Positions 1 to 64,000 of a stretch of 64,000 bases of DNA are shown here, in pieces. This stretch comes from a virus (taxonomy: Duplodnaviria > Caudoviricetes): the IMG/VR virus record IMGVR_UViG_2814123430_000001, positions 691 to 64,690 of that record. One strand, given 5' to 3'. The notes beneath the pieces are model-generated. The model was given only the letters and a program-made list of their open reading frames with translations. It was not told the DNA's origin and made no database searches. Position numbers and translations under genes: made by a program. Positions within the stretch are counted from its first letter, which is position 1. The number at the start of each line of letters is the position of its first letter.

Positions 1-219
1 ATCATAAGGGATTGCGCTATATGGCGGGACGCCCTGAAATGTAAAAGTATTGGATGATAGCTGTGATTTGCCATCTGCATTCATTTTGCTTGATACGTAA
101 GAGGCTACAACAACGGCTGTTGTTTTATTAGCATAATCAATATTGATTACCGTTGGCACATGACAACTGCAGGTTGCGCCGGTGTAGTTATCCTCTACTT
201 GTTTTTCTATAAATTTCAT
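1..219 (-). CDS. Hypothetical phage protein, 3' end outside window (MKFIEKQVEDNYTGATCSCHVPT...)
   Basis: Translated by hand: ATG at 219, open to the window edge, directly downstream of the tail-tip genes. Confidence 0.7.
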   Translation of the reverse strand, partial: MKFIEKQVEDNYTGATCSCHVPTVINIDYANKTTAVVVASYVSSKMNADGKSQLSSNTFTFQGVPPYSAIPYD

Positions 220-235
220 TTTTAACCTTACCTTA

Positions 236-1105
236 TTAAACTTTAGGTTTTTCAATAATCATTATCGGATTTAAGACAGCACCAACATTTTCAGCGTACA
301 TTCTAGGCTCAAAATCCGTATTAATGCCAGGTGTAGCATAGCTTATACTTTCGAACAAAAAGCCCCCTGAAATAACGGCTGTAGAGTATGCTGCCGACGG
401 GTCATATCCAGTCCTGCGCATGAAACGAGTAAACTTTCGCACATACCCGACAGATACTAATTTATTTGGACCTACATTAATTTTCTTTCCTTCAATTGCC
501 AGGATGTCTCTTGGTAAATTACCATCACCAAGCCCAAGACATAACGTTCCTCGGCCATTCGGCCCACGAGGCTGTCCTCTAAATATTTCGGCGGTTACAT
601 TTATAGCGGTGTTTAGCCGAACAATACCCCACCCGCTATGATAAAGTAGCTTTCCAGAGGTGGAATAGATGTTTACCCCATACGGTTCTTGTCTTTTGTT
701 TGTTACCTGGTCTAGTGATTTAAAAACATAATAATTAGCGTTATAACTACTATTGTCTCCATCGGGTTTAAAAACAATTAAGTACCACCCATCAGGCCTA
801 TAAACTACTTGAGAGTCCGTGTATGTGCCAAAAAACACAACATCAGATATATTTATTCCGCCACCATTGCCTGTGCCGCCGCCAGTCCAGCCACCATAAA
901 TAGATGGTATATAACTGTGATCAACAAAAACAAAGGGATATTCCCATGGTGGTGATATTTTTATCTCTTTATAGTATCTGGCCGCGGGAGATTTTGTTTT
1001 AAACCTATCTGATATAGCGTTGTAACTAAGCATTTTCTCAAAGACTAACACCTGCTCTTCGCCAACAAACAGTGGTAGAGTATCAGAAAAAATACCATAA
1101 CTCAT
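236..1105 (-). CDS. Tail-tip associated protein downstream of J
   Basis: ORF; start moved to ATG 1105 (ATGA overlap with upstream stop); YG(I/V)xIYxxxGKLLY motif typical of proteins that follow J. Confidence 0.6.
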   Translation of the reverse strand: MSYGIFSDTLPLFVGEEQVLVFEKMLSYNAISDRFKTKSPAARYYKEIKISPPWEYPFVFVDHSYIPSIYGGWTGGGTGNGGGINISDVVFFGTYTDSQVVYRPDGWYLIVFKPDGDNSSYNANYYVFKSLDQVTNKRQEPYGVNIYSTSGKLLYHSGWGIVRLNTAINVTAEIFRGQPRGPNGRGTLCLGLGDGNLPRDILAIEGKKINVGPNKLVSVGYVRKFTRFMRRTGYDPSAAYSTAVISGGFLFESISYATPGINTDFEPRMYAENVGAVLNPIMIIEKPKV

Positions 1106-1473
1106 GCTACCTTTTCCCTCCATAGCAATATAGCCACAACACTTGCTTCGTAACACCAGACATCACTCACGTTTCTGGCTGTTTGCCATTGTACTCTTGG
1201 TGCATTTTCCCGCCCTTTTACGGGCAAAACATCAGCGCGAGCAACAACAATATCAATCTCACCTTGATTTCCCGGGCTCAGGAAATCAGACTTACCATAC
1301 TGCGTATCGCTGTACAGGAGTGTAAAAAACTGACGATACTTATCCCGCACGTCCAATGGTAGCTCAGGAGCAACATATTCACCCGCAGAGCCTACTGGAG
1401 TGGGGATGATTTTTACAAGCATGGCGACATCGGAATTGTCATTCTTGCCATCAATCCACAAACCGTAACTCAT
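1102..1473 (-). CDS. Small tail-tip associated protein
   Basis: 123-aa ORF coupled to the J stop; starts MSYGL like its neighbour. Confidence 0.6.
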   Translation of the reverse strand: MSYGLWIDGKNDNSDVAMLVKIIPTPVGSAGEYVAPELPLDVRDKYRQFFTLLYSDTQYGKSDFLSPGNQGEIDIVVARADVLPVKGRENAPRVQWQTARNVSDVWCYEASVVAILLWREKVA

Positions 1474-4400
1474 AATAGTCTTCCAATCTTAACCCTAACA
1501 ACGCCTCTTTCGTCATAAACAATTATCTGGTCGTTATTCATCACCAGACCACGGTTTTGATTACTCGCGCGCATCAAAAATGAGCCTGTCCGCCCAACTT
1601 TAAGCACACCGTCTTTCCCGCTTATATCAATCTCTCCACCGATAAAGCGACTACCCAACACATCACCTTTAACAGCAATATTGCCGCTTAGCGCAGTATT
1701 GCCATCTGCGATTGTAAAAACATTTTGAACTGTGCCGTCAGCAGCATTTTTGACAACTCCAAACTTATCAGCCATCACAATCACAGAGCTTTCAGCGGTT
1801 TTGCCATCACTTGACGCGCCAAGGGCAATTCCCGCAATTGCGGTACGACCACCACCGACCACTTGCGTTTTAATGGTGTGCGTTGCCGACAACTTGTTAT
1901 TAACGCCTGCAACCGTGCGGCTCACTACATCAATCTCCGCTTTGCTTTGGGCCACTGCGTCCGTTTTTGCTTTATCTGCTTTGGCTTGCGCGTCTGCTTG
2001 CCATGTGGCGCGCAAACTTTGTTGAGCAATGCTGGCAACCTCGGACTTGTCCGCTTTGGCAGTGCGGATATTTGCGATTGAGCCTTCCGCGTTAGCCACC
2101 CTGCCCGCTAGCGCTTGTCTAGCTTGAGCTTCCGCCTTATCTCCGTCCGCTCGTGCTTTTTGTTCAGCGGTTATGCCGGATAATGCAGATTCCGCTTTGG
2201 CCGTTGCAGTTGTAATGCGTTGCGCTTGTTGCTCATCAACTGTTTTAAGCTCGCTGATTTGCGTTCCGCGCGTCACCGCTTCCTGTTGGATTTGCGCAAT
2301 AGCTCTTTCCGCAATATCTTTCGCCGCTTCCGCCGCTTCGGATTTACCGCTGATCTCATTGATTAACTCTTGCGTCAATGCGCTTTTGTTAATCTGTCCG
2401 TGGATATAATCAACAATCTTTGTTGCATCGCGCTCTGTTACGCCCTCGACCGCATCCGTAAATTTCCCCGCAACATCTTTACTCACCATGCGCGCCCAAA
2501 AATAGTACGTTTCAGCAGCACCCAAGCCGGTGTAACTGTAACTATTGGTCGGGTATGCGAGAGTGACAAGTTTCCGAGCATGTTGGAAATTGTCGTCTTG
2601 ACTAACCCAGATTTCGATTGCGGCATTCGTGTTCGCAAAAATCGGGTTACGCCAGTTAAGATCGATCCCCATCACCTTACTTACAGTGACAAGCTCTTTA
2701 ATATCAAAATTGATACTAAAGCTCTTTGTAATCGGTTCAGACAGTTGCCCGGCAAGGTTTTTCGCGCGAATTTCGGCGATATAGTCGCCGTCTGGCAAGT
2801 CGCTAAACGCGATAGACGGCTGATCCAAATCGTCGTAAACGTTAAATAAATTACTGTTACGATAGAGTTTTACTTGATATTTAAGACCTTGACCGACAAA
2901 GTTTGCCGGCGGCTTAAAACTCAATGAGATTCCGCTGCCGTCCGCGTTTACTTCGGCGTCGCTTACTGCCGACACCCCGGCTTGATGTAACGTTGTATTA
3001 CGAGACTCAAAACTTGCCGAGTTATCAACAATCGCTTGTTTTTGCGGCTCATGTTGTAACGCCGTGATCGTATAATTGCCGTCGTTTTCAGAGATGCCGA
3101 TAGCACGGTATAATTCCGTGCGCACTAACGGCGTTTGTAGTGCCCAGTTGTCGTCAGGGTTTAAGTTTTCCGGTACGCTCTCCAAATTAACAACATTTCC
3201 AGCGACACTTAGGATTTTAACCCGTTCTGTGCGCTGTCCGTTGTTATCTCTCACAACGTAGGAAAGATAGCTGTCTCCCTCAATTTTGATTTTGCGGTCT
3301 AATTCGACCGCACTTCGATTAATTGCTATAACGCGCCCGCCTAGGTTTGTTTTAGCCCAACTATTGTCCGCAACTTCGATTATATCGCCTGGCAAGTGGT
3401 GTAACCCCTCGCGCCCAACGGTAAATGTAATGGTGCATTGCTCTAATTTAGATGTGACAAGCACCCATTTCCCGTAGCGGCGCGCCTGTCCGCGTGATGT
3501 ACAGGCAAACGCAGTGATTTTTTTAACGTTGTAGCCGTAACGAGCCACCATCTCATCATCAACAACATACTCAATAGCTTTTTGATACATGTTGTTTTTG
3601 TCGGCATACTCTACCTCAACAGCGGTGTAAATGGATTTCAGCGGGACATATTGACGAGCAAATTTACCGTCGATTACGTTTGCTTGAGAGTAAGTACACA
3701 CCGGATCGGTTGGGCGATCTTGGATTGCCAGCATCTGCATTCCATTCCAGGCTACAATAGCACGGAAAACGGATGACATATCGTTTAATACTTCATACGC
3801 CGATCGCTGTTCAGTGATCCAAATACCAGCCGTCATACGAGGTTCTTTGCCTCCATAGCCGTCAGGTACAAGCTCGTCACAATACTGCGCAATTTGATAA
3901 AGCTGGAATTTATTAAGCCCGTACTCGCTGATTCTTTTACCGATCCCTACATCGGGATTGGTTGCTAAATCGTAAAAAATCCAAGCTGGGTTTTCCGTCC
4001 ATGCTTTTTTAAAGTCGCCGCGCCAAATGCCTGGCGCATAAGTGCGTGTTTCAGGATCGTAAGTGGACGGCACGCTGATAATACGGCCATCCAGAAGCGA
4101 ATTTACATTTGGGAAATTAGGGGTGTGTCGTGAGTCGGTTTTAATGCCGATCATTGCAATGTTTGGATATGACAGTTTTGCGTCGATAATCTCCGTGTAA
4201 CTACTCCAAACGATAGCATTTTGTAAGCGTTGGCTTTTTGAGTCCGCTGTAACCCGTCTAACGGTGACATTAAACGGCTTAGGGGGTAACTCATCGATAA
4301 TGTAACTGCGGTAAAAACGGGAGGATGATTTGCCGTTGATGGAGTAACTTTTGTAAAGATTACCGTTTATTAAAATTTCAAACTCTACAGACGCTCCGTT

Positions 4401-4817
4401 TGTGTCACCTTGATCATTTTGGCTAAATAATGCATTAACACCAATTGTCACACGTAATCGATCAACATCAGGATCGATAATTGAACGAGTGATTGGGAGT
4501 TCTTTTTTTACTTCAATACCAATAGGCACTTCACGCTGGCTGCTATCAAACCCGGTCATTGGTAACTGATCTTGAGTTCCTAGCGTGTACTGGATTTCCA
4601 TGTTTGTAAAATTAAAACTATCTACGTCATTATCATCCTTACCGCTCGCGTTTTGGATTGGTGTATTGTCTAAATAAGTTGATTTCCACTTATTCACCGG
4701 CCCCTTGATTGGTCCGAGTGATATAATTCCAATTGCGCTTAATCGCTGTGATGATAGCAAAGAATCCGGCGCTTCTACCGGAGTATGTCCGCCGACGCCA
4801 CCTTTTTTACCGCCCAT
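1470..4817 (-). CDS. Central tail fibre / host-specificity protein, lambda J-like
   Basis: About 1115 aa starting MGGKKGG; J-like motifs (WTENPAWIFYD, ACTSRGQARR), Fn3-like region and C-terminal coiled coil; position after I. Confidence 0.92.
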   Translation of the reverse strand: MGGKKGGVGGHTPVEAPDSLLSSQRLSAIGIISLGPIKGPVNKWKSTYLDNTPIQNASGKDDNDVDSFNFTNMEIQYTLGTQDQLPMTGFDSSQREVPIGIEVKKELPITRSIIDPDVDRLRVTIGVNALFSQNDQGDTNGASVEFEILINGNLYKSYSINGKSSSRFYRSYIIDELPPKPFNVTVRRVTADSKSQRLQNAIVWSSYTEIIDAKLSYPNIAMIGIKTDSRHTPNFPNVNSLLDGRIISVPSTYDPETRTYAPGIWRGDFKKAWTENPAWIFYDLATNPDVGIGKRISEYGLNKFQLYQIAQYCDELVPDGYGGKEPRMTAGIWITEQRSAYEVLNDMSSVFRAIVAWNGMQMLAIQDRPTDPVCTYSQANVIDGKFARQYVPLKSIYTAVEVEYADKNNMYQKAIEYVVDDEMVARYGYNVKKITAFACTSRGQARRYGKWVLVTSKLEQCTITFTVGREGLHHLPGDIIEVADNSWAKTNLGGRVIAINRSAVELDRKIKIEGDSYLSYVVRDNNGQRTERVKILSVAGNVVNLESVPENLNPDDNWALQTPLVRTELYRAIGISENDGNYTITALQHEPQKQAIVDNSASFESRNTTLHQAGVSAVSDAEVNADGSGISLSFKPPANFVGQGLKYQVKLYRNSNLFNVYDDLDQPSIAFSDLPDGDYIAEIRAKNLAGQLSEPITKSFSINFDIKELVTVSKVMGIDLNWRNPIFANTNAAIEIWVSQDDNFQHARKLVTLAYPTNSYSYTGLGAAETYYFWARMVSKDVAGKFTDAVEGVTERDATKIVDYIHGQINKSALTQELINEISGKSEAAEAAKDIAERAIAQIQQEAVTRGTQISELKTVDEQQAQRITTATAKAESALSGITAEQKARADGDKAEAQARQALAGRVANAEGSIANIRTAKADKSEVASIAQQSLRATWQADAQAKADKAKTDAVAQSKAEIDVVSRTVAGVNNKLSATHTIKTQVVGGGRTAIAGIALGASSDGKTAESSVIVMADKFGVVKNAADGTVQNVFTIADGNTALSGNIAVKGDVLGSRFIGGEIDISGKDGVLKVGRTGSFLMRASNQNRGLVMNNDQIIVYDERGVVRVKIGRLL

Positions 4818-4830
4818 ATTTACCCCAATA

Positions 4831-4856
4831 AAAAAACCGCACATAAAAGTGCGGTC
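4831..4856. terminator. Hairpin terminator built from uptake-sequence arms
   Basis: AAAAAACCGCAC-ATAAAA-GTGCGGT inverted repeat between I and J. Confidence 0.6.
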
Positions 4857-4858
4857 TG

Positions 4859-5524
4859 TTAATTACGTTTTAATTTTCTTCTTTTGCCAGTCCCACCAGT
4901 TTGCGTGTTATCGGACTCAGGTGCATCGTCGTACGCTTCGGCGCCTTGCGATACTAAAACAAGACTTGTCATCATACGCCCGTAAAGTAACGGTATAGGT
5001 CGCCCTTGTGGGGTTAGATTTTTAAGATTACTAAATGATGTACTTTGATTTTTCTCGCCCTCTTTTATTTTCTGATCACCCATACTTGGCGTAGGTGTCA
5101 AAAGCGATATTGCACCACTAACGATTAGTGATGCACCAACGGTGAATGCCATTGTGGCACCTGCAAAACCCTGCGCCCCCAAATAAGACCAACCGGCAGC
5201 ACCACCAGCATACCAAGACGCAGCAATCAGTACTACACCAACTATTATTTGGCCAATTCCAACCCCTTTTCCGGCGCCAGCAATTACCGGGGTAAAATGG
5301 ATAGTGCAATCAGCCTTAAAGTCTATGTCGGCTTTAACTTGACTTTCCTCAAGATAAGTGTTTTTCCCGATTCTAACTTTATAGCAACCTTTTTTGAGAT
5401 GCTCGCGCAATCCCTTAATTTGGGTTAAAAGCCCGCTCATTAACTCAGAAAAAGAATCAACCTCAAGTTCTACCGGCTCATGCACAAATCGTTTAAGATC
5501 GCCGTAAAATTTAACTTGTACCAT
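4859..5524 (-). CDS. Tail assembly protein, lambda I-like
   Basis: Ubiquitin-like N-terminus (VKFYGDL...IHFTPVIAGAG), hydrophobic Gly-rich stretch, TPQGRPIPLLYG motif. Confidence 0.9.
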   Translation of the reverse strand: MVQVKFYGDLKRFVHEPVELEVDSFSELMSGLLTQIKGLREHLKKGCYKVRIGKNTYLEESQVKADIDFKADCTIHFTPVIAGAGKGVGIGQIIVGVVLIAASWYAGGAAGWSYLGAQGFAGATMAFTVGASLIVSGAISLLTPTPSMGDQKIKEGEKNQSTSFSNLKNLTPQGRPIPLLYGRMMTSLVLVSQGAEAYDDAPESDNTQTGGTGKRRKLKRN

Positions 5525-6228
5525 TCTTTGTGTCTCCAAACAGAGTGTGTGTTATTAAGCCAAAAACCATCATAAGGCACGCGAGCAGATAGCCTATCTT
5601 GACTATGATGTAACATCATTTGATTGCCAAGATACACCCCGGCATGATTCGCCACTTTACTGCCGACTTGAATTAAGACAACATCGCCGATCTGTATATC
5701 TGCTTCATGCATCACCCTGTAAAAACCACACCGTAATAGCCCATCTTCATAAAGATTCTCTGTTTCAAACCACTCAAACGGATACTTTGAGTTGTCCGGC
5801 AGATCAATCCCTGCAAGCATATAACTGTCTAATACGATATTCCGGCAGTCTTGTTTGTTGTTTTCAAACTGCCGCCCGATTAATGGCGGGACATTGCGAA
5901 AACACTTAATGTCACCGTCAACCACGAGCCAAAAATCCAAACCTAATCGCACTTGGCAGGCGCGATCTGATGCAGATAAATAAGGCAATCCGAACATATA
6001 GTCGCTGTCTGGGTGGGAGTGCACCAGCACAACAATCTCGCCTTGCTCTTCGGCTCTGATAAATTCTTCCGGTGCAATTTCGAAAAAATTTACCGGATCG
6101 GAAGCAACATTAGTACACGGGTAATAATACAAATCCCCACGCACAGATAAAACAAACCCGCAAGATTCCTGCGGGTGACATCTCGTGGCATGGGCTAATA
6201 TTGCCTGTTTCAACTCAAAATCAATCAT
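5470..6228 (-). CDS. Tail assembly protein, lambda K-like (JAB + NlpC/P60)
   Basis: HSHP...SASD JAB motif, then DCR...NHAGVYLG...LHH; start at MIDFELK. Confidence 0.9.
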   Translation of the reverse strand: MIDFELKQAILAHATRCHPQESCGFVLSVRGDLYYYPCTNVASDPVNFFEIAPEEFIRAEEQGEIVVLVHSHPDSDYMFGLPYLSASDRACQVRLGLDFWLVVDGDIKCFRNVPPLIGRQFENNKQDCRNIVLDSYMLAGIDLPDNSKYPFEWFETENLYEDGLLRCGFYRVMHEADIQIGDVVLIQVGSKVANHAGVYLGNQMMLHHSQDRLSARVPYDGFWLNNTHSVWRHKEWYKLNFTAILNDLCMSR

Positions 6229-6229
6229 A

Positions 6230-6964
6230 TTAATTACCAAATTGTGTTGTGCTCGGGAAACCACCGAACGGCAATACCGCATTTTTTCCCCAGCGTAATT
6301 TACACCCGCGCAAACAGTGTGAGCATTTATCTTTTTTAGGATCTGTGGTCGGCTTGTCGTATTCGTCCGCCACCGGTCCGCCCGTGTAACCGCACTGAGA
6401 AGATCTATATTGCCAAATACAAGTATCAGATGTAATCATCAATAGAGGAATTCGTGCGCCGTCAGTCTCAATCGGCAATGCCAGCTCGAATGTTGCCGTA
6501 ACATCATCAAGAGATTTTAACTGTTCGATAACATACAAACTCACCGCTTCCTGCATCGGGTCGGCGTTTGGGTTACCTCCGTCAAAATTTACCGAGTCTA
6601 AAAACTTCGCGTAAACCTGACGTCGTACGACTTTACCGCCAATCCCATGCCCAAAATCCGCAACAATACCCGTTACCAACCCATAAAGATTGGATAGCGT
6701 AAGTGTAGGACGATTACTTGGCCCACTGCTTGATAACTCAAAGCCCTCAGCATTTATTGGGTATGCGACGTATTCATTACCTTGCCAGATAAGGTTTTTG
6801 CCCCCCTGCGTTAATCCGTTATGAAAACGGTATATTTCGCCTTTTTTATCGGGCGAGCTATTAGATGGGATTTTACTTAAATCAATTTCCCATAATTCAA
6901 TCAGTGCGCCTTGCTCGAGTTTGGATAATTCCGACAACATTTTATTCGGAGTATCTTTTGGCAT
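6230..6964 (-). CDS. Minor tail protein, lambda L-like
   Basis: YRFHNG...WQGNEY and C-terminal Cys cluster (CIWQYRSSQCGY...CSHCLRGC...FGGFP). Confidence 0.92.
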   Translation of the reverse strand: MPKDTPNKMLSELSKLEQGALIELWEIDLSKIPSNSSPDKKGEIYRFHNGLTQGGKNLIWQGNEYVAYPINAEGFELSSSGPSNRPTLTLSNLYGLVTGIVADFGHGIGGKVVRRQVYAKFLDSVNFDGGNPNADPMQEAVSLYVIEQLKSLDDVTATFELALPIETDGARIPLLMITSDTCIWQYRSSQCGYTGGPVADEYDKPTTDPKKDKCSHCLRGCKLRWGKNAVLPFGGFPSTTQFGN

Positions 6965-7296
6965 TACATCACCTCTTCAAAAGTGCAGCTAATTTCGGTG
7001 TATTTTTTATCTACAGTTTTAGACCATTTAGGACAAACCGCCTTGATTAATGCACCGCCCTCATACTCTTTAAATAAAAACGGAGTTACCCCGCTATGCT
7101 CCATAAAAAAGCGGTCTAATTCGACCGCACTTTTATGATTGAGCTTGTAAGTCAGGCTAAATTTACGCAATAGCGGATTCAACCCGTCAACCATCCGCTG
7201 TTCGTAGCCGTCGCCGAATTTATTGACTTTCCGGCGCGGCTCGCTTTCAACTGTGTACCCGGGTTTCGGGCAAAAATTAATTTTTCTCAATGCCAC
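6964..7296 (-). CDS. Minor tail protein, lambda M-like (distal tail)
   Basis: FGDGYEQR..DGLN motif; position between H and L. Confidence 0.9.
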   Translation of the reverse strand: MALRKINFCPKPGYTVESEPRRKVNKFGDGYEQRMVDGLNPLLRKFSLTYKLNHKSAVELDRFFMEHSGVTPFLFKEYEGGALIKAVCPKWSKTVDKKYTEISCTFEEVM

Positions 7297-7305
7297 AATT
7301 TACCT

Positions 7306-10300
7306 CTAATTCAAAAGCCCGCCATCGCGTCCGCGTTGCTTGCGCATTACTTCCAGCACTTTTACCGTGATTGCGTCGGATAACGCTTTACTTTGCGCGA
7401 TCTGTTGCTCTACCGTTACATCCTCTTTGCCATCTTTAGCAATATTGATTGTGATACTGATCTCATTATGATCACCCTCACCACCATTGCTGCTAATTCC
7501 TGGATAACTCGGCGAGCCACCACCGCCAACGCGCCCGCCGTTGGCGAATCTCGGCAATCGGCGTTGATTTAACGCATTCATAAACGCCAGCCCGTAGTGA
7601 TCCACGGTGCGGGAGGTCATCACAAACTCGTTATTGGATAACCAAGCAGGGATTGAGTCGCTTGTACCCGTTCCCGGTCCTTGTACATGTCCGCCGGTAG
7701 CAAACGCCGCAACGCTGGTAATTTGTGAGATTAAGTTAACCCCGGCACTCGCCACGGCTGCCATGTTCGCAAATTTTTGCGCAGGTGTAAGTGCAGACGG
7801 ATCAGCCATTGCTTGCGCTATGGCTTGAGACAGTTTTACCGTTGCTTCGGCAATCGCAAACGCCTTTGAGATAGCAAACATCGCTTTATACGCGGCGGAT
7901 TGTTTGCCGGCGGATTGTTCCACCATCGATGCCAGCCCATCAAACGCACTTCCGAGGTCGTTTAGCCCAGTAGCATAGTTCGCTATATCCCGTTGAAATT
8001 CATCGTTTTTATATTTATCAATGATTTCCTGTCGGCGTCGCTGAAACTCCTCCTCGGTAATAAGTTTTTGCTCATTAAAAGCTTGGAGTTGTGCCAATTC
8101 CTGCGCTTGTTTGTTTTTAAGTTCTTGTGTTGGGTCGTAAATTGCCAGCACTTGATCTTGAGGACTTACGGCGTTTTGTGATACTTGTTGCGCGTACTCA
8201 AATTTTGCTTTGAGTTGCGCATTGTCGCTTTCGCCCTTCGTCAGTTGCCCGGCGGCGTAAAGCTCTTGGATTGCTGTAAGTTCATCTTTTAATTCGGACT
8301 TTAACAGCTTATTCGGTGCATACTTGCCGGATAATTCCAATCGTTGTTTTTCAAAACGTTCGGTAATAGCGGTTTTTGCGATCTCGTACTCTTGATGAGA
8401 TACTACGCCTTTTTTCAGATGTTCGTTTAAGCGGCGCATCATCTGATCTTGCTCGAGATTAATCTCATTCAGCGATGATGTGCTTTTTTTACGGATCTCG
8501 TCGTAAAAATTCAGCCAGCTATCGCGGGCCCGCTCGCTCTTCCCGCCACTGCCTTTTGTTTTTTTAGACCCCAACGCATTGTAAAAAGAGTCGGCCACGG
8601 CGGAAAAATCCGTGCTATTAGGATCAAACCCACTATTAATAGCCTGATCTTCCGCCTCCAGTCGACGTTTCTTTTTCGGGTCTTTTTCTCGATTAATCGC
8701 AATTTGGCGATTATTACGATCAATAATCTTTTGCGCTTTATCGCTCAATGCGTTTTTAACAGATAACCCTAGAGCATCAAAGTTGCTAGCTACGATAAGC
8801 GCCATTGCCCCCATACGCTGTACAGTGCTTGATATGCTATTAGCACCACTTTCTGCATTAGGGACTAAACGGTTAAAATCCTCAACAGATAGCCCTAATT
8901 TATCAATATTAATTTTTGATAAATCAACTGTTGGCAATAACTCTTTTAGTTTGGTGTTAAATTCGGCGATAGATTTTCCAGAATCAATTGTGAGTAAATC
9001 GCGTTCTGATTTTTCAAGTTTCTCATTCGCTTCCGCTAACTCACCTTTTTTGATCGACAAGTCTCCAATTAACTTTTTGTATCTCTCGATTGCGTGTTGA
9101 TTATTTTGCAATCCCTGTGAGTTCATTCCATCAATTTGGATTTTAACTTGTTGTTCGAGCTTGTTTGTTTCTGCTTTCAGCTCTGTAATAACAGCTTTTT
9201 GCGTCTCAATAGATCGCTCAAGTTTGGTGCGCATTGATGACAGCATATCTGCCGTAACGGTGCGTAATGAGTCGCTTGTAATATCCAACGAATCAGCAAA
9301 GGCTAAAGATTCCTGTTTTGCCTGCTCCGTTTTTTGGCGATATTCAATCAGAGCGCCAGCAGCAGCGGTTAGTCCGATTGTTACTAATCCAATCGGGCCG
9401 CCAACGAAACCAAGAGCATTACTAAACAATCTTCCACCAGCGGTAGCACGTTTTGTTACAAGATCAAGATTGCGCCGTGCATTAGATTCAGCCATGATTG
9501 CTGCCGTCAATTTTCGGGATTGCACTTCGGCTTGTTGTTGTATTGCTAACAGTTCCGATTCGGTGCGTGTGTGGGTGAGTTTGATTTGGATTAAACTCAT
9601 TTCCGCCTGGGCTTGTTCGCGTAGCGCGGCAGTTTTTACATTTTCCGCACGAGCAACATTAATTGCCAATGCGGCTTGCTCGTTACCGGCAGCAATAAAT
9701 GCGCGTAACTTGTTTATACTCAAGACGGCAGCAAATCCACCAAGCGCACTTGTCGCAACGGTTAAATGATCCGCCATGCCGCTGATTACCGTAGCAAATC
9801 CCTGACTTGCGCCGGTGGCTTGATCTAACTCACCAATCCATTTTGTAGTGGATGTGCGTAAGTTTTCGAATGCCATGCTAATTGTAACGACACGTGTATT
9901 AAATTGCTCGTCAACACTGCCTTTTACACGCTCAAGAGCAGGGATAATAACATCCGTTGTGAGCTTACCGGCATTAGCCATGTTACGCAGCTCACCAACT
10001 GATACACCAAGCCCTTTAGCTATTGCTTGTGCAAGCCCAGGAGTTTGTTCCATCACTGAGTTAAATTCCTGCCCGCGGAAAACGCCACTTGCCAAGGATT
10101 GCCCAAACTGCATTAAGGCCGCTTGTGCTGATGCCGCACTTGCACCGGAGATAGCAACCGCTTTAGATACTGTTTCGGTCAGGCTTGCGACACGCGCTTG
10201 ATTAATCCCCAATGCCTGCGCATTTTGCGCAAAACGTTGATAAATGCTTGATGTCGCCTCTAAGCTCTGGTTGGTCTTTAATGATATATCAAAGAGTGAC

Positions 10301-10599
10301 TGTAACCCGCGCTGGCTGCTAAATGATGCACTTTCCACCAGTGCTAACTTGTTTTTTACCTCGGTATAGCCATCAACATAGTTTTTTAATGTGCCAAGAC
10401 CAACACTAGCCACCGAAAAATTAAACAATCGATAATTGATTTTTTCTATCGAGTTAGCGGCATTTTCGATGTTCTTCAAATATTGGGTTGTACGAATTGA
10501 AAAACTTTTAGCGCGAGCCTCTGCGACATTTAAGCCACTTCTAAATTTTGCATCGTCAACGCCTAGGCGGACTAATAAATCAGATACCGTAGATGCCAT
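7306..10599 (-). CDS. Tape measure protein (lambdoid)
   Basis: 1097 aa, Ala-rich; tape-measure N-domain (QFGQSLASGVFRGQEFNSV); C-terminal GPGTGTSDSIPAWLSNNEFV motif. Confidence 0.93.
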   Translation of the reverse strand: MASTVSDLLVRLGVDDAKFRSGLNVAEARAKSFSIRTTQYLKNIENAANSIEKINYRLFNFSVASVGLGTLKNYVDGYTEVKNKLALVESASFSSQRGLQSLFDISLKTNQSLEATSSIYQRFAQNAQALGINQARVASLTETVSKAVAISGASAASAQAALMQFGQSLASGVFRGQEFNSVMEQTPGLAQAIAKGLGVSVGELRNMANAGKLTTDVIIPALERVKGSVDEQFNTRVVTISMAFENLRTSTTKWIGELDQATGASQGFATVISGMADHLTVATSALGGFAAVLSINKLRAFIAAGNEQAALAINVARAENVKTAALREQAQAEMSLIQIKLTHTRTESELLAIQQQAEVQSRKLTAAIMAESNARRNLDLVTKRATAGGRLFSNALGFVGGPIGLVTIGLTAAAGALIEYRQKTEQAKQESLAFADSLDITSDSLRTVTADMLSSMRTKLERSIETQKAVITELKAETNKLEQQVKIQIDGMNSQGLQNNQHAIERYKKLIGDLSIKKGELAEANEKLEKSERDLLTIDSGKSIAEFNTKLKELLPTVDLSKINIDKLGLSVEDFNRLVPNAESGANSISSTVQRMGAMALIVASNFDALGLSVKNALSDKAQKIIDRNNRQIAINREKDPKKKRRLEAEDQAINSGFDPNSTDFSAVADSFYNALGSKKTKGSGGKSERARDSWLNFYDEIRKKSTSSLNEINLEQDQMMRRLNEHLKKGVVSHQEYEIAKTAITERFEKQRLELSGKYAPNKLLKSELKDELTAIQELYAAGQLTKGESDNAQLKAKFEYAQQVSQNAVSPQDQVLAIYDPTQELKNKQAQELAQLQAFNEQKLITEEEFQRRRQEIIDKYKNDEFQRDIANYATGLNDLGSAFDGLASMVEQSAGKQSAAYKAMFAISKAFAIAEATVKLSQAIAQAMADPSALTPAQKFANMAAVASAGVNLISQITSVAAFATGGHVQGPGTGTSDSIPAWLSNNEFVMTSRTVDHYGLAFMNALNQRRLPRFANGGRVGGGGSPSYPGISSNGGEGDHNEISITINIAKDGKEDVTVEQQIAQSKALSDAITVKVLEVMRKQRGRDGGLLN

Positions 10600-10616
10600 T
10601 TTGTAAATTTATCCCA

Positions 10617-10645
10617 TAAAAAAAGCCCGCCAAAAGGCGAGCTTT
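10617..10645 (-). terminator. Intrinsic terminator upstream of tape measure gene
   Basis: AGCTCGCC-TTTT-GGCGGGCT followed by T7 on minus strand. Confidence 0.8.
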
Positions 10646-10661
10646 GTTGAATTAAATCCGA

Positions 10662-10871
10662 CTAATATGTATTACCAAATAGTCTATCTATTTTTTGCTG
10701 CTTTGTCAGTTTGCTATCAAAGATAATACGCAAACACCAAGCAATGAGCGTAATCATGACAACGCAAAATACATAAACACCCCAAGGTTTAGTAAATAAA
10801 AACAATGGAGTTAAGCATACTGTCAAAAATAATAATATTTTTACAATGAATGATATAAATCTTACAGTCAT
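10662..10871 (-). CDS. Small two-TM membrane protein (moron)
   Basis: About 69 aa, two hydrophobic segments, AAGGAG SD, own promoter and terminator, AT-rich. Confidence 0.7.
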   Translation of the reverse strand: MTVRFISFIVKILLFLTVCLTPLFLFTKPWGVYVFCVVMITLIAWCLRIIFDSKLTKQQKIDRLFGNTY

Positions 10872-10904
10872 AATTATCACTCCTTACTAATTAAGTATGA
10901 GTAG

Positions 10905-10933
10905 ATACTAATAAAACACTGATTAAGTATCAA
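10905..10933 (-). promoter_or_regulatory. Sigma70 promoter of small membrane moron
   Basis: TTGATA-17 bp-TAGTAT on minus strand. Confidence 0.65.
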
Positions 10934-10960
10934 GACCTTGGTTTCGTATTTTGTGGTGTT

Positions 10961-11848
10961 TTATAGAATATCTAGCTGAAATCCTGTTGCTTTAGGGTTG
11001 TAGGTTCGAAGGTGTTTTAATACGCGCCAGTTATTACCTTGCTCGCATTCAAATTGTTCCGTAATGCGTGTTAATACGTTATGTTCCTGACGGAGAGTGC
11101 TACGATATTCGTAAGCCACGCCATAAACGGAGGCGGCGTAGTGCGAACCAATTTTTTTTAATGCCGGGTGAAGTATTTGGCAAAGCTCGGTGCCGCGCAA
11201 TAAAGCAAACCACGCCCAAACAAGCTGTTGGAGTTCATGCTCGGTAAATTCAAAATTAAAGCACTCATCTTTTTTAGGCGTTGTAATCAACTCTCCCTCA
11301 AGCACGATTCTGTGAACATACTCAACCGCTTTCGGTAATTGCTCAAAAGTTAGATCTTCAATTGATTCCACATTAAAGCGTTGGTGAATTAAATGGTAAG
11401 CGTCAGAATAAATTAATCCTTTCTTGCTCACTAGCATATTCACGGCATTGCGTAGGCCCGTGCGATCATCTACCGTGGTTTTACGTTCTGCTTTACCATT
11501 AAACCAATAATCATGTAACGCTTGATAACACTCTTTTTTGTATTTGATTAATGTGTCACGGATTTCTGGTTTACAACGATTAATATCAATACCAAATAAC
11601 CAGCCGTTTAAATATTCGATTGGTAGGCAAATCATATTTTGGTTGCCGCCATTAGTAGGTATGATCATAACGATCATACCTTGAGAAAGAACTTCATCAC
11701 GTTTGATACGTAATACTTGAGGTTCCCATGCAAGACCAATATTTTCACAAATTGGTTTCATAGCAACATAGTGATTGCCATTTTGTTCAACGGTAATTAA
11801 TGACTGATTGTTGAATGAAATTGTTTGAGTTGAGATTTGATTAGCCAT
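10961..11848 (-). CDS. Phage antirepressor (P22 Ant N-terminal domain family)
   Basis: YVAMKPICENIGLAW...CLPIEYLNGWLFGI...YKKECYQALHDYW; start at ATG 11848 after AAGGAG. Confidence 0.85.
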   Translation of the reverse strand: MANQISTQTISFNNQSLITVEQNGNHYVAMKPICENIGLAWEPQVLRIKRDEVLSQGMIVMIIPTNGGNQNMICLPIEYLNGWLFGIDINRCKPEIRDTLIKYKKECYQALHDYWFNGKAERKTTVDDRTGLRNAVNMLVSKKGLIYSDAYHLIHQRFNVESIEDLTFEQLPKAVEYVHRIVLEGELITTPKKDECFNFEFTEHELQQLVWAWFALLRGTELCQILHPALKKIGSHYAASVYGVAYEYRSTLRQEHNVLTRITEQFECEQGNNWRVLKHLRTYNPKATGFQLDIL

Positions 11849-11857
11849 TTCTGACTC

Positions 11858-11874
11858 CTTTTGGATATTTACGA
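11858..11874 (-). promoter_or_regulatory. Downstream antisense target (a2/b2-like) overlapping the ant SD
   Basis: TCGTAAA-TAT-CCAAAAG, complementary to CTTTTGG and TTTACGA in the 11894-11970 RNA; overlaps AAGGAG. Confidence 0.75.
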
Positions 11875-11893
11875 TGTTTACCCATAATAGGGC

Positions 11894-11970
11894 GCCGAGT
11901 GGTTCGTAAACCGCCAAAAGTCGGCCGGGATTATTCCCCTTTCGGGTGTTGTATTCTCCGCCCACTCGGC
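11894..11970 (-). ncRNA. C4-like antisense RNA (77 nt)
   Basis: Closed by perfect 9-bp stem GCCGAGTGG/CCACTCGGC; carries CTTTTGG and TTTACGA, complementary to two flanking target sites. Confidence 0.75.
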
Positions 11971-12044
11971 ATAGATGAAATTGGATTTATGCGTGTTAAG
12001 TCTTAATGGCAATAAAACTAAACGAGATCACAAATTTTACGCAT

Positions 12045-12072
12045 AAAAAAACCGCTATGCTTTCGGGTGCGG
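12045..12072 (-). terminator. Attenuator-like hairpin in c4/ant leader
   Basis: CCGC...GCGG plus T7; its 5' arm can instead pair as GCGGA-AG-TCCGC. Confidence 0.5.
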
Positions 12073-12079
12073 ACTTCCG

Positions 12080-12097
12080 CTTTTGGTAAGGTTACGA
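12080..12097 (-). promoter_or_regulatory. Upstream antisense target (a1/b1-like)
   Basis: TCGTAACC-TTA-CCAAAAG just downstream of the promoter. Confidence 0.7.
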
Positions 12098-12109
12098 GCC
12101 TTGGAACAC

Positions 12110-12138
12110 AATATAAAGTAAAAACCCCGTCTTGTAAA
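12110..12138 (-). promoter_or_regulatory. Promoter of c4/ant operon
   Basis: TTTACA-17 bp-TATATT; the -35 box sits in the loop of the upstream terminator. Confidence 0.65.
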
Positions 12139-12146
12139 CGGGGTTT
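12120..12146 (-). terminator. Terminator of YafO-like operon
   Basis: AAACCCCGT-TTACAAG-ACGGGGTTT plus T-tract. Confidence 0.75.
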
Positions 12147-12152
12147 GAGTTA

Positions 12153-12620
12153 TTATTTCTTATCCAGATGAAGATGTTCATCTAGGAGTTTTAACTTACA
12201 ACTGTAGAAGGGTAGCTTATCTAATTGTTCGCGATTTAGTTGATAAAACGCTTCTGCCTTCTCAACCAATACCGCAATAAACTTATCAATATTTTTATGT
12301 GCATCGGGTGTCACTATATCAAGTATCTGAAAATAATCATCATACATATAATGTTTCACATAAATCAGAAAATTATCACAAGTCCGGTTAAACCCACGGC
12401 AATTTTGCCATGTACGCAATTCAAAATCGGTTTTAGACAATGCAATGTGTAGTTTACGTAATTGGCTATCGCGTGCGGCAGATGAATTATTCAAATCACC
12501 ATAATGCCCAAGAAATTCAGGATAAACTTGTTGCCCTGACATTTCAAAAATTGCTAAACCTTGCGCAATTTTGTTAATATGTGGGAAATGAACTAAATCA
12601 GCATTAAGCGTGATTCGCAT
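12153..12620 (-). CDS. YafO-family toxin-like protein (putative ribosome-associated mRNA interferase)
   Basis: Motif pattern LRKLHI...W...FNRTCDNFLIY...YFQILDIVTPDAH resembles YafO (HL...RTSD.LVY...IL.P.AH); recognised by eye. Confidence 0.65.
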   Translation of the reverse strand: MRITLNADLVHFPHINKIAQGLAIFEMSGQQVYPEFLGHYGDLNNSSAARDSQLRKLHIALSKTDFELRTWQNCRGFNRTCDNFLIYVKHYMYDDYFQILDIVTPDAHKNIDKFIAVLVEKAEAFYQLNREQLDKLPFYSCKLKLLDEHLHLDKK

Positions 12621-13134
12621 TGTAATATTCGCTTCTTAGTTTAGCCGCTTCAGAAATATCATCATATTCAGCTTGAGTTAAATTTAGATCAGCAAATTGT
12701 GCTACCTTTACCAAACCTCTACGTTCACGAATTTTGAAAATAGCTAAATCTAACTGTGCCACGGCATTAGAATAAGCGCGATACTGTGTGCGATATTTAA
12801 AGAAGATCTCTTGCTCATATTTACTAATCAGTAAAGATGAAGTGAAATCCAATAACTGGCGTAACATTAATAATGTATTAAATTTACTATCTTTAAGTTT
12901 AAATTTAACTGCTTTTAATGCACCTGTCGTTTTTTCCACAGAATGCGAAAGTTTTACCAGTGCAACAAACACATCATCAGCTTTCGCATCACTTTTTACT
13001 AACTGGTGAACGCAACCTGCATCATCCTGAACAGACTGCCATGGAGCATTTGCCGTTGCCGAACCTGAACCCAAAAGCCCGGTAAGCAATGTTGTTGCAA
13101 CCGTTTTTTTCACAAAGTTTCTAAGTTTCTTCAT
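12604..13134 (-). CDS. Hypothetical protein, putative partner/antitoxin of the YafO-like toxin; signal-peptide-like N-terminus
   Basis: 176 aa; overlaps toxin start by 17 nt; shares promoter; AT-rich. Confidence 0.6.
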   Translation of the reverse strand: MKKLRNFVKKTVATTLLTGLLGSGSATANAPWQSVQDDAGCVHQLVKSDAKADDVFVALVKLSHSVEKTTGALKAVKFKLKDSKFNTLLMLRQLLDFTSSLLISKYEQEIFFKYRTQYRAYSNAVAQLDLAIFKIRERRGLVKVAQFADLNLTQAEYDDISEAAKLRSEYYNANHA

Positions 13135-13169
13135 TCTGCGTTATAGGAAAAGTAATTATATTTGCGGGA

Positions 13170-13198
13170 ATAATAAAACAAAAATGCATTTTAGGCAA
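13170..13198 (-). promoter_or_regulatory. Sigma70 promoter of two-gene moron
   Basis: TTGCCT-17 bp-TATTAT on minus strand. Confidence 0.6.
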
Positions 13199-13274
13199 AC
13201 TATAAAAAAGCGCGGTCAAATCTTACCTATTTATGGTAGCATTACACCTATTATGACGGACGCTGCCTTTTTTA

Positions 13275-13358
13275 TCACATAAAGAGACAAATCAAGGCTT
13301 GACTTGAGTTTTTAATGCCCAAGGTGTCGCAAAGATCTTTTGCAACAAACCAAAGCTT
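13275..13358 (-). pseudogene. Bro-N domain remnant
   Basis: Frame reads stop-KLWFVAKDLCDTLGIKNSSQAL, the Bro-N WFVAKD.C..LG motif, with no start codon. Confidence 0.65.
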
Positions 13359-13397
13359 TCACGTTCTAAGGTACTATCCAATTATAGGGCTGTCAAA

Positions 13398-13777
13398 TTA
13401 AAATACGAAATTAAGTTGCTCCATTTTATTTAAGCGTTGCATGCCTTCATTATAATTGTGTTTCTCTACCTTTCTACGCTGTAAGCTCGCCCTGCCTCAC
13501 TACCACGCTTTTGGGATTCTGCTTCATTTTCTTCCAGTATTTCACGTTGCTGGCGAATATCTTTCCATTTTGCTACGCCGAGCGTCCAATAATCCCATAA
13601 CACTTCGTAACATTCTTTTTGGTATTCGATCAGTTTCGCTTTAATTTCAGGTTTAACTTTTGAAGGCTTTACACCAAAAAGCCAGCCATTTAAATAATGA
13701 AGAGGAAGACAAACCGCTTCTTGCTCTCCCCCATTTGAAGGCATTCTTATAATACGAACACCTTGCGACAATATCTC
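13398..13777 (-). pseudogene. 3' part of a second antirepressor-like gene split by Mu; also has a probable 1-bp deletion near 13484
   Basis: ILSQGVRIIRMPSNGGEQEAVCLPLHYLNGWLFGV, paralogous to 10961-11848; joins in frame to 48686-48831. Confidence 0.9.
13773..13777 (+). repeat. 5-bp target-site duplication ATCTC (left copy)
   Basis: Identical to 48686-48690; immediately followed by TG. Confidence 0.95.
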
Positions 13778-13784
13778 TGTTGCC

Positions 13785-13882
13785 GTTCGCGAATTTTGAG
13801 AAACGTAACCGCTAAAAGTGAGAATTTTAAAATATCGCAAGTTTCTCATTTTTAGCGGTTAAAATCCAATAATTTTGAGAAA
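13785..13882. repeat. Transposase-binding sites at the Mu right end
   Basis: Copies of AACCGCTAAAAATGAGAAAC at 13785-13804 (degenerate), 13807-13826, inverted at 13841-13860, and a partial copy near 13871-13882. Confidence 0.75.
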
Positions 13883-13930
13883 TAAAAACGCCCTTTAAAT
13901 CATCATTAAAGGGCGTTTAAATTTCAAACA

Positions 13931-14800
13931 TTAAAACTTATAGACCATGTTATCTTCGTACTTCCCGGAATAACTTGCTGAAGCCTTAACAACAACGCGC
14001 TCAGAGTTGTAAAAAGCCTCCCAATTATCAACCTTATCTTCGACCATATACTCAATAAAGCGAACAAATTCACTCTTTGTTGAGCTAAAGAATATATAAG
14101 GTGGGCGTGTGATATTTATTAACCGGAGGAAGTCGATTAAATCAAAATACGTCGCCTGTTTATAGCTTTCCTGGCGGGTGCATAAATACGGTGGATCTAA
14201 CACAAATAACGCTTTAGGGTCGCTGCTAAATTTAGGTAAAAGCGTGTGGAATGACTCGTGCGTAATCTCAAGCCCTTCTAAATATCCATCCGCTTTCGGA
14301 TAATCTGACTGTCTAACACAATGCCAAAAATCGTTCTGAAATAAGTCGTCTAATGTTGCCACTTGTTGGCCGCTAAATAGAAGCCAGCTAGCTAGACAAT
14401 TTAGGTCAATATAGCCTTTGAAATTCTGAATGATTTTGACGCATTCTGCTTTACATTCCTTCGTTAATCTTTTGTTTTTTTGCGTAGCGTTACCGACTAC
14501 CGCGTAAAGCTGCGCACGAAGCGCGTTAATGTCGTCTATATGAGACAATCGCTCAGCATACCCATCAAAGTCGTTATAAATTACGCGAGCTTTAGGCTTG
14601 AGTTGTTTAGCAACGTGGCTTAATAAACCGCTTCCGCCAAATGTATCAATGATAGTCCATCCCTCGCCATCGTTCTTAATATTAGCGTTTAGCACTTCCT
14701 CAAAGTGTTTTAAAAACATCCGCTTTTGACCGACAAATGGAAGTGGAGCTTGTTTAAACATAATACGTTTCGTTTGTTTGTTTGGTTGTTTGGTTGTCAT
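13931..14800 (-). CDS. DNA adenine methyltransferase (D12/Dam-like alpha class) at the mom position
   Basis: PFVGQKR, DTFGGSG SAM-binding motif, DPPY catalytic motif. Confidence 0.85.
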   Translation of the reverse strand: MTTKQPNKQTKRIMFKQAPLPFVGQKRMFLKHFEEVLNANIKNDGEGWTIIDTFGGSGLLSHVAKQLKPKARVIYNDFDGYAERLSHIDDINALRAQLYAVVGNATQKNKRLTKECKAECVKIIQNFKGYIDLNCLASWLLFSGQQVATLDDLFQNDFWHCVRQSDYPKADGYLEGLEITHESFHTLLPKFSSDPKALFVLDPPYLCTRQESYKQATYFDLIDFLRLINITRPPYIFFSSTKSEFVRFIEYMVEDKVDNWEAFYNSERVVVKASASYSGKYEDNMVYKF

Positions 14801-14809
14801 TATTATTCC

Positions 14810-15460
14810 TTATGGTAGAGTTTCGGGGAATGGGTCGTTTGTTATCCAAGTGATCACAGGCATTCTCATGTGGTCGAGATCTGCCGTTGGTACGTTGCCG
14901 TTAAAGCGTAGCTCGATATAATTGCTGTCCCCTTTATGGGCTACATATACCGATGCAATGTTTTCCCCATCATCACTATAAAAAGGTAACATAATAGGGA
15001 CTGTAGCTTGAAATCCTAATGGAATTTTTTGACGAGGCAGAATATCCATTCGTTTTGCGTGGTTTTTTCGGGTAAATTTAGGATTGCCGCTCCCATAAAA
15101 TGAGATTGTTCCCCACCGACCGTTGGTGAAAGAACACTCCACCATATTGCCTACTCTTCTTAGATATATAGTACCTTCTTTAACATTTACCGAGCTACGA
15201 GACATTCCTCGGGAGCCAGTATCACCCGATATAACAATCCATTTGCTATATTGCTTTTGCCAAAGATTTGCGCCAACGCCAGCGCCATCTGTAGAATGAT
15301 AGAGCGTGCCGTTTGGCTCATTCCCAGTGATTTTGCCACCCGTTGTTTCGGGTTTATCTGGTCGCCCGTTGCCTTGCATTAACACAGACGAACCGCCTTT
15401 ACCTTTAACATCTTGAGCTATTAAAGGAATGAGACTTGTCAGTTGATCTTTTAGCGCCAT
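14810..15460 (-). CDS. Hypothetical phage protein, possibly tail-fibre related
   Basis: 216 aa, beta-rich, GNGRPDKPETT segment; in the tail operon. Confidence 0.55.
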   Translation of the reverse strand: MALKDQLTSLIPLIAQDVKGKGGSSVLMQGNGRPDKPETTGGKITGNEPNGTLYHSTDGAGVGANLWQKQYSKWIVISGDTGSRGMSRSSVNVKEGTIYLRRVGNMVECSFTNGRWGTISFYGSGNPKFTRKNHAKRMDILPRQKIPLGFQATVPIMLPFYSDDGENIASVYVAHKGDSNYIELRFNGNVPTADLDHMRMPVITWITNDPFPETLP

Positions 15461-15846
15461 TATGATGCCTTAGCTTTATTGTACTCACCAACTAGGTCTA
15501 GGTTGTCCATTTCTGTTTGCCAGGATTGAAGATTTGCAACGTTATTTTTAATCTCTTGCAGCGTTCCAGTTAAAGCTTCGCGAACAGACTTATCTGACAC
15601 CAACTCTCCAATTTTGGCCGCAATTTCAAACAACGTATCTAAATCTTCAGAAAGCTCACCGCCTTTAATTTTATTTAAAATACGTGTTTCTGCCTGGCTA
15701 ATTAACTCGTTAATTTTAGTGAGCGTAGCTTGTTCTCCGCTGCCTTGTTGAGTTTGAATTGCAGATATTGCCTCATGCAGACTTTTATAATCCGCGCCGA
15801 TGGCCTTGATTGCATCAACTATTTTTTTATGGTTTTGATTTTCCAT
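15460..15846 (-). CDS. Hypothetical coiled-coil phage protein
   Basis: 128-aa ORF with SD; coupled to the next gene. Confidence 0.6.
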   Translation of the reverse strand: MENQNHKKIVDAIKAIGADYKSLHEAISAIQTQQGSGEQATLTKINELISQAETRILNKIKGGELSEDLDTLFEIAAKIGELVSDKSVREALTGTLQEIKNNVANLQSWQTEMDNLDLVGEYNKAKAS

Positions 15847-15853
15847 AGTGCTC

Positions 15854-15985
15854 CTATATTTTGGCTAACTCATAAATGGTTAATAAATCTGGTAAGTCGT
15901 CGTCACTTTGATATATAACTTCACCTTTTTCGACTACCGCCACTATTTCTTGGGGTGGGTCAACCACTGCAACAATGTCATCCAT
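15854..15985 (-). CDS. Small acidic protein (43 aa, MDDIVAVVDPPQEIVAVVEKG...)
   Basis: Translated by hand; fills the gap between neighbours and overlaps the upstream stop. Confidence 0.55.
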   Translation of the reverse strand: MDDIVAVVDPPQEIVAVVEKGEVIYQSDDDLPDLLTIYELAKI

Positions 15986-16358
15986 TACGCGCCTCTGTCA
16001 TATCAGGTGTAACATCAAATTGAAGGTTAATTCTCCCGCCTCTAATTGGCGTTTTAACCCGTCCTTTATTAGATACCGCCTGTAAATCATAGTCCGCCTG
16101 AGACCACGTCGCGTCTTTTGTTAAACTGTGATTAAACGTAATTTTTAAAACGCCTCCTGGGGCATCTATAACTTCGATTTCACCTGTTGTGGATGATAGC
16201 GTTAGCACGGCTTTGCTTCGGACTTTCGCCCATAAATCAAAGCGTGCCATATCACTTAAATCGAGCGGCTTCAATGTTTCATCCGGCTGTTTTTCAAACA
16301 GGCGGACAGTACATTCCTCGTCATCACCACGGTAAAGGTTAATCGTTGTTTTATCCAT
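15978..16358 (-). CDS. BppU N-terminal-like baseplate/adaptor protein
   Basis: INLYRGDD...PLDLS...YDLQ pattern; start moved to MDKTT. Confidence 0.5.
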   Translation of the reverse strand: MDKTTINLYRGDDEECTVRLFEKQPDETLKPLDLSDMARFDLWAKVRSKAVLTLSSTTGEIEVIDAPGGVLKITFNHSLTKDATWSQADYDLQAVSNKGRVKTPIRGGRINLQFDVTPDMTEARNG

Positions 16359-16839
16359 TTTTATGCACCATCGCTGCAAGTTGGTTTGGGCTAAAACGCC
16401 AGCCTTCTTCGCTGTTATAAATTGCGTTAAAGCACCATTCTGAACAAAAATATTTGCTTCGTTTTTGCTTAATTCCAAGCACAATGCCTAACGCACCCCA
16501 CCAGTCATATTTAGCGCCAGTTGTGCGGTTGAAATAAGATTTAATCTGCGCTTCTGTTACGTTATCTAGTAAGACTAAATCCCACTTATCCGTGTCAGAT
16601 AAATCAATCTGCTTACATCGAACACCGCCATCGCGTACAGACGATGAATAGCAATCAAAAACCGTAACGTGTTCATAATGATCGCCTTGAACGAATTCCA
16701 TTCGCTCAATCGCTATCTCGCAGTGTGAGTATTTACCCTTTGTAAAAAAGCGTGTCACTGCATCGGCCAAGGCTTTAAAAGGCTCTTTCAGAAAGCTGCG
16801 TTTATGCTTATAAAACGCGAGATAGATACGGTTAGCCAT
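16351..16839 (-). CDS. Permuted papain-like (NlpC/P60, YaeF/YiiX-type) peptidase/amidase
   Basis: YSHCE near N-terminus and KYD...YFCSEW near C-terminus (His before Cys). Confidence 0.7.
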   Translation of the reverse strand: MANRIYLAFYKHKRSFLKEPFKALADAVTRFFTKGKYSHCEIAIERMEFVQGDHYEHVTVFDCYSSSVRDGGVRCKQIDLSDTDKWDLVLLDNVTEAQIKSYFNRTTGAKYDWWGALGIVLGIKQKRSKYFCSEWCFNAIYNSEEGWRFSPNQLAAMVHKNG

Positions 16840-17455
16840 TGTTATAAGCCTCCATTAATGCATCCATTTGCTTAATAATGTCATCATGGATTGACTGCAT
16901 TTTTTCGATTGTCAATCCTGGCACTTTAAGCTCATACTTACGCATGCGCTGGTTGGCAAGCTCGACCTGTAATTTCTCAAGCCCAGCGGCTTGCCCCAAA
17001 ATCAAATCTGTTGCGGCTTGGTTATTTAACCCGGCGCGTTTAGCAAAGTCCGTGATATATCGACTACATTCGCCTTGATAGCCAGCTGCCTTATATGCTT
17101 CTGCCGCATTTTGGCGCTCGCGATACTCAGATTCAAAACGCGTCCAAGTGCTATAAATTGAGGCAGCGTGAACATCAATGTTATTGATTAGTCGAGATTG
17201 TGTTTCCTTGGTAAACTCAGCTTGCTTTGTCTTTGATAAAACAAACTGTTTTGTCACATTATCAAATTCATGAAACTCGCTTGGCGCTTTACCGGAATAT
17301 TTAACTTTCCCGTTTTCTAGCCAAACCGATCCACCGCCGGTTATACTGGCAGAAATGCCGTCAATTTCTTCGTCGCTCACTTCAATCCAATCTTGACTAT
17401 CTGTTACAAGATAATCAGGCGCGAACGTGTTTGTATTTAAATTAAATAACATCAT
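16832..17455 (-). CDS. Tail fibre assembly protein
   Basis: Follows tail fibre; GKVKY..KAPSEFHEFD pattern. Confidence 0.65.
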   Translation of the reverse strand: MMLFNLNTNTFAPDYLVTDSQDWIEVSDEEIDGISASITGGGSVWLENGKVKYSGKAPSEFHEFDNVTKQFVLSKTKQAEFTKETQSRLINNIDVHAASIYSTWTRFESEYRERQNAAEAYKAAGYQGECSRYITDFAKRAGLNNQAATDLILGQAAGLEKLQVELANQRMRKYELKVPGLTIEKMQSIHDDIIKQMDALMEAYNNG

Positions 17456-17457
17456 AT

Positions 17458-18708
17458 TTACCACCCATTCCATCCTATTGCTAAAATATTAAATCCAGTT
17501 TCGCCACTATTGTGTATCTCCACGACATTGCCATTTTGGATATTGGCACCAACACGTTTTTGACCACCGCCAACGTCGGTTGCCTGTACTATGCAGTAAC
17601 CATTGAATGCTTCTGGCAAGTTTACTTTTGCGTATCCATTAATAGTTACGCGCATTATGATTATGCGCATTACTCCGTTGTCGCCCACCGGGATATCATA
17701 TACTTCTGCGCCTTGGTAATGATTCGGGTAGTATTGATGGCGAAATCTGTTTTTTCGGTATGTATTATTTAATTCTTTCCACACATTATTGATATCGCCC
17801 TGTTTCGCAAAATGGTCATGCAGCCAGCCGTATTGCTTACTCCATAGTGCTCCAGTAGACTTAAGAGTAAGCGCGACTTCGCGACTATCTCTATTCCAAT
17901 TCGCCCCCTCGGGCGTGTTCAAAAATTCGATTTGTGTGCTATTATTACCAGCATCTCGAAACCAAATAGAAGAGCGTGGTACGGTATCCGACTGATAAAA
18001 ATCCACAAACCCAGACGTATTTGGTCCACCAGCTTTATTTCTGATAACTAATCCATTCGCAAACCCACCAGGTGCAGCTCCATCAATAAACAATATCCCA
18101 TTCATCGCGTCGCCGCTCTTTGACACTTTTGTATTAACATCATCCATTAAAGCCATCGTGCCATTACGCTTAGCCGGGGCGTGGATAGCGTACGGAGTAT
18201 TGCCAACACTAGACCAAAATTTAAAATGGTCACCGGCGCTCTCTATACGAAAAATATTCCCATTTTTACCGCCAGCCACCTCATAACCACCGTATCCATC
18301 ATCGTTAGGAACAACTGTGGCGTAGTTTTTGATATTTGATGAATAAGGCACGCATTGATTTGCTTTATCTAGCGCTGCCTTTACCGCTTTCGGTGTAGCC
18401 GCTTCTGTTTCTGATGCACTATTCGTTGATGAGTTTAGCTTAACCACACCTTTCGCCGAAGTTGATGCGCTTGGAAGTGCATGTGTATGACCGTCATCTT
18501 GAGTTGTGCTTGTGCTATCCGCGGTCAAGTCTTTCGGCGCTGATTTTTTTCCAAGCAACTCCAAGGCTTTTTTAAGCCAGGATGTGCGGTTGGCCAACTG
18601 TTTAATGGGTTTATTTGTAATGCCATTCTCACCGCCAAGCACAGGGTCGTTTTCTTCAATTTGATAGACTCCGTCTTCCCATTTGTCTTGTTCTTTTAAA
18701 TTTGCCAT
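17458..18708 (-). CDS. Tail fibre protein
   Basis: N-terminal WEDGVYQIE..DPVLGG...QLANRT..LK attachment motif, HTHALP repeat, KGVVKL segment. Confidence 0.88.
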   Translation of the reverse strand: MANLKEQDKWEDGVYQIEENDPVLGGENGITNKPIKQLANRTSWLKKALELLGKKSAPKDLTADSTSTTQDDGHTHALPSASTSAKGVVKLNSSTNSASETEAATPKAVKAALDKANQCVPYSSNIKNYATVVPNDDGYGGYEVAGGKNGNIFRIESAGDHFKFWSSVGNTPYAIHAPAKRNGTMALMDDVNTKVSKSGDAMNGILFIDGAAPGGFANGLVIRNKAGGPNTSGFVDFYQSDTVPRSSIWFRDAGNNSTQIEFLNTPEGANWNRDSREVALTLKSTGALWSKQYGWLHDHFAKQGDINNVWKELNNTYRKNRFRHQYYPNHYQGAEVYDIPVGDNGVMRIIIMRVTINGYAKVNLPEAFNGYCIVQATDVGGGQKRVGANIQNGNVVEIHNSGETGFNILAIGWNGW

Positions 18709-18734
18709 AACTGTCCTTTAAATTAGCTTTAAAT

Positions 18735-19301
18735 CTAGTTTGAACCGTGGTTATAAGTGCCGTTATATCGCACTTTATTGTTGTATAAGAATGCCACCGA
18801 TTTATAATCCAGCACGGCTAACGTGCATCTCGCCGGGGCAAAATTACGCAACACTTTACGCAAGTGCGCCGCTTGTTCGTTTGAGATTGGCTGATTAAGT
18901 CTGATAGCGTAATAAGCCCATTTATCACTTAACGGTATGGTCTGAACAAACTTGTGATTATAAGCCCGCGCTTTTAACCCCTCGTCAATCTCAATCTCGC
19001 CGAATCCTAACCGTCGGCAGACTTCGCGAATTGACCACGGCGTTCCTTTGTATCGGTGGAGTTCCATCGCTATGCGAATTAAGCTCCGTTTAGAGCTATC
19101 GCTACCTGCGATAAACGCCCCGTCATAACCCGTCACGCTCCATTTTTCAGCAAGCAAAGAGATAAAATCATCATCAATTAACTCGACCAGCGTTGTCATC
19201 ACCTTGCTGTTATCAATCTTATTCATGCTAAGGCTTAGGTCAGCCAACGTTTTATATTTAGTCTCTCGTTCAATTACATCTGCATACGTTAAATTAGCCA
19301 T
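18735..19301 (-). CDS. Baseplate/tail protein, P2 gpI-like
   Basis: LAEKWSV...HRYKGTPWSIR...APARC; start at MANLT. Confidence 0.8.
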   Translation of the reverse strand: MANLTYADVIERETKYKTLADLSLSMNKIDNSKVMTTLVELIDDDFISLLAEKWSVTGYDGAFIAGSDSSKRSLIRIAMELHRYKGTPWSIREVCRRLGFGEIEIDEGLKARAYNHKFVQTIPLSDKWAYYAIRLNQPISNEQAAHLRKVLRNFAPARCTLAVLDYKSVAFLYNNKVRYNGTYNHGSN

Positions 19302-20400
19302 TAGAGCGCTCCGGAGCTGCATTAATATTGATTGCAGTACAATTTGCCCATTCTGTTTCACCGACTACGATTTTTGACGGCTCAGTTAAATTAACGTCAT
19401 ACACACCTTCAACTCGAAGTGCGCTAATAATTGCCGATGGCACAACATCAACCCCGAGTTTTTTCGTTTTATCAGATAGATAAAGCTGCAACGCATCACG
19501 CGCCTTGGACTTAACCACGTCTTCACGATAACCATCGAGTAATGTTAATGTCGCGGAGATCTGATAATCTCGCTTCGTTGGCGCAATAACTTCTACCGTA
19601 TCGCACAATGGTCGACGGCGTTCAGGCCCGACATATTGCTTCACATCATTTAAAAGACGGCTGTCAGGCAATCCTGTTTTGGTTAAAACAGTGATTCGGA
19701 CAAGCCCACCGCGTGGAGTTGATACATTGACATCAGCAATATCTTGTGAGACGGCGCGGGTGTGATAATCGTACGCGGCGATTGAGCCACAACTGGTAAA
19801 TGCTTCCGGCGCAGCAAGAATTCGAGCACGGTATGGGTCATCTTCTTCGCGCAATAAACCACCACTTGGAATATCAATATTAGTGACAGTTATTTCGCCA
19901 GCGAAGTTAATTTCACTTTTAAGCGTTTTTATTCGTCCACGCTCCCATCCGTTACCCACCGTGCCAGGCTTGTTACAAGCTGCCTCAATTTCCACATAAG
20001 AAATAAGTGGGGTGATCACATCATCATTTAGCGTGACAAATTCAATGTCATCAGTGACCGAAACACGCGTGCCTTTTGGAATGACTACAGACGGATGTTC
20101 GCCGTTAATGCTAAAACGCAAAATGGTGCGCGCTGGGCGCTCGAGTAATCTATAACAGCCAAACGTTTCTCCGCATAAATCCAACGCAATGCCAGTGGCA
20201 AATTGCGGGAATGTCTGACGAAACGCTTCATTAATGCCTTGTCTCGCCAGGCTTTCTCGCATGGCATAAACATTAATAAGTAATCGCTCAATGTGCGCAG
20301 GCTGTAAGATTTTCCCGGTGCGTTTTTCATACTGCGAAATCGCTTCACTTAAAATGCTCTCAACATTGTCGTCTACGACTTTCACTTCATATCTATTCAT
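19294..20400 (-). CDS. Baseplate J-like protein
   Basis: QFATGIALD, EEDDPYRARI, AGS..AYDYH-type motifs. Confidence 0.88.
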   Translation of the reverse strand: MNRYEVKVVDDNVESILSEAISQYEKRTGKILQPAHIERLLINVYAMRESLARQGINEAFRQTFPQFATGIALDLCGETFGCYRLLERPARTILRFSINGEHPSVVIPKGTRVSVTDDIEFVTLNDDVITPLISYVEIEAACNKPGTVGNGWERGRIKTLKSEINFAGEITVTNIDIPSGGLLREEDDPYRARILAAPEAFTSCGSIAAYDYHTRAVSQDIADVNVSTPRGGLVRITVLTKTGLPDSRLLNDVKQYVGPERRRPLCDTVEVIAPTKRDYQISATLTLLDGYREDVVKSKARDALQLYLSDKTKKLGVDVVPSAIISALRVEGVYDVNLTEPSKIVVGETEWANCTAININAAPERSNG

Positions 20401-20762
20401 CCGGTAATCCTCGTGGCGTAAATTTCACGATGCACGTCTTCGGCAAGCGACCAAAAAATTAAAAACTCAAAGTGCGGGGCAGTCCCTTCTACATTGACCG
20501 AGTCAACATTAATTCTTTTCTCCCAGCGCTGAAGTGCTAACGTAACCTCGCGCACGATGTTTGGGATTGCAATATCTTCCGGCTGGTCGATATATTGAAA
20601 GTGATCACTGCCAAATTCAGGTCGCAACACATCCGTCCCTTTCATTGTTGAAAGGATGTGGTCAATGCATTGATGGATGTCATCAATACCTTGCACAACT
20701 TGATTTTCAATGTTTGGTGCAAGCTGCCAGTGTGTTGTGATAAGGGTGCTTTGTGTGTTCAT
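20397..20762 (-). CDS. Baseplate wedge protein W / gp25 family
   Basis: DIHQCI..IL.T.KG....RPEFGS...WEKR. Confidence 0.88.
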   Translation of the reverse strand: MNTQSTLITTHWQLAPNIENQVVQGIDDIHQCIDHILSTMKGTDVLRPEFGSDHFQYIDQPEDIAIPNIVREVTLALQRWEKRINVDSVNVEGTAPHFEFLIFWSLAEDVHREIYATRITG

Positions 20763-20769
20763 AGCCTTG

Positions 20770-20814
20770 ATGATACAAGGCTATGGTGAAGAGTGCTTTT
20801 AAAGCGATTTAAAG
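20770..20814 (-). promoter_or_regulatory. Activator-dependent late promoter (W operon)
   Basis: CTTTAAA-N4-TTTAAAA dyad, 21 bp, TATCAT -10. Confidence 0.65.
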
Positions 20815-20821
20815 AAGTGGG

Positions 20822-21370
20822 CTATTCAGGAATGCTTGTTTTACCACCGGAGTCGCCAGTGTGTTTGTGAGTACCAAGCTCAATAGATCCTTGTTTAACT
20901 TTTGGTGCAGATACTTCAGTGCTGGACGTAATTTTTCCTGACACTGCTAGATTCCCGCTAATTGACGTATCAGCATTGATTTTCACACCGCCTCCCGCTG
21001 TCACGGTAACGCTTCCGCTTGTATTGATATTAATCTCGCCAGATTTACGATTGTGCGAAATCACCGTGCCGTTTGTGAATTTTTTTACCCACATGTTGCT
21101 ATCATTCGCTGGCGTGGTGTCTTTCTCGTTGTAAATTGCCCCCAATACGCAGCCTCCTTCCCCGCGTGCATCAAGTAACAATGCCACCAATTCGCCAACA
21201 TCAGGCAGACAATAAAACTGATTCCCGCCAGCATTAGGGGTTAAATAAGACAACCAGGCTGTTTCTAAATCTTCAAGCGTGGGAATTTTGCACCGCACTT
21301 TATGGCTCGCGGCATCAACTGCAGAAATAATGCCTTCTTGATAAGTTGCCCCAAAGTCATGCGTTTTCAT
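20822..21370 (-). CDS. Baseplate assembly protein V (spike)
   Basis: OB-fold N-terminus, PDVGELV, C-terminal HKH metal motif. Confidence 0.88.
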   Translation of the reverse strand: MKTHDFGATYQEGIISAVDAASHKVRCKIPTLEDLETAWLSYLTPNAGGNQFYCLPDVGELVALLLDARGEGGCVLGAIYNEKDTTPANDSNMWVKKFTNGTVISHNRKSGEININTSGSVTVTAGGGVKINADTSISGNLAVSGKITSSTEVSAPKVKQGSIELGTHKHTGDSGGKTSIPE

Positions 21371-22441
21371 TTATTCCCCCGTTTGATTTTCTGTTAGTGC
21401 GCCAGTGCTAAGTAAATCATCCGGGATAAACTCTAACATGCGCACTTCAATACTTGTGATATAGCCGCCATTCCGGGTAATGCTATGCCGGGATGACTTT
21501 ATCAAATATTTTCCGCTAAAAATGCCAAGATTGCGTAGCAATATTGTGCTGCCGGCCACGAGCTTAGGATTGCCGACCAGCGTGATATTTCCCGCTGTTT
21601 GGTCGTCGTTTTGCTCAGCCAACGCAGCATCAGCACGTGCATCAATTTGCTCCTGGGTTTCCCCACGGGTGACAATCTTCAACGTGTCCCCGCTTGCCGC
21701 CTGGGCTTGTTTCATCTTTTCGCGCAGCGGCTTTGCTTTTTTGCGCTTTTTGATGACTTTTTTACCAGTAGCGTCGTATCCGCTCACATCAACTTCCTTG
21801 GCAGTATCCTTGATTCTATCGCGCAACGTAATAGATATCGTATCTCGCTCTTCAAGCGCCGCCACGGCTTCTTCTTTGCCTAGCTCGTCTTTATCCGTGA
21901 ACACAAGCTGATCACCCACTATCTTAAAGCTGTGATGATATTCTCTAGCTAATCTTGCCAAAAACTCAACATCGCGCTCTTGATATTGCGTCACCCGCTT
22001 CACCGGAATGGACTTAATTGTCCCGACTACTTTTAACTTTAATTTTTCGGCAATAATGCTAACTATTTGCTTGAGCGTTGTGTTTTCATAGGCTTTAGGC
22101 TTTAACGTGCGATTCGCTTTTCCAATGCCTGTACTCAACGCCTTGATTTGAATATACGAAGGTCGGTAGTTATATTCCACTTCGTCAATTTCAAACGCAC
22201 CAATATCGGCAAGCAACGTCCCCTTGTAACCAATGGCCGCCTTTAATTTATCCCCTTGCGTTGGATACCACTGGCGCACCCATTTCCCGCTAATATCCTC
22301 AAACGTTATCGTCAGCTCGTCTGACTCGCCCTCAAGGTTATCGGTGTAGGCAAGCTCAATTAAGTGGGGTTCAATATCAGCGGTAATATTGGTTTTTTCG
22401 TATAAAATAGAAAAGTCAGGGGTTGGCACGTTACTATTCAT
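21371..22441 (-). CDS. Late control D family / baseplate hub protein
   Basis: TDNLEGESDELTI, QYQERDVEFLARLA. Confidence 0.85.
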   Translation of the reverse strand: MNSNVPTPDFSILYEKTNITADIEPHLIELAYTDNLEGESDELTITFEDISGKWVRQWYPTQGDKLKAAIGYKGTLLADIGAFEIDEVEYNYRPSYIQIKALSTGIGKANRTLKPKAYENTTLKQIVSIIAEKLKLKVVGTIKSIPVKRVTQYQERDVEFLARLAREYHHSFKIVGDQLVFTDKDELGKEEAVAALEERDTISITLRDRIKDTAKEVDVSGYDATGKKVIKKRKKAKPLREKMKQAQAASGDTLKIVTRGETQEQIDARADAALAEQNDDQTAGNITLVGNPKLVAGSTILLRNLGIFSGKYLIKSSRHSITRNGGYITSIEVRMLEFIPDDLLSTGALTENQTGE

Positions 22442-22667
22442 TATTACCTCTCAACCACGGCGGCATTGATTCATTATTTGTAGGCTTAATATTTAGCACC
22501 GGAATATAAACTGTTGCCCCTGTTGGCAGCACTTCGCACAAACCCATGTGCGGATTGGCATTAATAATGCGTTCAAAGTCCAATGCGTTGCCATAATAGT
22601 AATAGGCAAGGTTATCCCAACGCTCGCCTTGTTTTACGGTATGTTTAAGTACGGTCTGTTGTGTCAT
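22434..22667 (-). CDS. Tail protein X (LysM-like)
   Basis: HTVKQGERWDNLAYYYYG...ANP...PPW. Confidence 0.85.
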   Translation of the reverse strand: MTQQTVLKHTVKQGERWDNLAYYYYGNALDFERIINANPHMGLCEVLPTGATVYIPVLNIKPTNNESMPPWLRGNNE

Positions 22668-23586
22668 CAATTACGTCCTCATCTTTGCGTAAAACGACCC
22701 AGGCGGTCATTTCTGCCACAGGTGCTGCTGCGTTATCAACCCGCTCATTAATATTGTCCAGCGCGCTATCTGCGGGCTTAAACCAGTTATTCCAATCCGC
22801 GCCGCCGGATTGTTTTCCTAGCGTTAGACTATCTTTCATAGACATTAAATCTTCATAAATACCCGCACTTTCCCGGGCTAAATCACTCGCCGCTGGCAGC
22901 ACTTTATGTACGCCTTCCAGCAAATCTCTCATCCCGGTAAGCTCACCAAAATTACCAATCGCCCCGTCAAGATTTTTTAAAATACCAGGCAAATATGCCA
23001 ACGCGGCAGCCGGGTCATCAGATAGCTGGCGAACAACGGCCACGGTATCTCTAACGCTGTCAATAATTTGTCGGCCTTGGTTAAATAACTCCGCACCTTT
23101 TTGCACGGTTTCTTTTACCTGGGATAACGCCTTTACCGCACCCGCTGGCAAAATAGATCCGAGCAAGGAGTTTCCACCAATATTTAATGCAGCACCCAAA
23201 GGGTTCTCTTCAATATCGCCTACAAATTCACGCAAGCTAATATTCATCTCGCGGCATAGGGCGTTCCCGAGCTTATCTGTAAACAAGGTGACTGATGATA
23301 TATCGGTGATCACAAAATTGCCTTTATACTTACCGCGGCCAATAATCAATGGCTGCGCGGCTTGTTTTGATTTTGCCCCCAACAACTCCTGGTAGCGGCG
23401 CTCAACCCCGCCAAGCGTATGATGCAAGCGAATTGCAAAATTAAGCTCGGTGAGCTTCTCGCCCATAGCTTGCAAGCGGGGTTTTCCTTTTAAGACTGCA
23501 TGCTCGGCAAAATCTGCGGCGTGGGTTTCGCTAAAATCAGTTAAATCAACAGGCTCAAATGCCACACTTCCTAACATAAAGTACAT
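22645..23586 (-). CDS. Tail protein, P2 gpU-like with C-terminal extension
   Basis: FAEHAVLKGKPRLQAMG..L N-terminus. Confidence 0.75.
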   Translation of the reverse strand: MYFMLGSVAFEPVDLTDFSETHAADFAEHAVLKGKPRLQAMGEKLTELNFAIRLHHTLGGVERRYQELLGAKSKQAAQPLIIGRGKYKGNFVITDISSVTLFTDKLGNALCREMNISLREFVGDIEENPLGAALNIGGNSLLGSILPAGAVKALSQVKETVQKGAELFNQGRQIIDSVRDTVAVVRQLSDDPAAALAYLPGILKNLDGAIGNFGELTGMRDLLEGVHKVLPAASDLARESAGIYEDLMSMKDSLTLGKQSGGADWNNWFKPADSALDNINERVDNAAAPVAEMTAWVVLRKDEDVIDDTTDRT

Positions 23587-25865
23587 TAATATGCTCTCCG
23601 TTGTTGTTGGTCTAACACGCGCTTCAACATCATTTCAAACTCGCTTAAACTCATCTTTAAGCCTTGTTGAACCTGGTTTAAAACGCCGTTTCCGTCACTA
23701 TTTGAGCCGCCATTGACGTTGATTGTCGGGTTAAAATTAACCACCACACTATTGGCCGCCCCGGTGGTTTGCGGCATGATATCCGCGCGATTGAGCGGCT
23801 GATAATTGGCAAGAACGCCTGTGTTATGGGTCACACCATTTAACCCCACAGCCCCAGCAAGGTTATCTGACGCGGCTTCTGCGATGGATGTTGATTTATC
23901 CATCCCAATCGCGAGTCCCTCTACAACATTCACGCCATAGCCTTTAAAAACTCGGCTTGGCGAATGAATACCCAGCTTCTCAGCGAACCACCCCTTAATG
24001 CCGTCGCCTAAATCTGAAACGATTTTTTTCGCTTCTTCCCAGGCGTTTTTAATACCGTTCACTAATCCGTCTATCATATTTCGGCCAAAATCCATAAACT
24101 TAGCCGGCACATCAATTCCAAACCAGGAAAGCACTGAAGAAAAGACTTGCTGAAATAAAGCCAATGGCGACCAGCTTAGAATGGTCGATGTGATATTGCC
24201 GATGCCGGATGTGAAGAAATTGCTGATATTTGTCCAGGCAGTTGAGCAGAAATTTGTGATACCGTTCCAGGCGTTAGAAAATACCCCGGAAACCTTGCTC
24301 CACAATTCAGAGAACCATGGCCCAACTTTCGACCAATTCTCATAAATCAAATACGCTGCAACCGCAATCCCCGTAATGATTAACCCGATTGGATTGGTAA
24401 GCAAAGCGCGACTCATAATTAAGATCGCTTTCCCAAACATCATCGCGCCCTTTATCACGTAGCCTATTAAATAACCAAGCCCAAGTGACAGGTTGCTGAT
24501 TGCTGAAAATAAAAATTTCCCTAAGAAGCCGCCCAGGAATTTCCCCGCTTTAATAAACGGCAATAATCCAGCCGCCACAAAAGAAAACGCTGAGTGAAGC
24601 GTTAATAAGCCGCCCACAACAGCCGCAACACCGCCACCAATCGTCAAGACCCAGTCCATAATTTGCGGGTTAGTTTCCACCCATTTTGTGATGCTATAAA
24701 TGACTGGGGTAATATTTTCAACAAATGATGAAATCACCGGCAAAAACGCCGCGCCAATTTTGGTCGCCAATTCTGAAATGCTGTTTTTTAACTTGGTGAG
24801 TTTGTTTTCTGCTGTATTACTCCGGTTCTCAAACTCGCGCTGCATTGAACCGATATATTTTAACTTCCCATGCTCATCGGTTTCTTGTAATAACCCTAAC
24901 TGGCGGTTATATTCCCCGGTGTTTTGCGCGAGCATCAATACATCGTCGGCATATTGTTTTCCGAATATCTTGGCAAGAAGCGGATATTGCTTGTCATCAG
25001 GCATCTGTTTCACCTTTTCGATGAAAGAAGAAATCGCCCCTTGCGCATCTTTATTCATCGCTGCGGCGAAGCTTTTTGTCGTAAACCCTAGCTGTTTTAA
25101 CTCTTTTGCATGCTCGCCAGCTTTAAGTTGTAAAAACGCTGCTGACATACCTTTTACTGATTGCGCGGCAAGCTCGGGCGCTTTCCCCATTGAAAGGAAG
25201 GTAGATCCTAGCGCGGCTGATTGTTTTTCTGAAAGCCCAAGCATTCGTGTATCAGAGCCGGCACGCGTAATGACATTTACAATATCTTTCGCTTTCGAGT
25301 TGGCGTTATCGGATAGGTGGTTAATCACATCCCCAAATTGCGCCATCTCTGTTATTGGCTTGCCCAACACGTTAGCCATGGTTGCCATCGCTTCACCCGC
25401 ATCACCAGCTGCCATATCAAACGCCACGCCCATTGTGGCCGCGTCCTTAGCGTATCCGAGCAGATTTTCACGCGCCACGCCGGATTGACCGCCCGCTGCA
25501 ACGATAGCGGCAAGTTCTTCCCCAGCCATTGGGATTGTGCGAGTGAGTTTTAGAATATCGTCGCCCATTTCTTTGAATTGAGCAGGGGTGTCAAAGTTCA
25601 CGACCTTTTTAACATCGGCCATTGCGCTTTCAAATTTAATTGCGGGGTCGGCTAGTCCGCGAATAGTCCCCATAGTGGCTGTAACGGATGACGCCAGTGC
25701 TGTAAACCCGGCCACTCCAGTTTTAGCCAATGCGCCCATTTTTTTAGACGTACTAAGGCTTTGGTCTTGCAATATTTTAAAACTATTGCAAACAGAACGG
25801 ATGCCCTTAACTGCACCTGTCACGCCGGCGGTAATGACTAATCCTATTGCTAGATTGTTTGACAT
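23586..25865 (-). CDS. Tape measure protein (Mu element; TP901-like core)
   Basis: FESAMADVKKV..., GLVNGI...LGIHSPSRVF. Confidence 0.9.
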   Translation of the reverse strand: MSNNLAIGLVITAGVTGAVKGIRSVCNSFKILQDQSLSTSKKMGALAKTGVAGFTALASSVTATMGTIRGLADPAIKFESAMADVKKVVNFDTPAQFKEMGDDILKLTRTIPMAGEELAAIVAAGGQSGVARENLLGYAKDAATMGVAFDMAAGDAGEAMATMANVLGKPITEMAQFGDVINHLSDNANSKAKDIVNVITRAGSDTRMLGLSEKQSAALGSTFLSMGKAPELAAQSVKGMSAAFLQLKAGEHAKELKQLGFTTKSFAAAMNKDAQGAISSFIEKVKQMPDDKQYPLLAKIFGKQYADDVLMLAQNTGEYNRQLGLLQETDEHGKLKYIGSMQREFENRSNTAENKLTKLKNSISELATKIGAAFLPVISSFVENITPVIYSITKWVETNPQIMDWVLTIGGGVAAVVGGLLTLHSAFSFVAAGLLPFIKAGKFLGGFLGKFLFSAISNLSLGLGYLIGYVIKGAMMFGKAILIMSRALLTNPIGLIITGIAVAAYLIYENWSKVGPWFSELWSKVSGVFSNAWNGITNFCSTAWTNISNFFTSGIGNITSTILSWSPLALFQQVFSSVLSWFGIDVPAKFMDFGRNMIDGLVNGIKNAWEEAKKIVSDLGDGIKGWFAEKLGIHSPSRVFKGYGVNVVEGLAIGMDKSTSIAEAASDNLAGAVGLNGVTHNTGVLANYQPLNRADIMPQTTGAANSVVVNFNPTINVNGGSNSDGNGVLNQVQQGLKMSLSEFEMMLKRVLDQQQRRAY

Positions 25866-25901
25866 GTTTTATAGTCCTGTTTAATTAATAAGGAGGAAGA
25901 A

Positions 25902-26162
25902 ATGACAAGAGAAAAATGGGTGGAAAACACACAGGCTGTTTTATTGCTTGCACTTGTTTTAAGTTATCTCGGCAGCCTTTATCATTTTTTAGTTTTTTAT
26001 TCAGAAAGTAACTCGCTCTCATGGATTTCCGTTTGCGTATCTGCTTTTTTATTTGCACTACCGTGGATATTGGTCGGCTTCCTGGTGATGTTTTCGTGTA
26101 GAGTTATTATCATCTCGCTTTTTGGCTTATTCACCACGCTTCAAACCCTACTTAAACACTAA
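25902..26162 (+). CDS. Small membrane protein (moron, opposite strand)
   Basis: 86 aa, strongly hydrophobic, AGGAGG SD, ends at bidirectional hairpin. Confidence 0.7.
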   Translation: MTREKWVENTQAVLLLALVLSYLGSLYHFLVFYSESNSLSWISVCVSAFLFALPWILVGFLVMFSCRVIIISLFGLFTTLQTLLKH

Positions 26163-26164
26163 AC

Positions 26165-26190
26165 AAAAAGCCGCTTAAATAGCGGCTTTT
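26165..26190. terminator. Bidirectional terminator
   Basis: AAAAAGCCGCT-TAAAT-AGCGGCTTTT. Confidence 0.75.
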
Positions 26191-26578
26191 GTGTACCTTG
26201 CTTTTATCTGCCGCTCCGCTTGAATAATCCAACGTTCCACTTCATCAAGCGTCATCTCTTCCAGCTCGCTTGGCTGGAATCCAAACCAAAAGGCCAAGTC
26301 GGCCAGGGCTGCATTAAGGCTTTCCGCGACTACTTTCCCTTTTGCATTTTCTCAACAATTTTTGATGCTGCTTGGAAGTCGGCAATATCAAGCTCGTCAA
26401 TATCTTCAGGCACTAAGCCTGTGACGATTGCAAGCAAACTCACCGCCATTTCGGTTTCGGTTTTACCTGTCATTTTGCGAATATCGCGCACTTTCGGACG
26501 GCGAATTTTTAACTCGGTGATGGTATTTCCTTGTCCGTCAGGGAATGGAAACTCTAATTTAAGAATGGTTTCAGACAT
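26175..26578 (-). CDS. Tail assembly chaperone gpE and -1 frameshift product gpE+E'
   Basis: Zero frame 26330-26578; GGGAAAG at 26333-26339; -1 frame reads ...ADLAFWFGFQPSELEEMTLDEVERW... to stop at 26175. Confidence 0.85.
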
Positions 26579-26621
26579 AAAAAAACTCCTTTGTGAGTAG
26601 ATTTGTTTAACTTCACAAAGG

Positions 26622-26666
26622 AGAATACAACTTTGACCGGTTGAATGATTTTAAATAGATTTAAAG
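26622..26666 (-). promoter_or_regulatory. Activator-dependent late promoter (chaperone/tape measure operon)
   Basis: CTTTAAA-N4-TTTAAAA dyad, 21 bp, TATTCT -10. Confidence 0.65.
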
Positions 26667-26678
26667 GTTTTCACCCCT

Positions 26679-27197
26679 TTATTGACCGATATTAGTGCGG
26701 TATTTTTGCAACACATCTTGGCCGTTTACACGGTAGATATTTGCAAGCACGTCAATAAATAAGATCTCTTTGCCGGCTACGGTCTGTTTGATTGAATAAA
26801 CATCTACCGTATCACCAAACTCTGAATTCTCTTTATTTTTCTGCGCCGTACCACCAATTTTGCTGGCTGACACATTCATAATGGTCACCATCGGCTCTTC
26901 TGCAGCCAACCCGCGTGAATCAAACACCTGGAGGTTTGAGCGGATCATTAGCTGTGAATTTTTATAAGGGTTCAACAACAACGCGCGCACTTCCGGGTAA
27001 AAGCTATCCCAGGTGATTTCTGCTTCGAGCGCAGTAGTGCCGGCCGGAAGTTTAATTTCTCCATGCAGCCCTAAGCCTTTATGGGAAATTTTTTCAAACT
27101 CAACATCTGGAATTTTCACCTCATTCGCACGCCCCATTTGACTGTTACCGTTAATGTACACGTTGCCGTTGACGATTTGATTAATAGAAATACTCAT
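26679..27197 (-). CDS. Major tail tube protein (P2 FII-like)
   Basis: NVYING....GRANEVKIP...; position after sheath. Confidence 0.85.
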   Translation of the reverse strand: MSISINQIVNGNVYINGNSQMGRANEVKIPDVEFEKISHKGLGLHGEIKLPAGTTALEAEITWDSFYPEVRALLLNPYKNSQLMIRSNLQVFDSRGLAAEEPMVTIMNVSASKIGGTAQKNKENSEFGDTVDVYSIKQTVAGKEILFIDVLANIYRVNGQDVLQKYRTNIGQ

Positions 27198-27210
27198 CGG
27201 TTTTTACTCC

Positions 27211-28593
27211 TTAGCGTTGTGAAACTAAATTCACTAAGTATTTACGGGTCATGACGGACTTGTTCGAAATCAATTCCGCTGGAAGTTTAGGGGTGTAGTC
27301 ATAAACTAACGGCACGTGACCTTTGCTGAATTCATCAACTAAATCAGTGTCATAATCAAGACTTACGCTGTAGCCCACAATACTCGGAAGCGCACGCAAA
27401 TAGGTATCTACCGTTTCAAGTAAGCTGTCAATTAATGCATCATCGATTGGACGGTCAATGAATTGCAACTCTGTGCGGCGGATGCTTTCATCAATTAAGT
27501 CTCCGGTGCGAAGCGCGGTTTCAAAGTTGATGATATGCGTTACGGTCGGATAATTTGATGAGCGGTTACCCCATAATCTGAAACCTGTACCGAAGCTGTT
27601 GAAAATGGTTGTAATGCCTACCGCATTTAACTGGTTGGTCTCTGATTGTTCATCATCAACGCGCGCAGTAAGCGGAATCTCCATGCCAATCACCCCTTGT
27701 AATGGGCGGTTTGATGTCGAGAACCAGTACCCGTTTTCGGTATCGGTTTTCATTCGCAAGCCAGCCGCATGCACCGCAAGGCTTTCCAACGTATTGCTTG
27801 AGCCGATAGCATAAGGGAAGAAGTGACGCGCACGCTCGGTGCTTGCAGACGCGTTAATTGTACCCAATGGGCCACGGCCTTTGATTGCATCAGAAAGACT
27901 TGTGCCTTTTGGTAATTGCACATAAGCCACCGCTTTCAACTGTTCTGCGAGCGTTGTTAAAGCCGCCGCACAGCTTGCTGTTTTATCAAACTCAGGGCAG
28001 ATTAAAATCTTCGCGTCAGCACCGTATAGGTTAAAGCCATCGCGCAATAACTCAAATCCTTTGCGTTTACCGGTTGCAGAATCAATGCCACCTTTGATGT
28101 CGTCTTCCGTTACTTTTGTTGGGTCGGCGTATTCATAGGTCGCTTTTAAGGTTTCGTGTTTTGCTTTTAATGTAATTTCACCTGTTTGCAAATCTACCGC
28201 ATAGTCTTGACCGAGTGTCAATGGGCGATCAGTGCTTAAGGTTAAATTTAAAAGGCCAGGGTGAGCTGTTTTAGCGCGCAAAGTGTTAGCGTCTTGCTTT
28301 AATGCTTCATCGGTAACGCTTGTTTTGTGTTTTGCTGGGTCTAAAACATTGACCACATACACTTTACCCGCTGAATAGCGCGATAAAACATCAAACGCGT
28401 CAGGCAGCGTAAAGCCCTTGCCTAAGATTACGCCAAATTTTGAAAAATCTTTGGTCGTTTGACACACTGTCAATTCATTCACCGCGCCGGTAGGTGCTGT
28501 ACCAACGATACCAATAATTGCACCGTCGACAGTTTCCACCGCAACAGAACCACCTGCTACGCGAATTGTTTTCGTCCCGTGATGGAATGCCAT
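27211..28593 (-). CDS. Tail sheath protein (P2 FI-like)
   Basis: MAFHHG, AIIGIVGTAP, GFRLWGNRS motifs. Confidence 0.92.
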   Translation of the reverse strand: MAFHHGTKTIRVAGGSVAVETVDGAIIGIVGTAPTGAVNELTVCQTTKDFSKFGVILGKGFTLPDAFDVLSRYSAGKVYVVNVLDPAKHKTSVTDEALKQDANTLRAKTAHPGLLNLTLSTDRPLTLGQDYAVDLQTGEITLKAKHETLKATYEYADPTKVTEDDIKGGIDSATGKRKGFELLRDGFNLYGADAKILICPEFDKTASCAAALTTLAEQLKAVAYVQLPKGTSLSDAIKGRGPLGTINASASTERARHFFPYAIGSSNTLESLAVHAAGLRMKTDTENGYWFSTSNRPLQGVIGMEIPLTARVDDEQSETNQLNAVGITTIFNSFGTGFRLWGNRSSNYPTVTHIINFETALRTGDLIDESIRRTELQFIDRPIDDALIDSLLETVDTYLRALPSIVGYSVSLDYDTDLVDEFSKGHVPLVYDYTPKLPAELISNKSVMTRKYLVNLVSQR

Positions 28594-28602
28594 AATTTTC
28601 TC

Positions 28603-29088
28603 CTATGGTTGTTTGGGATTAGGTTTATCCGCACGGCGATAGCGTGCGGTGGTAAATTTAGGTAAATTGCTTGGTTCGCAAAGCTCTACTTGCCATGTTT
28701 CGGTCTGCACTAAAAGCTGATACTGCCAAAGGCCGTCTGACTCGCCGCCAAACTCTTCACTCACTAAACTACACGCTGTGCAGTTAGTTGGTTTAAACCC
28801 AACTATTGCCAAACGGAGTTGGTCTAACATTTCGATTGCCCCGTGGTCGTCATGCTGACTTCGAGCAATCACAGTAAGCGCAACCATCACCACTCGGCGT
28901 TGCTGGATAACATCCACGCTGTCGATGCTTTCAAACTTCGACCCGGCGTATTGCACTAAAACAGCACCGAATTCGTCTGTGAGATTGTAGTGCTCCAAAT
29001 CATCAGGAAATAACTCAATGCTAAACTTGTCCGTTTTATCGGCTATCCGTTGCTGTATGCTTTCTAAAATCGGAAGTGTTGCACTCAT
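28603..29088 (-). CDS. Mu gp37-like tail completion protein
   Basis: GAVLVQYAGSKF...GLWQY; position after gp36. Confidence 0.75.
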   Translation of the reverse strand: MSATLPILESIQQRIADKTDKFSIELFPDDLEHYNLTDEFGAVLVQYAGSKFESIDSVDVIQQRRVVMVALTVIARSQHDDHGAIEMLDQLRLAIVGFKPTNCTACSLVSEEFGGESDGLWQYQLLVQTETWQVELCEPSNLPKFTTARYRRADKPNPKQP

Positions 29089-29089
29089 A

Positions 29090-29524
29090 CTAATATCCTG
29101 TTAAATCGAGCTTCTGTGGCGCGCGCGTGTTGAATTTCAGCGCGGTTGGGTAGTTATCATCGGTCGCGCTCCCGATTTCCGTTAGGCCAAGATGCAGCTT
29201 GCCGTTTTGAATCCGTTCCAGGTCTTTCAAGGCTTGTGCATGGGTTTCGCGGACGTTGTCCGGGAATCCTTTACCGTCCGGGCGGCGGGAATACAACCAA
29301 TGACGTGCGATTTGTAAACAAATATTACGCACCAAGGTCGGCACTTGATTTAATGGCAAGACATAACGCGAGCGCAAATAGCCGTCCACGGTTTCCGTGG
29401 CGTATTCGCAAGCCTTATCCAATGTCATCTGATTTGCGGTAGTCGCGCGTGATGTATCATTTGATAGGGCGATTAGCGTGCTTTCGCTCATTACATCTTC
29501 TAAATCTTGTGCCGTGATGTACAT
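29090..29524 (-). CDS. Mu gp36-like head-tail adaptor (DUF1320)
   Basis: MYITAQDL...VDGYLRSRYVLPL...IARHWLY. Confidence 0.85.
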   Translation of the reverse strand: MYITAQDLEDVMSESTLIALSNDTSRATTANQMTLDKACEYATETVDGYLRSRYVLPLNQVPTLVRNICLQIARHWLYSRRPDGKGFPDNVRETHAQALKDLERIQNGKLHLGLTEIGSATDDNYPTALKFNTRAPQKLDLTGY

Positions 29525-29835
29525 TACTTATCTTTACCTTTGTTTGATTTTGTGGTTTCGCCCGCTTCTTCGGCTGGCTCTTCCGCAGCCGTTTCAGCAG
29601 CCGCTTCTTCTGCATCGCTTTCAACCTGTTCAGCTGCGGTTAATTCATCGCTTGCTGTTTGTTCAGCTTGTGCGCGTTGCTCGCTGTTAGTTTCAGCTGG
29701 CGTAATATAAATCGCGAGCTTGTCGGCTTCTTCTTCGGTAAGCTCAATGACATCGTTTTGCTCATATCGCTTGCCGTTGTGCAAAATTGCCATCGCTGCC
29801 GCGACTAAAAATGCCGTTTTTTGTTTATCTGACAT
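29524..29835 (-). CDS. Hypothetical head-associated protein (acidic tail)
   Basis: ILHNGKRYEQNDVIEL; follows capsid gene. Confidence 0.6.
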   Translation of the reverse strand: MSDKQKTAFLVAAAMAILHNGKRYEQNDVIELTEEEADKLAIYITPAETNSEQRAQAEQTASDELTAAEQVESDAEEAAAETAAEEPAEEAGETTKSNKGKDK

Positions 29836-29904
29836 AATTCACCCTTAAAATAAGTTGAAATTTAACCGCACTTAAATCGCGTTTAAATGCGGTTCAAATA
29901 GGGG

Positions 29905-30831
29905 TTAAATACAACCTTTGATTAAGTAACCCGCAGATTTACCCACAATGTATGGTTTATTGATATCGGTCGTGCGAACGATTTCAACTTTGCCACCCAC
30001 TTCGGGGTAAGTATCTACATATAAGCCGTTTTTGCGGCGCACGGTATAACCAAATGATGGTTCATAGATATTTTGTTTCTGCTCTTTTGATGCCGGCGCA
30101 ACATAAGCCAACACAATCGCTTTAGACCAAATATCTTTTAATTCACCGGCTTGTTCATGCACAGCTTCACCCACAACAACACGATCTACTTTGATTAATT
30201 TTGCAAAGTCTTCCGGGGTTAATACGGCAGTCGCCACGTATTTGATTTTTTCTAATACTTTCGGGTGTTCGCTTAACACTTCCCATACATCGCCGGAAAT
30301 TGCACAAACGTTTGGTTTACGGCCTGTGGTGCGTTTAATTGCACGAATACCGGTTTTAATCACACCAATAGGGTCTGAATTAGGGTCGGTAAATTGAGAC
30401 GTGCCGCTTAAGGTCACTTTGTTTGTGGTTTCGTAATTCGCTTCGTTTAAAGCTAAGTCCGCACAAGCTTTTTCACGACCGAGCGCGATGACATCTTGTG
30501 TCACGCCGGTTGCGTATTGGCGTAATGGATAAACACCTTCGGTTTCATTCACTTCGCGGATGTCGATTGGGTATTCGATGTCGTTTTCTTCTAAAACAAC
30601 GGTCAATGAACCAATGTCTTCCGGCGTTAAACGATTTGATGCCGCACGAAGCTCACGTTTTGTGGTTTGTAAACGGAACGCTAAACGACCGAATGTAGGG
30701 ATTTTGCCACCTTCTTTTTGCGTTTCAGCGATAGGGAACAACACTTCAGAAATCATGTTGCCGTTGTAATAACCTTGTGCGAGCGCCGTTAATACCGGGT
30801 CAACTACGCGTTGTTTTGATAAATCAGTCAT
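29905..30831 (-). CDS. Major capsid protein (Mu element)
   Basis: 308 aa; VDPVLT..A.GY N-terminus; position after protease/scaffold. Confidence 0.8.
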   Translation of the reverse strand: MTDLSKQRVVDPVLTALAQGYYNGNMISEVLFPIAETQKEGGKIPTFGRLAFRLQTTKRELRAASNRLTPEDIGSLTVVLEENDIEYPIDIREVNETEGVYPLRQYATGVTQDVIALGREKACADLALNEANYETTNKVTLSGTSQFTDPNSDPIGVIKTGIRAIKRTTGRKPNVCAISGDVWEVLSEHPKVLEKIKYVATAVLTPEDFAKLIKVDRVVVGEAVHEQAGELKDIWSKAIVLAYVAPASKEQKQNIYEPSFGYTVRRKNGLYVDTYPEVGGKVEIVRTTDINKPYIVGKSAGYLIKGCI

Positions 30832-30842
30832 GCATTTGCTCC

Positions 30843-31946
30843 TTATTGAGTGATTGCGTTAAATGCGGTTGTGTAGCCCACATTGTGTTCTTTCATATAA
30901 GCGCGGACTTTCTTGTCCATATCAATGGACTCAGCGCTTGTGCCTTCGGCGTATTCCACCGTGCCATCTTCTGCGGTTGTGGCATTTTCTTTGGTAGCCA
31001 CTTCGTTAAATTCAACGATAGCGGGCTGCGCTTCTAAAAACGCCTTGATTTTTCCGTGTAGGCTTTCACCTTCACCGAATTCAACCACGCCGCCAGCTGC
31101 GCTTGTTGAACCGAGATTTAATAAATCAATGGCCTGTTGTTTTGCCACCGGGGCTAATTTGCCCGCTTTTACTAAGCCTTCGGCAAAGTCGGCGTTGTCG
31201 GCTTTTGCTTGGTTAAGTGCTGCTTCAGCTTTTTCGGCTTTCAACTGTTGGTTTTCTGCCTTGAGCTGTTCAATTTCTTCAGGGGTCATTTCAGGTTCTC
31301 CTTGTGGTTCTGAAGGTTGTTCTAAAGTGGGTTCGTTAAAACTAGGAATGGGCGAGCCGACTTCCGTTTGGTTGATACGTTTATATTCGTTTCGGATGGA
31401 CTCTTCTTGCACGCTTAACACGAGATAGTCCGGGATGGCTTTATCAGCTTCTTCCTGTCCGTGCGTACCAATAAACCAATCGCGCAAGCGACGCCAAAGG
31501 CTGGCTTCTGCCCAATCAGAAAAATCAACCACGCCTTGCTCGTCTTCAGCGAATTCCGGGTTGCGTAGGCCTTTTACCGCTGGCGGCATAGCACCTAAAA
31601 ATCCAACATGGCGCAAATACAAATTGCCAGGGCAAGGGTTGTTTGGGCTGTCTGCTAAATAAAATGATGATGAGACTTTTTTGAATCGCCCTTTATCCAC
31701 CATTTCGGCAAATTCAGGGTCTACCTGGTCGAATTCGGCTTTTAATACATCGCCGTCTAATTCAAGGCGTTTTACCCAACCATACGCGGGGGCGTTGTGT
31801 TTAGGATGGCCAATTACCGCCGGGGACTCATGAAAGTTTACGTTGTAGGCATTGACCGCTTGTTGCAAATCTTCCGTGGTAATTTCCACTTCTAAGCCAT
31901 TTGCATCAGTGCGTTTGCCCGCTTTGAAAATCTCAATTAATTGCAT
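30843..31946 (-). CDS. Mu gpI/Z-like prohead protease and scaffold
   Basis: IEIFKAG...IGHP..NAPAYGW...LRHVGFLGAMPPAVKGL. Confidence 0.88.
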   Translation of the reverse strand: MQLIEIFKAGKRTDANGLEVEITTEDLQQAVNAYNVNFHESPAVIGHPKHNAPAYGWVKRLELDGDVLKAEFDQVDPEFAEMVDKGRFKKVSSSFYLADSPNNPCPGNLYLRHVGFLGAMPPAVKGLRNPEFAEDEQGVVDFSDWAEASLWRRLRDWFIGTHGQEEADKAIPDYLVLSVQEESIRNEYKRINQTEVGSPIPSFNEPTLEQPSEPQGEPEMTPEEIEQLKAENQQLKAEKAEAALNQAKADNADFAEGLVKAGKLAPVAKQQAIDLLNLGSTSAAGGVVEFGEGESLHGKIKAFLEAQPAIVEFNEVATKENATTAEDGTVEYAEGTSAESIDMDKKVRAYMKEHNVGYTTAFNAITQ

Positions 31947-31971
31947 AAGGTATCCTCGTTTGAATACCGCT

Positions 31972-32016
31972 AGCATAGAGAAAAAATGCGGACTTGAATT
32001 TTAAAGTGGTTGAAAG
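31972..32016 (-). promoter_or_regulatory. Activator-dependent late promoter (gene I)
   Basis: CTTTCAA-N4-TTTAAAA dyad, 21 bp, TATGCT -10. Confidence 0.65.
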
Positions 32017-32194
32017 AATAAAAGAGGGGTTTTTGACGCGGGATTAAAATGCACTTTATCTTTAAATTTAAAACGCTTTAAATGGCGTTCAAATCGCTTC
32101 AAATCGATTTAAATTTTTTCGGTCGATAAATTGCATTAATTTTAAATAAAAGCTCTGTGGCGCGATTTTGTGGCGTTATTTTGATTTTTTGCTT

Positions 32195-32659
32195 TTACTT
32201 TAAATTTTTGTCAATTTGTCGTTGTAAAAGTGCGGTGGATTTCTTCAGAAGTTTTTGACCATCACTTTCATTGATACCCAACCAAGGGCGAGCTGGAATT
32301 TTAACCTTACGACCACGCCCGGCGTTTCCACCGAATTGATGTAGGCGAGCATATTTTGCGTCACTACCAAACTCAACATGGTCATTATCGTAATTATACG
32401 CGGTTTTGTCTGATAGGTAACCGTCTTGACGTAAAATCTTTGTGCTTTTCCCGCGTTTCATTTTTAACGCTTTCGTGCGTGGCGATAACGCTTGCCAACG
32501 ATTACCTTTTGGATCAATTTCAGCTTTAAAGCGGGCATCATGAATTTTTTTCAACGTTTCGCCCAGCAAACCATACAGCTGACGTGGCTTTTCTAATTGA
32601 TTTGCAATGCTGGTCAATTTCTGAATTGCTTGATTATCGTTAATGGTAATCTTTAACAT
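32195..32659 (-). CDS. Mu gpG-like virion morphogenesis protein
   Basis: YARLHQFGG...KIPARPWLG. Confidence 0.88.
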   Translation of the reverse strand: MLKITINDNQAIQKLTSIANQLEKPRQLYGLLGETLKKIHDARFKAEIDPKGNRWQALSPRTKALKMKRGKSTKILRQDGYLSDKTAYNYDNDHVEFGSDAKYARLHQFGGNAGRGRKVKIPARPWLGINESDGQKLLKKSTALLQRQIDKNLK

Positions 32660-32668
32660 AATTTTCTC

Positions 32669-32697
32669 TTGATAAAAATAATGCCTGGGCGTATAGT
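32669..32697 (+). promoter_or_regulatory. Sigma70 promoter of antisense structured RNA
   Basis: TTGATA-17 bp-TATAGT; predicted +1 near 32704. Confidence 0.7.
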
Positions 32698-32703
32698 GAA
32701 TTT

Positions 32704-32779
32704 GCGGTGGGGGTTTCCTACTGGAAAGGTTGCCAGGCGTAAGCTCGCATTATCCTGTTCGAATCAGGCAAACCACCGC
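32704..32779 (+). ncRNA. 76-nt tRNA-like cloverleaf RNA
   Basis: Closing stem GCGGTGG/CCACCGC; arms TTTCC-CTACT-GGAAA, TGC..GGC-GTAA-GCT..GCA, and CCTG-TTCGAAT-CAGG (T-loop). Confidence 0.6.
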
Positions 32780-32784
32780 AATAA

Positions 32785-34041
32785 TTACAACTCCCCATAT
32801 AACACTTCAAAACGTCCTAACGAGCTTAAATCTTCTAAACGACTTGCTGTTCTGACCATGTTCAATTTATGCGGTAGCTTCTTCCCGCTCAACGCGTCTT
32901 TTAGCTTAATTTCATAGTCCATTTTAACCGCCACTTTGCCTTGTTCAGTTTCATAAACAAATAACAGGGTCGGTTGTTTTTGTTGGTCGTCCAATAAGAT
33001 CGCTTTCGGGTGGCGCAGTTTTTCCGGTAACTGTTCCCAAAACTCCACCGGCAAGCTAATGCCTTTGGCTTGTTTGGTATCGCGTAACGCATGCAACACA
33101 TCTTCATCACGCACAGCGATTACCGCGCTCTGCGGGGCTTTTTCTAAATTGTCCAGTTTAGTTAATACCGGTTCAGGAATCGCCCCTACATACTTCATAT
33201 TGCCACGTGCGATTTTTTGCTGGCTGACTGTATCGACCATTTCTTTCATCGCGCCGTTTAATAGCACCATGGCTTTTGGGTTTTTCAGCACATCATCAAT
33301 TAACAGGCTAGCTAAATGCGGCTCGGCGGTTGTCATTTTTTGCAATAACAACTTGTCCACATCAACATCGCGAGATTGCGTTAGGCGCTCAAAGTTATAA
33401 GGTGCAAATCCCACGTCATAACCTTTCGGTACGCGTACTGTTCGTGGATTACCGGAGCGAACGCCTACCAGTTTTTCTTCCCACTCAATTTCAGGTGATG
33501 GACTCACATTTCGCCCCATTTCGGCTAAATCATCGGCATCGTGTGCTGATACCGTGCAGTGGCAGCCGTACGCTTTGATTGGATAATAATAGCGCCAAAA
33601 CGGATCTGTGGCGGGTAGAATTGTGCCGTCTAACGCGATATGTTCCTCGCGCGGATGTTCGTTATCATGGTGGTGATATTCCCAATACGGCAATACATCG
33701 ACCAAATCCAAATGCTGCGCCAATCGTCCTCGGTTATACGCGCCATAAACGTTGGTATCGTAAATAATCCGGGTTCGCCAGTTTCGCCCGCCGTTATATT
33801 GCCAGCCGGTATTTGCCACAATGTCATCAAAACGCTTGCGAAATCCCTCTAAGGTTTCACCATTTGCAATGGCATCATCTACCGCTTCGCGAAATGCCGT
33901 CAGCACTTCATTACGGTTTGCGCCAGCCACCATAAAAAAATAGTCATGTTCTTCACCTAGCACGTCTAAATAGCTATTGGTAGGCAAATTGAGTTTCTTC
34001 TCAAAATATTTGACCTGCTCTTCAAAAGTGAATTTACTCAT
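32785..34041 (-). CDS. Mu gpF head morphogenesis protein with C-terminal extension (putative BECR-fold nuclease)
   Basis: MuF core (RTRIIYDTNV...REEH...YYPIKAYGCHC) plus about 130-aa extra C-terminal domain; start at MSKFTF. Confidence 0.8.
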   Translation of the reverse strand: MSKFTFEEQVKYFEKKLNLPTNSYLDVLGEEHDYFFMVAGANRNEVLTAFREAVDDAIANGETLEGFRKRFDDIVANTGWQYNGGRNWRTRIIYDTNVYGAYNRGRLAQHLDLVDVLPYWEYHHHDNEHPREEHIALDGTILPATDPFWRYYYPIKAYGCHCTVSAHDADDLAEMGRNVSPSPEIEWEEKLVGVRSGNPRTVRVPKGYDVGFAPYNFERLTQSRDVDVDKLLLQKMTTAEPHLASLLIDDVLKNPKAMVLLNGAMKEMVDTVSQQKIARGNMKYVGAIPEPVLTKLDNLEKAPQSAVIAVRDEDVLHALRDTKQAKGISLPVEFWEQLPEKLRHPKAILLDDQQKQPTLLFVYETEQGKVAVKMDYEIKLKDALSGKKLPHKLNMVRTASRLEDLSSLGRFEVLYGEL

Positions 34042-34042
34042 T

Positions 34043-35470
34043 TTATTTACGCTCATCTTCAACGGACTGACGACCAGCAAAGTGTGCCGCTGTTGATGCC
34101 CACGCCATTACTTTGCCGTATTCTGCAAAACTCAATTCAGGGATTAAGCTGTCTAACTGATTGCGAAAATCTTCCAGGCTTTCTGCTTGAGATAGCTTAT
34201 CCTGGATAGATTGCAGCCATTCTTCCACAAATGGTTCACCTTCGACTTCTAGCTGCTCCCCAATGGTTTCCACGATAGACTTAGGAATCGCCTCGGCGAA
34301 ATCTGCCGTATTTTTGACCGCACTTTTTTCGGGTGCGGCAACTACAATGTCGCCTTCTTCAAATCCATAGGTTCGCATGATGTATTGCTCGGTGAATTGA
34401 ACGCCTAATCCCACCAATAATTCGTCACGCTCGGCTTGTAATTTATCAATGCTTTCCTGTTCATAAAGCTCAAATGTCGGCAGCATGTCCACGTGGAAAT
34501 TTAACTCACAAATCCAGGCTAATAATTGGTTAAACACGCCTTCAACCATGCGGGCATCATCATCGCGAATATCACGGGTCACTTCTAAGCCAGCTGTCGC
34601 GCTTGCACGATTTGCTTCAGCTTCTGTGGTTTGGTTTTGCCCCAATAACGCGATGGCGATTTCTGATTTGCAGTAGCGCAAGAAATCATCAAACACTTGT
34701 GATGAACCGCCTTTGCTTCCGCTTTCAAGCATATCAATAGAGCTGTCGTCCGGGATAGCTGCCACGGCCGTGCCGAGCATTTTTTCCATGCTATCTAACA
34801 ACTCATCAATTTCATGAGCGTTAGCGTTTCGTGGGTATTTACCAACCAACCACGGCGAGCCGTATTTTTCAGCAAACTCTAACCAAAACTTGAACCCGCC
34901 TTTCTTAAAGGTCGCCGCCCAAAAACACATCGCCAGGTCTGCGCGACCGTATGGGTTCATGTAGTCGGCCTGTTGGGTTGCGAGTAAAAATTTCTTTTCC
35001 GGCACAATGTCGCCATTGCGGTTCTCTTTTGTGCGCAGCATTAAACGGTTGTCTTCATCAAATACAAACCACTCTTGTGGCTTTCCGACTATTTCAGTTG
35101 GGAGTAATAATCCGTTCTCACTTGCCCACATTACCTCAAGCGCCTGGTAACCAAACAGGGTGGCGTCTAAAATTTGATTGATGATTTGATTTACCGGTAA
35201 ACGGTCAAAAAGCGAGACCAGGATTTCATCTGTTTTTTCATTTCCAGTTGGGGTAATGCGCCACTCTAAACCTTTAATGGCGGCTTTACGGCGGCGAACA
35301 CAACCGCCCACATGGCTATCTGACAAAATTTCTCGATAGACTGAAATGTCGCGCCCCATTTTCTTCAATACAGGATCAGGGTTTGGGAGGTAGTGCATAA
35401 ACGACCAAAAGTCGATAGCCTTCGCGCGGGTAGCGATGACGCCGATTAAATCTTGTTTTTTTGTTGTCAT
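34043..35470 (-). CDS. Portal protein (Mu gp29, DUF935)
   Basis: FWLEFAEKYGSP, SEIAIALLGQ. Confidence 0.9.
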   Translation of the reverse strand: MTTKKQDLIGVIATRAKAIDFWSFMHYLPNPDPVLKKMGRDISVYREILSDSHVGGCVRRRKAAIKGLEWRITPTGNEKTDEILVSLFDRLPVNQIINQILDATLFGYQALEVMWASENGLLLPTEIVGKPQEWFVFDEDNRLMLRTKENRNGDIVPEKKFLLATQQADYMNPYGRADLAMCFWAATFKKGGFKFWLEFAEKYGSPWLVGKYPRNANAHEIDELLDSMEKMLGTAVAAIPDDSSIDMLESGSKGGSSQVFDDFLRYCKSEIAIALLGQNQTTEAEANRASATAGLEVTRDIRDDDARMVEGVFNQLLAWICELNFHVDMLPTFELYEQESIDKLQAERDELLVGLGVQFTEQYIMRTYGFEEGDIVVAAPEKSAVKNTADFAEAIPKSIVETIGEQLEVEGEPFVEEWLQSIQDKLSQAESLEDFRNQLDSLIPELSFAEYGKVMAWASTAAHFAGRQSVEDERK

Positions 35471-35472
35471 AA

Positions 35473-36777
35473 TTAATATCCTTGGGTCATTTTACGACTT
35501 GTTCGTTGTTTACGGCTGTACGCCTTGACCGGTTGCATAACCGCCTCCGTTGCGGCTGTTAAAGCTAAAAAGCACGCCCAGGTTCGGTCGGCGTGACCGT
35601 TGCTGTCGCTTTCTGCGGTAAAGCGTGGCTGGCCGTTGCTGCCGGTTATTTTTTTGAGCTTGTGTAAATCTTCTCGCAAATCTGCGTCACCTTGCGGGAT
35701 GCGAATTTTGCGGTCTTCAAAGGCCGTTTTACCGATAGTGGCCATTTTTAGTTTAGTGGAAACGTTAAAAAGGACACCTTGAATTCGCTTGCCGTGTTCA
35801 TATTGCGCATCCTCGACCATTTTTTCACCCATGCCTGTTTGGTCGAGATTACCGCCCACTACGTGATACTGGCGCATGATGCGGTTTAATTCTTCTTGTT
35901 GTTGGCGTAATTGCACGCGTTTTAATGTCACAATCTCTCGCGTCCAATACACATCGCCTACCAATTCAACCACCCAAATCACCGTCAAGTCATTGCGCAC
36001 CGCAATATCCATTCCCACAAAACAAGCACCGCCTTGATAGAGTTCAGGTTTGCCCGCGTCCGGATGTTCTACACCGTCAATTAAGTCGTATGATAGCCAC
36101 GCGCTGGCTTCATCTAGCCATTTGAGTTCAAATTCTTGCGCCCAAGCGTCTTCATCATTTAAACCACGGCGAAGCTGTTCAACATCACGCGGCAATCCGT
36201 CAGCAACCGCATGGTAAATATCAACCGTGTGGCGAGACCATTCAGTGTTATTGACATCAGTCATTAATTCGTAAAACTTATTCCCCTTGCCGTTTGGGGT
36301 TGATACCACGCGCAATTTCCATCCAGCAGAGATTACCGGGAATAATGCTTTCCAAATCTCGCGGCTATCCGCATGGAAGGCAAACTCATCTAGGAATACA
36401 TTCGCTGAGAAACCACGGGCAGTATCAGGGTTAGCGGGAAGCGCGGTGATTTTTGAGCCGCCTGGAAAGACAACTTCGAGCGCGTTGATTGTTGAATTAA
36501 AAGGCACTTCCAATACTTCACAAACCATGCCTAACGCTTCAAGGTGGCGTTTTACCCCTTCGTTCATCGCTTCTTTTGCCTGGCGTTCCCCGCGAGATAA
36601 AATCACCCAGCGAGTGCGTTCACCCTTAGCTTCTGCCGCTAAACAATCCATCACAATTTCAAAAGTGGTCGTAAATGTTTTACCCGTCTGACGAGCAAAC
36701 ATAGCCACCTTGAACCGGCTTTTATCATTTAGCCAGTTTTTTTGATAGTTATAGAGAACGGTTTTATTCGATGCCAT
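35473..36777 (-). CDS. Terminase large subunit (Mu gp28-like)
   Basis: ARQTGKT Walker A, LDEFAFH Walker B, STPNG, GHAD. Confidence 0.92.
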   Translation of the reverse strand: MASNKTVLYNYQKNWLNDKSRFKVAMFARQTGKTFTTTFEIVMDCLAAEAKGERTRWVILSRGERQAKEAMNEGVKRHLEALGMVCEVLEVPFNSTINALEVVFPGGSKITALPANPDTARGFSANVFLDEFAFHADSREIWKALFPVISAGWKLRVVSTPNGKGNKFYELMTDVNNTEWSRHTVDIYHAVADGLPRDVEQLRRGLNDEDAWAQEFELKWLDEASAWLSYDLIDGVEHPDAGKPELYQGGACFVGMDIAVRNDLTVIWVVELVGDVYWTREIVTLKRVQLRQQQEELNRIMRQYHVVGGNLDQTGMGEKMVEDAQYEHGKRIQGVLFNVSTKLKMATIGKTAFEDRKIRIPQGDADLREDLHKLKKITGSNGQPRFTAESDSNGHADRTWACFLALTAATEAVMQPVKAYSRKQRTSRKMTQGY

Positions 36778-37333
36778 AAACTGCTTTTACCATTTTTTGC
36801 ACATCTTCAAGACTCACGCCTTGTTCTTTCCCAACTTCTTCTACGGCTTCTGCGGCACGCTTAATAGTTTCCTGGCGTATTGCTTGCTCACGTTTAAAAC
36901 TTAAACTTTCAGCCTGTTCTAAGCGTTGAATAGCGGACGATAATAATGCAAGGTCTTTTGGTTCTGCCTGGCCGTTTTCACTCATGCCGATGGACGTTTC
37001 AAACGCTAGGTTCTTAACAATTTCCATCAATAGCTTGCCAATATCGCTCTGTGGCGCTTCACCGAATTGTTTCGTCCAAATTTCGGCGACTTCACGCGCG
37101 TTGCGAATTTTGCTTGCCATTTGTTCCATGCGGCTGGCGTAACGGTTGAGGCCTGTGCGGCTTAATTGATAGCTGTCATCTAACCCGCAATCACGGATCA
37201 GGTCGTTGATTTCTTCAAGAATTTGCGCTTGTGAAAGGTGTTTGTCCCGCAACATCATTGCCAGTTGGGTTTTGATATTAGGTGGAAGCAAGTCCACTTT
37301 GCTTGCACGGCCGCGTGTATTTTTATCGGTCAT
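36764..37333 (-). CDS. Mu gp27-like protein (DUF3486, putative small terminase)
   Basis: RGRASKVDLLP N-terminus; position before terminase. Confidence 0.8.
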   Translation of the reverse strand: MTDKNTRGRASKVDLLPPNIKTQLAMMLRDKHLSQAQILEEINDLIRDCGLDDSYQLSRTGLNRYASRMEQMASKIRNAREVAEIWTKQFGEAPQSDIGKLLMEIVKNLAFETSIGMSENGQAEPKDLALLSSAIQRLEQAESLSFKREQAIRQETIKRAAEAVEEVGKEQGVSLEDVQKMVKAVYGIE

Positions 37334-37355
37334 TTAAACCTCCTTTAAATTGGGT

Positions 37356-37661
37356 TTAAATCTTTGGACTTGGCTTTTTTACGCCGTCCACAAAAGCGCG
37401 ACCTTGTGCCACATCCAGCCCACGCTGCGTAATAGTAGCCACGAAGAAATCTTTGCCGTTATTGTTTAAACGAGCCAGCGTAATTAAGCCTTGCTCTTCA
37501 AGCCATAACAGGTGGTTTCGCACTAAGTCTCGGCTAATATCGTGGCCATACATATCTAAGCAATCATTTAAAATGCTTTCATTGGCATCATAACCACACT
37601 CTTCAAGCGAGCGCAGAATAACCAAACGCTGGTCTTTGGTGAAAATATCTTGGCGCATCAT
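37356..37661 (-). CDS. Mu gp26-like protein
   Basis: RLVILRSL...WLEEQGL...T.RGLDVA.G...VDGVK.P. Confidence 0.8.
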   Translation of the reverse strand: MMRQDIFTKDQRLVILRSLEECGYDANESILNDCLDMYGHDISRDLVRNHLLWLEEQGLITLARLNNNGKDFFVATITQRGLDVAQGRAFVDGVKKPSPKI

Positions 37662-37987
37662 TCTTTATTTACCTCTTTTTCAATTAACAACTTCACTTGA
37701 TGGTTAAGGCTGCCAATGTTGGTATTTAATACGTCGGTTTTGCCTTTCATTTCCGTCATTAATAAACGCAAATCAGCCACTTCTTTTGACGTTGGCAGAT
37801 GTCTTAATTCGCCTTTGACTTCCGATAGGCTTTTTTCGTTGTTTTCAATCGCCTTGCGCAAGTCTGACACATCGGTTTTGCGCGCGTATTTGCTGTCCAT
37901 GGTCAACCAAAAATAAGTCCACACAGCCCCGCCAATCGCCACAACGATTGCCCAATGGCGTTGGATAAATTCCAGTGTTTCTAGCAT
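37658..37987 (-). CDS. Mu gp25-like protein (DUF2730)
   Basis: N-terminal TM plus coiled coil, LRHLPT motif. Confidence 0.75.
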   Translation of the reverse strand: MLETLEFIQRHWAIVVAIGGAVWTYFWLTMDSKYARKTDVSDLRKAIENNEKSLSEVKGELRHLPTSKEVADLRLLMTEMKGKTDVLNTNIGSLNHQVKLLIEKEVNKE

Positions 37988-38208
37988 TATTTAGGTTCCT
38001 TTTTTTGGCAGATTTTTTCATAAGTCAAGTTATGATTAAGCACCTGCCGTTTGGTTTCTTCTGTATCTTTACGGCTTGGATAAATAAGACCGAATGCTGA
38101 ACATCCGCTAGTCTTCACGGAAATAACCTTTTGACTGCAGCTGCTCATCAACAGACTTGCTAGACAAAGTGCGGTTAGTTTCAGTAATGTTTTTTGCTGT
38201 ATTTGCAT
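37987..38208 (-). CDS. Outer-membrane spanin-like lipoprotein
   Basis: Lipobox LMSSC; overlaps the i-spanin gene in another frame. Confidence 0.65.
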   Translation of the reverse strand: MQIQQKTLLKLTALCLASLLMSSCSQKVISVKTSGCSAFGLIYPSRKDTEETKRQVLNHNLTYEKICQKKEPK

Positions 38209-38359
38209 TTTCTAACTCCTGTGCGACTGCGGCCGCTTCACGTTTTACGAATTCGATCTCTTCTTGTTGCTTGCGAATTTTTGCCGCTTGCACGCGACCA
38301 TGGATAAAAACACCAGCCAAAACGGCGAAAGCCGCCCCTACAATATAAAGATTAATCAC
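38108..38359 (-). CDS. Inner-membrane spanin-like protein (DUF2681)
   Basis: GTG start; N-terminal TM then coiled coil. Confidence 0.65.
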   Translation of the reverse strand: MINLYIVGAAFAVLAGVFIHGRVQAAKIRKQQEEIEFVKREAAAVAQELENANTAKNITETNRTLSSKSVDEQLQSKGYFRED

Positions 38360-38591
38360 CGTTACCCCCTTGGCTATTGCGGTTTTGCATTGCGTTGGCG
38401 AAGCCTTTTGTTGCTGCACCACCGCCACAAAAGAGGGCGAATGTCGTGAATAATTCTGGTACATAGGAGCGATTTAACCATACGCAAAACACCAAAATCC
38501 CCGCCATGAGAAGAGCTCCAAAGAACTGGATAAATGCCGTAGTCGATAGACGACCGTCGGCGTTGGTAATCAAATCACTCATTTTTTTCAT
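38352..38591 (-). CDS. Holin-like protein (DUF2644)
   Basis: ITNADGRLSTT plus two TM segments; in lysis cassette. Confidence 0.65.
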   Translation of the reverse strand: MKKMSDLITNADGRLSTTAFIQFFGALLMAGILVFCVWLNRSYVPELFTTFALFCGGGAATKGFANAMQNRNSQGGNGD

Positions 38592-38929
38592 TCTTTTCCC
38601 TCAGTAAAATAATTATGTTTTGAGATCATATAACCAATGAAGGTTAAAATTGTTGCACATAAAAAATATCCGTAGTACGCCAGCATAATTCCAAGCAACG
38701 TGTTAGCTATGATTTCCCAATAAAATCTAGCTTTGGTGTATTGATGTTTAGGTTCAGGAAAACCAATAGAAATCACCAATACAGAGAGCGCAGTAATGAA
38801 GTAAAAAAACAATTCGTAAGATTGAATTAAGTTTTTGATGTTAAATTCATTTGCGGCAATAAACCCCAAAAATATCAACCCATCTAAAATACAACTAAAG
38901 TGAGTTAATCCTATGATTTCTCTTTTCAT
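38588..38929 (-). CDS. Hypothetical multi-TM membrane protein
   Basis: Several hydrophobic segments; AT-rich; start at MKREII. Confidence 0.6.
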   Translation of the reverse strand: MKREIIGLTHFSCILDGLIFLGFIAANEFNIKNLIQSYELFFYFITALSVLVISIGFPEPKHQYTKARFYWEIIANTLLGIMLAYYGYFLCATILTFIGYMISKHNYFTEGKE

Positions 38930-39081
38930 TAGTAACTCCAATACAAGTAAAAACCTTGTGCAGCTGTTGTGCCGCCATTGATTCTGCAGTTACGCTTTGC
39001 ATTGTTACTTGGCTTGCAACGTGGGGCTTTGTAGTTCTTCCAATATTTAGGAGAGGTAGTGTTTTTTACGCGTTTGCTCAT
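38929..39081 (-). CDS. Small basic protein (50 aa, MSKRVKNTTSPKYWK...)
   Basis: Translated by hand; overlapping start/stop codons on both sides. Confidence 0.5.
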   Translation of the reverse strand: MSKRVKNTTSPKYWKNYKAPRCKPSNNAKRNCRINGGTTAAQGFYLYWSY

Positions 39082-39299
39082 TTTGGCTCCTGAATGAGTT
39101 GGCATTGATAGATATTACCGCCCACTTTAAATTTGCCGTAACTCTGGCAGGTGTTTTGAATGTCGATCATTGTGATGATAACGACAAAACAACATACCGC
39201 TCCGCCGGCGCACAAAAGTGCCGCAAACTCTTGGTCTATAATTAGTAAAATAACGGCTACAAAGACGAACATGCCTAATAAAAACATTGCAAGTCCCAT
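39078..39299 (-). CDS. Small two-TM protein
   Basis: 73-aa hydrophobic ORF after amidase. Confidence 0.6.
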   Translation of the reverse strand: MGLAMFLLGMFVFVAVILLIIDQEFAALLCAGGAVCCFVVIITMIDIQNTCQSYGKFKVGGNIYQCQLIQEPK

Positions 39300-39301
39300 A
39301 T

Positions 39302-39853
39302 TTACCCCCGGAATAGATGGTCAACGTTAATCACTTGCTCGCTATCCAACCACGACCAAACATCAAAACAAGGACAGTCTTTAATCCACTCACTCGGAGT
39401 GATTGTGCCGTCGCCATTAACGTCCGGACTCAAATCACGATGTCCACAAATGCGTGCGCTGGAGTGTTCGCTCTCTAGTTTTTGCAATAATTTGTGCAAG
39501 GCGAGCCATTGTTCTTCGGTATATTCACCATGGTTTTTGCCAGTTGTGGTAATACCGCCAACAAGACAAATGCCTAGCGAGTGTTGATTATGACCTTTCA
39601 CGTGCGCGCCAATTTCGCCAACCATTCGGCCTGTTTCAACCGTGCCATCGGTGTCAATTACAAAGTGATAGCCAATGTTAGGCAGGTGCGGATTGAATTT
39701 TTTGGCTAAAATTGGGTCGCGTTTAAAGCCGCGTTGTGAGTGCCAGTCATTAATACGTTGAGCGGCGGTTTGATTAACTGTTCTGAGTTGCTTGCCGTTA
39801 CGAGTAGCGGAGCAATGGATCACAATTTTTGTGATAGGTAAGGATAAAGACAT
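39302..39853 (-). CDS. N-acetylmuramoyl-L-alanine amidase (endolysin of Mu element)
   Basis: IVIHCSAT, IGYHFVI, GAHVKGHN, GHRDLS..K.CP (Amidase_2 motifs). Confidence 0.92.
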   Translation of the reverse strand: MSLSLPITKIVIHCSATRNGKQLRTVNQTAAQRINDWHSQRGFKRDPILAKKFNPHLPNIGYHFVIDTDGTVETGRMVGEIGAHVKGHNQHSLGICLVGGITTTGKNHGEYTEEQWLALHKLLQKLESEHSSARICGHRDLSPDVNGDGTITPSEWIKDCPCFDVWSWLDSEQVINVDHLFRG

Positions 39854-39883
39854 AAAAAAACTCCTTTTGTAAGACTACAAAGG

Positions 39884-39928
39884 AGTTTAAAACGGATGTT
39901 TTTTTATTGATTTTAAATTGATTTAAAG
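39884..39928 (-). promoter_or_regulatory. Activator-dependent late promoter (lysis operon)
   Basis: CTTTAAA-N4-TTTAAAA dyad, 21 bp, TAAACT -10. Confidence 0.65.
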
Positions 39929-39935
39929 ATAATCG

Positions 39936-40499
39936 TTACGAAAAAATCTTATATACGGCCCAGATAATTGCTAGAAATATGATAAGCCCAATTATATCAC
40001 TAGGCTTAGTGGGTTCGTTTTTAGCTTTATTAATACCAGTTTTTAGAGCTTGAATAATTGACAATGGTTTCTCTGAATCCTCAATTGGTTCAGATTTTGA
40101 TGTGTTTTCTGTAAAAGAAAGCGTTTTGGGAAGTTCTAAAATATAGCTACGTCCAGCTTTCTTCCTTATAACCTCTCCACGATAATCCGCATAATAAAGT
40201 ACATAACGTAACAATTCCGCGCCTCTTTCGCCGTGATCCTGTTTAACTATATTAGTGAGTTTACTTTGTAATAAAGGCTCCTTTTCTAACATAATTTGAC
40301 TTATAACTAACTTTAAAATCTCCTGATACATAGGGTCTTCACCGGCAAAAATCGACACTTCTTTTGTGAATGCTTCCTTTTCCGGCTCAGTAAAGTAGTT
40401 GTAACCATACGCTACTTGTTGGTAGAAATCCCGTGCGGCATTGTAGTCTTTTTTTTTCCATGCTTTTCTTGCTATGTTTAATATATCTTCGTCAATCAT
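39936..40499 (-). CDS. Hypothetical accessory protein with C-terminal membrane anchor
   Basis: 187 aa; AT-rich; between mor and lysin; hydrophobic C-terminus IIGLIIFLAIIWAVY. Confidence 0.65.
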   Translation of the reverse strand: MIDEDILNIARKAWKKKDYNAARDFYQQVAYGYNYFTEPEKEAFTKEVSIFAGEDPMYQEILKLVISQIMLEKEPLLQSKLTNIVKQDHGERGAELLRYVLYYADYRGEVIRKKAGRSYILELPKTLSFTENTSKSEPIEDSEKPLSIIQALKTGINKAKNEPTKPSDIIGLIIFLAIIWAVYKIFS

Positions 40500-40595
40500 A
40501 AATTAATCCTTAGATTGCTAAATTGAAATCTCATGATATAAAAATTCTGCCCACAAAAAAACGCCCTTTCGGACGTTTTTTGTCATTTTTATCGG

Positions 40596-40976
40596 TTATG
40601 AGTTGCCAAACATATCAAACTGACGTCTTGCGATTTCTTCTTTTGTGATTTTCTTCACAATCTGATAAATCCACTGCATTGATACGTTGTATTTTCGCGC
40701 AAGTTCACGGTGATTTGTGCCGTTGAACTCGTTAAAAATCTTCCGGTCGCGTTCGTTTAGTAATAAAACAAGATTACGAGGGATATAAATCACCTCACCG
40801 CCCCAGCATTGCGCGATATGGTTTGCCACTTCAATGCTGATTTGCTGGGCGAGTTTTGGCTCAATATCAGCGATTTTTTCTTTGATTTTTACTTCTGTGT
40901 GTTTTGCTAAATCCGCCAAAATTTCAGGCGCTTTCTCATTAAACGTTTCAATTTGTTCATTGCTTGCATTCAACAT
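40596..40976 (-). CDS. Mor/C-family transcription activator
   Basis: WGGEVIYIP...RDRKIFNEFNGTNHRELARKYNVS..WIYQI. Confidence 0.9.
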   Translation of the reverse strand: MLNASNEQIETFNEKAPEILADLAKHTEVKIKEKIADIEPKLAQQISIEVANHIAQCWGGEVIYIPRNLVLLLNERDRKIFNEFNGTNHRELARKYNVSMQWIYQIVKKITKEEIARRQFDMFGNS

Positions 40977-41129
40977 AGCCACCCCTACTGGTTGGACGAT
41001 CACTATTGTTCAAAATTATAGCGATTTTACAATGCGTTGTGCGGATTATTTTTGCAAGTCAAGTCTTTACTTGAAAATAATTACTTGATTTATAAATAAA
41101 AAAACCGCCTTTCGGCGGTTAAAAAAAGT

Positions 41130-41672
41130 TCATTTTTGCTGTTTATCTTTCCACTTTTTCCATACATCATAGCCTGGCAAGTGTTCCACCGGTTGGCCTA
41201 GCTGATAAAAACGCTCAATATATAAAATGGTGTTTTCAATATCATCATTGCCTTGATTGGCGCGCTCTGCCTGTTGGCGTTCTGCGTTGTTTACGGCTGC
41301 TGAGCCTGTACCGGAAAAGAGTGGTCGGTTCGTTTCCATCACTTGCATTAAGTAGCGGTGATTGTTAAGCGGGGCGAGATTTCGGCTTTCTCGGCGCTTT
41401 TTCTGCACTGAATTGACCGTTTCACTCAAACAGTGGGCTAATAATTGAGACGGCGGGAATAAATCTAGCACTTCGCGCATTAATTTAACCGCTCTTGAGT
41501 TGCTTAGCGCTGATTTATCCGGGCGAAATAGTGCAATGTATGAAACTAAAGGGCGGGCTACGCCATATTTTAACTCGGTGAGCATCCCTAAAATTTCGCG
41601 CCCAGCTTCATCTTCTAAAAGTTGGTCTAAATGAATATCGGAGTGGCATACAGGACAGCGGCATAATTTCAT
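41130..41672 (-). CDS. Conserved Mu-like prophage hypothetical protein
   Basis: CRCPVCH..., YIALFRP..SALS; ATGA-coupled to gemA. Confidence 0.65.
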   Translation of the reverse strand: MKLCRCPVCHSDIHLDQLLEDEAGREILGMLTELKYGVARPLVSYIALFRPDKSALSNSRAVKLMREVLDLFPPSQLLAHCLSETVNSVQKKRRESRNLAPLNNHRYLMQVMETNRPLFSGTGSAAVNNAERQQAERANQGNDDIENTILYIERFYQLGQPVEHLPGYDVWKKWKDKQQK

Positions 41673-42130
41673 AGACCACCTCTTGCTTGCCATTTTTTCA
41701 ATCGCTCAAGCACTAGACTGGCCATATCATCGCGTAAAGCGCCCACGTTAAGCACTTGAATATTCATCCCGCGCTTAGCGTAAATTGGGTTCACTACGCC
41801 GCGCACAAACGCATTGAGCGCGTTTTCTGAGCCGTCTCGCACAAGCCCTTGTTTGCTCATTTCAATCCAAATGGCGCGAATTTTGTACGCAATGTTGCTT
41901 TTTACAACCGCACTTTTTCCGCTTGGCGAATGATTTCGGCTGCTGGTTTTCTTAAATCCTTTGGCTTCCATTTCCGCTTCCACTTTCATTAACTCTGCCA
42001 CGCTCATTTCTTTGCATGATGTTTTCCCGGTAACGCGCTCAAGCATGGCGCGATAGCTATATTCATCCATTGCCAGTTTTTGCTTGGCGATATGAATTAG
42101 CTGGATCAGCTTTGGTTTAGTTTTATGCAT
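41669..42130 (-). CDS. gemA: GemA / gp16-family regulator
   Basis: LIQLIHIAKQKL.MD...YRAML...TGKTSC..M. Confidence 0.85.
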   Translation of the reverse strand: MHKTKPKLIQLIHIAKQKLAMDEYSYRAMLERVTGKTSCKEMSVAELMKVEAEMEAKGFKKTSSRNHSPSGKSAVVKSNIAYKIRAIWIEMSKQGLVRDGSENALNAFVRGVVNPIYAKRGMNIQVLNVGALRDDMASLVLERLKKWQARGGL

Positions 42131-42202
42131 TGTTTATTCCTTTTTAAAACACATTATTCAGCCCACTTAAACGTGGCTTAAATGGGCTGTAAATGGGTTT
42201 TA

Positions 42203-42667
42203 TTACTTATAATTCGGATATTTACTTCTCAAAATCAGATAACAATTTGTCTTTAACTCAAAAATGCTTCTCGGTAGAGCGTTAATAGGTAAGGTTTTAC
42301 AGGCTTTCCCGGTATCGTCCATACCATATGGTACGCCGATTGCACGCCAACATCGTGCGGCTTGTACCGCTACGTCTTTAATCACATCTGATTTAATCAC
42401 AAAGCTATTTGGCCCAATGCGTTGCAATAAAACGCCTTGTGCCATAAGCTTTTTAACCCGTCGTCTAAATTGACTTTCGCTTAATGCGGAACCTGCAATC
42501 AGTTGGCTTATGCTCAATATTGCAAAGCTTTCTGCATCTTTCGCCGCACGCTCGTCGCTATACGTACCAACGCTGCCACCGATATAAGTCACTAAGGTTC
42601 CTTGCGCTATCCTGTCTAATGTTTCGTCCCAGATATATTCAAGGATGTGTTCATCTAGCACTTTCAT
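42203..42667 (-). CDS. Hypothetical protein with winged-helix-like segment
   Basis: LSESQFRRRVKKLMAQGVL; in semi-essential early region. Confidence 0.55.
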   Translation of the reverse strand: MKVLDEHILEYIWDETLDRIAQGTLVTYIGGSVGTYSDERAAKDAESFAILSISQLIAGSALSESQFRRRVKKLMAQGVLLQRIGPNSFVIKSDVIKDVAVQAARCWRAIGVPYGMDDTGKACKTLPINALPRSIFELKTNCYLILRSKYPNYK

Positions 42668-42834
42668 ACCTTCCCCAATCTCATTCTCAACCCTGGCAAC
42701 AAGTTCTGCACATTCCCCACATAAACTGCTGCGTGTTGATTTTGCCCTGTGCGTAACGCGCAGAGCGCGTGTGTGAGCTGTTTTGCCGCTTGTTCTAATT
42801 GCTCGTCTAAGCGCATTTTTTCTTGCTCAGTCAT
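42664..42834 (-). CDS. Small hypothetical protein (56 aa)
   Basis: Translated by hand (MTEQEKMRLDEQLEQAAK...); ATGA coupling at both ends. Confidence 0.6.
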   Translation of the reverse strand: MTEQEKMRLDEQLEQAAKQLTHALCALRTGQNQHAAVYVGNVQNLLPGLRMRLGKV

Positions 42835-42995
42835 ACTTCCTCCACTTCAACCACATCGTCAATTTCTGTAATGGTGTGCGGCAGTTTATTTACATCGCAT
42901 ACATTTAGGTCGCACATATCTAAAACTTGTTCGTTGCTTTCTGCTTCAACAACGGCTTCTACTAAACAGTAAAAACGGGCTATATATTTCGCCAT
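42831..42995 (-). CDS. Small acidic hypothetical protein (54 aa)
   Basis: Translated by hand (MAKYIARFYCLVEAVVEAES...); GGAGG SD. Confidence 0.6.
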   Translation of the reverse strand: MAKYIARFYCLVEAVVEAESNEQVLDMCDLNVCDVNKLPHTITEIDDVVEVEEV

Positions 42996-43004
42996 GATAT
43001 CCTC

Positions 43005-43199
43005 CTAGAAAGGTTTTCTAATTACTCGGTCACAAAATGCACCACGCCATTTGCACCATTCTTTATTTTTTTGGCCGCTCGCATTAAGTTCTGCGATAGC
43101 CCATTGTTCCTTGGCATCTTGTAAGTCGCCTTGGCGTTCACTAATTGCCGCTTTTTCACTGTAATATTTGAAGCGGTTAAACTTGTGGATGTTTCCCAT
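43005..43199 (-). CDS. ANR/PerC-like small regulator
   Basis: KAA..ER.GD...A...W..AE pattern; typical position after gam. Confidence 0.55.
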   Translation of the reverse strand: MGNIHKFNRFKYYSEKAAISERQGDLQDAKEQWAIAELNASGQKNKEWCKWRGAFCDRVIRKPF

Positions 43200-43279
43200 T
43201 TTTTGTTTCCTTTTATGGTTGATTAAAACTTATTATGAACGCCCCTTAAATTAGGGTTTAAAGAGCGTTTAAATAGGCT

Positions 43280-43366
43280 TTATTCCTGGTCTAATAAGCC
43301 CACGATTAGGCTTAGAATTACCCCGATAATCAAATATGACACCGGGTTCAATGCCCAGGCTGGCAT
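43280..43366 (-). CDS. 28-aa single-TM peptide
   Basis: MPAWALNPVSYLIIGVILSLIVGLLDQE; TAATG coupling to gam. Confidence 0.5.
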   Translation of the reverse strand: MPAWALNPVSYLIIGVILSLIVGLLDQE

Positions 43367-43887
43367 TATTTCGCCTCCTGTTCAAAAGGGGTGATCACAA
43401 AATCTTCCACGCCGGTTTTAATCGTTACACCTGCCACCGTTGCGGCTAATTCAGGCTCATTTAACATGGCCTCTTTGTTGATTTCTTCCTTGGTGCGAAT
43501 AAAACGAACCAAGCCTAACGTGTGCAAACTTTCAATCACGCTCTCTGTGCCGCGAATACCTACTGACGGTGGGCGTTGTCGCCATTGCACTTCACCGGTA
43601 TTGAAAGTGCCTGTTTTGGTTTTGCCGTTTAATGTCAATTCATCGCGGCGGCTTTCACACCAGGCTTGCACTGCATCTTGTTTTGGCGCGAGCTTTTCTT
43701 TGATTGCGTTCATCAATGGGGCGTATTCTTCGGTGATTGCGGCCAAGCGGTCGTTTTGCTCAATCGCTAGGCGTTCTAATTCGCGGTTTAAATCGCCGAT
43801 CTCTTTAATTGCCACTTCCACTTCATCGCGCGTTTGATAACGCACTGCAAAGGTGTCGGTTTTAATTCGGGTTGGTTTTTTTGCCAT
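43366..43887 (-). CDS. gam: Host-nuclease inhibitor Gam (Mu Gam family)
   Basis: EVAIKEIGDL.RE..., KTGTFNTGEVQWRQRPPSV, IRTKEEINKEA. Confidence 0.92.
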   Translation of the reverse strand: MAKKPTRIKTDTFAVRYQTRDEVEVAIKEIGDLNRELERLAIEQNDRLAAITEEYAPLMNAIKEKLAPKQDAVQAWCESRRDELTLNGKTKTGTFNTGEVQWRQRPPSVGIRGTESVIESLHTLGLVRFIRTKEEINKEAMLNEPELAATVAGVTIKTGVEDFVITPFEQEAK

Positions 43888-43903
43888 TTTTTCCTCCTGG
43901 TTT

Positions 43904-44230
43904 TTAGTGTAAATAACTGCGCCAAATTACCTTGATGCCTTCGACCATCATTTGATATTCGGCAAAATGCACGCCATCGTTGCCTTGGATATACGCAAGC
44001 GCCTGACCTGTTTTCTCTAATTTCTTAGTTAATGCGTTCGGCTCAATGCGCACGCGCGGTTTGATTTTGTCAAACTCAATGCTTAATACATGCAACCCCA
44101 TTTTGTTTAACTCAACCACGCATTTTTGCGTTTGTGATAAGTAACCTAGGGCGATTTTGTTGTAGCCACCAAACACTGGATGTGGTTTAGTTTGCTCGCG
44201 CAAGGTGTTGTTTTTTGTAATGCTTGTCAT
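43904..44230 (-). CDS. Hypothetical early protein
   Basis: 108-aa ORF coupled to B. Confidence 0.6.
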   Translation of the reverse strand: MTSITKNNTLREQTKPHPVFGGYNKIALGYLSQTQKCVVELNKMGLHVLSIEFDKIKPRVRIEPNALTKKLEKTGQALAYIQGNDGVHFAEYQMMVEGIKVIWRSYLH

Positions 44231-45147
44231 TAGTTCGCTCCTTTCATTTGTGCTTGGGCGGTTAAAATTAGGTCTAGTGTGATGACAGTGCCTTGTCCTT
44301 TCGCTGTCATGCCGGCTAGGCGTAAATATTGCGTTAAAGCGCGTAAGCCGCCCGCCTTGCCGCCGATGTCATAAAGGACGGTCATTAAATCCTTGTCGGC
44401 TATATCAAGCCCCCAGGCTTGCGCGATGGCTTTAATATCGCCTTTTGTGCTGGCTTTAACGCCGCAGTTGTTACCAATTCGTGACCATAAACGCGCGTAT
44501 TCATGCGCCTGGTTTACGCCGCCTTGGATGCGGGTGTAAACTTTATCGTTACCAATTAATGCAAAGCCTACTTCAGCTTCTTCTTGGATAATTCGGATCT
44601 CTTCTAACGCGTCATAAGGAAGGTGGTCGCTTTCATCAATGATGACCAAACCCTGTGTGCCTTTGAGCTTTTTAGTAATTAGGCGTGATAGGCGGTCTTT
44701 ACGGCGTGGCGCATCGTTAATACCTAACTCAAGTGCTAACTCATACAAAATACTGCTTAATGTTGCGCGCGCTGGGCTTGCGGTAATCATCCACACGTTT
44801 TGGTTGGCTTTTTTATATTCTTGGCATGCTTTTGTTTTACCCACACCGCTTGCGCCGTAAACGGTCACCATGGTTGGCAAAATCTTGGCCATATCTAACG
44901 CTGAAAATACTTTCTTGGCGGTCGGAATTTCGATAAAGTGCGGTGCTTCCACAAACACTTTTTCTTTTTTCTCGCGGGTTGAAAGCCAGTTTTTTAATGC
45001 GACTTCTACGTTTTCAACGTTCCCGGTGTAAGTGCCTTTTAAATATGCACTCAACGCCCCGGCTGAAATCCCAGCTTGCGCCGCAATTTCGCGCTGCGTG
45101 TGGACTTGGTTGTCTAAAAGTTGCTTGATTTGTTCAATTAAAGTCAT
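44230..45147 (-). CDS. DNA transposition protein B (AAA ATPase)
   Basis: N-terminal HTH, GASGVGKT Walker A, IIDESD Walker B. Confidence 0.93.
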   Translation of the reverse strand: MTLIEQIKQLLDNQVHTQREIAAQAGISAGALSAYLKGTYTGNVENVEVALKNWLSTREKKEKVFVEAPHFIEIPTAKKVFSALDMAKILPTMVTVYGASGVGKTKACQEYKKANQNVWMITASPARATLSSILYELALELGINDAPRRKDRLSRLITKKLKGTQGLVIIDESDHLPYDALEEIRIIQEEAEVGFALIGNDKVYTRIQGGVNQAHEYARLWSRIGNNCGVKASTKGDIKAIAQAWGLDIADKDLMTVLYDIGGKAGGLRALTQYLRLAGMTAKGQGTVITLDLILTAQAQMKGAN

Positions 45148-45170
45148 GTTTAACGCTCCTTAAATGCGGC

Positions 45171-47141
45171 TTAAAGCCCTTTTTCTTCTTTAATCATGGC
45201 TAATCCTTTACGCCAGCCTTGTTCAAAATCGTTGGTTTCTTCATCGTCATCTAATACCGCTTCGTGTTTGCGTACTGCGTTACCTTCTTGTCGGAATAGC
45301 TCGATGATTTTCGGTTCTAGCGGTTCTTCTTCCTCGAATTGAGGCTGATAACGCGCTGCTTCTTGTGCATTCATAGTGAGTGTGGCTTTCGCTTGGGCTT
45401 TCACCGCTTTCACCATTTGTTTGCGTGCTTTATCGTGTTCGCGGCCTTTCGCTTTATCACCAAACGCCACCGCATCTGTACATTTCGCTTCGGCTAAGAA
45501 CACGCCATCCAAACCGTAAACCCACACTTTGTTGTGCAAGTCTTGCGGGTCGAATTTCACCACCACCTTGCGGTGCGCTGTGGCAATTAGCTCGCTCGCT
45601 AAATAGCGGTTTTTGCGATTATTGACCTTGCCACCAGCTTCTAACTCAAATGTGCCGTCTTTTCTCAATGTAACGGCTTCGCTCATCAGCATTAAAAACC
45701 GCATTTGTTCTGCGCTTGCCTTGCGAATTTGCGCCTTGGCGTAATCGCGCTCAAACACTTGGCTGAAACTGTAAATGCCTTGGCATATTTCGGTTTGTCT
45801 GCCTTCGCGTTCATTGAAAGTGCGGATGCCATCTTCTATGGCTAAAATAAATGTGTCGTAATCTACGCCGTCTTTCCCGCCGTTATAGTTGTCAGGCTTG
45901 CTGTAAACATTTTCCCCGGCGTAAAAGCCCGCTAGGCTTGGGTGTTTATCAACTAACTCGCCTAAACCACCGTGTGAAAACGCACGTTCGATTGGTTTTG
46001 CTTGCCCGTGGCCTTTGCCAAATTGCACCGATGTCCACAACAATTCGATGCCAAGCATCGGGATAATCCCGGTCACATCATCTTCTTTTACTTTGAAGCG
46101 GTAGCGGTTCTTAACGCCCCCGGTCATCCATTTGTTTGCCGCTGCGCGGGTGTTATCAATGGTGCATTTTTTCGGGATGCCGTATTTCCAAATCAGATCC
46201 ATCAAACTTAATCGGATGGTGTCGCTGTTTTCGCTTAAATCTACGCGGTAGGCGAGAATTTTGCGGGTGCGAATGTCTTGCCAAATCCAGGTTTTAGGGC
46301 GGACAATTTCGCCGTTATGCCAACGCACAAATACGTTGTGTTGATAACCGTCGCCGTTAATCCACTCAAGGGCTTCAATTTCAGCCACTGTGCGGCGCAT
46401 TGATGGGTAATATTGCATGACTGCATGGTCACCTTCGCGTAATTGCACTTGCACCAATTTCGGCACTTCTCGCGCGATTTTGCGCTTAATACTGCTCGCT
46501 GATGGAATTGACCAGCCGTTTTCTCGTGCAGCGCGTTTTAAACGCTCGTAACAGCTGCCAAATTGCGGGCATTCCGGTCTAAAATAGTCGGCTTTAAATG
46601 CCTCCCAGGCTTCTTCTGTGAAGTCTGCTTCTTTGCCAGCTTTTTTGTTGCTGTGTTTATCCAATAACAAAGGAAGCCAATCCGGGCGTTCAAAAGACCG
46701 CACTTTGTAATACCAACGTTTGAGCGAGCCTTTCGCGATTTCATACTCAGTAGAAACCGCATCAAGCGCCATCATTAATGCCACGTTGTTTTTCACTAAA
46801 TCGTCTAGCTTGTGCAGTGGGGCGAGTTTCGCTTTTGCTTCTTCCTTTTGTTTATCGGTCGCTTTTTCATAAGGCTTCCAAATAACTTCCGGTAGGTAGT
46901 TGAGTTCTTTTTTAGCTTTCGGCGCTTCTGCCATAACAGGAGTCGCGTTTTGCTTTAATAAGATCTCGGCTTGGGTATCTTCAGGTAAGGAACTGAATTT
47001 ATACTCAAATGTTTTCCCTTTCACGCCATCTCTTTGACGTTTAACCCAATTCTCGCGGTCGGCTTTTTTGGTTATGCCACGATCTGATTTTGGTAGAGTT
47101 TCAAGCCCTAAAAGCTCTTGAACTGTTAGCCACTTTTCCAT
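45171..47141 (-). CDS. Mu-like DDE transposase A
   Basis: N-terminal Mu HTH domain, catalytic motifs INGDG, IDN, KPIER. Confidence 0.95.
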   Translation of the reverse strand: MEKWLTVQELLGLETLPKSDRGITKKADRENWVKRQRDGVKGKTFEYKFSSLPEDTQAEILLKQNATPVMAEAPKAKKELNYLPEVIWKPYEKATDKQKEEAKAKLAPLHKLDDLVKNNVALMMALDAVSTEYEIAKGSLKRWYYKVRSFERPDWLPLLLDKHSNKKAGKEADFTEEAWEAFKADYFRPECPQFGSCYERLKRAARENGWSIPSASSIKRKIAREVPKLVQVQLREGDHAVMQYYPSMRRTVAEIEALEWINGDGYQHNVFVRWHNGEIVRPKTWIWQDIRTRKILAYRVDLSENSDTIRLSLMDLIWKYGIPKKCTIDNTRAAANKWMTGGVKNRYRFKVKEDDVTGIIPMLGIELLWTSVQFGKGHGQAKPIERAFSHGGLGELVDKHPSLAGFYAGENVYSKPDNYNGGKDGVDYDTFILAIEDGIRTFNEREGRQTEICQGIYSFSQVFERDYAKAQIRKASAEQMRFLMLMSEAVTLRKDGTFELEAGGKVNNRKNRYLASELIATAHRKVVVKFDPQDLHNKVWVYGLDGVFLAEAKCTDAVAFGDKAKGREHDKARKQMVKAVKAQAKATLTMNAQEAARYQPQFEEEEPLEPKIIELFRQEGNAVRKHEAVLDDDEETNDFEQGWRKGLAMIKEEKGL

Positions 47142-47154
47142 AACCAGCTCCTTT

Positions 47155-47367
47155 TTATAAGTAACGTTCAGGCCATATTTCTTGCACTGGAACGTTGATA
47201 CAATCAGAGATGATCTTTTCCCCTTTCGGGTATTTACGGTCTAATGCATTTGCTAGTGTTCTTGGGTGTAACCCGGCGTCCACTGATAACTGTGTCAGCG
47301 TTGTTCCTTGTTTACGAATCGCTGCAATAATGTCGGCGCGATGCATATTTTTTTTACTCTTTTTCAT
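47155..47367 (-). CDS. ner: Ner-family repressor
   Basis: MHRADIIAAIRKQG..L..LS...GL...TL.NAL...YPKGE.II...IWPERY. Confidence 0.92.
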   Translation of the reverse strand: MKKSKKNMHRADIIAAIRKQGTTLTQLSVDAGLHPRTLANALDRKYPKGEKIISDCINVPVQEIWPERYL

Positions 47368-47413
47368 TATGTGCTATCCTTATTACGATGATTTATGTAA
47401 GTGAGTAACTTGA

Positions 47414-47538
47414 AAGGAACTATACAACTATTTTGTAAGGAACTCAATAGTTCGTTTCAAGAATTTTAACTATTTTTTATAGTGCTTTAAAAATCAAATA
47501 GTTAAATGCTTACCTTTAGAAACGAACTGAGTTCCTTA
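47414..47538. promoter_or_regulatory. Operator / enhancer-like repeats between ner and c
   Basis: AAGGAACT at 47414 and 47437; TAAGGAACTCA(ATA)GTTCGTTTC (47436-47458) inverted as GAAACGAACTGAGTTCCTTA (47519-47538). Confidence 0.6.
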
Positions 47539-47549
47539 CTGAAATTCTT

Positions 47550-48446
47550 ATGAAGAACTTGAAAGAGTGGTTTTCAATAAGGGAATTGATGGATGAAAAC
47601 TTAATAGGGCTTCCGGCCTCGGACAAAGGAATAGTCAAAAAAGCCGACCGCGAAAATTGGGTTAAACGTCAAAGAGAAGGCGTAAAAGGAAAAACATTTG
47701 AGTACCACTACTCATCCTTTCCCATTGAAATACAAAAACAACTTGGCTTTTCAATGCCTAAAGAGTGGTTCTCAGCAAATGAACTAAAAGACTTTGACGG
47801 TATGCCAAATTCACCCCAAGGGGTAAATAAACGCGCAAGAACGCAAAATTGGGAAAAAAGAGAAAGGGACGGCGTGCAAGGCGGGGCGCTTGAATACCAT
47901 GTATCATCGCTTCCTCCAACAGTACAAAAGGACTTAGGCTTTTATCCCACTGAAACGCGAATGATCGTCCCGAATATTACAGAAACTCTAGGGCGCTATG
48001 TTAAAGAGGCAATAAATAAGGCCACTGAGCTTGTTAGCGTGCCATTTTATAACACGTTCGCTTCTGCGGGCTTTGGTGCGTTTAATGATGACGTGTATGA
48101 ACCGGATGATTTTGTGGGGTTAAGCGCGCACTGGTTGCAACAACGCGGCCTTCAAAAGAATAAGCTGGCATTTATTCTAACCTCCGGCGATAGCATGACC
48201 CCAACAATCCACCACGGCGATATGTTATTAATCAACCGTGCCGTAACCACGCCGCGTGATGGGCAAATATATGTTATTCGTTCGGGTGATCAGCTTTGGG
48301 TTAAGCGCGTCCAGGGTATTCCTGGCGGTATTCGCTTGATTAGCGATAACAAAGAAATCTACGCCCCGATAGAGTTGATGTTTGAAGATAATTTAAACTT
48401 TGAAGTGTTGGGTCAGGTTGTTTTCATCGGCCACGACTTAATTTAA
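47550..48446 (+). CDS. Immunity repressor c: two Mu-type DNA-binding domains plus S24 peptidase domain
   Basis: Tandem KEWFS..EL...G.P repeats; ASAGFG cleavage site, GDSM.P Ser and WVKR Lys. Confidence 0.9.
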   Translation: MKNLKEWFSIRELMDENLIGLPASDKGIVKKADRENWVKRQREGVKGKTFEYHYSSFPIEIQKQLGFSMPKEWFSANELKDFDGMPNSPQGVNKRARTQNWEKRERDGVQGGALEYHVSSLPPTVQKDLGFYPTETRMIVPNITETLGRYVKEAINKATELVSVPFYNTFASAGFGAFNDDVYEPDDFVGLSAHWLQQRGLQKNKLAFILTSGDSMTPTIHHGDMLLINRAVTTPRDGQIYVIRSGDQLWVKRVQGIPGGIRLISDNKEIYAPIELMFEDNLNFEVLGQVVFIGHDLI

Positions 48447-48488
48447 AGATTTAAACCTAAATTTAAAGCCATTTAAACCGCGTTTAAT

Positions 48489-48678
48489 GTTTCCCATTTT
48501 TAGCGGTTAAACCGCCAATATTTAGAAAAATTTTCTCATTTCATTATTTCTATTTTTTAGCTAATAAAAAAGGGGCTGGCACGCCGCCAAGCCCCGTTTT
48601 ATCTATATTCATCCCGCTTATTCCCGAAAATTCCCGCCCAATCCCTATTTGTTTTTATGTTTCTCATATTTAGTGGTT
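48489..48678. repeat. Transposase-binding sites at the Mu left end
   Basis: Inverted consensus copies at 48659-48678, about 48531-48550 (partial) and 48489-48508. Confidence 0.75.
48566..48600. terminator. Bidirectional terminator inside Mu left end
   Basis: GGGGCTGGC/GCCAAGCCCC stem with A/T tracts on both sides. Confidence 0.7.
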
Positions 48679-48685
48679 GGTTACA

Positions 48686-48690
48686 ATCTC
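48686..48690 (+). repeat. 5-bp target-site duplication ATCTC (right copy)
   Basis: Follows the CA terminus; identical to 13773-13777. Confidence 0.95.
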
Positions 48691-48831
48691 ATTACGCTGT
48701 AAACGTTCAAATTGTGCGTGCCAGACTAAACCGATATTTTCAGCTATTTGTTTCATCGGTACGTAAGGCTTATCTTCGTGGTTGATAACGGTAATATCTA
48801 AGCCTAAAAATTTTGCTTGAATGGATTTCAT
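48686..48831 (-). pseudogene. 5' part (48 codons) of antirepressor-like gene split by Mu
   Basis: MKSIQAKFLG...PYVPMKQIAENIGLVWHAQFERLQRNE, then Mu. Confidence 0.9.
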
Positions 48832-48860
48832 AATTTCCCCAGTTTCTCCACCAAAGAGAG

Positions 48861-48926
48861 CCTGTAAGAAGCAGTGAGTGGAGAAAGGAAACACCGCTTG
48901 TCGCGTGTACATCGCTATCTTACAGG
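48861..48926 (-). ncRNA. Structured leader / cis-antisense element upstream of split antirepressor
   Basis: 9-bp closing stem CCTGTAAGA/TCTTACAGG; internal TTTCC-TTTCTCCAC complementary to the RBS region GTGGAGAAA-CTGG-GGAAA. Confidence 0.45.
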
Positions 48927-48929
48927 TAA

Positions 48930-48957
48930 TAAAAAACCGACTATTTCTAGTCGGTTA
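48930..48957 (-). terminator. Terminator after tail gene T
   Basis: AACCGACTA-GAAA-TAGTCGGTT plus T-tract. Confidence 0.75.
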
Positions 48958-49634
48958 TCGATTTGCTAAATAAGCCGCCGAACCGTCGTCATCGTCATTT
49001 TTATTCGTTTGATCTCTAAAAAACGGCATAAAATCTGACAATTCAGGCTCTTTCCCTTTTGGATCTCGGTTTATCATTGCGAGCAAGTGCGATATTTGGG
49101 CAGTCCTGTAATCTTCGCGCCAAATGCCGAATGGCTGCTCTTGGTAAAATAACTGATATTCCCTAAAGTGGCTTTCCGGCATTTGCTCTATTTCTTCCAG
49201 CGTTTTCCCCAACGAAAGCGATAAGTTTATTTGGAGCTTTCGTCGGTCGCTAAGTTTTTTGGGAGTAAATCCATCACCGCGATATTTAACGCCTCATACA
49301 ATCCTTTATCCAGGGAGCGTAAAGCCGCTAAGTCGTCTTGGTTGTTAGGGTCAAATAAGTTTTTTCCATCCGCATCACACAAACGAATAGCCAGCACACG
49401 GGATAATCGATCAGGGTCATGTACCTTGGTGAGCTGTTTTGTTAGTTCTTCTTCGTCGTCATAGTTGAGCTCAATCCCTTGCTTTTCAGCAAGTTTCAAC
49501 AACTCATTGTGTTGGCCATATAATGCTTGATTCATTTCGCCAACATTAAATTCTCGGAAAAAATATGTTACGCCGTTGTAGTTAAATGGGTGTACTTTAG
49601 GTTTGTTTTTTAATAATTCTTCACGCAAGCTCAT
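48955..49634 (-). CDS. Tail assembly chaperones G (49227-49634) and G-T (-1 frameshift)
   Basis: C CCA AAA heptamer at 49257-49263; -1 frame reads PKKLSDRRKLQINLSLSLGKTLEEIEQMP into the T ORF. Confidence 0.85.
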
Positions 49635-49693
49635 TTTTAAAATCCTTTAGATTGATGGAAAAAGACCGCACTTTTAAAGTGCGGTCGTATGGA

Positions 49694-50350
49694 TTAAGCG
49701 TTTACAGGTAATAAGTAATCGCGTTTCGCTTTTTTAATGGTTACACCGGAATCAAATTTACCTTTAACCTCACCGCTGAAATTTGGTGAAGTTTGAATAA
49801 ACCCGGTACCGTAAAGCGAGCCTTGATTATTTTTCATCACCATCATCCAAGGGAAAGTTTCTTTGGCGTAGAATTTCTTACGCAAATCTTGTTGCATTGG
49901 TGTTGCCGGAGCGTAGAAGAAAGTCAGTTTGATTGAACCATACTCAATTTCTCCAGCCTCAGTCTCTGTCCCCTCGGAGCACATTGTTGTAATATCCTCC
50001 TCTCCAAGAGTGTCTCCATCACCCTCAATTTGCTTAATAGCGCAGAAATTAGATGACCATTTGACGACCGCCACTTTTGCTGATGAAAAATCCGTTGGTG
50101 CATCTTGACCGCTCCAATCGACCTCATCGGCGAGAGTGATTTTATCTGTTGCAATAGATTTAACAGGATAGAAACCATCTAATGCACCGAGACCAGTAAT
50201 CTTCACAAAGTCACCAGTTTTTGCACCATGGCCGGTTGCAGTAATTGTTGCATTCGGTTTTACGGTTGCTGCGGTAACTGCTTTGCCCTCATTTAAGCCC
50301 ACGCCCAAATAAAATTTAGTCCCCTGAAAAGAGGTTGTTTGTGTTGGCAT
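49694..50350 (-). CDS. Major tail tube protein (lambdoid)
   Basis: TTSFQGTKFY..., DITTMCSEG.ETEAG; position before chaperones. Confidence 0.85.
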   Translation of the reverse strand: MPTQTTSFQGTKFYLGVGLNEGKAVTAATVKPNATITATGHGAKTGDFVKITGLGALDGFYPVKSIATDKITLADEVDWSGQDAPTDFSSAKVAVVKWSSNFCAIKQIEGDGDTLGEEDITTMCSEGTETEAGEIEYGSIKLTFFYAPATPMQQDLRKKFYAKETFPWMMVMKNNQGSLYGTGFIQTSPNFSGEVKGKFDSGVTIKKAKRDYLLPVNA

Positions 50351-50352
50351 AT

Positions 50353-50763
50353 TTAGTCCTCGTATTTAATTTGATATTTAAGGTTGGATACAAACCAAGT
50401 GCGGTTAGTCGTATCTTGTTCATACTCATAACCGCTTAACGTGATTTCGGTAATCTCTTCCGGTAAATCTCCGTTGTCTACCGCACTTTCCAACCTTTTT
50501 TTGATTTTTTCGGCGATTTCGTCCAGCGCATCTTCGCCAATAGCCGTTTTTAAGTAAGTTGCAATGTTGAGATCGGCTATATACTCGTAATGACACAAAT
50601 CAACCGGCTCCGCTTGGATTGCATCAATAAAAACAGCAACTGCCGACTGCTCTTGATCGATGTCAATAAATAACGGCCTGCCTGAGTAAACCTCATTCAC
50701 GCCAATTTGTGACTCTTTCAAAAGTGAGGTTAGTTTTTGTCTGATTTTTTTGTGTATTAGCAT
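50353..50763 (-). CDS. Tail terminator, lambda U-like
   Basis: HKKIRQK...AVAVFI...ALDEIAE..; gene order. Confidence 0.8.
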   Translation of the reverse strand: MLIHKKIRQKLTSLLKESQIGVNEVYSGRPLFIDIDQEQSAVAVFIDAIQAEPVDLCHYEYIADLNIATYLKTAIGEDALDEIAEKIKKRLESAVDNGDLPEEITEITLSGYEYEQDTTNRTWFVSNLKYQIKYED

Positions 50764-50772
50764 AGTAATAGC

Positions 50773-51303
50773 CTATTTTTTAAAAGCGCTTGTGAGCTTT
50801 TTAGCTATCTCGACCTTAATTTGACTGCCATAGTCTTTAAGCTCGGCTCTAAACGCGTTTGTAAGTGGAGCAGCGAGTGGGATTTTTACAACATCAATCG
50901 GATAACGTGCCTGACCTTTACGCTGCATGATGTGTGTTCGCCCGTTTTTAAGTTTTTGCTTAAATCCGCGCTCTACACCATAAGGACCGACAAGGATTGC
51001 GCCGTTACCTTCGTATAATTTATCCCCTCCGGCTTTCAGCAGGTTAATTAACGGAAGTTTCCGGCGATCAACTAAGATTTCAGCTTCCGGGCGTTCGCTA
51101 GTCGCTCGGCGTCGCAATCTTGCGCGCTTACGTACAATTTTTTGCTGTATGCTAAGCTCTTTTGCTACTTTCCTTGTCCCGTTTTGCATTGCTCGTCTTG
51201 CAACAGTATTTATTGCGCTAACCGCAGCTTTTGGCGTGTCCCGCTTGGCTTTGCCAAAATTTGCGCTTAATTGCTCAATCCCATCAACGCTTGATTTCAT
51301 CAT
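50773..51303 (-). CDS. Minor tail protein, lambda Z-like
   Basis: Basic protein; AINTVA...QRKGQARYPIDVVKIP. Confidence 0.8.
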   Translation of the reverse strand: MMKSSVDGIEQLSANFGKAKRDTPKAAVSAINTVARRAMQNGTRKVAKELSIQQKIVRKRARLRRRATSERPEAEILVDRRKLPLINLLKAGGDKLYEGNGAILVGPYGVERGFKQKLKNGRTHIMQRKGQARYPIDVVKIPLAAPLTNAFRAELKDYGSQIKVEIAKKLTSAFKK

Positions 51304-51614
51304 TACTCCAACTGCAACACGATCTTGCCATCTTCAAAACTAAAACCACGCACAACATATTCCGTGGTTGTTGTTGTGATAACATCGCCAAGTTTAGGCT
51401 TATAGCCGGACGCCCTGAAAAGTGTTAGCGTTCGAGTCGTACCATTAATTAAGTAATCATCGCTATAATTTCCACCCATCACCTTCGGCGTCTCATCAAG
51501 CACCGCTTTGTATTTTTTACCATTGATGACATAGACGGACATCATCACATCTGATATGACTTTGTCCGCCTGTGCAAGTGCGTCATCAAATGGACTAAGC
51601 GTTGATCTTGACAT
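51303..51614 (-). CDS. Head-tail joining / closure protein
   Basis: 103 aa; gene order between decoration and Z. Confidence 0.65.
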   Translation of the reverse strand: MSRSTLSPFDDALAQADKVISDVMMSVYVINGKKYKAVLDETPKVMGGNYSDDYLINGTTRTLTLFRASGYKPKLGDVITTTTTEYVVRGFSFEDGKIVLQLE

Positions 51615-51918
51615 CTACAGTGTCCACAGATGCACCGCTTGCACGCCATGCAACGCCTAAGCGTTTGTTGCTACCAGCAGTAATCGTTGCACCTTCGGTT
51701 GCCGACCAGTAAACAATCGCACCTTGTTTGATATCATCGGCCGCTTTTGCTTTAACCGTGAAAACGCCAGTAGTTAAGCCAACACCAACGCCACCTTGAG
51801 CAACATCAGATACAGCGATTGCAGCAAGATTTTCCAAAATCACCACATCGCCACTTTTTACATTAGCGGCAGCGGTAAAGCGCACGGTGCTTCCGTCTTG
51901 TACGTAATTTTTAGACAT
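51595..51918 (-). CDS. DUF2190-family capsid decoration protein
   Basis: MSKNYVQDG...SGDVV...GVF.V.. Confidence 0.85.
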   Translation of the reverse strand: MSKNYVQDGSTVRFTAAANVKSGDVVILENLAAIAVSDVAQGGVGVGLTTGVFTVKAKAADDIKQGAIVYWSATEGATITAGSNKRLGVAWRASGASVDTVDVKINA

Positions 51919-51997
51919 ATTTTATTAATCCTTTGATTCATTTAATAAAAAACCGCACCTTGTTTAAAAGTGCGGTCGTTATTTAGGGTGTTTTAAG

Positions 51998-54028
51998 TTA
52001 CTTATTGGTAACTTTTACAATGCCTCGGTAGTCAATCACGTTAACACCTGCATCAATGCGCACCTTGGTAGATACACCATCAACGGTAAAGCCTTGTTGT
52101 TGCTCCATGTATGGAGTGTCGATGCCGTCAAGATAGGATACCTCAATAGCCTCTTTGTTGATTAAGTACCAAGATTTTTCATCTGCTGCCTGTAAGCGAG
52201 CGGATTTGACTGGAGTTACAATGTCGCGTAATGGATTGATAATACCAGAGTTAGCGTCTGCACCCTCAACACTTGCGGATTTGATTAACTGTAAGCCGCG
52301 TGTGTACATTGATGTAGGTAACAGCATAAATTCAGGCTCAATCGCTAACGGCTCACCGCGCGCATTAACAAAGCCATTCATTAACTGGATACCCTTGTCG
52401 ATGTTGGCAAGGTCTAACACTGCATTAGTGATTGTATTTTTGTGAGATGCATCAAATAATGCTTTGCCGTCTTGTGCTTTAGCGTTACCAGTTAATAACG
52501 CAAACACTAATTTAGCGATGGTTGCACGTGCCGCTTGCCCCATTTTTTCGGGGATTTTTGTGAGTAAGTGCATATCGTCATTGATGATTGCTTGACGAGT
52601 AATGCTAAATAATTGCCCATAAGTCGCTAATGCAACGCTAGCGCCTTCATCGCCGATTGTGCCGTAGGTGTATTCCTCACCCTCACCGACTTGCGGTAAG
52701 TAGCCAAAATCACCCAAGCCAACACGTTTAGCCGCGCGGAAGTCGGTTAATGTGCCGCGAGAGGTAAACTGATCAAAGTTTTCCGCTGCGGTTTCCCAAC
52801 CTTTAAGCAAGGATTTGTGCGCCACATCAATTAAGATTTGACCAAAGTCAGAGCTTGAGTGGGTAAATGCCAAACCAACCATGCTCATTGCATTTTGACC
52901 CGATACACTAATACCGCGGTCAACCAATGATGCACGAGCAAGTTCACGCAAGGTCATTGAGTTGTAAGCATTGTCTTTGGCATTTACTTTATCTTTGTCG
53001 ATGCCTGCACGAGCCAATAAGGATTGTTTTACGCTATCACCAACGATGTTACCGTTATCGGCATAAGGTGTTACTGCTGCGCTTGGCGTTGTATTTGCAC
53101 CAAGTTTTGCTAATAATTTGTCTTTGGCTTGCTCTGCGGTAATTGATAAATCACCCAAGCACTCAACCAACAAAGAGTCGTGAGCTGAGCCAAACGGTGC
53201 GAATACCGCTTTAATATCCGCATTGCGTTTATTTAATTCAGCTTGCACTTGTGCAGTATTATCTACTGTCATAGTTTGAGTTTGATTTACTGGCGCTGAT
53301 TGTTCAGTTTGTGTTGCTTGTTGTGCAGATGCGCCAGCGTTGCCTTGTGGCTTAAACAACATATTTTTAATTTCGTTAGGCATTTTTTCAAAGTCCTCTA
53401 ATTTTCGTGATTTAATAGACGCCATCGCCACAAGTGGTTCGGCTAGTTTGTCGGCAAAGCCTTGTTCAACGCATTCTTTACCGTTGAGCCAAGTTTCCGC
53501 CGATAGCATTTCTGCTAATTCTTCCGGTGTTTTCCCGGTTTTGTTTGCGTAAGCTGGGATTAGCGTATTTTCGACTTTGTCTAATAAGTCGGCATACTTG
53601 CGCATATCCTCAGCATCGCCACCTTGGATACCCCAAGGCTTGTGGATCATCATCATTGCATTTTCTGGCATGATTACTTCATTTCCTGCCATTGCAATAA
53701 CGCTCGCCATACTTGCCGCCAAACCGTCAATGTAAACTGTTACATTGGCTGGATGATTTTTTAGCAAGTTGTAAATAGCGATTCCGTCAAAAACATCACC
53801 GCCTGGGGAATGGATATGTAAGTTAATCTGTTTTAAGTTATTGCCGCAGTCTTTTAAGTCCTGCGCAAAGCTCGCAGCAGACACACCCAAAAATCCGATC
53901 TCATCGTAAATCGAGATCTCTGCCGTATCGTTGGCTTTGGCTTTGATTGAGTACCAAGACTGGTTATTCGTCTTTGTCACGTTCGCTGCCATTGCCATTG
54001 GCGACAGAATCATCTTTTGTTTTTTCAT
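51998..54028 (-). CDS. ClpP-like head maturation protease fused to major capsid protein
   Basis: HSPGGDVFDG...GLAASMAS ClpP motifs, then capsid domain (HSSSDF, IEVSYLDG). Confidence 0.92.
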   Translation of the reverse strand: MKKQKMILSPMAMAANVTKTNNQSWYSIKAKANDTAEISIYDEIGFLGVSAASFAQDLKDCGNNLKQINLHIHSPGGDVFDGIAIYNLLKNHPANVTVYIDGLAASMASVIAMAGNEVIMPENAMMMIHKPWGIQGGDAEDMRKYADLLDKVENTLIPAYANKTGKTPEELAEMLSAETWLNGKECVEQGFADKLAEPLVAMASIKSRKLEDFEKMPNEIKNMLFKPQGNAGASAQQATQTEQSAPVNQTQTMTVDNTAQVQAELNKRNADIKAVFAPFGSAHDSLLVECLGDLSITAEQAKDKLLAKLGANTTPSAAVTPYADNGNIVGDSVKQSLLARAGIDKDKVNAKDNAYNSMTLRELARASLVDRGISVSGQNAMSMVGLAFTHSSSDFGQILIDVAHKSLLKGWETAAENFDQFTSRGTLTDFRAAKRVGLGDFGYLPQVGEGEEYTYGTIGDEGASVALATYGQLFSITRQAIINDDMHLLTKIPEKMGQAARATIAKLVFALLTGNAKAQDGKALFDASHKNTITNAVLDLANIDKGIQLMNGFVNARGEPLAIEPEFMLLPTSMYTRGLQLIKSASVEGADANSGIINPLRDIVTPVKSARLQAADEKSWYLINKEAIEVSYLDGIDTPYMEQQQGFTVDGVSTKVRIDAGVNVIDYRGIVKVTNK

Positions 54029-55487
54029 TTGTCGTACCTGTGTTAGTTAAATCCGTGTCAAACTTCAGCCCTAATTCTCGGTTTTCGTCCACCTCAACTT
54101 TACGTCTGCGTTTAACTTCTGCCGGATTGCTACCGCTTGCGCGTACTGCTTGGCTTTCCGTTGCCAATCCACCTTTGATCCGCTCTTTCCACGCTTGCGC
54201 CTCTTTTGTCGGATCAATCCATGGCATCACAGGTCCGCTATAAACAGCGTTATAAAGTGATGCTGGATCAATATCGACTGGCACCTTAATTTCACCGCTG
54301 ACAATCGCCATTTTTAGCCATTCGCGGTAGATTGGACGGGAGATATGCGCAACAAAGGTATCTTGTAAAACGGAGTAACCCTCAAAGCTCTCCACCAACT
54401 CTTGCCGCCGGCTTGAGTAAGTACCGTTATAGTCACGGGCAATGCTTGAGTAACTGGAGCGAGTACCCGCTGCGGTTGCTCTTAATTGTCCATTCCTAAA
54501 GGGTTCGAGATTGACATTTGGTCGATTAGAGTTGATTAGACCAATATCTTCACCTGGCTTTAAATCATCAATAATTGCACCAGGCGCTATCTCAAAGTCA
54601 CGCTCTGGGCTATCTGTGCTGTAATCCTCGTTGTCCCCATAGATCGCAGCATCACCTTTTCGGATATACATCGTAAAGGCGGCGGCAATTCGTGCGGCCA
54701 CACGCTCGCTCTCTTCGTAATCTTTAAGATCTGATAGGCGGACAATAACACCGTGCAACATCGACACACCACGTAATTGGTGTAGGCGTTTTTTAAACGC
54801 AAGGTGCAGCATATTTTCCGCGGGCACCATTTTAACTCGCCCATAAGTGCGGTTATTTTCTTGCGGGTTATCCATGTAAACCCGATAAGACACAGGACGA
54901 CGCCAGGCATTAATCTCTATACCTTGGATTACATTAGCTGTATCAGATTGCCACATAGGCACAAAATCAGGCTCCAATGCCTCAAGGCTAAATGTAATGT
55001 CAGTACTATGATTAAGTCCCACCACAGATCCGCGCACAAGTTGGATAAATACCTCACCATCTCGTAACCAAGTGCGCAAAAGCATTCGCTCTAATTCTGG
55101 CCGAGTAAATTGTCCAGTAACCTCAGGTCTAACAGACCATTCCGCCCATTTTTTTCGGATTTGCTCTGCCAGCACCTCGTCAACATCGCCATTTAAATTT
55201 AGCGGCTGTGGTTCAATATGGATACCCCTTGAGCCAATAACCCGCTCCTCCATCTTATCCAAGATGCCGATCACAATATCGTGATTTTGGTCTAATGCCC
55301 GCGCTTGCTCTCGCAAACTAACCGCACTTTGTTTGGTCGATACGTTAGCGCCTTGGCTTTCGCGTTTCGCTTTATGTGTACGGCTTGGCATTGCCGCCTC
55401 GTATGCGTTCATCACATAACGGCTTTTTGCTCGTTGTGCGCCCCATTTAGGCGAGATCGCGGCAATCGCTTTATCTAATATTCCCAT
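53964..55487 (-). CDS. Portal protein, lambda family
   Basis: LREQARALDQN, RGVSMLH, WIDPTKE. Confidence 0.93.
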   Translation of the reverse strand: MGILDKAIAAISPKWGAQRAKSRYVMNAYEAAMPSRTHKAKRESQGANVSTKQSAVSLREQARALDQNHDIVIGILDKMEERVIGSRGIHIEPQPLNLNGDVDEVLAEQIRKKWAEWSVRPEVTGQFTRPELERMLLRTWLRDGEVFIQLVRGSVVGLNHSTDITFSLEALEPDFVPMWQSDTANVIQGIEINAWRRPVSYRVYMDNPQENNRTYGRVKMVPAENMLHLAFKKRLHQLRGVSMLHGVIVRLSDLKDYEESERVAARIAAAFTMYIRKGDAAIYGDNEDYSTDSPERDFEIAPGAIIDDLKPGEDIGLINSNRPNVNLEPFRNGQLRATAAGTRSSYSSIARDYNGTYSSRRQELVESFEGYSVLQDTFVAHISRPIYREWLKMAIVSGEIKVPVDIDPASLYNAVYSGPVMPWIDPTKEAQAWKERIKGGLATESQAVRASGSNPAEVKRRRKVEVDENRELGLKFDTDLTNTGTTNEKTKDDSVANGNGSERDKDE

Positions 55488-55490
55488 TAT

Positions 55491-55709
55491 TTAAAATCTC
55501 GCATATTTGATTCTGTGGCGTTTAACGCGCTGTCTTGTTTCCGCTAATAACTCATTAAGCATTTGTTGATAGCGGTCACGTTGTTTTGTCCATTCGGACA
55601 CTTGGTAAGATACCGATCGCCCATTAAAGCTAACTTGGCTTTGGGCGTTTTCGATTTTTTCATCAAGCGTTCGGATTTTTTCTTCAAGCTCTTCTTTATC
55701 GTAAATCAC
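55491..55709 (-). CDS. Head completion protein, gpW-like
   Basis: GTG start overlapping terminase stop; QSQVSFNGRSVSY. Confidence 0.75.
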   Translation of the reverse strand: MIYDKEELEEKIRTLDEKIENAQSQVSFNGRSVSYQVSEWTKQRDRYQQMLNELLAETRQRVKRHRIKYARF

Positions 55710-57829
55710 AGCCACCCACCTTTTTTCTTGCTTACGCCACCGTTTAACCAATTACTTTTTGTTTTGGGTTTCGGTTGCGGTTTTACTTGTTCAATTTCTA
55801 CCGCACTTTCTGTTTCTTCTTCCGGTGCAGTTATCTCTTTTCGGATTACATCAGGATTTAATCCAGGTAGTTTTGCCCAGTATGGGACATTGTCCTCATC
55901 GCCCCACTTAATACGTTCATAACCACGCAAAATAGCGATCGCATGGGTATAGCAAAATAAGTCAAACGCCTCATTGTTGCCCTTACCTGGTTTACGCCAT
56001 TTGCCGTCTTGTCCGCGCTCCTCATAAGTCAGCTCATCAAAAAACCATTCGCCTAACCATGATGGGAAGTGAATGTAATTGGCACCAACAGTCTCTCGAC
56101 TCAGTGCATTACTAATGCGATCTTTGAATTGATCTGTTTGGAGTAAATACAACGGTACATCACCGCGTGCTTTAGCATGACGATCTGACCGTGAGGTATT
56201 ATCAGGATAGGTGCGAGAAATCAGTTTCTGTCGTTTGGTACTATCACCTTTAACGAGATACACTCGTTTTGATATGCCATCACGCTTACATCTACGCCAA
56301 AACTTATAGGCGTTATCTGTTACACCGTCCTCACCGCCGCTATCCACAGCCATTGCAAGGATTGGCATAAACCCACCGTCTAACCCCTCAATGCGATATT
56401 GCTTATTAAGCACATCACTAATGAGTAAATCCCAGTCCTCAGGGTAGGCGGACGGATCAATTGGTAGGCTTTCCCCCTCTGAATTGCTCCGCATTGATGA
56501 TTTAATGTTGTATCTATCAATGAGCCACCGTTCGCTGTTTTCACCATAGCCCACAATTTGGACGACAAAACGGCGATTCCGCCCACCCTGTACGTCAACC
56601 GCAGCCAATAAAAAACGGCACCCATAAGGTACCGTTCTTTTTTCTGTATCTTCTCGCCGCTCCATCAACTCATCACTTCGGCGTTGCTCAAGTGCGGAGC
56701 GTGGTAAATAAGGCAATCCCCAGTCTGTATTTGTTACTGCCTTTAGCGTTTCTTCACTGCCTGTCATTTCAAATTCATGTTCGGCAGTGAGCAATTTATA
56801 AGTTAATTGAGCCCATGTTTGGTAAGCGGCTGCAGGGCCTTCCAGCCAAAATGATGCAATACGAGAGTTTCTTCCCTCGCCATGGATTACACCGTCTTTA
56901 TCTATCGTTTGGCCCTCTTTTAACCACTTGCCGCCAATGTTTAATGCGCGTTTCTTGTCAGGATCTACGAGAGATTGACAATGCGGGCATTGTAAACGAG
57001 CGTTTTCGCTTGCCTTAACATAGTCGGTATCATCTCGATACCCCACCATATTTGCCATTGATGGCTCAAACCATTCTTTGCAATGTGGACATTGCCAATA
57101 AAATCTGCGTCTATCGCCGCGATTATATAAAGATAAAATTCCAGTTGTTGGCGGTGCCTCGTGAGTAGTTTTTGGATGATGTTTTATATCAACAATATCC
57201 TTGCCTGGCGAACTCTCTACAAGTGTCATACCGGCACTCATAAATGTAGTCGTCCGTTTGGATGCTAAACTAAATCCATCCCCCTCGCCGTCCACATCAT
57301 CGGGCCATCGGTCGTAATCTGTTAACGCAACGTATTTGTAATCTGATGATGACAATACGTTGATTGACGGCCAACCAATCTTTAATAAATTACCTGCCCT
57401 AAAATATTTATCGTGGACATTGTTATCGTTTTTACGCGGGCTTAATCTTTTTGCAATCTCAGGCGAGCATCTAAAAGTGCGGTCTAAACGTTTACGACTA
57501 TGCTCACTGGCTTTCTCTTGTGTAAGTTGCACCAAGAGGAAATCAGACGGATCGCAAATAATCGCATAAGTAATCCAGCCATCAATCAATCCGATTGTTT
57601 TACCTGTACGAGCTGGCCCAACAAAAATTACTGCGTCATACTCACGAGAGTTTAGGCAGTCCATCGGATCTAACATATATGCAGCAGTATCTTTATCCCA
57701 TTTAACAGAGTTCCCCCCACCAACTGGCACACGCATATATTCCGCTACGGCTTCCGATACTTTCATTCGGCGAGGCGGTTTAAGTAGATTTGCAATATCT
57801 CGCCTAATATCTTTAGCTGATGCAAACAT
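55706..57829 (-). CDS. Terminase large subunit, lambda gpA family
   Basis: GPARTGKT, LTDYDR, CPHC zinc motifs, NEAFDL. Confidence 0.94.
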   Translation of the reverse strand: MFASAKDIRRDIANLLKPPRRMKVSEAVAEYMRVPVGGGNSVKWDKDTAAYMLDPMDCLNSREYDAVIFVGPARTGKTIGLIDGWITYAIICDPSDFLLVQLTQEKASEHSRKRLDRTFRCSPEIAKRLSPRKNDNNVHDKYFRAGNLLKIGWPSINVLSSSDYKYVALTDYDRWPDDVDGEGDGFSLASKRTTTFMSAGMTLVESSPGKDIVDIKHHPKTTHEAPPTTGILSLYNRGDRRRFYWQCPHCKEWFEPSMANMVGYRDDTDYVKASENARLQCPHCQSLVDPDKKRALNIGGKWLKEGQTIDKDGVIHGEGRNSRIASFWLEGPAAAYQTWAQLTYKLLTAEHEFEMTGSEETLKAVTNTDWGLPYLPRSALEQRRSDELMERREDTEKRTVPYGCRFLLAAVDVQGGRNRRFVVQIVGYGENSERWLIDRYNIKSSMRSNSEGESLPIDPSAYPEDWDLLISDVLNKQYRIEGLDGGFMPILAMAVDSGGEDGVTDNAYKFWRRCKRDGISKRVYLVKGDSTKRQKLISRTYPDNTSRSDRHAKARGDVPLYLLQTDQFKDRISNALSRETVGANYIHFPSWLGEWFFDELTYEERGQDGKWRKPGKGNNEAFDLFCYTHAIAILRGYERIKWGDEDNVPYWAKLPGLNPDVIRKEITAPEEETESAVEIEQVKPQPKPKTKSNWLNGGVSKKKGGWL

Positions 57830-57831
57830 GG

Positions 57832-58305
57832 CTACTCCTCTGATTTATTATCGCCAGCCTGTATGCGCGATGACATTTGCAATTTAATATCATCAATTAC
57901 CTGCATTACACGGATTAATTGCGATGGATTTAATCCACAATCACGCTCTAAAATATCTGGCAATGTATCAAGTGGCTGCACTACTGATTTTGCTAAAAAG
58001 CTCATCTCTTGAGCAACTTCAAACGCCAGTACTAATTCCCCTGTGTCTCGCTCATATTTAAGTCTTTCATTTTCCGCCTGCCAAAATGCCCGTCTCTCAA
58101 CAGGTGACAAGCTATCAACATCTGCCGTCATTTTTTCGGCAAGCCCGATTTTGATTAAATCAGATAGTGCATAGAGCTTTAATTTGGAATTACTGCCAAT
58201 AGCTGGCGTTAGTCCTGCAAGCCTTTGTGACACGGTTTGCCGATGCATTCCGACCAGTTCGGCGATCTGATTTATATTGAGTTTTAAGTCGTATAAATTA
58301 TCCAT
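57832..58305 (-). CDS. Terminase small subunit (Nu1/DUF1441-like)
   Basis: N-terminal HTH NINQIAELVGMHRQTV; start at MDNLY. Confidence 0.88.
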   Translation of the reverse strand: MDNLYDLKLNINQIAELVGMHRQTVSQRLAGLTPAIGSNSKLKLYALSDLIKIGLAEKMTADVDSLSPVERRAFWQAENERLKYERDTGELVLAFEVAQEMSFLAKSVVQPLDTLPDILERDCGLNPSQLIRVMQVIDDIKLQMSSRIQAGDNKSEE

Positions 58306-58369
58306 AGCCGAGACCGTTAAAATGCCCAAAAAAGGAAAAAGATGATGATGCCTAAGATGTCAAAAAACT

Positions 58370-58425
58370 GTCGAAAACCGCGCGCCCGAAACCCCGTGGA
58401 AAGGGGTATCCCCTCAGGAGTACCT
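58370..58425 (-). other. Putative cos site
   Basis: GGGCGCGCGGTTTTCG resembles lambda cosN right flank (CGCGGGTTTTCG); between lysis genes and small terminase. Confidence 0.55.
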
Positions 58426-58470
58426 TTTAATCTTTAAAATCAAGCCTTTTAAATAAAAAAAGACCGCACT

Positions 58471-58743
58471 TTATTTGGCGGCCTTAGTTTGATTAATCCA
58501 CTTATTAATGTTTGTAATTTGGCTAGCACACATATCACGCTCACCTTGCACTATGATTAAGTGTTCTACCGCCTCACCGTATGTACTGCCGGTAAATGGA
58601 GTTTTTACACAAGGCGTCAAGAAAGCTTGAGGCGGATAGATATACTCCGTCTTTGTTGTTACTTTGTTAGTGCAACCGCTCAATAGCATCGTCATAGATG
58701 CGAGTGTTATAACAAGGCTGTGATTTAATAATCTTTCTGACAA
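58471..58743 (-). CDS. Rz1-like outer-membrane spanin lipoprotein (start uncertain)
   Basis: Lipobox LLSGC, YPPQAFLTPC; overlaps Rz in another frame. Confidence 0.75.
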   Translation of the reverse strand: MSERLLNHSLVITLASMTMLLSGCTNKVTTKTEYIYPPQAFLTPCVKTPFTGSTYGEAVEHLIIVQGERDMCASQITNINKWINQTKAAK

Positions 58744-58999
58744 CTTGCACTTTGTCTTGTGTTGTTTGTTTAATCTCATCGTTAATAACTCTCTGCTGTT
58801 CCACCGCTTGGCGCTCTGCCTCAATCGTATCTTTTAGCGATTGATTGACTTGCTCTTGGCTTTTAATGGTTTGGGCTTGCACTTGGTTTTCGGCTCTTAA
58901 CTCATCTATATTCTTTGATTGGTGCCAAATCCAACCGCACAAGCCCAAAATGGTTAATGCGATGATTGCTATTGCGTAGATTTTAAATCTGCTAAACAT
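58667..58999 (-). CDS. Rz-like inner-membrane spanin
   Basis: N-terminal TM, coiled coil, C-terminal Cys. Confidence 0.8.
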   Translation of the reverse strand: MFSRFKIYAIAIIALTILGLCGWIWHQSKNIDELRAENQVQAQTIKSQEQVNQSLKDTIEAERQAVEQQRVINDEIKQTTQDKVQVVRKIIKSQPCYNTRIYDDAIERLH

Positions 59000-59517
59000 A
59001 ACGCTCTTTCCTTTTCTCTGCGTTTAATTAAGCCTTGTAACTTTCGCCCGTCAGCATAAACCCAACGAGAAAGCTGATTGCATCCGTCAATATACTTACC
59101 ACTCCGCATTAAACGAAACATTGTTGAGTTTTTGAGATTACCGCATCCGTTATTAAACGTAACAGATACCATAGCATCAAACACAGATTGTGGTAATGTT
59201 CTGCCATTGGCGTATCTATCAACGCACGATTCGGCAAGTTTAATATCGTTTTTCCATCGGTATGCGATTTCTTCATTTGTGTATTTCTTGCCAGGCTCTA
59301 TCTTTTGTCCTGAGTATTCTGTTGAGCCAATACCAACAGTTAACACATCAGCGGGGCATTTATATGGAGTTGCCATACAACCCTCTGCGTTACCGATTAT
59401 TTCCGCTCCAGCTGGGCTTAATCTTAATTCGCTGCCAAATTGAGAGTACATAATCCCAATAACTGCAACAACAGAGCAAGCGCCTAGTGCCTTTCTAGTC
59501 TTCCCCAACACCATCAT
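58969..59517 (-). CDS. SAR endolysin (lysozyme, P1 Lyz type)
   Basis: Weakly hydrophobic N-terminus with Cys; GNAEGC..PYKCPA.V.T.GIGST with E-C-T triad. Confidence 0.9.
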   Translation of the reverse strand: MMVLGKTRKALGACSVVAVIGIMYSQFGSELRLSPAGAEIIGNAEGCMATPYKCPADVLTVGIGSTEYSGQKIEPGKKYTNEEIAYRWKNDIKLAESCVDRYANGRTLPQSVFDAMVSVTFNNGCGNLKNSTMFRLMRSGKYIDGCNQLSRWVYADGRKLQGLIKRREKERALCLADLKSTQ

Positions 59518-59752
59518 CAAGCCCCCGCTCTAATCGTTTCATCCTTGCCTTGTGTATTTCTTCTGCTCTGCGCTCTTCGTTTTCTCTTGCTTTGCCCTCT
59601 TGGCATTTGGCGTACATATTAACGAGACCACTGATTAAACCGATGATTAAACCAAAAATAGCCAGCCATTCTTGGAATGAATACATCGCCCAGAATGCGC
59701 CAAAGCCAGACCAAAAAATACTTTGATTCCCTGCGTCTTTTAACATTCTCAT
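59495..59752 (-). CDS. Holin with Met-Arg-Met dual start
   Basis: Hydrophobic segments plus charged C-terminus; ATG at 59752 and 59746. Confidence 0.8.
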   Translation of the reverse strand: MRMLKDAGNQSIFWSGFGAFWAMYSFQEWLAIFGLIIGLISGLVNMYAKCQEGKARENEERRAEEIHKARMKRLERGLDDGVGED

Positions 59753-59823
59753 ACTCCACCTCGCTGTTTGTTTGCGGGGCAATAAAAAAGCTCACGTTTA
59801 TTGTGTGAGCTTGGTGTTTGGAT

Positions 59824-59856
59824 AATAAAAAACCCCGACCGTTTCCGATCAGGGCT
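59824..59856 (-). terminator. tR'-like terminator
   Basis: GCCCTGATCGG-AAA-CGGTCGGGG plus T-tract; a second hairpin lies at about 59784-59812. Confidence 0.65.
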
Positions 59857-59901
59857 ATAAAATTTACTTATTGCGTTTGCTATGCGCTAAAACCGCAACT
59901 T

Positions 59902-59937
59902 ATACTATATACTACAATTTTACTTGCAAGCTGTCAA
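59902..59937 (-). promoter_or_regulatory. Late promoter pR' with promoter-proximal pause element
   Basis: TTGACA-17 bp-TAGTAT, then a second TAGTAT at about +1 to +6. Confidence 0.8.
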
Positions 59938-59991
59938 CAAAATAATTCAAAAAATAAATTAAAAAATTTTTAATTTTTTTTAAAAAAGATA

Positions 59992-60027
59992 TTGACATAA
60001 CCATTCTTGAGCCTTATAATAGGCTCA
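59992..60027 (+). promoter_or_regulatory. Perfect consensus sigma70 promoter with palindromic operator
   Basis: TTGACA-17 bp-TATAAT; TGAGCCT/AGGCTCA arms flank the -10 box. Confidence 0.9.
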
Positions 60028-60082
60028 TCTAAACAAGAGATGGCTATGGAGCCGCTAACTAATAAGCCTAAAGGAGGCGATT

Positions 60083-60385
60083 ATGAAAAACTTAAACCAA
60101 CAACTAAACCACCTAACCCCATCAGCAGATTGGATTACAACTAAATTGCAAGATGCGTATGATAACTTAAACCAACAATTAAATATTGTGGTTGATGATA
60201 AAAACGGATTTTTTGCAGTTGCGATAGCATACCAACAAGCCTGCGACCAAAAACCAGAAGTTGCTGACAAGATGCAACGTATAGCAAGTTTAATTGTAAA
60301 ACGAGCTAACCAAATCGAAAAAAGACGTAAAGCGCTAATCAATAGCTTAACTATAACCGAACAAGAACAATTAATCATCGCTTAA
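60083..60385 (+). CDS. Hypothetical 100-aa protein (candidate anti-CRISPR)
   Basis: AAGGAGG SD; first gene after strong promoter; no recognised family. Confidence 0.7.
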   Translation: MKNLNQQLNHLTPSADWITTKLQDAYDNLNQQLNIVVDDKNGFFAVAIAYQQACDQKPEVADKMQRIASLIVKRANQIEKRRKALINSLTITEQEQLIIA

Positions 60386-60444
60386 TAAATCAATACCCCA
60401 CTAAATTAAGTGGGGTTAATCTTACTCTATTGGAGACTCAAAAA

Positions 60445-60954
60445 ATGAATTACAAAGAAATCATGTATACTGTAGGTCAGCTTGTCCGCTGCGTTTATGG
60501 GGTTGATGTGCCAGTCAATGTACAAAATACCATTATCAGATTCCCGGCTAAAGGGATTGGCTTAATGAGTCAGCGCGGAGATATTATCAATACAGGTAAC
60601 CAAGATGAGGTTATGCGCCTAATGGATAAAATCCCGAGCGATTTAACCGACCCTAAAGACAAAATGGAGTTTGACGCTCAAGGTGCTTTTTGGTTAGGTT
60701 ACTATCATTACGCCAAGATAACAGATAATGTAGCAAACTATGGTGCTAACGAGTTAGCTGTAGTAGGCAATGCTCTATATGGCGATCAATGGCAAACTGC
60801 TTTATCTAGAGATCTTAATTTATCTAGCCCAAGACGTATGCGCGCTTGGATTTCTGGTGAGCGTAAAATCCCTACTGGTGTCTGGTTTGATATTATCTCG
60901 CTATTAAAAGCGAGACAGTTAAAAATTGAAGAGATTATTAAAAAACTAGCATAA
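60445..60954 (+). CDS. Cas11c/Cas8c-C-terminal-like domain fused to Aca-like HTH
   Basis: GGAG SD; QGAFWLGYYH motif at 60679-60708; C-terminal ALYGDQWQTALSRDL...RRMRAWISGERKIP HTH. Confidence 0.65.
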   Translation: MNYKEIMYTVGQLVRCVYGVDVPVNVQNTIIRFPAKGIGLMSQRGDIINTGNQDEVMRLMDKIPSDLTDPKDKMEFDAQGAFWLGYYHYAKITDNVANYGANELAVVGNALYGDQWQTALSRDLNLSSPRRMRAWISGERKIPTGVWFDIISLLKARQLKIEEIIKKLA

Positions 60955-60956
60955 AT

Positions 60957-60985
60957 AAAAATGGCGCTTTGATTGCGCCATTTTT
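60957..60985. terminator. Bidirectional terminator between moron and Q
   Basis: AAAATGGCGC-TTTGATT-GCGCCATTTT. Confidence 0.8.
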
Positions 60986-60986
60986 A

Positions 60987-61355
60987 TTATCCTAAAAACA
61001 TAAATTTTATTTTAGCAGCGACAAAAGCGCCTTTTAAAAATCTAATACCTTGCGCACGTTCTCTGTACATTTTAGCTGGTGAGATGTTAAGAGCATTGCA
61101 AATCTCTCTCTCGCTTGCTTGTTGTACGTATAAGCCCATTACTATTTGATATTGCAATAAGTTGTCATCGTGTAGGTTAATTATTTGAGTCTCTACTTTT
61201 AAACACTCATCATCGGTTAAAAACTTAATGTAGGCCTTTCTTGCTGTCGGTAGCACTGGGATTGAGATTGTTGTGCTTGGATATTCTGTGCCAATTCTGT
61301 CACGCCCCCAACAACTACCCCATTTTTCTAAAATTCGCTCAACGCTATAAGTCAT
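60987..61355 (-). CDS. Late antiterminator Q
   Basis: ILEKWGSCW...EICNALNIS.....RER..G..FL.G; upstream of pR'. Confidence 0.8.
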   Translation of the reverse strand: MTYSVERILEKWGSCWGRDRIGTEYPSTTISIPVLPTARKAYIKFLTDDECLKVETQIINLHDDNLLQYQIVMGLYVQQASEREICNALNISPAKMYRERAQGIRFLKGAFVAAKIKFMFLG

Positions 61356-61707
61356 TTACCACCTCACTAATCGACACTAAAACCTTTCCACCCTTGACTA
61401 CACATTTGCGTACAATTCGCAAATCATCAATAACACTATCGTCCACCAACACGCCAGCTTTCACTAACGCATCTAATAATGATTTAAAAAGATTATCCAA
61501 ATCACGCATTCTTCTATCCGGCATAAATGCTTCCACCACCACTGCAGCACGAATACCCGCTGGAAATCTTGCTGAGCGTCTAGTCATCCACGCAACCTGT
61601 GCAGCATAAGCACGTCCTTTTGCGCTAATTAATGTTTTCCCATTTACTCTGCGCCAGTAAGTATTAACCGAAGGTGGGAATGGTAGTTCAAGTGTTATCG
61701 TTGTCAT
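61345..61707 (-). CDS. rusA: Holliday junction resolvase RusA
   Basis: LPFPPSVNTYWR, DRRMRDLDN..K..LDAL..AG...DDS. Confidence 0.93.
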   Translation of the reverse strand: MTTITLELPFPPSVNTYWRRVNGKTLISAKGRAYAAQVAWMTRRSARFPAGIRAAVVVEAFMPDRRMRDLDNLFKSLLDALVKAGVLVDDSVIDDLRIVRKCVVKGGKVLVSISEVVNDL

Positions 61708-61752
61708 AGAAATCTCACTTTAAAAAAGACCGCACTTTTGATTGTTAAACTA

Positions 61753-62745
61753 TTAATCAATCACTAATGCACCAATCTTGATGGAGTATAAAAAGAACTT
61801 ATGCCAAAGCTCTATTTGTGAACCATACTTTTCTTCAAAGGCTTTTACATTTTGATGTAATTCATTGTGATGAATTCGGCAAAGCGGAATACAATCCAAA
61901 TCATCTGCTTTACTTCCCATCACACCATTACCATGGCCAATTAAATGATGTGGATCATCTGCTTGTTTACCACAACATACACAAGGCTGAGTTTTTACCC
62001 AACGTAACCATTTTTCAGAACGGATATATTGTGGCTTTGGTCTTGCCATATATTGAAGTGGAGGATCATCATCAGCTTTTAAATTTAAAATAGCTTTATC
62101 TAAACGGTCCATGTGATAAATAAGAGGATCTTCAAAACGAGTAGAACTTTCTTTATTGTCTCGTTCGTAATTTTTAACACTAAAAACCTTTCTTAATAAC
62201 ACATCACTTAATAAACGTTGAAGTCCATTCTTAAAACAATACAGTACTAAATCTGATTCCGTTAAAGGGCGGGCATGCTTTAAATCCACTTGGATTTTTG
62301 CAATGATTGCTTGCTCTATATTTTGTTCCACCACCAACGATGCTTTTTCTGCATCGTAGTTTCCCTTGCGCATTTCTGTATCATGGTGCCAACAAGTTCT
62401 AATAAAACCGTCTAAGTGCGGAGTAATTGTTAATTCTTTATGGCAGTATTCACCATCACTCAACTGACAATGCTTAATACTGGCCACAAAATTCATCAAC
62501 GCTTTTTTTGTAAGTAATTTTGACCGCACTTCCTTATTTTTTAAGAAATCCACCACCAACGGTGGAAATTCTTCACTAATAGCTCCTTGCCAATTAACTA
62601 CACCAGATTCCTTATGTTGTAATTCAGTAGGCTCTGGCATTAACACCATTCTCTTCGTCATTACTTGTGCAGCATTGCGCGGAATTCTAAACATCATTAA
62701 ACCAAGGTCTGATTGTTTATATGGTGTTAATAACAATACTTGCAT
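61753..62745 (-). CDS. DUF968 (YdfU) family protein
   Basis: WLRWVKTQPCVCCG..ADDPHHLIGHG...PLCR.HH.ELH. Confidence 0.88.
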   Translation of the reverse strand: MQVLLLTPYKQSDLGLMMFRIPRNAAQVMTKRMVLMPEPTELQHKESGVVNWQGAISEEFPPLVVDFLKNKEVRSKLLTKKALMNFVASIKHCQLSDGEYCHKELTITPHLDGFIRTCWHHDTEMRKGNYDAEKASLVVEQNIEQAIIAKIQVDLKHARPLTESDLVLYCFKNGLQRLLSDVLLRKVFSVKNYERDNKESSTRFEDPLIYHMDRLDKAILNLKADDDPPLQYMARPKPQYIRSEKWLRWVKTQPCVCCGKQADDPHHLIGHGNGVMGSKADDLDCIPLCRIHHNELHQNVKAFEEKYGSQIELWHKFFLYSIKIGALVID

Positions 62746-63374
62746 TAATGCCCCCGCAACGATCCTTTAATGCTTGCAATGATCTCTGCTTGACGTGTTT
62801 TTGAAACTGGCATTGATGTCGCTTGCGATGGTAACTGTTTTGTTGGCTCCGGTAATACTTCACCATTTTTTAAACGATCAGCCATATTGCGTAATGCTTG
62901 TTTAATTTCTTTGCGCAACTGCTCTACTGACCAAGTGTATCGACGACAACGACAATACAAATCAGTGATCAACCAATATTCCACGGTAGAGTTGAATTTA
63001 AATTTATCTACATCAGCCATCCCGTAACGTTGGAAACTGGCTAAACGCTGTACTAATTCTTCTTCTGACGGTAAATCCATCGGAATTTTGCACCATTCGA
63101 TGAAATCAAACAGGTTTGGGAAATAATCATTTCTTGCTGCACGAACTCTTGCTAATCCACGCTCTAACATATCCACAGATAAAACATCATGGTTCACTAA
63201 CTCTTCAATCCAAATAAACTTCGCTTCTTCCAATGCTTCGTCTGTTGGGTAGTTATAGCGCCAACGGTTGCAGTAAGCACACAAGCGATTGAATAACTGA
63301 TTCACTAATTCTGAAACATGAGTATTTAAATCAACCCCTGAAACGCAATTTTCTTGTCTGATTGCCACGTTCAT
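62745..63374 (-). CDS. Replication protein P-like helicase loader
   Basis: W...............L..GLARVRA....YFP....FI.WC pattern; follows O. Confidence 0.8.
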   Translation of the reverse strand: MNVAIRQENCVSGVDLNTHVSELVNQLFNRLCAYCNRWRYNYPTDEALEEAKFIWIEELVNHDVLSVDMLERGLARVRAARNDYFPNLFDFIEWCKIPMDLPSEEELVQRLASFQRYGMADVDKFKFNSTVEYWLITDLYCRCRRYTWSVEQLRKEIKQALRNMADRLKNGEVLPEPTKQLPSQATSMPVSKTRQAEIIASIKGSLRGH

Positions 63375-64000
63375 TTCAACATCCCCATTTTGCGTAGTTT
63401 TTCCGCTACTTGCGGATTACGAATTTGAATTTGTCTGCCCTTTGCCCAATCGGTGCTTTTGCTTGCCGGGTTTGGTGCACTGCCTTTCGGTTTTAACATC
63501 GTGCCATCAGCCATCACCCATGCACCGTCTCGCATTTCTGGTCTGCCCTTGTTATCCCAACGTTCTGAGCCGACAACATACTCACCGAAGTTTGTTGGAC
63601 GGAAAATCGTACTTGGTCGGAGATACTCAACCATTTTCGGATCACGGCCCCATTTCGACACGAGATAATCCACCACACGTTTACACACACCCAAATCAAA
63701 TTCAGCCAATCTAGCACCAATCGCTTGTTTTGTTTTGTCAGTGAGCTTGTAGCCTGTTGGTTTACGTTCGCCTTGTTCTTCAGCGAGATTCGCCAATGCC
63801 ATGTTCAAATAATCCAATACAACTTGCTCAGCTGGGGGGACTATAGGGGGGTTATTTATATTTGTTTTATTATTTGTTTTTGTAGGGTGGCGTTTTTCGC
63901 CACTGGTAGCGGTGGCGTTTTCCGCCACTGGTGTCGTGGCACTTTTCGCCACTGGTGGCGCTTTTTGTAACTGGTGGCGTTTTTCGCCACTGGTAGCACT
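63371..64000 (-). CDS. Replication initiator O-like, 5' end outside window
   Basis: Frame open to the window edge; C-terminal KW..DPKM..YLRP.T.F...NF..Y domain. Confidence 0.85.
   Translation of the reverse strand, partial: SATSGEKRHQLQKAPPVAKSATTPVAENATATSGEKRHPTKTNNKTNINNPPIVPPAEQVVLDYLNMALANLAEEQGERKPTGYKLTDKTKQAIGARLAEFDLGVCKRVVDYLVSKWGRDPKMVEYLRPSTIFRPTNFGEYVVGSERWDNKGRPEMRDGAWVMADGTMLKPKGSAPNPASKSTDWAKGRQIQIRNPQVAEKLRKMGMLK
63887..63994. repeat. Iterons of phage replication origin
   Basis: Five copies of GTGGCG-TTTTT-CGCCACTGGT-like 21-mers (63887, 63912, 63936, 63955, 63974), next to an AT-rich tract at about 63851-63885. Confidence 0.8.

Follow-up and report, generated by a model that had tools for sequence, protein, structure and literature searches.

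Organization of the Locus

The window, that is, the whole stretch of 64,000 nucleotides analyzed here, was taken from a 64.7-kb provirus record of IMG/VR. The carrier is a lambdoid Haemophilus prophage. It contains a two-gene unit, hereafter the cassette, in which a 100-aa ORF (gene 1, product P0002) is followed by the gene for a 169-aa protein (gene 2, product P0001); both are transcribed against the phage late genes. The coordinates of the features are listed in Table 1. A preliminary description of the sequence had placed a 169-aa plus-strand ORF at this site, between Q and the lysis genes. The ORF is present, and the motifs ascribed to its product (YTVGQL, PAKGIGL, VMRLMDKI, DAQGAFWLGYYHY, and ALYGDQWQTALSRDL...RRMRAWISGERKIP) were all found in P0001. 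The site was borne out by the PHROGs annotation, with genes for a Q-like antiterminator, RusA, and HNH on one flank of the cassette and holin, endolysin, Rz/Rz1, and terminase genes on the other.

Table 1. Features of the cassette, its flanks, and related upstream genes. Coordinates refer to the window unless another locus is named.
Feature	Position	Strand	Basis or remark
Cassette sigma-70 promoter, TTGACA-17-TATAAT	59992..60020	+	12/12 consensus positions
Palindromic candidate operator, GAGCCTTATAATAGGCTC	60009..60026	+	Encloses the -10 box
Gene 1, P0002, orphan 100-aa protein in acr position	60083..60385	+	
GC-rich hairpin in the gap between gene 1 and gene 2	60395..60416	.	Flagged on the minus strand
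Gene 2, ORF of the 169-aa protein P0001	60445..60954	+	Translation agrees with the residues quoted in the preliminary description
Cas11c-like domain, P0001 residues 1-95	60445..60729	+	hhalign, family profile, VIA
Aca-like HTH, P0001 residues ~99-169 and stop codon	60739..60954	+	Foldseek, VIA, Pfam
Terminator-like hairpin, GGCGC-N7-GCGCC	60956..60986	.	Read from sequence; A-run before, T-run after
Q-like antiterminator	60987..61355	-	PHROGs; convergent with the cassette
AcrIE7/AcrIF23-like upstream genes	L001:3667-3951, L003:3674-3958, L054:2472-2936, L042:40-321, L044:2375-2770, L061:2820-3410		

The closest relatives of P0001 come from Haemophilus haemolyticus and uncultured Haemophilus (87-93% identity) and are annotated as hypothetical proteins; "hypothetical protein" was the only name returned by the word-based homologue search and the atlas. 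No match to Cas_Csd1 above the threshold was obtained within the 64.7-kb provirus record, and the P0001 gene is a moron located outside any cas operon. A Haemophilus-type cassette with 92% identity was also observed on contig CAUQBM010000012.1 (L002), which is filed in a Candidatus Saccharibacteria MAG, probably through a binning error.

The promoter of the cassette is kept in the relatives before either of the two versions of gene 1. The terminator-like hairpin downstream of gene 2, which was not flagged by the consensus scan, separates the cassette from the Q gene. In addition, the minus strand next to the start of the holin gene, on its upstream side, contains a promoter-like site (59937-59909) together with a strong terminator (59856-59831), and this pair resembles pR'/tR', the site of action of the Q antiterminator. 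If this reading is right, the cassette came to lie between Q and the promoter that Q controls, and the cassette promoter is divergent from pR'.

First Gene of the Cassette

P0002 was without a match in Pfam, PHROG, NCBIfam, PDB, and the atlas. The promoter, 5' UTR, and SD sequence are nearly identical before two unrelated versions of gene 1, one encoding P0002 and the other a 94-aa protein. An L.GSEKQI.WA..I core is common to the 94-aa protein, the products of the upstream genes of L054, L042, and L044, and gp34 of the Mannheimia phage. This GSEKQ family corresponds to PHROGs 16984, 16123, and 6775, to which no function is assigned. Its profile, compared with solved structures, matched AcrIE7 (E 7e-4) and AcrIF23 (E 5e-3), with no other match below 0.1. 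Gene 1 was found to be an AcrIE7/AcrIF23 homologue in L001, L003, L035, L037, L047-L052, L054, L042, L044, and the Mannheimia phage. Judging from these profile matches, the GSEKQ-family genes would be the first AcrIE7/AcrIF23 members seen in phages of Pasteurellaceae, bacteria that possess type I-C systems. P0002 replaces the AcrIE7-like gene product at the same promoter, SD, and start position and is a candidate new anti-CRISPR. A Cas-derived origin of gene 1 (GSEKQ family) was also considered and rejected, as the hhalign comparison with Cas8c found nothing.

N-Terminal Domain of P0001

Residues 1-95 of P0001 are homologous to the C-terminal domain of Cas8c, that is, to Cas11c. With P0001 alone as the query, the best matches in Pfam, NCBIfam, and PDB were to the extreme C-terminus of Cas8c/Csd1 or to the Cas11c chains of the type I-C Cascade, all of them sub-threshold. 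Cas_Csd1 (PF09709), the top Pfam match, reached 12.8 bits against a cut-off of 27, and TIGR01863, the top NCBIfam match, 13.9 bits against a cut-off of 218. The match is significant at the level of the family and not for P0001 by itself. The family, as collected by an exhaustive search, comprises proteins of about 170-190 aa with 25-43% identity, and its distant members have a start of the form MPLD/MSLD...YL.GRL and an end of the form FW.GYYHQR. The Pfam model Cas_Csd1 was matched by 24 of 45 family members (best E 8.3e-9). The hhalign comparison of the N-domain family with the C-terminal 135 residues of 31 Cas8c proteins from Pasteurellaceae gave a probability of 96.4% and E 1.4e-9 over 87 columns, with P0001 residues 3-92 aligned to the entire small-subunit region. 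The family profile matched Cas11c of D. vulgaris (7kha_K, E 2.4e-8, chain residues 4-119 of 124) and Cas11 of N. lactamica (E 3.6e-6), and its ten best PDB matches were all type I-C Cas8c/Cas11c. When run against 400 Gammaproteobacteria genomes, the profile retrieved almost only the C-termini of Cas8c frames of ~590 aa, including that of one host genome. Cas11c is translated from an internal start at residue 489 of D. vulgaris Cas8c (PMC7684278). The N-termini of the distant family members coincide with this start, which suggests that the captured unit was the cas11c reading frame.

The AlphaFold2 model of P0001 was obtained with a pLDDT of 96.2 and a pTM of 0.86. In the VIA comparison, model residues 1-97 were superimposed on the Cas8c C-terminal domain 8g9u_H 465-573 (Z 7.0, rmsd 3.0 Å, 93 residues), and the N-domain also matched 8dej_I 496-608 (Z 6.4); values of 6.4-7.0 are middling for helical bundles alone and convincing only when combined with the profile evidence. 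The top Foldseek matches of the N-domain were all type I-C Cas8c/Cas11c, at a weak E of 0.3. The likeness to Cas8c/Cas11c, which had been proposed from motifs, proved real both by profile (hhalign and the PDB profile) and by fold. The proposal of a "stolen Cas11c" holds for the homology but overstates recency: the identity between the N-domain of P0001 and the host Cas11c is only ~17%, so that the split must be ancient. Eight repeated stretches of a secreted-looking protein of 1181 aa (P0153) were also found to match query residues 8-42; this match may be spurious.

The signature QG.FW.GYYH is nearly invariant across the phage family, and the W of FW.GYY is invariant. The phage domain is ~25 residues shorter than Cas11c according to hhalign, and its median pI is 5.5 versus 9.1 for Cas11c. 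In type I-C, the displaced strand is normally held by the Cas11c subunits, and O'Brien et al. reported that, of the residues in contact with the non-target strand, only F605, K607, and K608 are highly conserved (10.1101/2022.06.15.496202). The segment after GYYHQ is GYYHQKQSYFAKK in the host protein and GYYHYAKITDNVA in P0001; at the F-x-KK positions the host has YFAKK, D. vulgaris LFTK, and P0001 TDNVA. The F-x-K-K contacts are absent from P0001, and the family alignment has no conserved aromatic or basic residue at this place. A kept core together with a lost DNA groove would be the pattern expected of a subunit that fits its place without doing its job.

C-Terminal HTH Domain and Candidate Operator

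The C-terminal HTH, likewise claimed in the preliminary description, was corroborated by structure comparison and by Pfam matches at the family level. Foldseek aligned this part of P0001 with Aca2 (7vjq_A) with a probability of 0.99 and an rmsd of 1.9 Å over 71 columns. VIA retrieved the N-terminal part of AcrIF25 (Z 7.9), Aca10 (Z 7.6), and Aca2 (Z 6.9), with further matches to Aca1, Aca7, and the HTH of AcrIF24. A YdaS_toxin/Cro-type HTH model of Pfam was matched by 22 of 45 family members. For the named Aca family Aca2_YdiL (PF08965), the score of P0001 was sub-threshold (12.9 bits versus a cut-off of 23.8), and weak matches were recorded in only 3 of 45 members. The HTH was also found by itself in hundreds of proteins.

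The palindrome GAGCCTTATAATAGGCTC occurs once in the window and was absent from 100/100 shuffles. It is present in the relatives with symmetrical changes, namely GTCC-N8-GGAC in L003 and GCC-N8-GGC in the Mannheimia phage, and the proteins of the relatives with an altered palindrome differ in the presumed recognition helix. Such symmetrical changes would be expected of an operator evolving in step with its repressor, and the HTH is predicted to bind there. The comparison of sequences supports an acr-aca layout in which a palindromic candidate operator covers the -10 box.

Distribution of the Domain among Phages

The family is rare, a full-length member having been detected in 3 of 201 Pasteurellaceae genomes and 1 of 400 class-level genomes. 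The cassettes occupy various settings: between Q and the lysis genes, beside the integrase, at the prophage end after the tail genes, in the early regions of Mu-like phages, and among the early genes of lytic Xanthomonas oryzae myophages. The isolated phages that carry a gene of the P0001 family all infect hosts with type I-C.

Without the HTH, the Cas11c-like domain was found as a stand-alone protein of 90 aa in at least 20 Mu-like phage contigs and in two other fusions, so that it has an independent role. In one Mu-like phage, the 90-aa gene lies just after mor (L092:3001-3273), and in another the domain forms the C-terminal half of a 217-aa protein encoded between gemA and mor (L045:3318-3971). 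In the lytic OP2-like X. oryzae myophages, the early region contains two tandem Cas11c-like-HTH paralogues, which in phage XPP1 are gp35 and gp34 (L062:3477-4551). The type I-C Cascade contains two Cas11c subunits.

Type I-C Systems of the Hosts and Self-Targeting

Type I-C systems had been said to occur in Pasteurellaceae, and they are in fact common there, with Cas8c detected in 69 of 201 species genomes. Among the four genomes with a full-length homologue of P0001, Cas8c was found in G001, G002, and G150, and none was detected in G167. A total of 230 spacers was taken from 17 I-C arrays; 12 of them, from 8 Pasteurellaceae genomes, match the phage of the window over at least 26 identical bases, compared with 0 in 10 shuffles. 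The best spacers against the window include one perfect match (36/36) and one with a single mismatch (34/35), and both protospacers have the TTC PAM.

The search for a host I-C locus with self-targeting spacers was positive in lysogens of the cassette. The genome of the isolate Haemophilus sp. CCUG 60358 (G002) contains full-length cas3, cas5c, cas8c, cas7c, cas4, cas1, and cas2 and an array of 15 repeats. Among the spacers of G002, one is identical (34/34, TTC PAM) to a site in the tail module of the cassette-bearing prophage of this genome, 8 kb from the cassette. Near-perfect self-matches were also found in G001, a MAG whose bin may mix strains. Tolerated self-targeting is a classical sign of a resident Acr. 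The self-targeting in G002 means that the lysogen has either some I-C inhibitor or an inactive system; it does not single out the responsible gene.

The I-C locus of G002 is in addition a defence island within the cas operon. Two genes for ThsB-like TIR proteins and a gene for a SLATT_3/SLATT_1 two-TM effector are situated between cas3 and cas5c (L091:8813-10573, contig 8 of G002), and an unannotated ORF of 316 aa lies between cas4 and cas1.

Proposed Function and Alternative Explanations

In the reading that we propose, and to which we assign about an even chance of being correct, P0001 would be a dual Acr-Aca protein encoded by the second gene of a self-contained anti-CRISPR cassette, binding both DNA and Cascade and inhibiting the latter. 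The C-terminal HTH would bind the palindrome that encloses the -10 box, probably as a dimer, and would thereby repress the very strong promoter of its own cassette, which is the function of an Aca. The N-domain, a descendant of Cas11c, the type I-C small subunit made from an internal start of cas8c, would take the place of Cas11c on Cascade or cap the C-terminal domain of Cas8c. The resulting Cascade would be unable to stabilize the R-loop or to license Cas3, which would be the Acr function.

Several points speak against this proposal. The ~17% identity to the host Cas11c contrasts with the 38% between AcrIB4 and Cas8b (10.1101/2023.06.24.545427), and a mimic that docks directly might track its host more closely. 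The AcrIE7/AcrIF23 homologue encoded upstream in most relatives could explain all of the Acr activity. Finally, G167 has the cassette, and Cas8c was not detected in it.

In the main alternative, which we hold to be possible but distinctly less probable, P0001 would be a plain Aca, the repressor of the cassette, its Cas11c-derived domain would be a dimerization or stability module, and the Acr would be the product of gene 1. The gene for P0001 is in the aca position, downstream of gene 1, which in most relatives encodes a homologue of validated Acrs; the -10 box is covered by the candidate operator palindrome, and the HTH resembles Aca2, Aca10, and Aca1. Many HTH regulators, Aca2 among them, have an extra helical dimerization domain. 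However, the Cas11c-like domain occurs in accessory regions of phages alone or in fusions lacking the HTH, and the HTH alone in hundreds of proteins; since each half occurs separately, neither needs the other. Moreover, a mere dimerization module would not be expected to keep the signature motif of Cas8c nearly invariant or to retain the exact N-terminus of Cas11c.

It is improbable, in our estimate, that the cassette has nothing to do with CRISPR and that P0001 is a generic moron regulator, for instance of superinfection exclusion or of a toxin-antitoxin-like pair, which shares only an old ancestry with Cas11c. The match of 22 of 45 members to the YdaS-type HTH of cryptic-prophage modules, the deep divergence from Cas11c, and the cassette of G167 would agree with such a role. 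Against it stand the validated Acrs among the homologues of gene 1, the Cas8c of the Mannheimia-type genome G150, and the self-targeting spacers tolerated by lysogens. The hosts of the isolated carrier phages, all of them with type I-C, argue in the same direction; the system of Xanthomonas oryzae is a functional one (PMC8406640).

The last alternative, to which we give very little credence, is that the domain docks on the I-C Cascade or the R-loop mainly for a purpose other than poisoning it, either titrating the repressor, with derepression of the operon at high levels of Cascade, or guiding the AcrIE7-like single-stranded DNA binder to the displaced strand. The distant L054, L042, and L044 (25-48% identity) have retained an AcrIE7/AcrIF23-like partner gene, and AcrIE7 binds the single-stranded DNA of the R-loop and so blocks Cas3 (PMC12002350), a strand that in type I-C is normally held by Cas11c, but the idea is purely inferential, the cassette of the window is without an AcrIE7-like partner, and the stand-alone form has no HTH to titrate. 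A version that joins both elements, in which the docked domain and the upstream AcrIE7-like binder would together trap the displaced strand and sequestration of the repressor would make expression track the amount of Cascade, seems to us unlikely as well.

Comparison with Known Systems

Type I-C, which also serves as a tool for long-range genome deletion, is one of the most frequent CRISPR subtypes. To our knowledge, the known type I-C inhibitors block either PAM recognition or Cas3. A mimic of the small subunit, if true, would be a new way of inhibiting type I-C and the first I-C counterpart of AcrIB4, with the regulator built in. The family is old, has fused and stand-alone forms, and is spread over phages of Proteobacteria; it would mark many unexplored anti-CRISPR loci, including the orphan gene 1 of the window and the AcrIE7/AcrIF23-like genes of Haemophilus. 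The self-targeted lysogen with its full-length I-C operon is a natural test system. A search of the literature found no description of a Cas11c-like or Cas8c-derived phage protein or of an Aca with such a domain.

Compared with Cas11c itself (PF09709, TIGR01863; 7KHA chain K, 8G9S chain H), the N-domain of P0001 shares the helical bundle, which can be aligned from end to end, a first helix with Y.LGRL, a last helix with QG.F..GYYH, and, in distant members, an N-terminus that matches the internal start. It differs in being encoded outside a cas operon, in its shorter length, its acidic instead of basic character, the loss of F-x-KK, the invariant W of FW.GYY in the phage family, and the score of P0001 below the Cas_Csd1 cut-off.

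The HTH fold of P0001 is common to Aca2, Aca10, and Aca1 (PDB 7VJQ, 7XI5, and 7VJN), and, as for these proteins, the gene is located downstream of an acr gene (an AcrIE7/AcrIF23 homologue in the relatives, the orphan gene 1 in the window) and an inverted repeat overlaps the promoter. Unlike in them, the HTH is C-terminal and follows a Cas-derived domain, and the Aca2_YdiL score is sub-threshold.

The arrangement of the cassette parallels that of the acrIF23-acrIF24 operon of Pseudomonas aeruginosa, in which the gene after acrIF23 encodes AcrIF24; this protein has its HTH at the C-terminus and is regarded as a probable dual Acr-Aca (10.1101/2020.05.22.110304). Both consist of two genes, the second of which encodes a two-domain protein ending in an HTH, and gene 1 of the cassette relatives belongs to the GSEKQ..WA family of AcrIF23 and AcrIE7. 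In contrast, AcrIF24 has no likeness to Cas11 in its N-terminal part and acts on type I-F, and gene 1 of the window cassette is an unrelated orphan.

A homologue of a cas subunit that acts as an Acr had been cited as known for type I-B, and this precedent is real. AcrIB4, which is encoded on mobile elements of Listeria seeligeri and is the nearest known parallel to P0001, shows homology to the 90 C-terminal residues of Cas8b and blocks type I-B at a step before DNA binding, as validated experimentally by Katz et al. (10.1101/2023.06.24.545427); it was proposed to replace Cas11 in the EVADES preprint (10.1101/2025.06.06.658234). Like the Cas-derived inhibitors AcrIB3 and AcrIB4, P0001 is homologous to a Cascade subunit while its gene is carried by a mobile element at a distance from any cas locus, and the cognate subtype is present in three of the four host genomes (G001, G002, and G150, not G167), with I-C spacers targeting the phage. 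In both P0001 and AcrIB4, the homology to the large subunit is limited to its C-terminal (Cas11) part, and the proposed mechanism, a faulty or replacement small subunit, would be the same. AcrIB4 is directed against type I-B, much closer in sequence to its Cas8b, confined to Listeria, and validated, whereas P0001 is derived from type I-C, distant from the host protein, fused to an HTH, part of a family extending across phages of Proteobacteria, and a candidate only. P0001 would thus combine a Cas-derived Acr with an Acr-Aca fusion.
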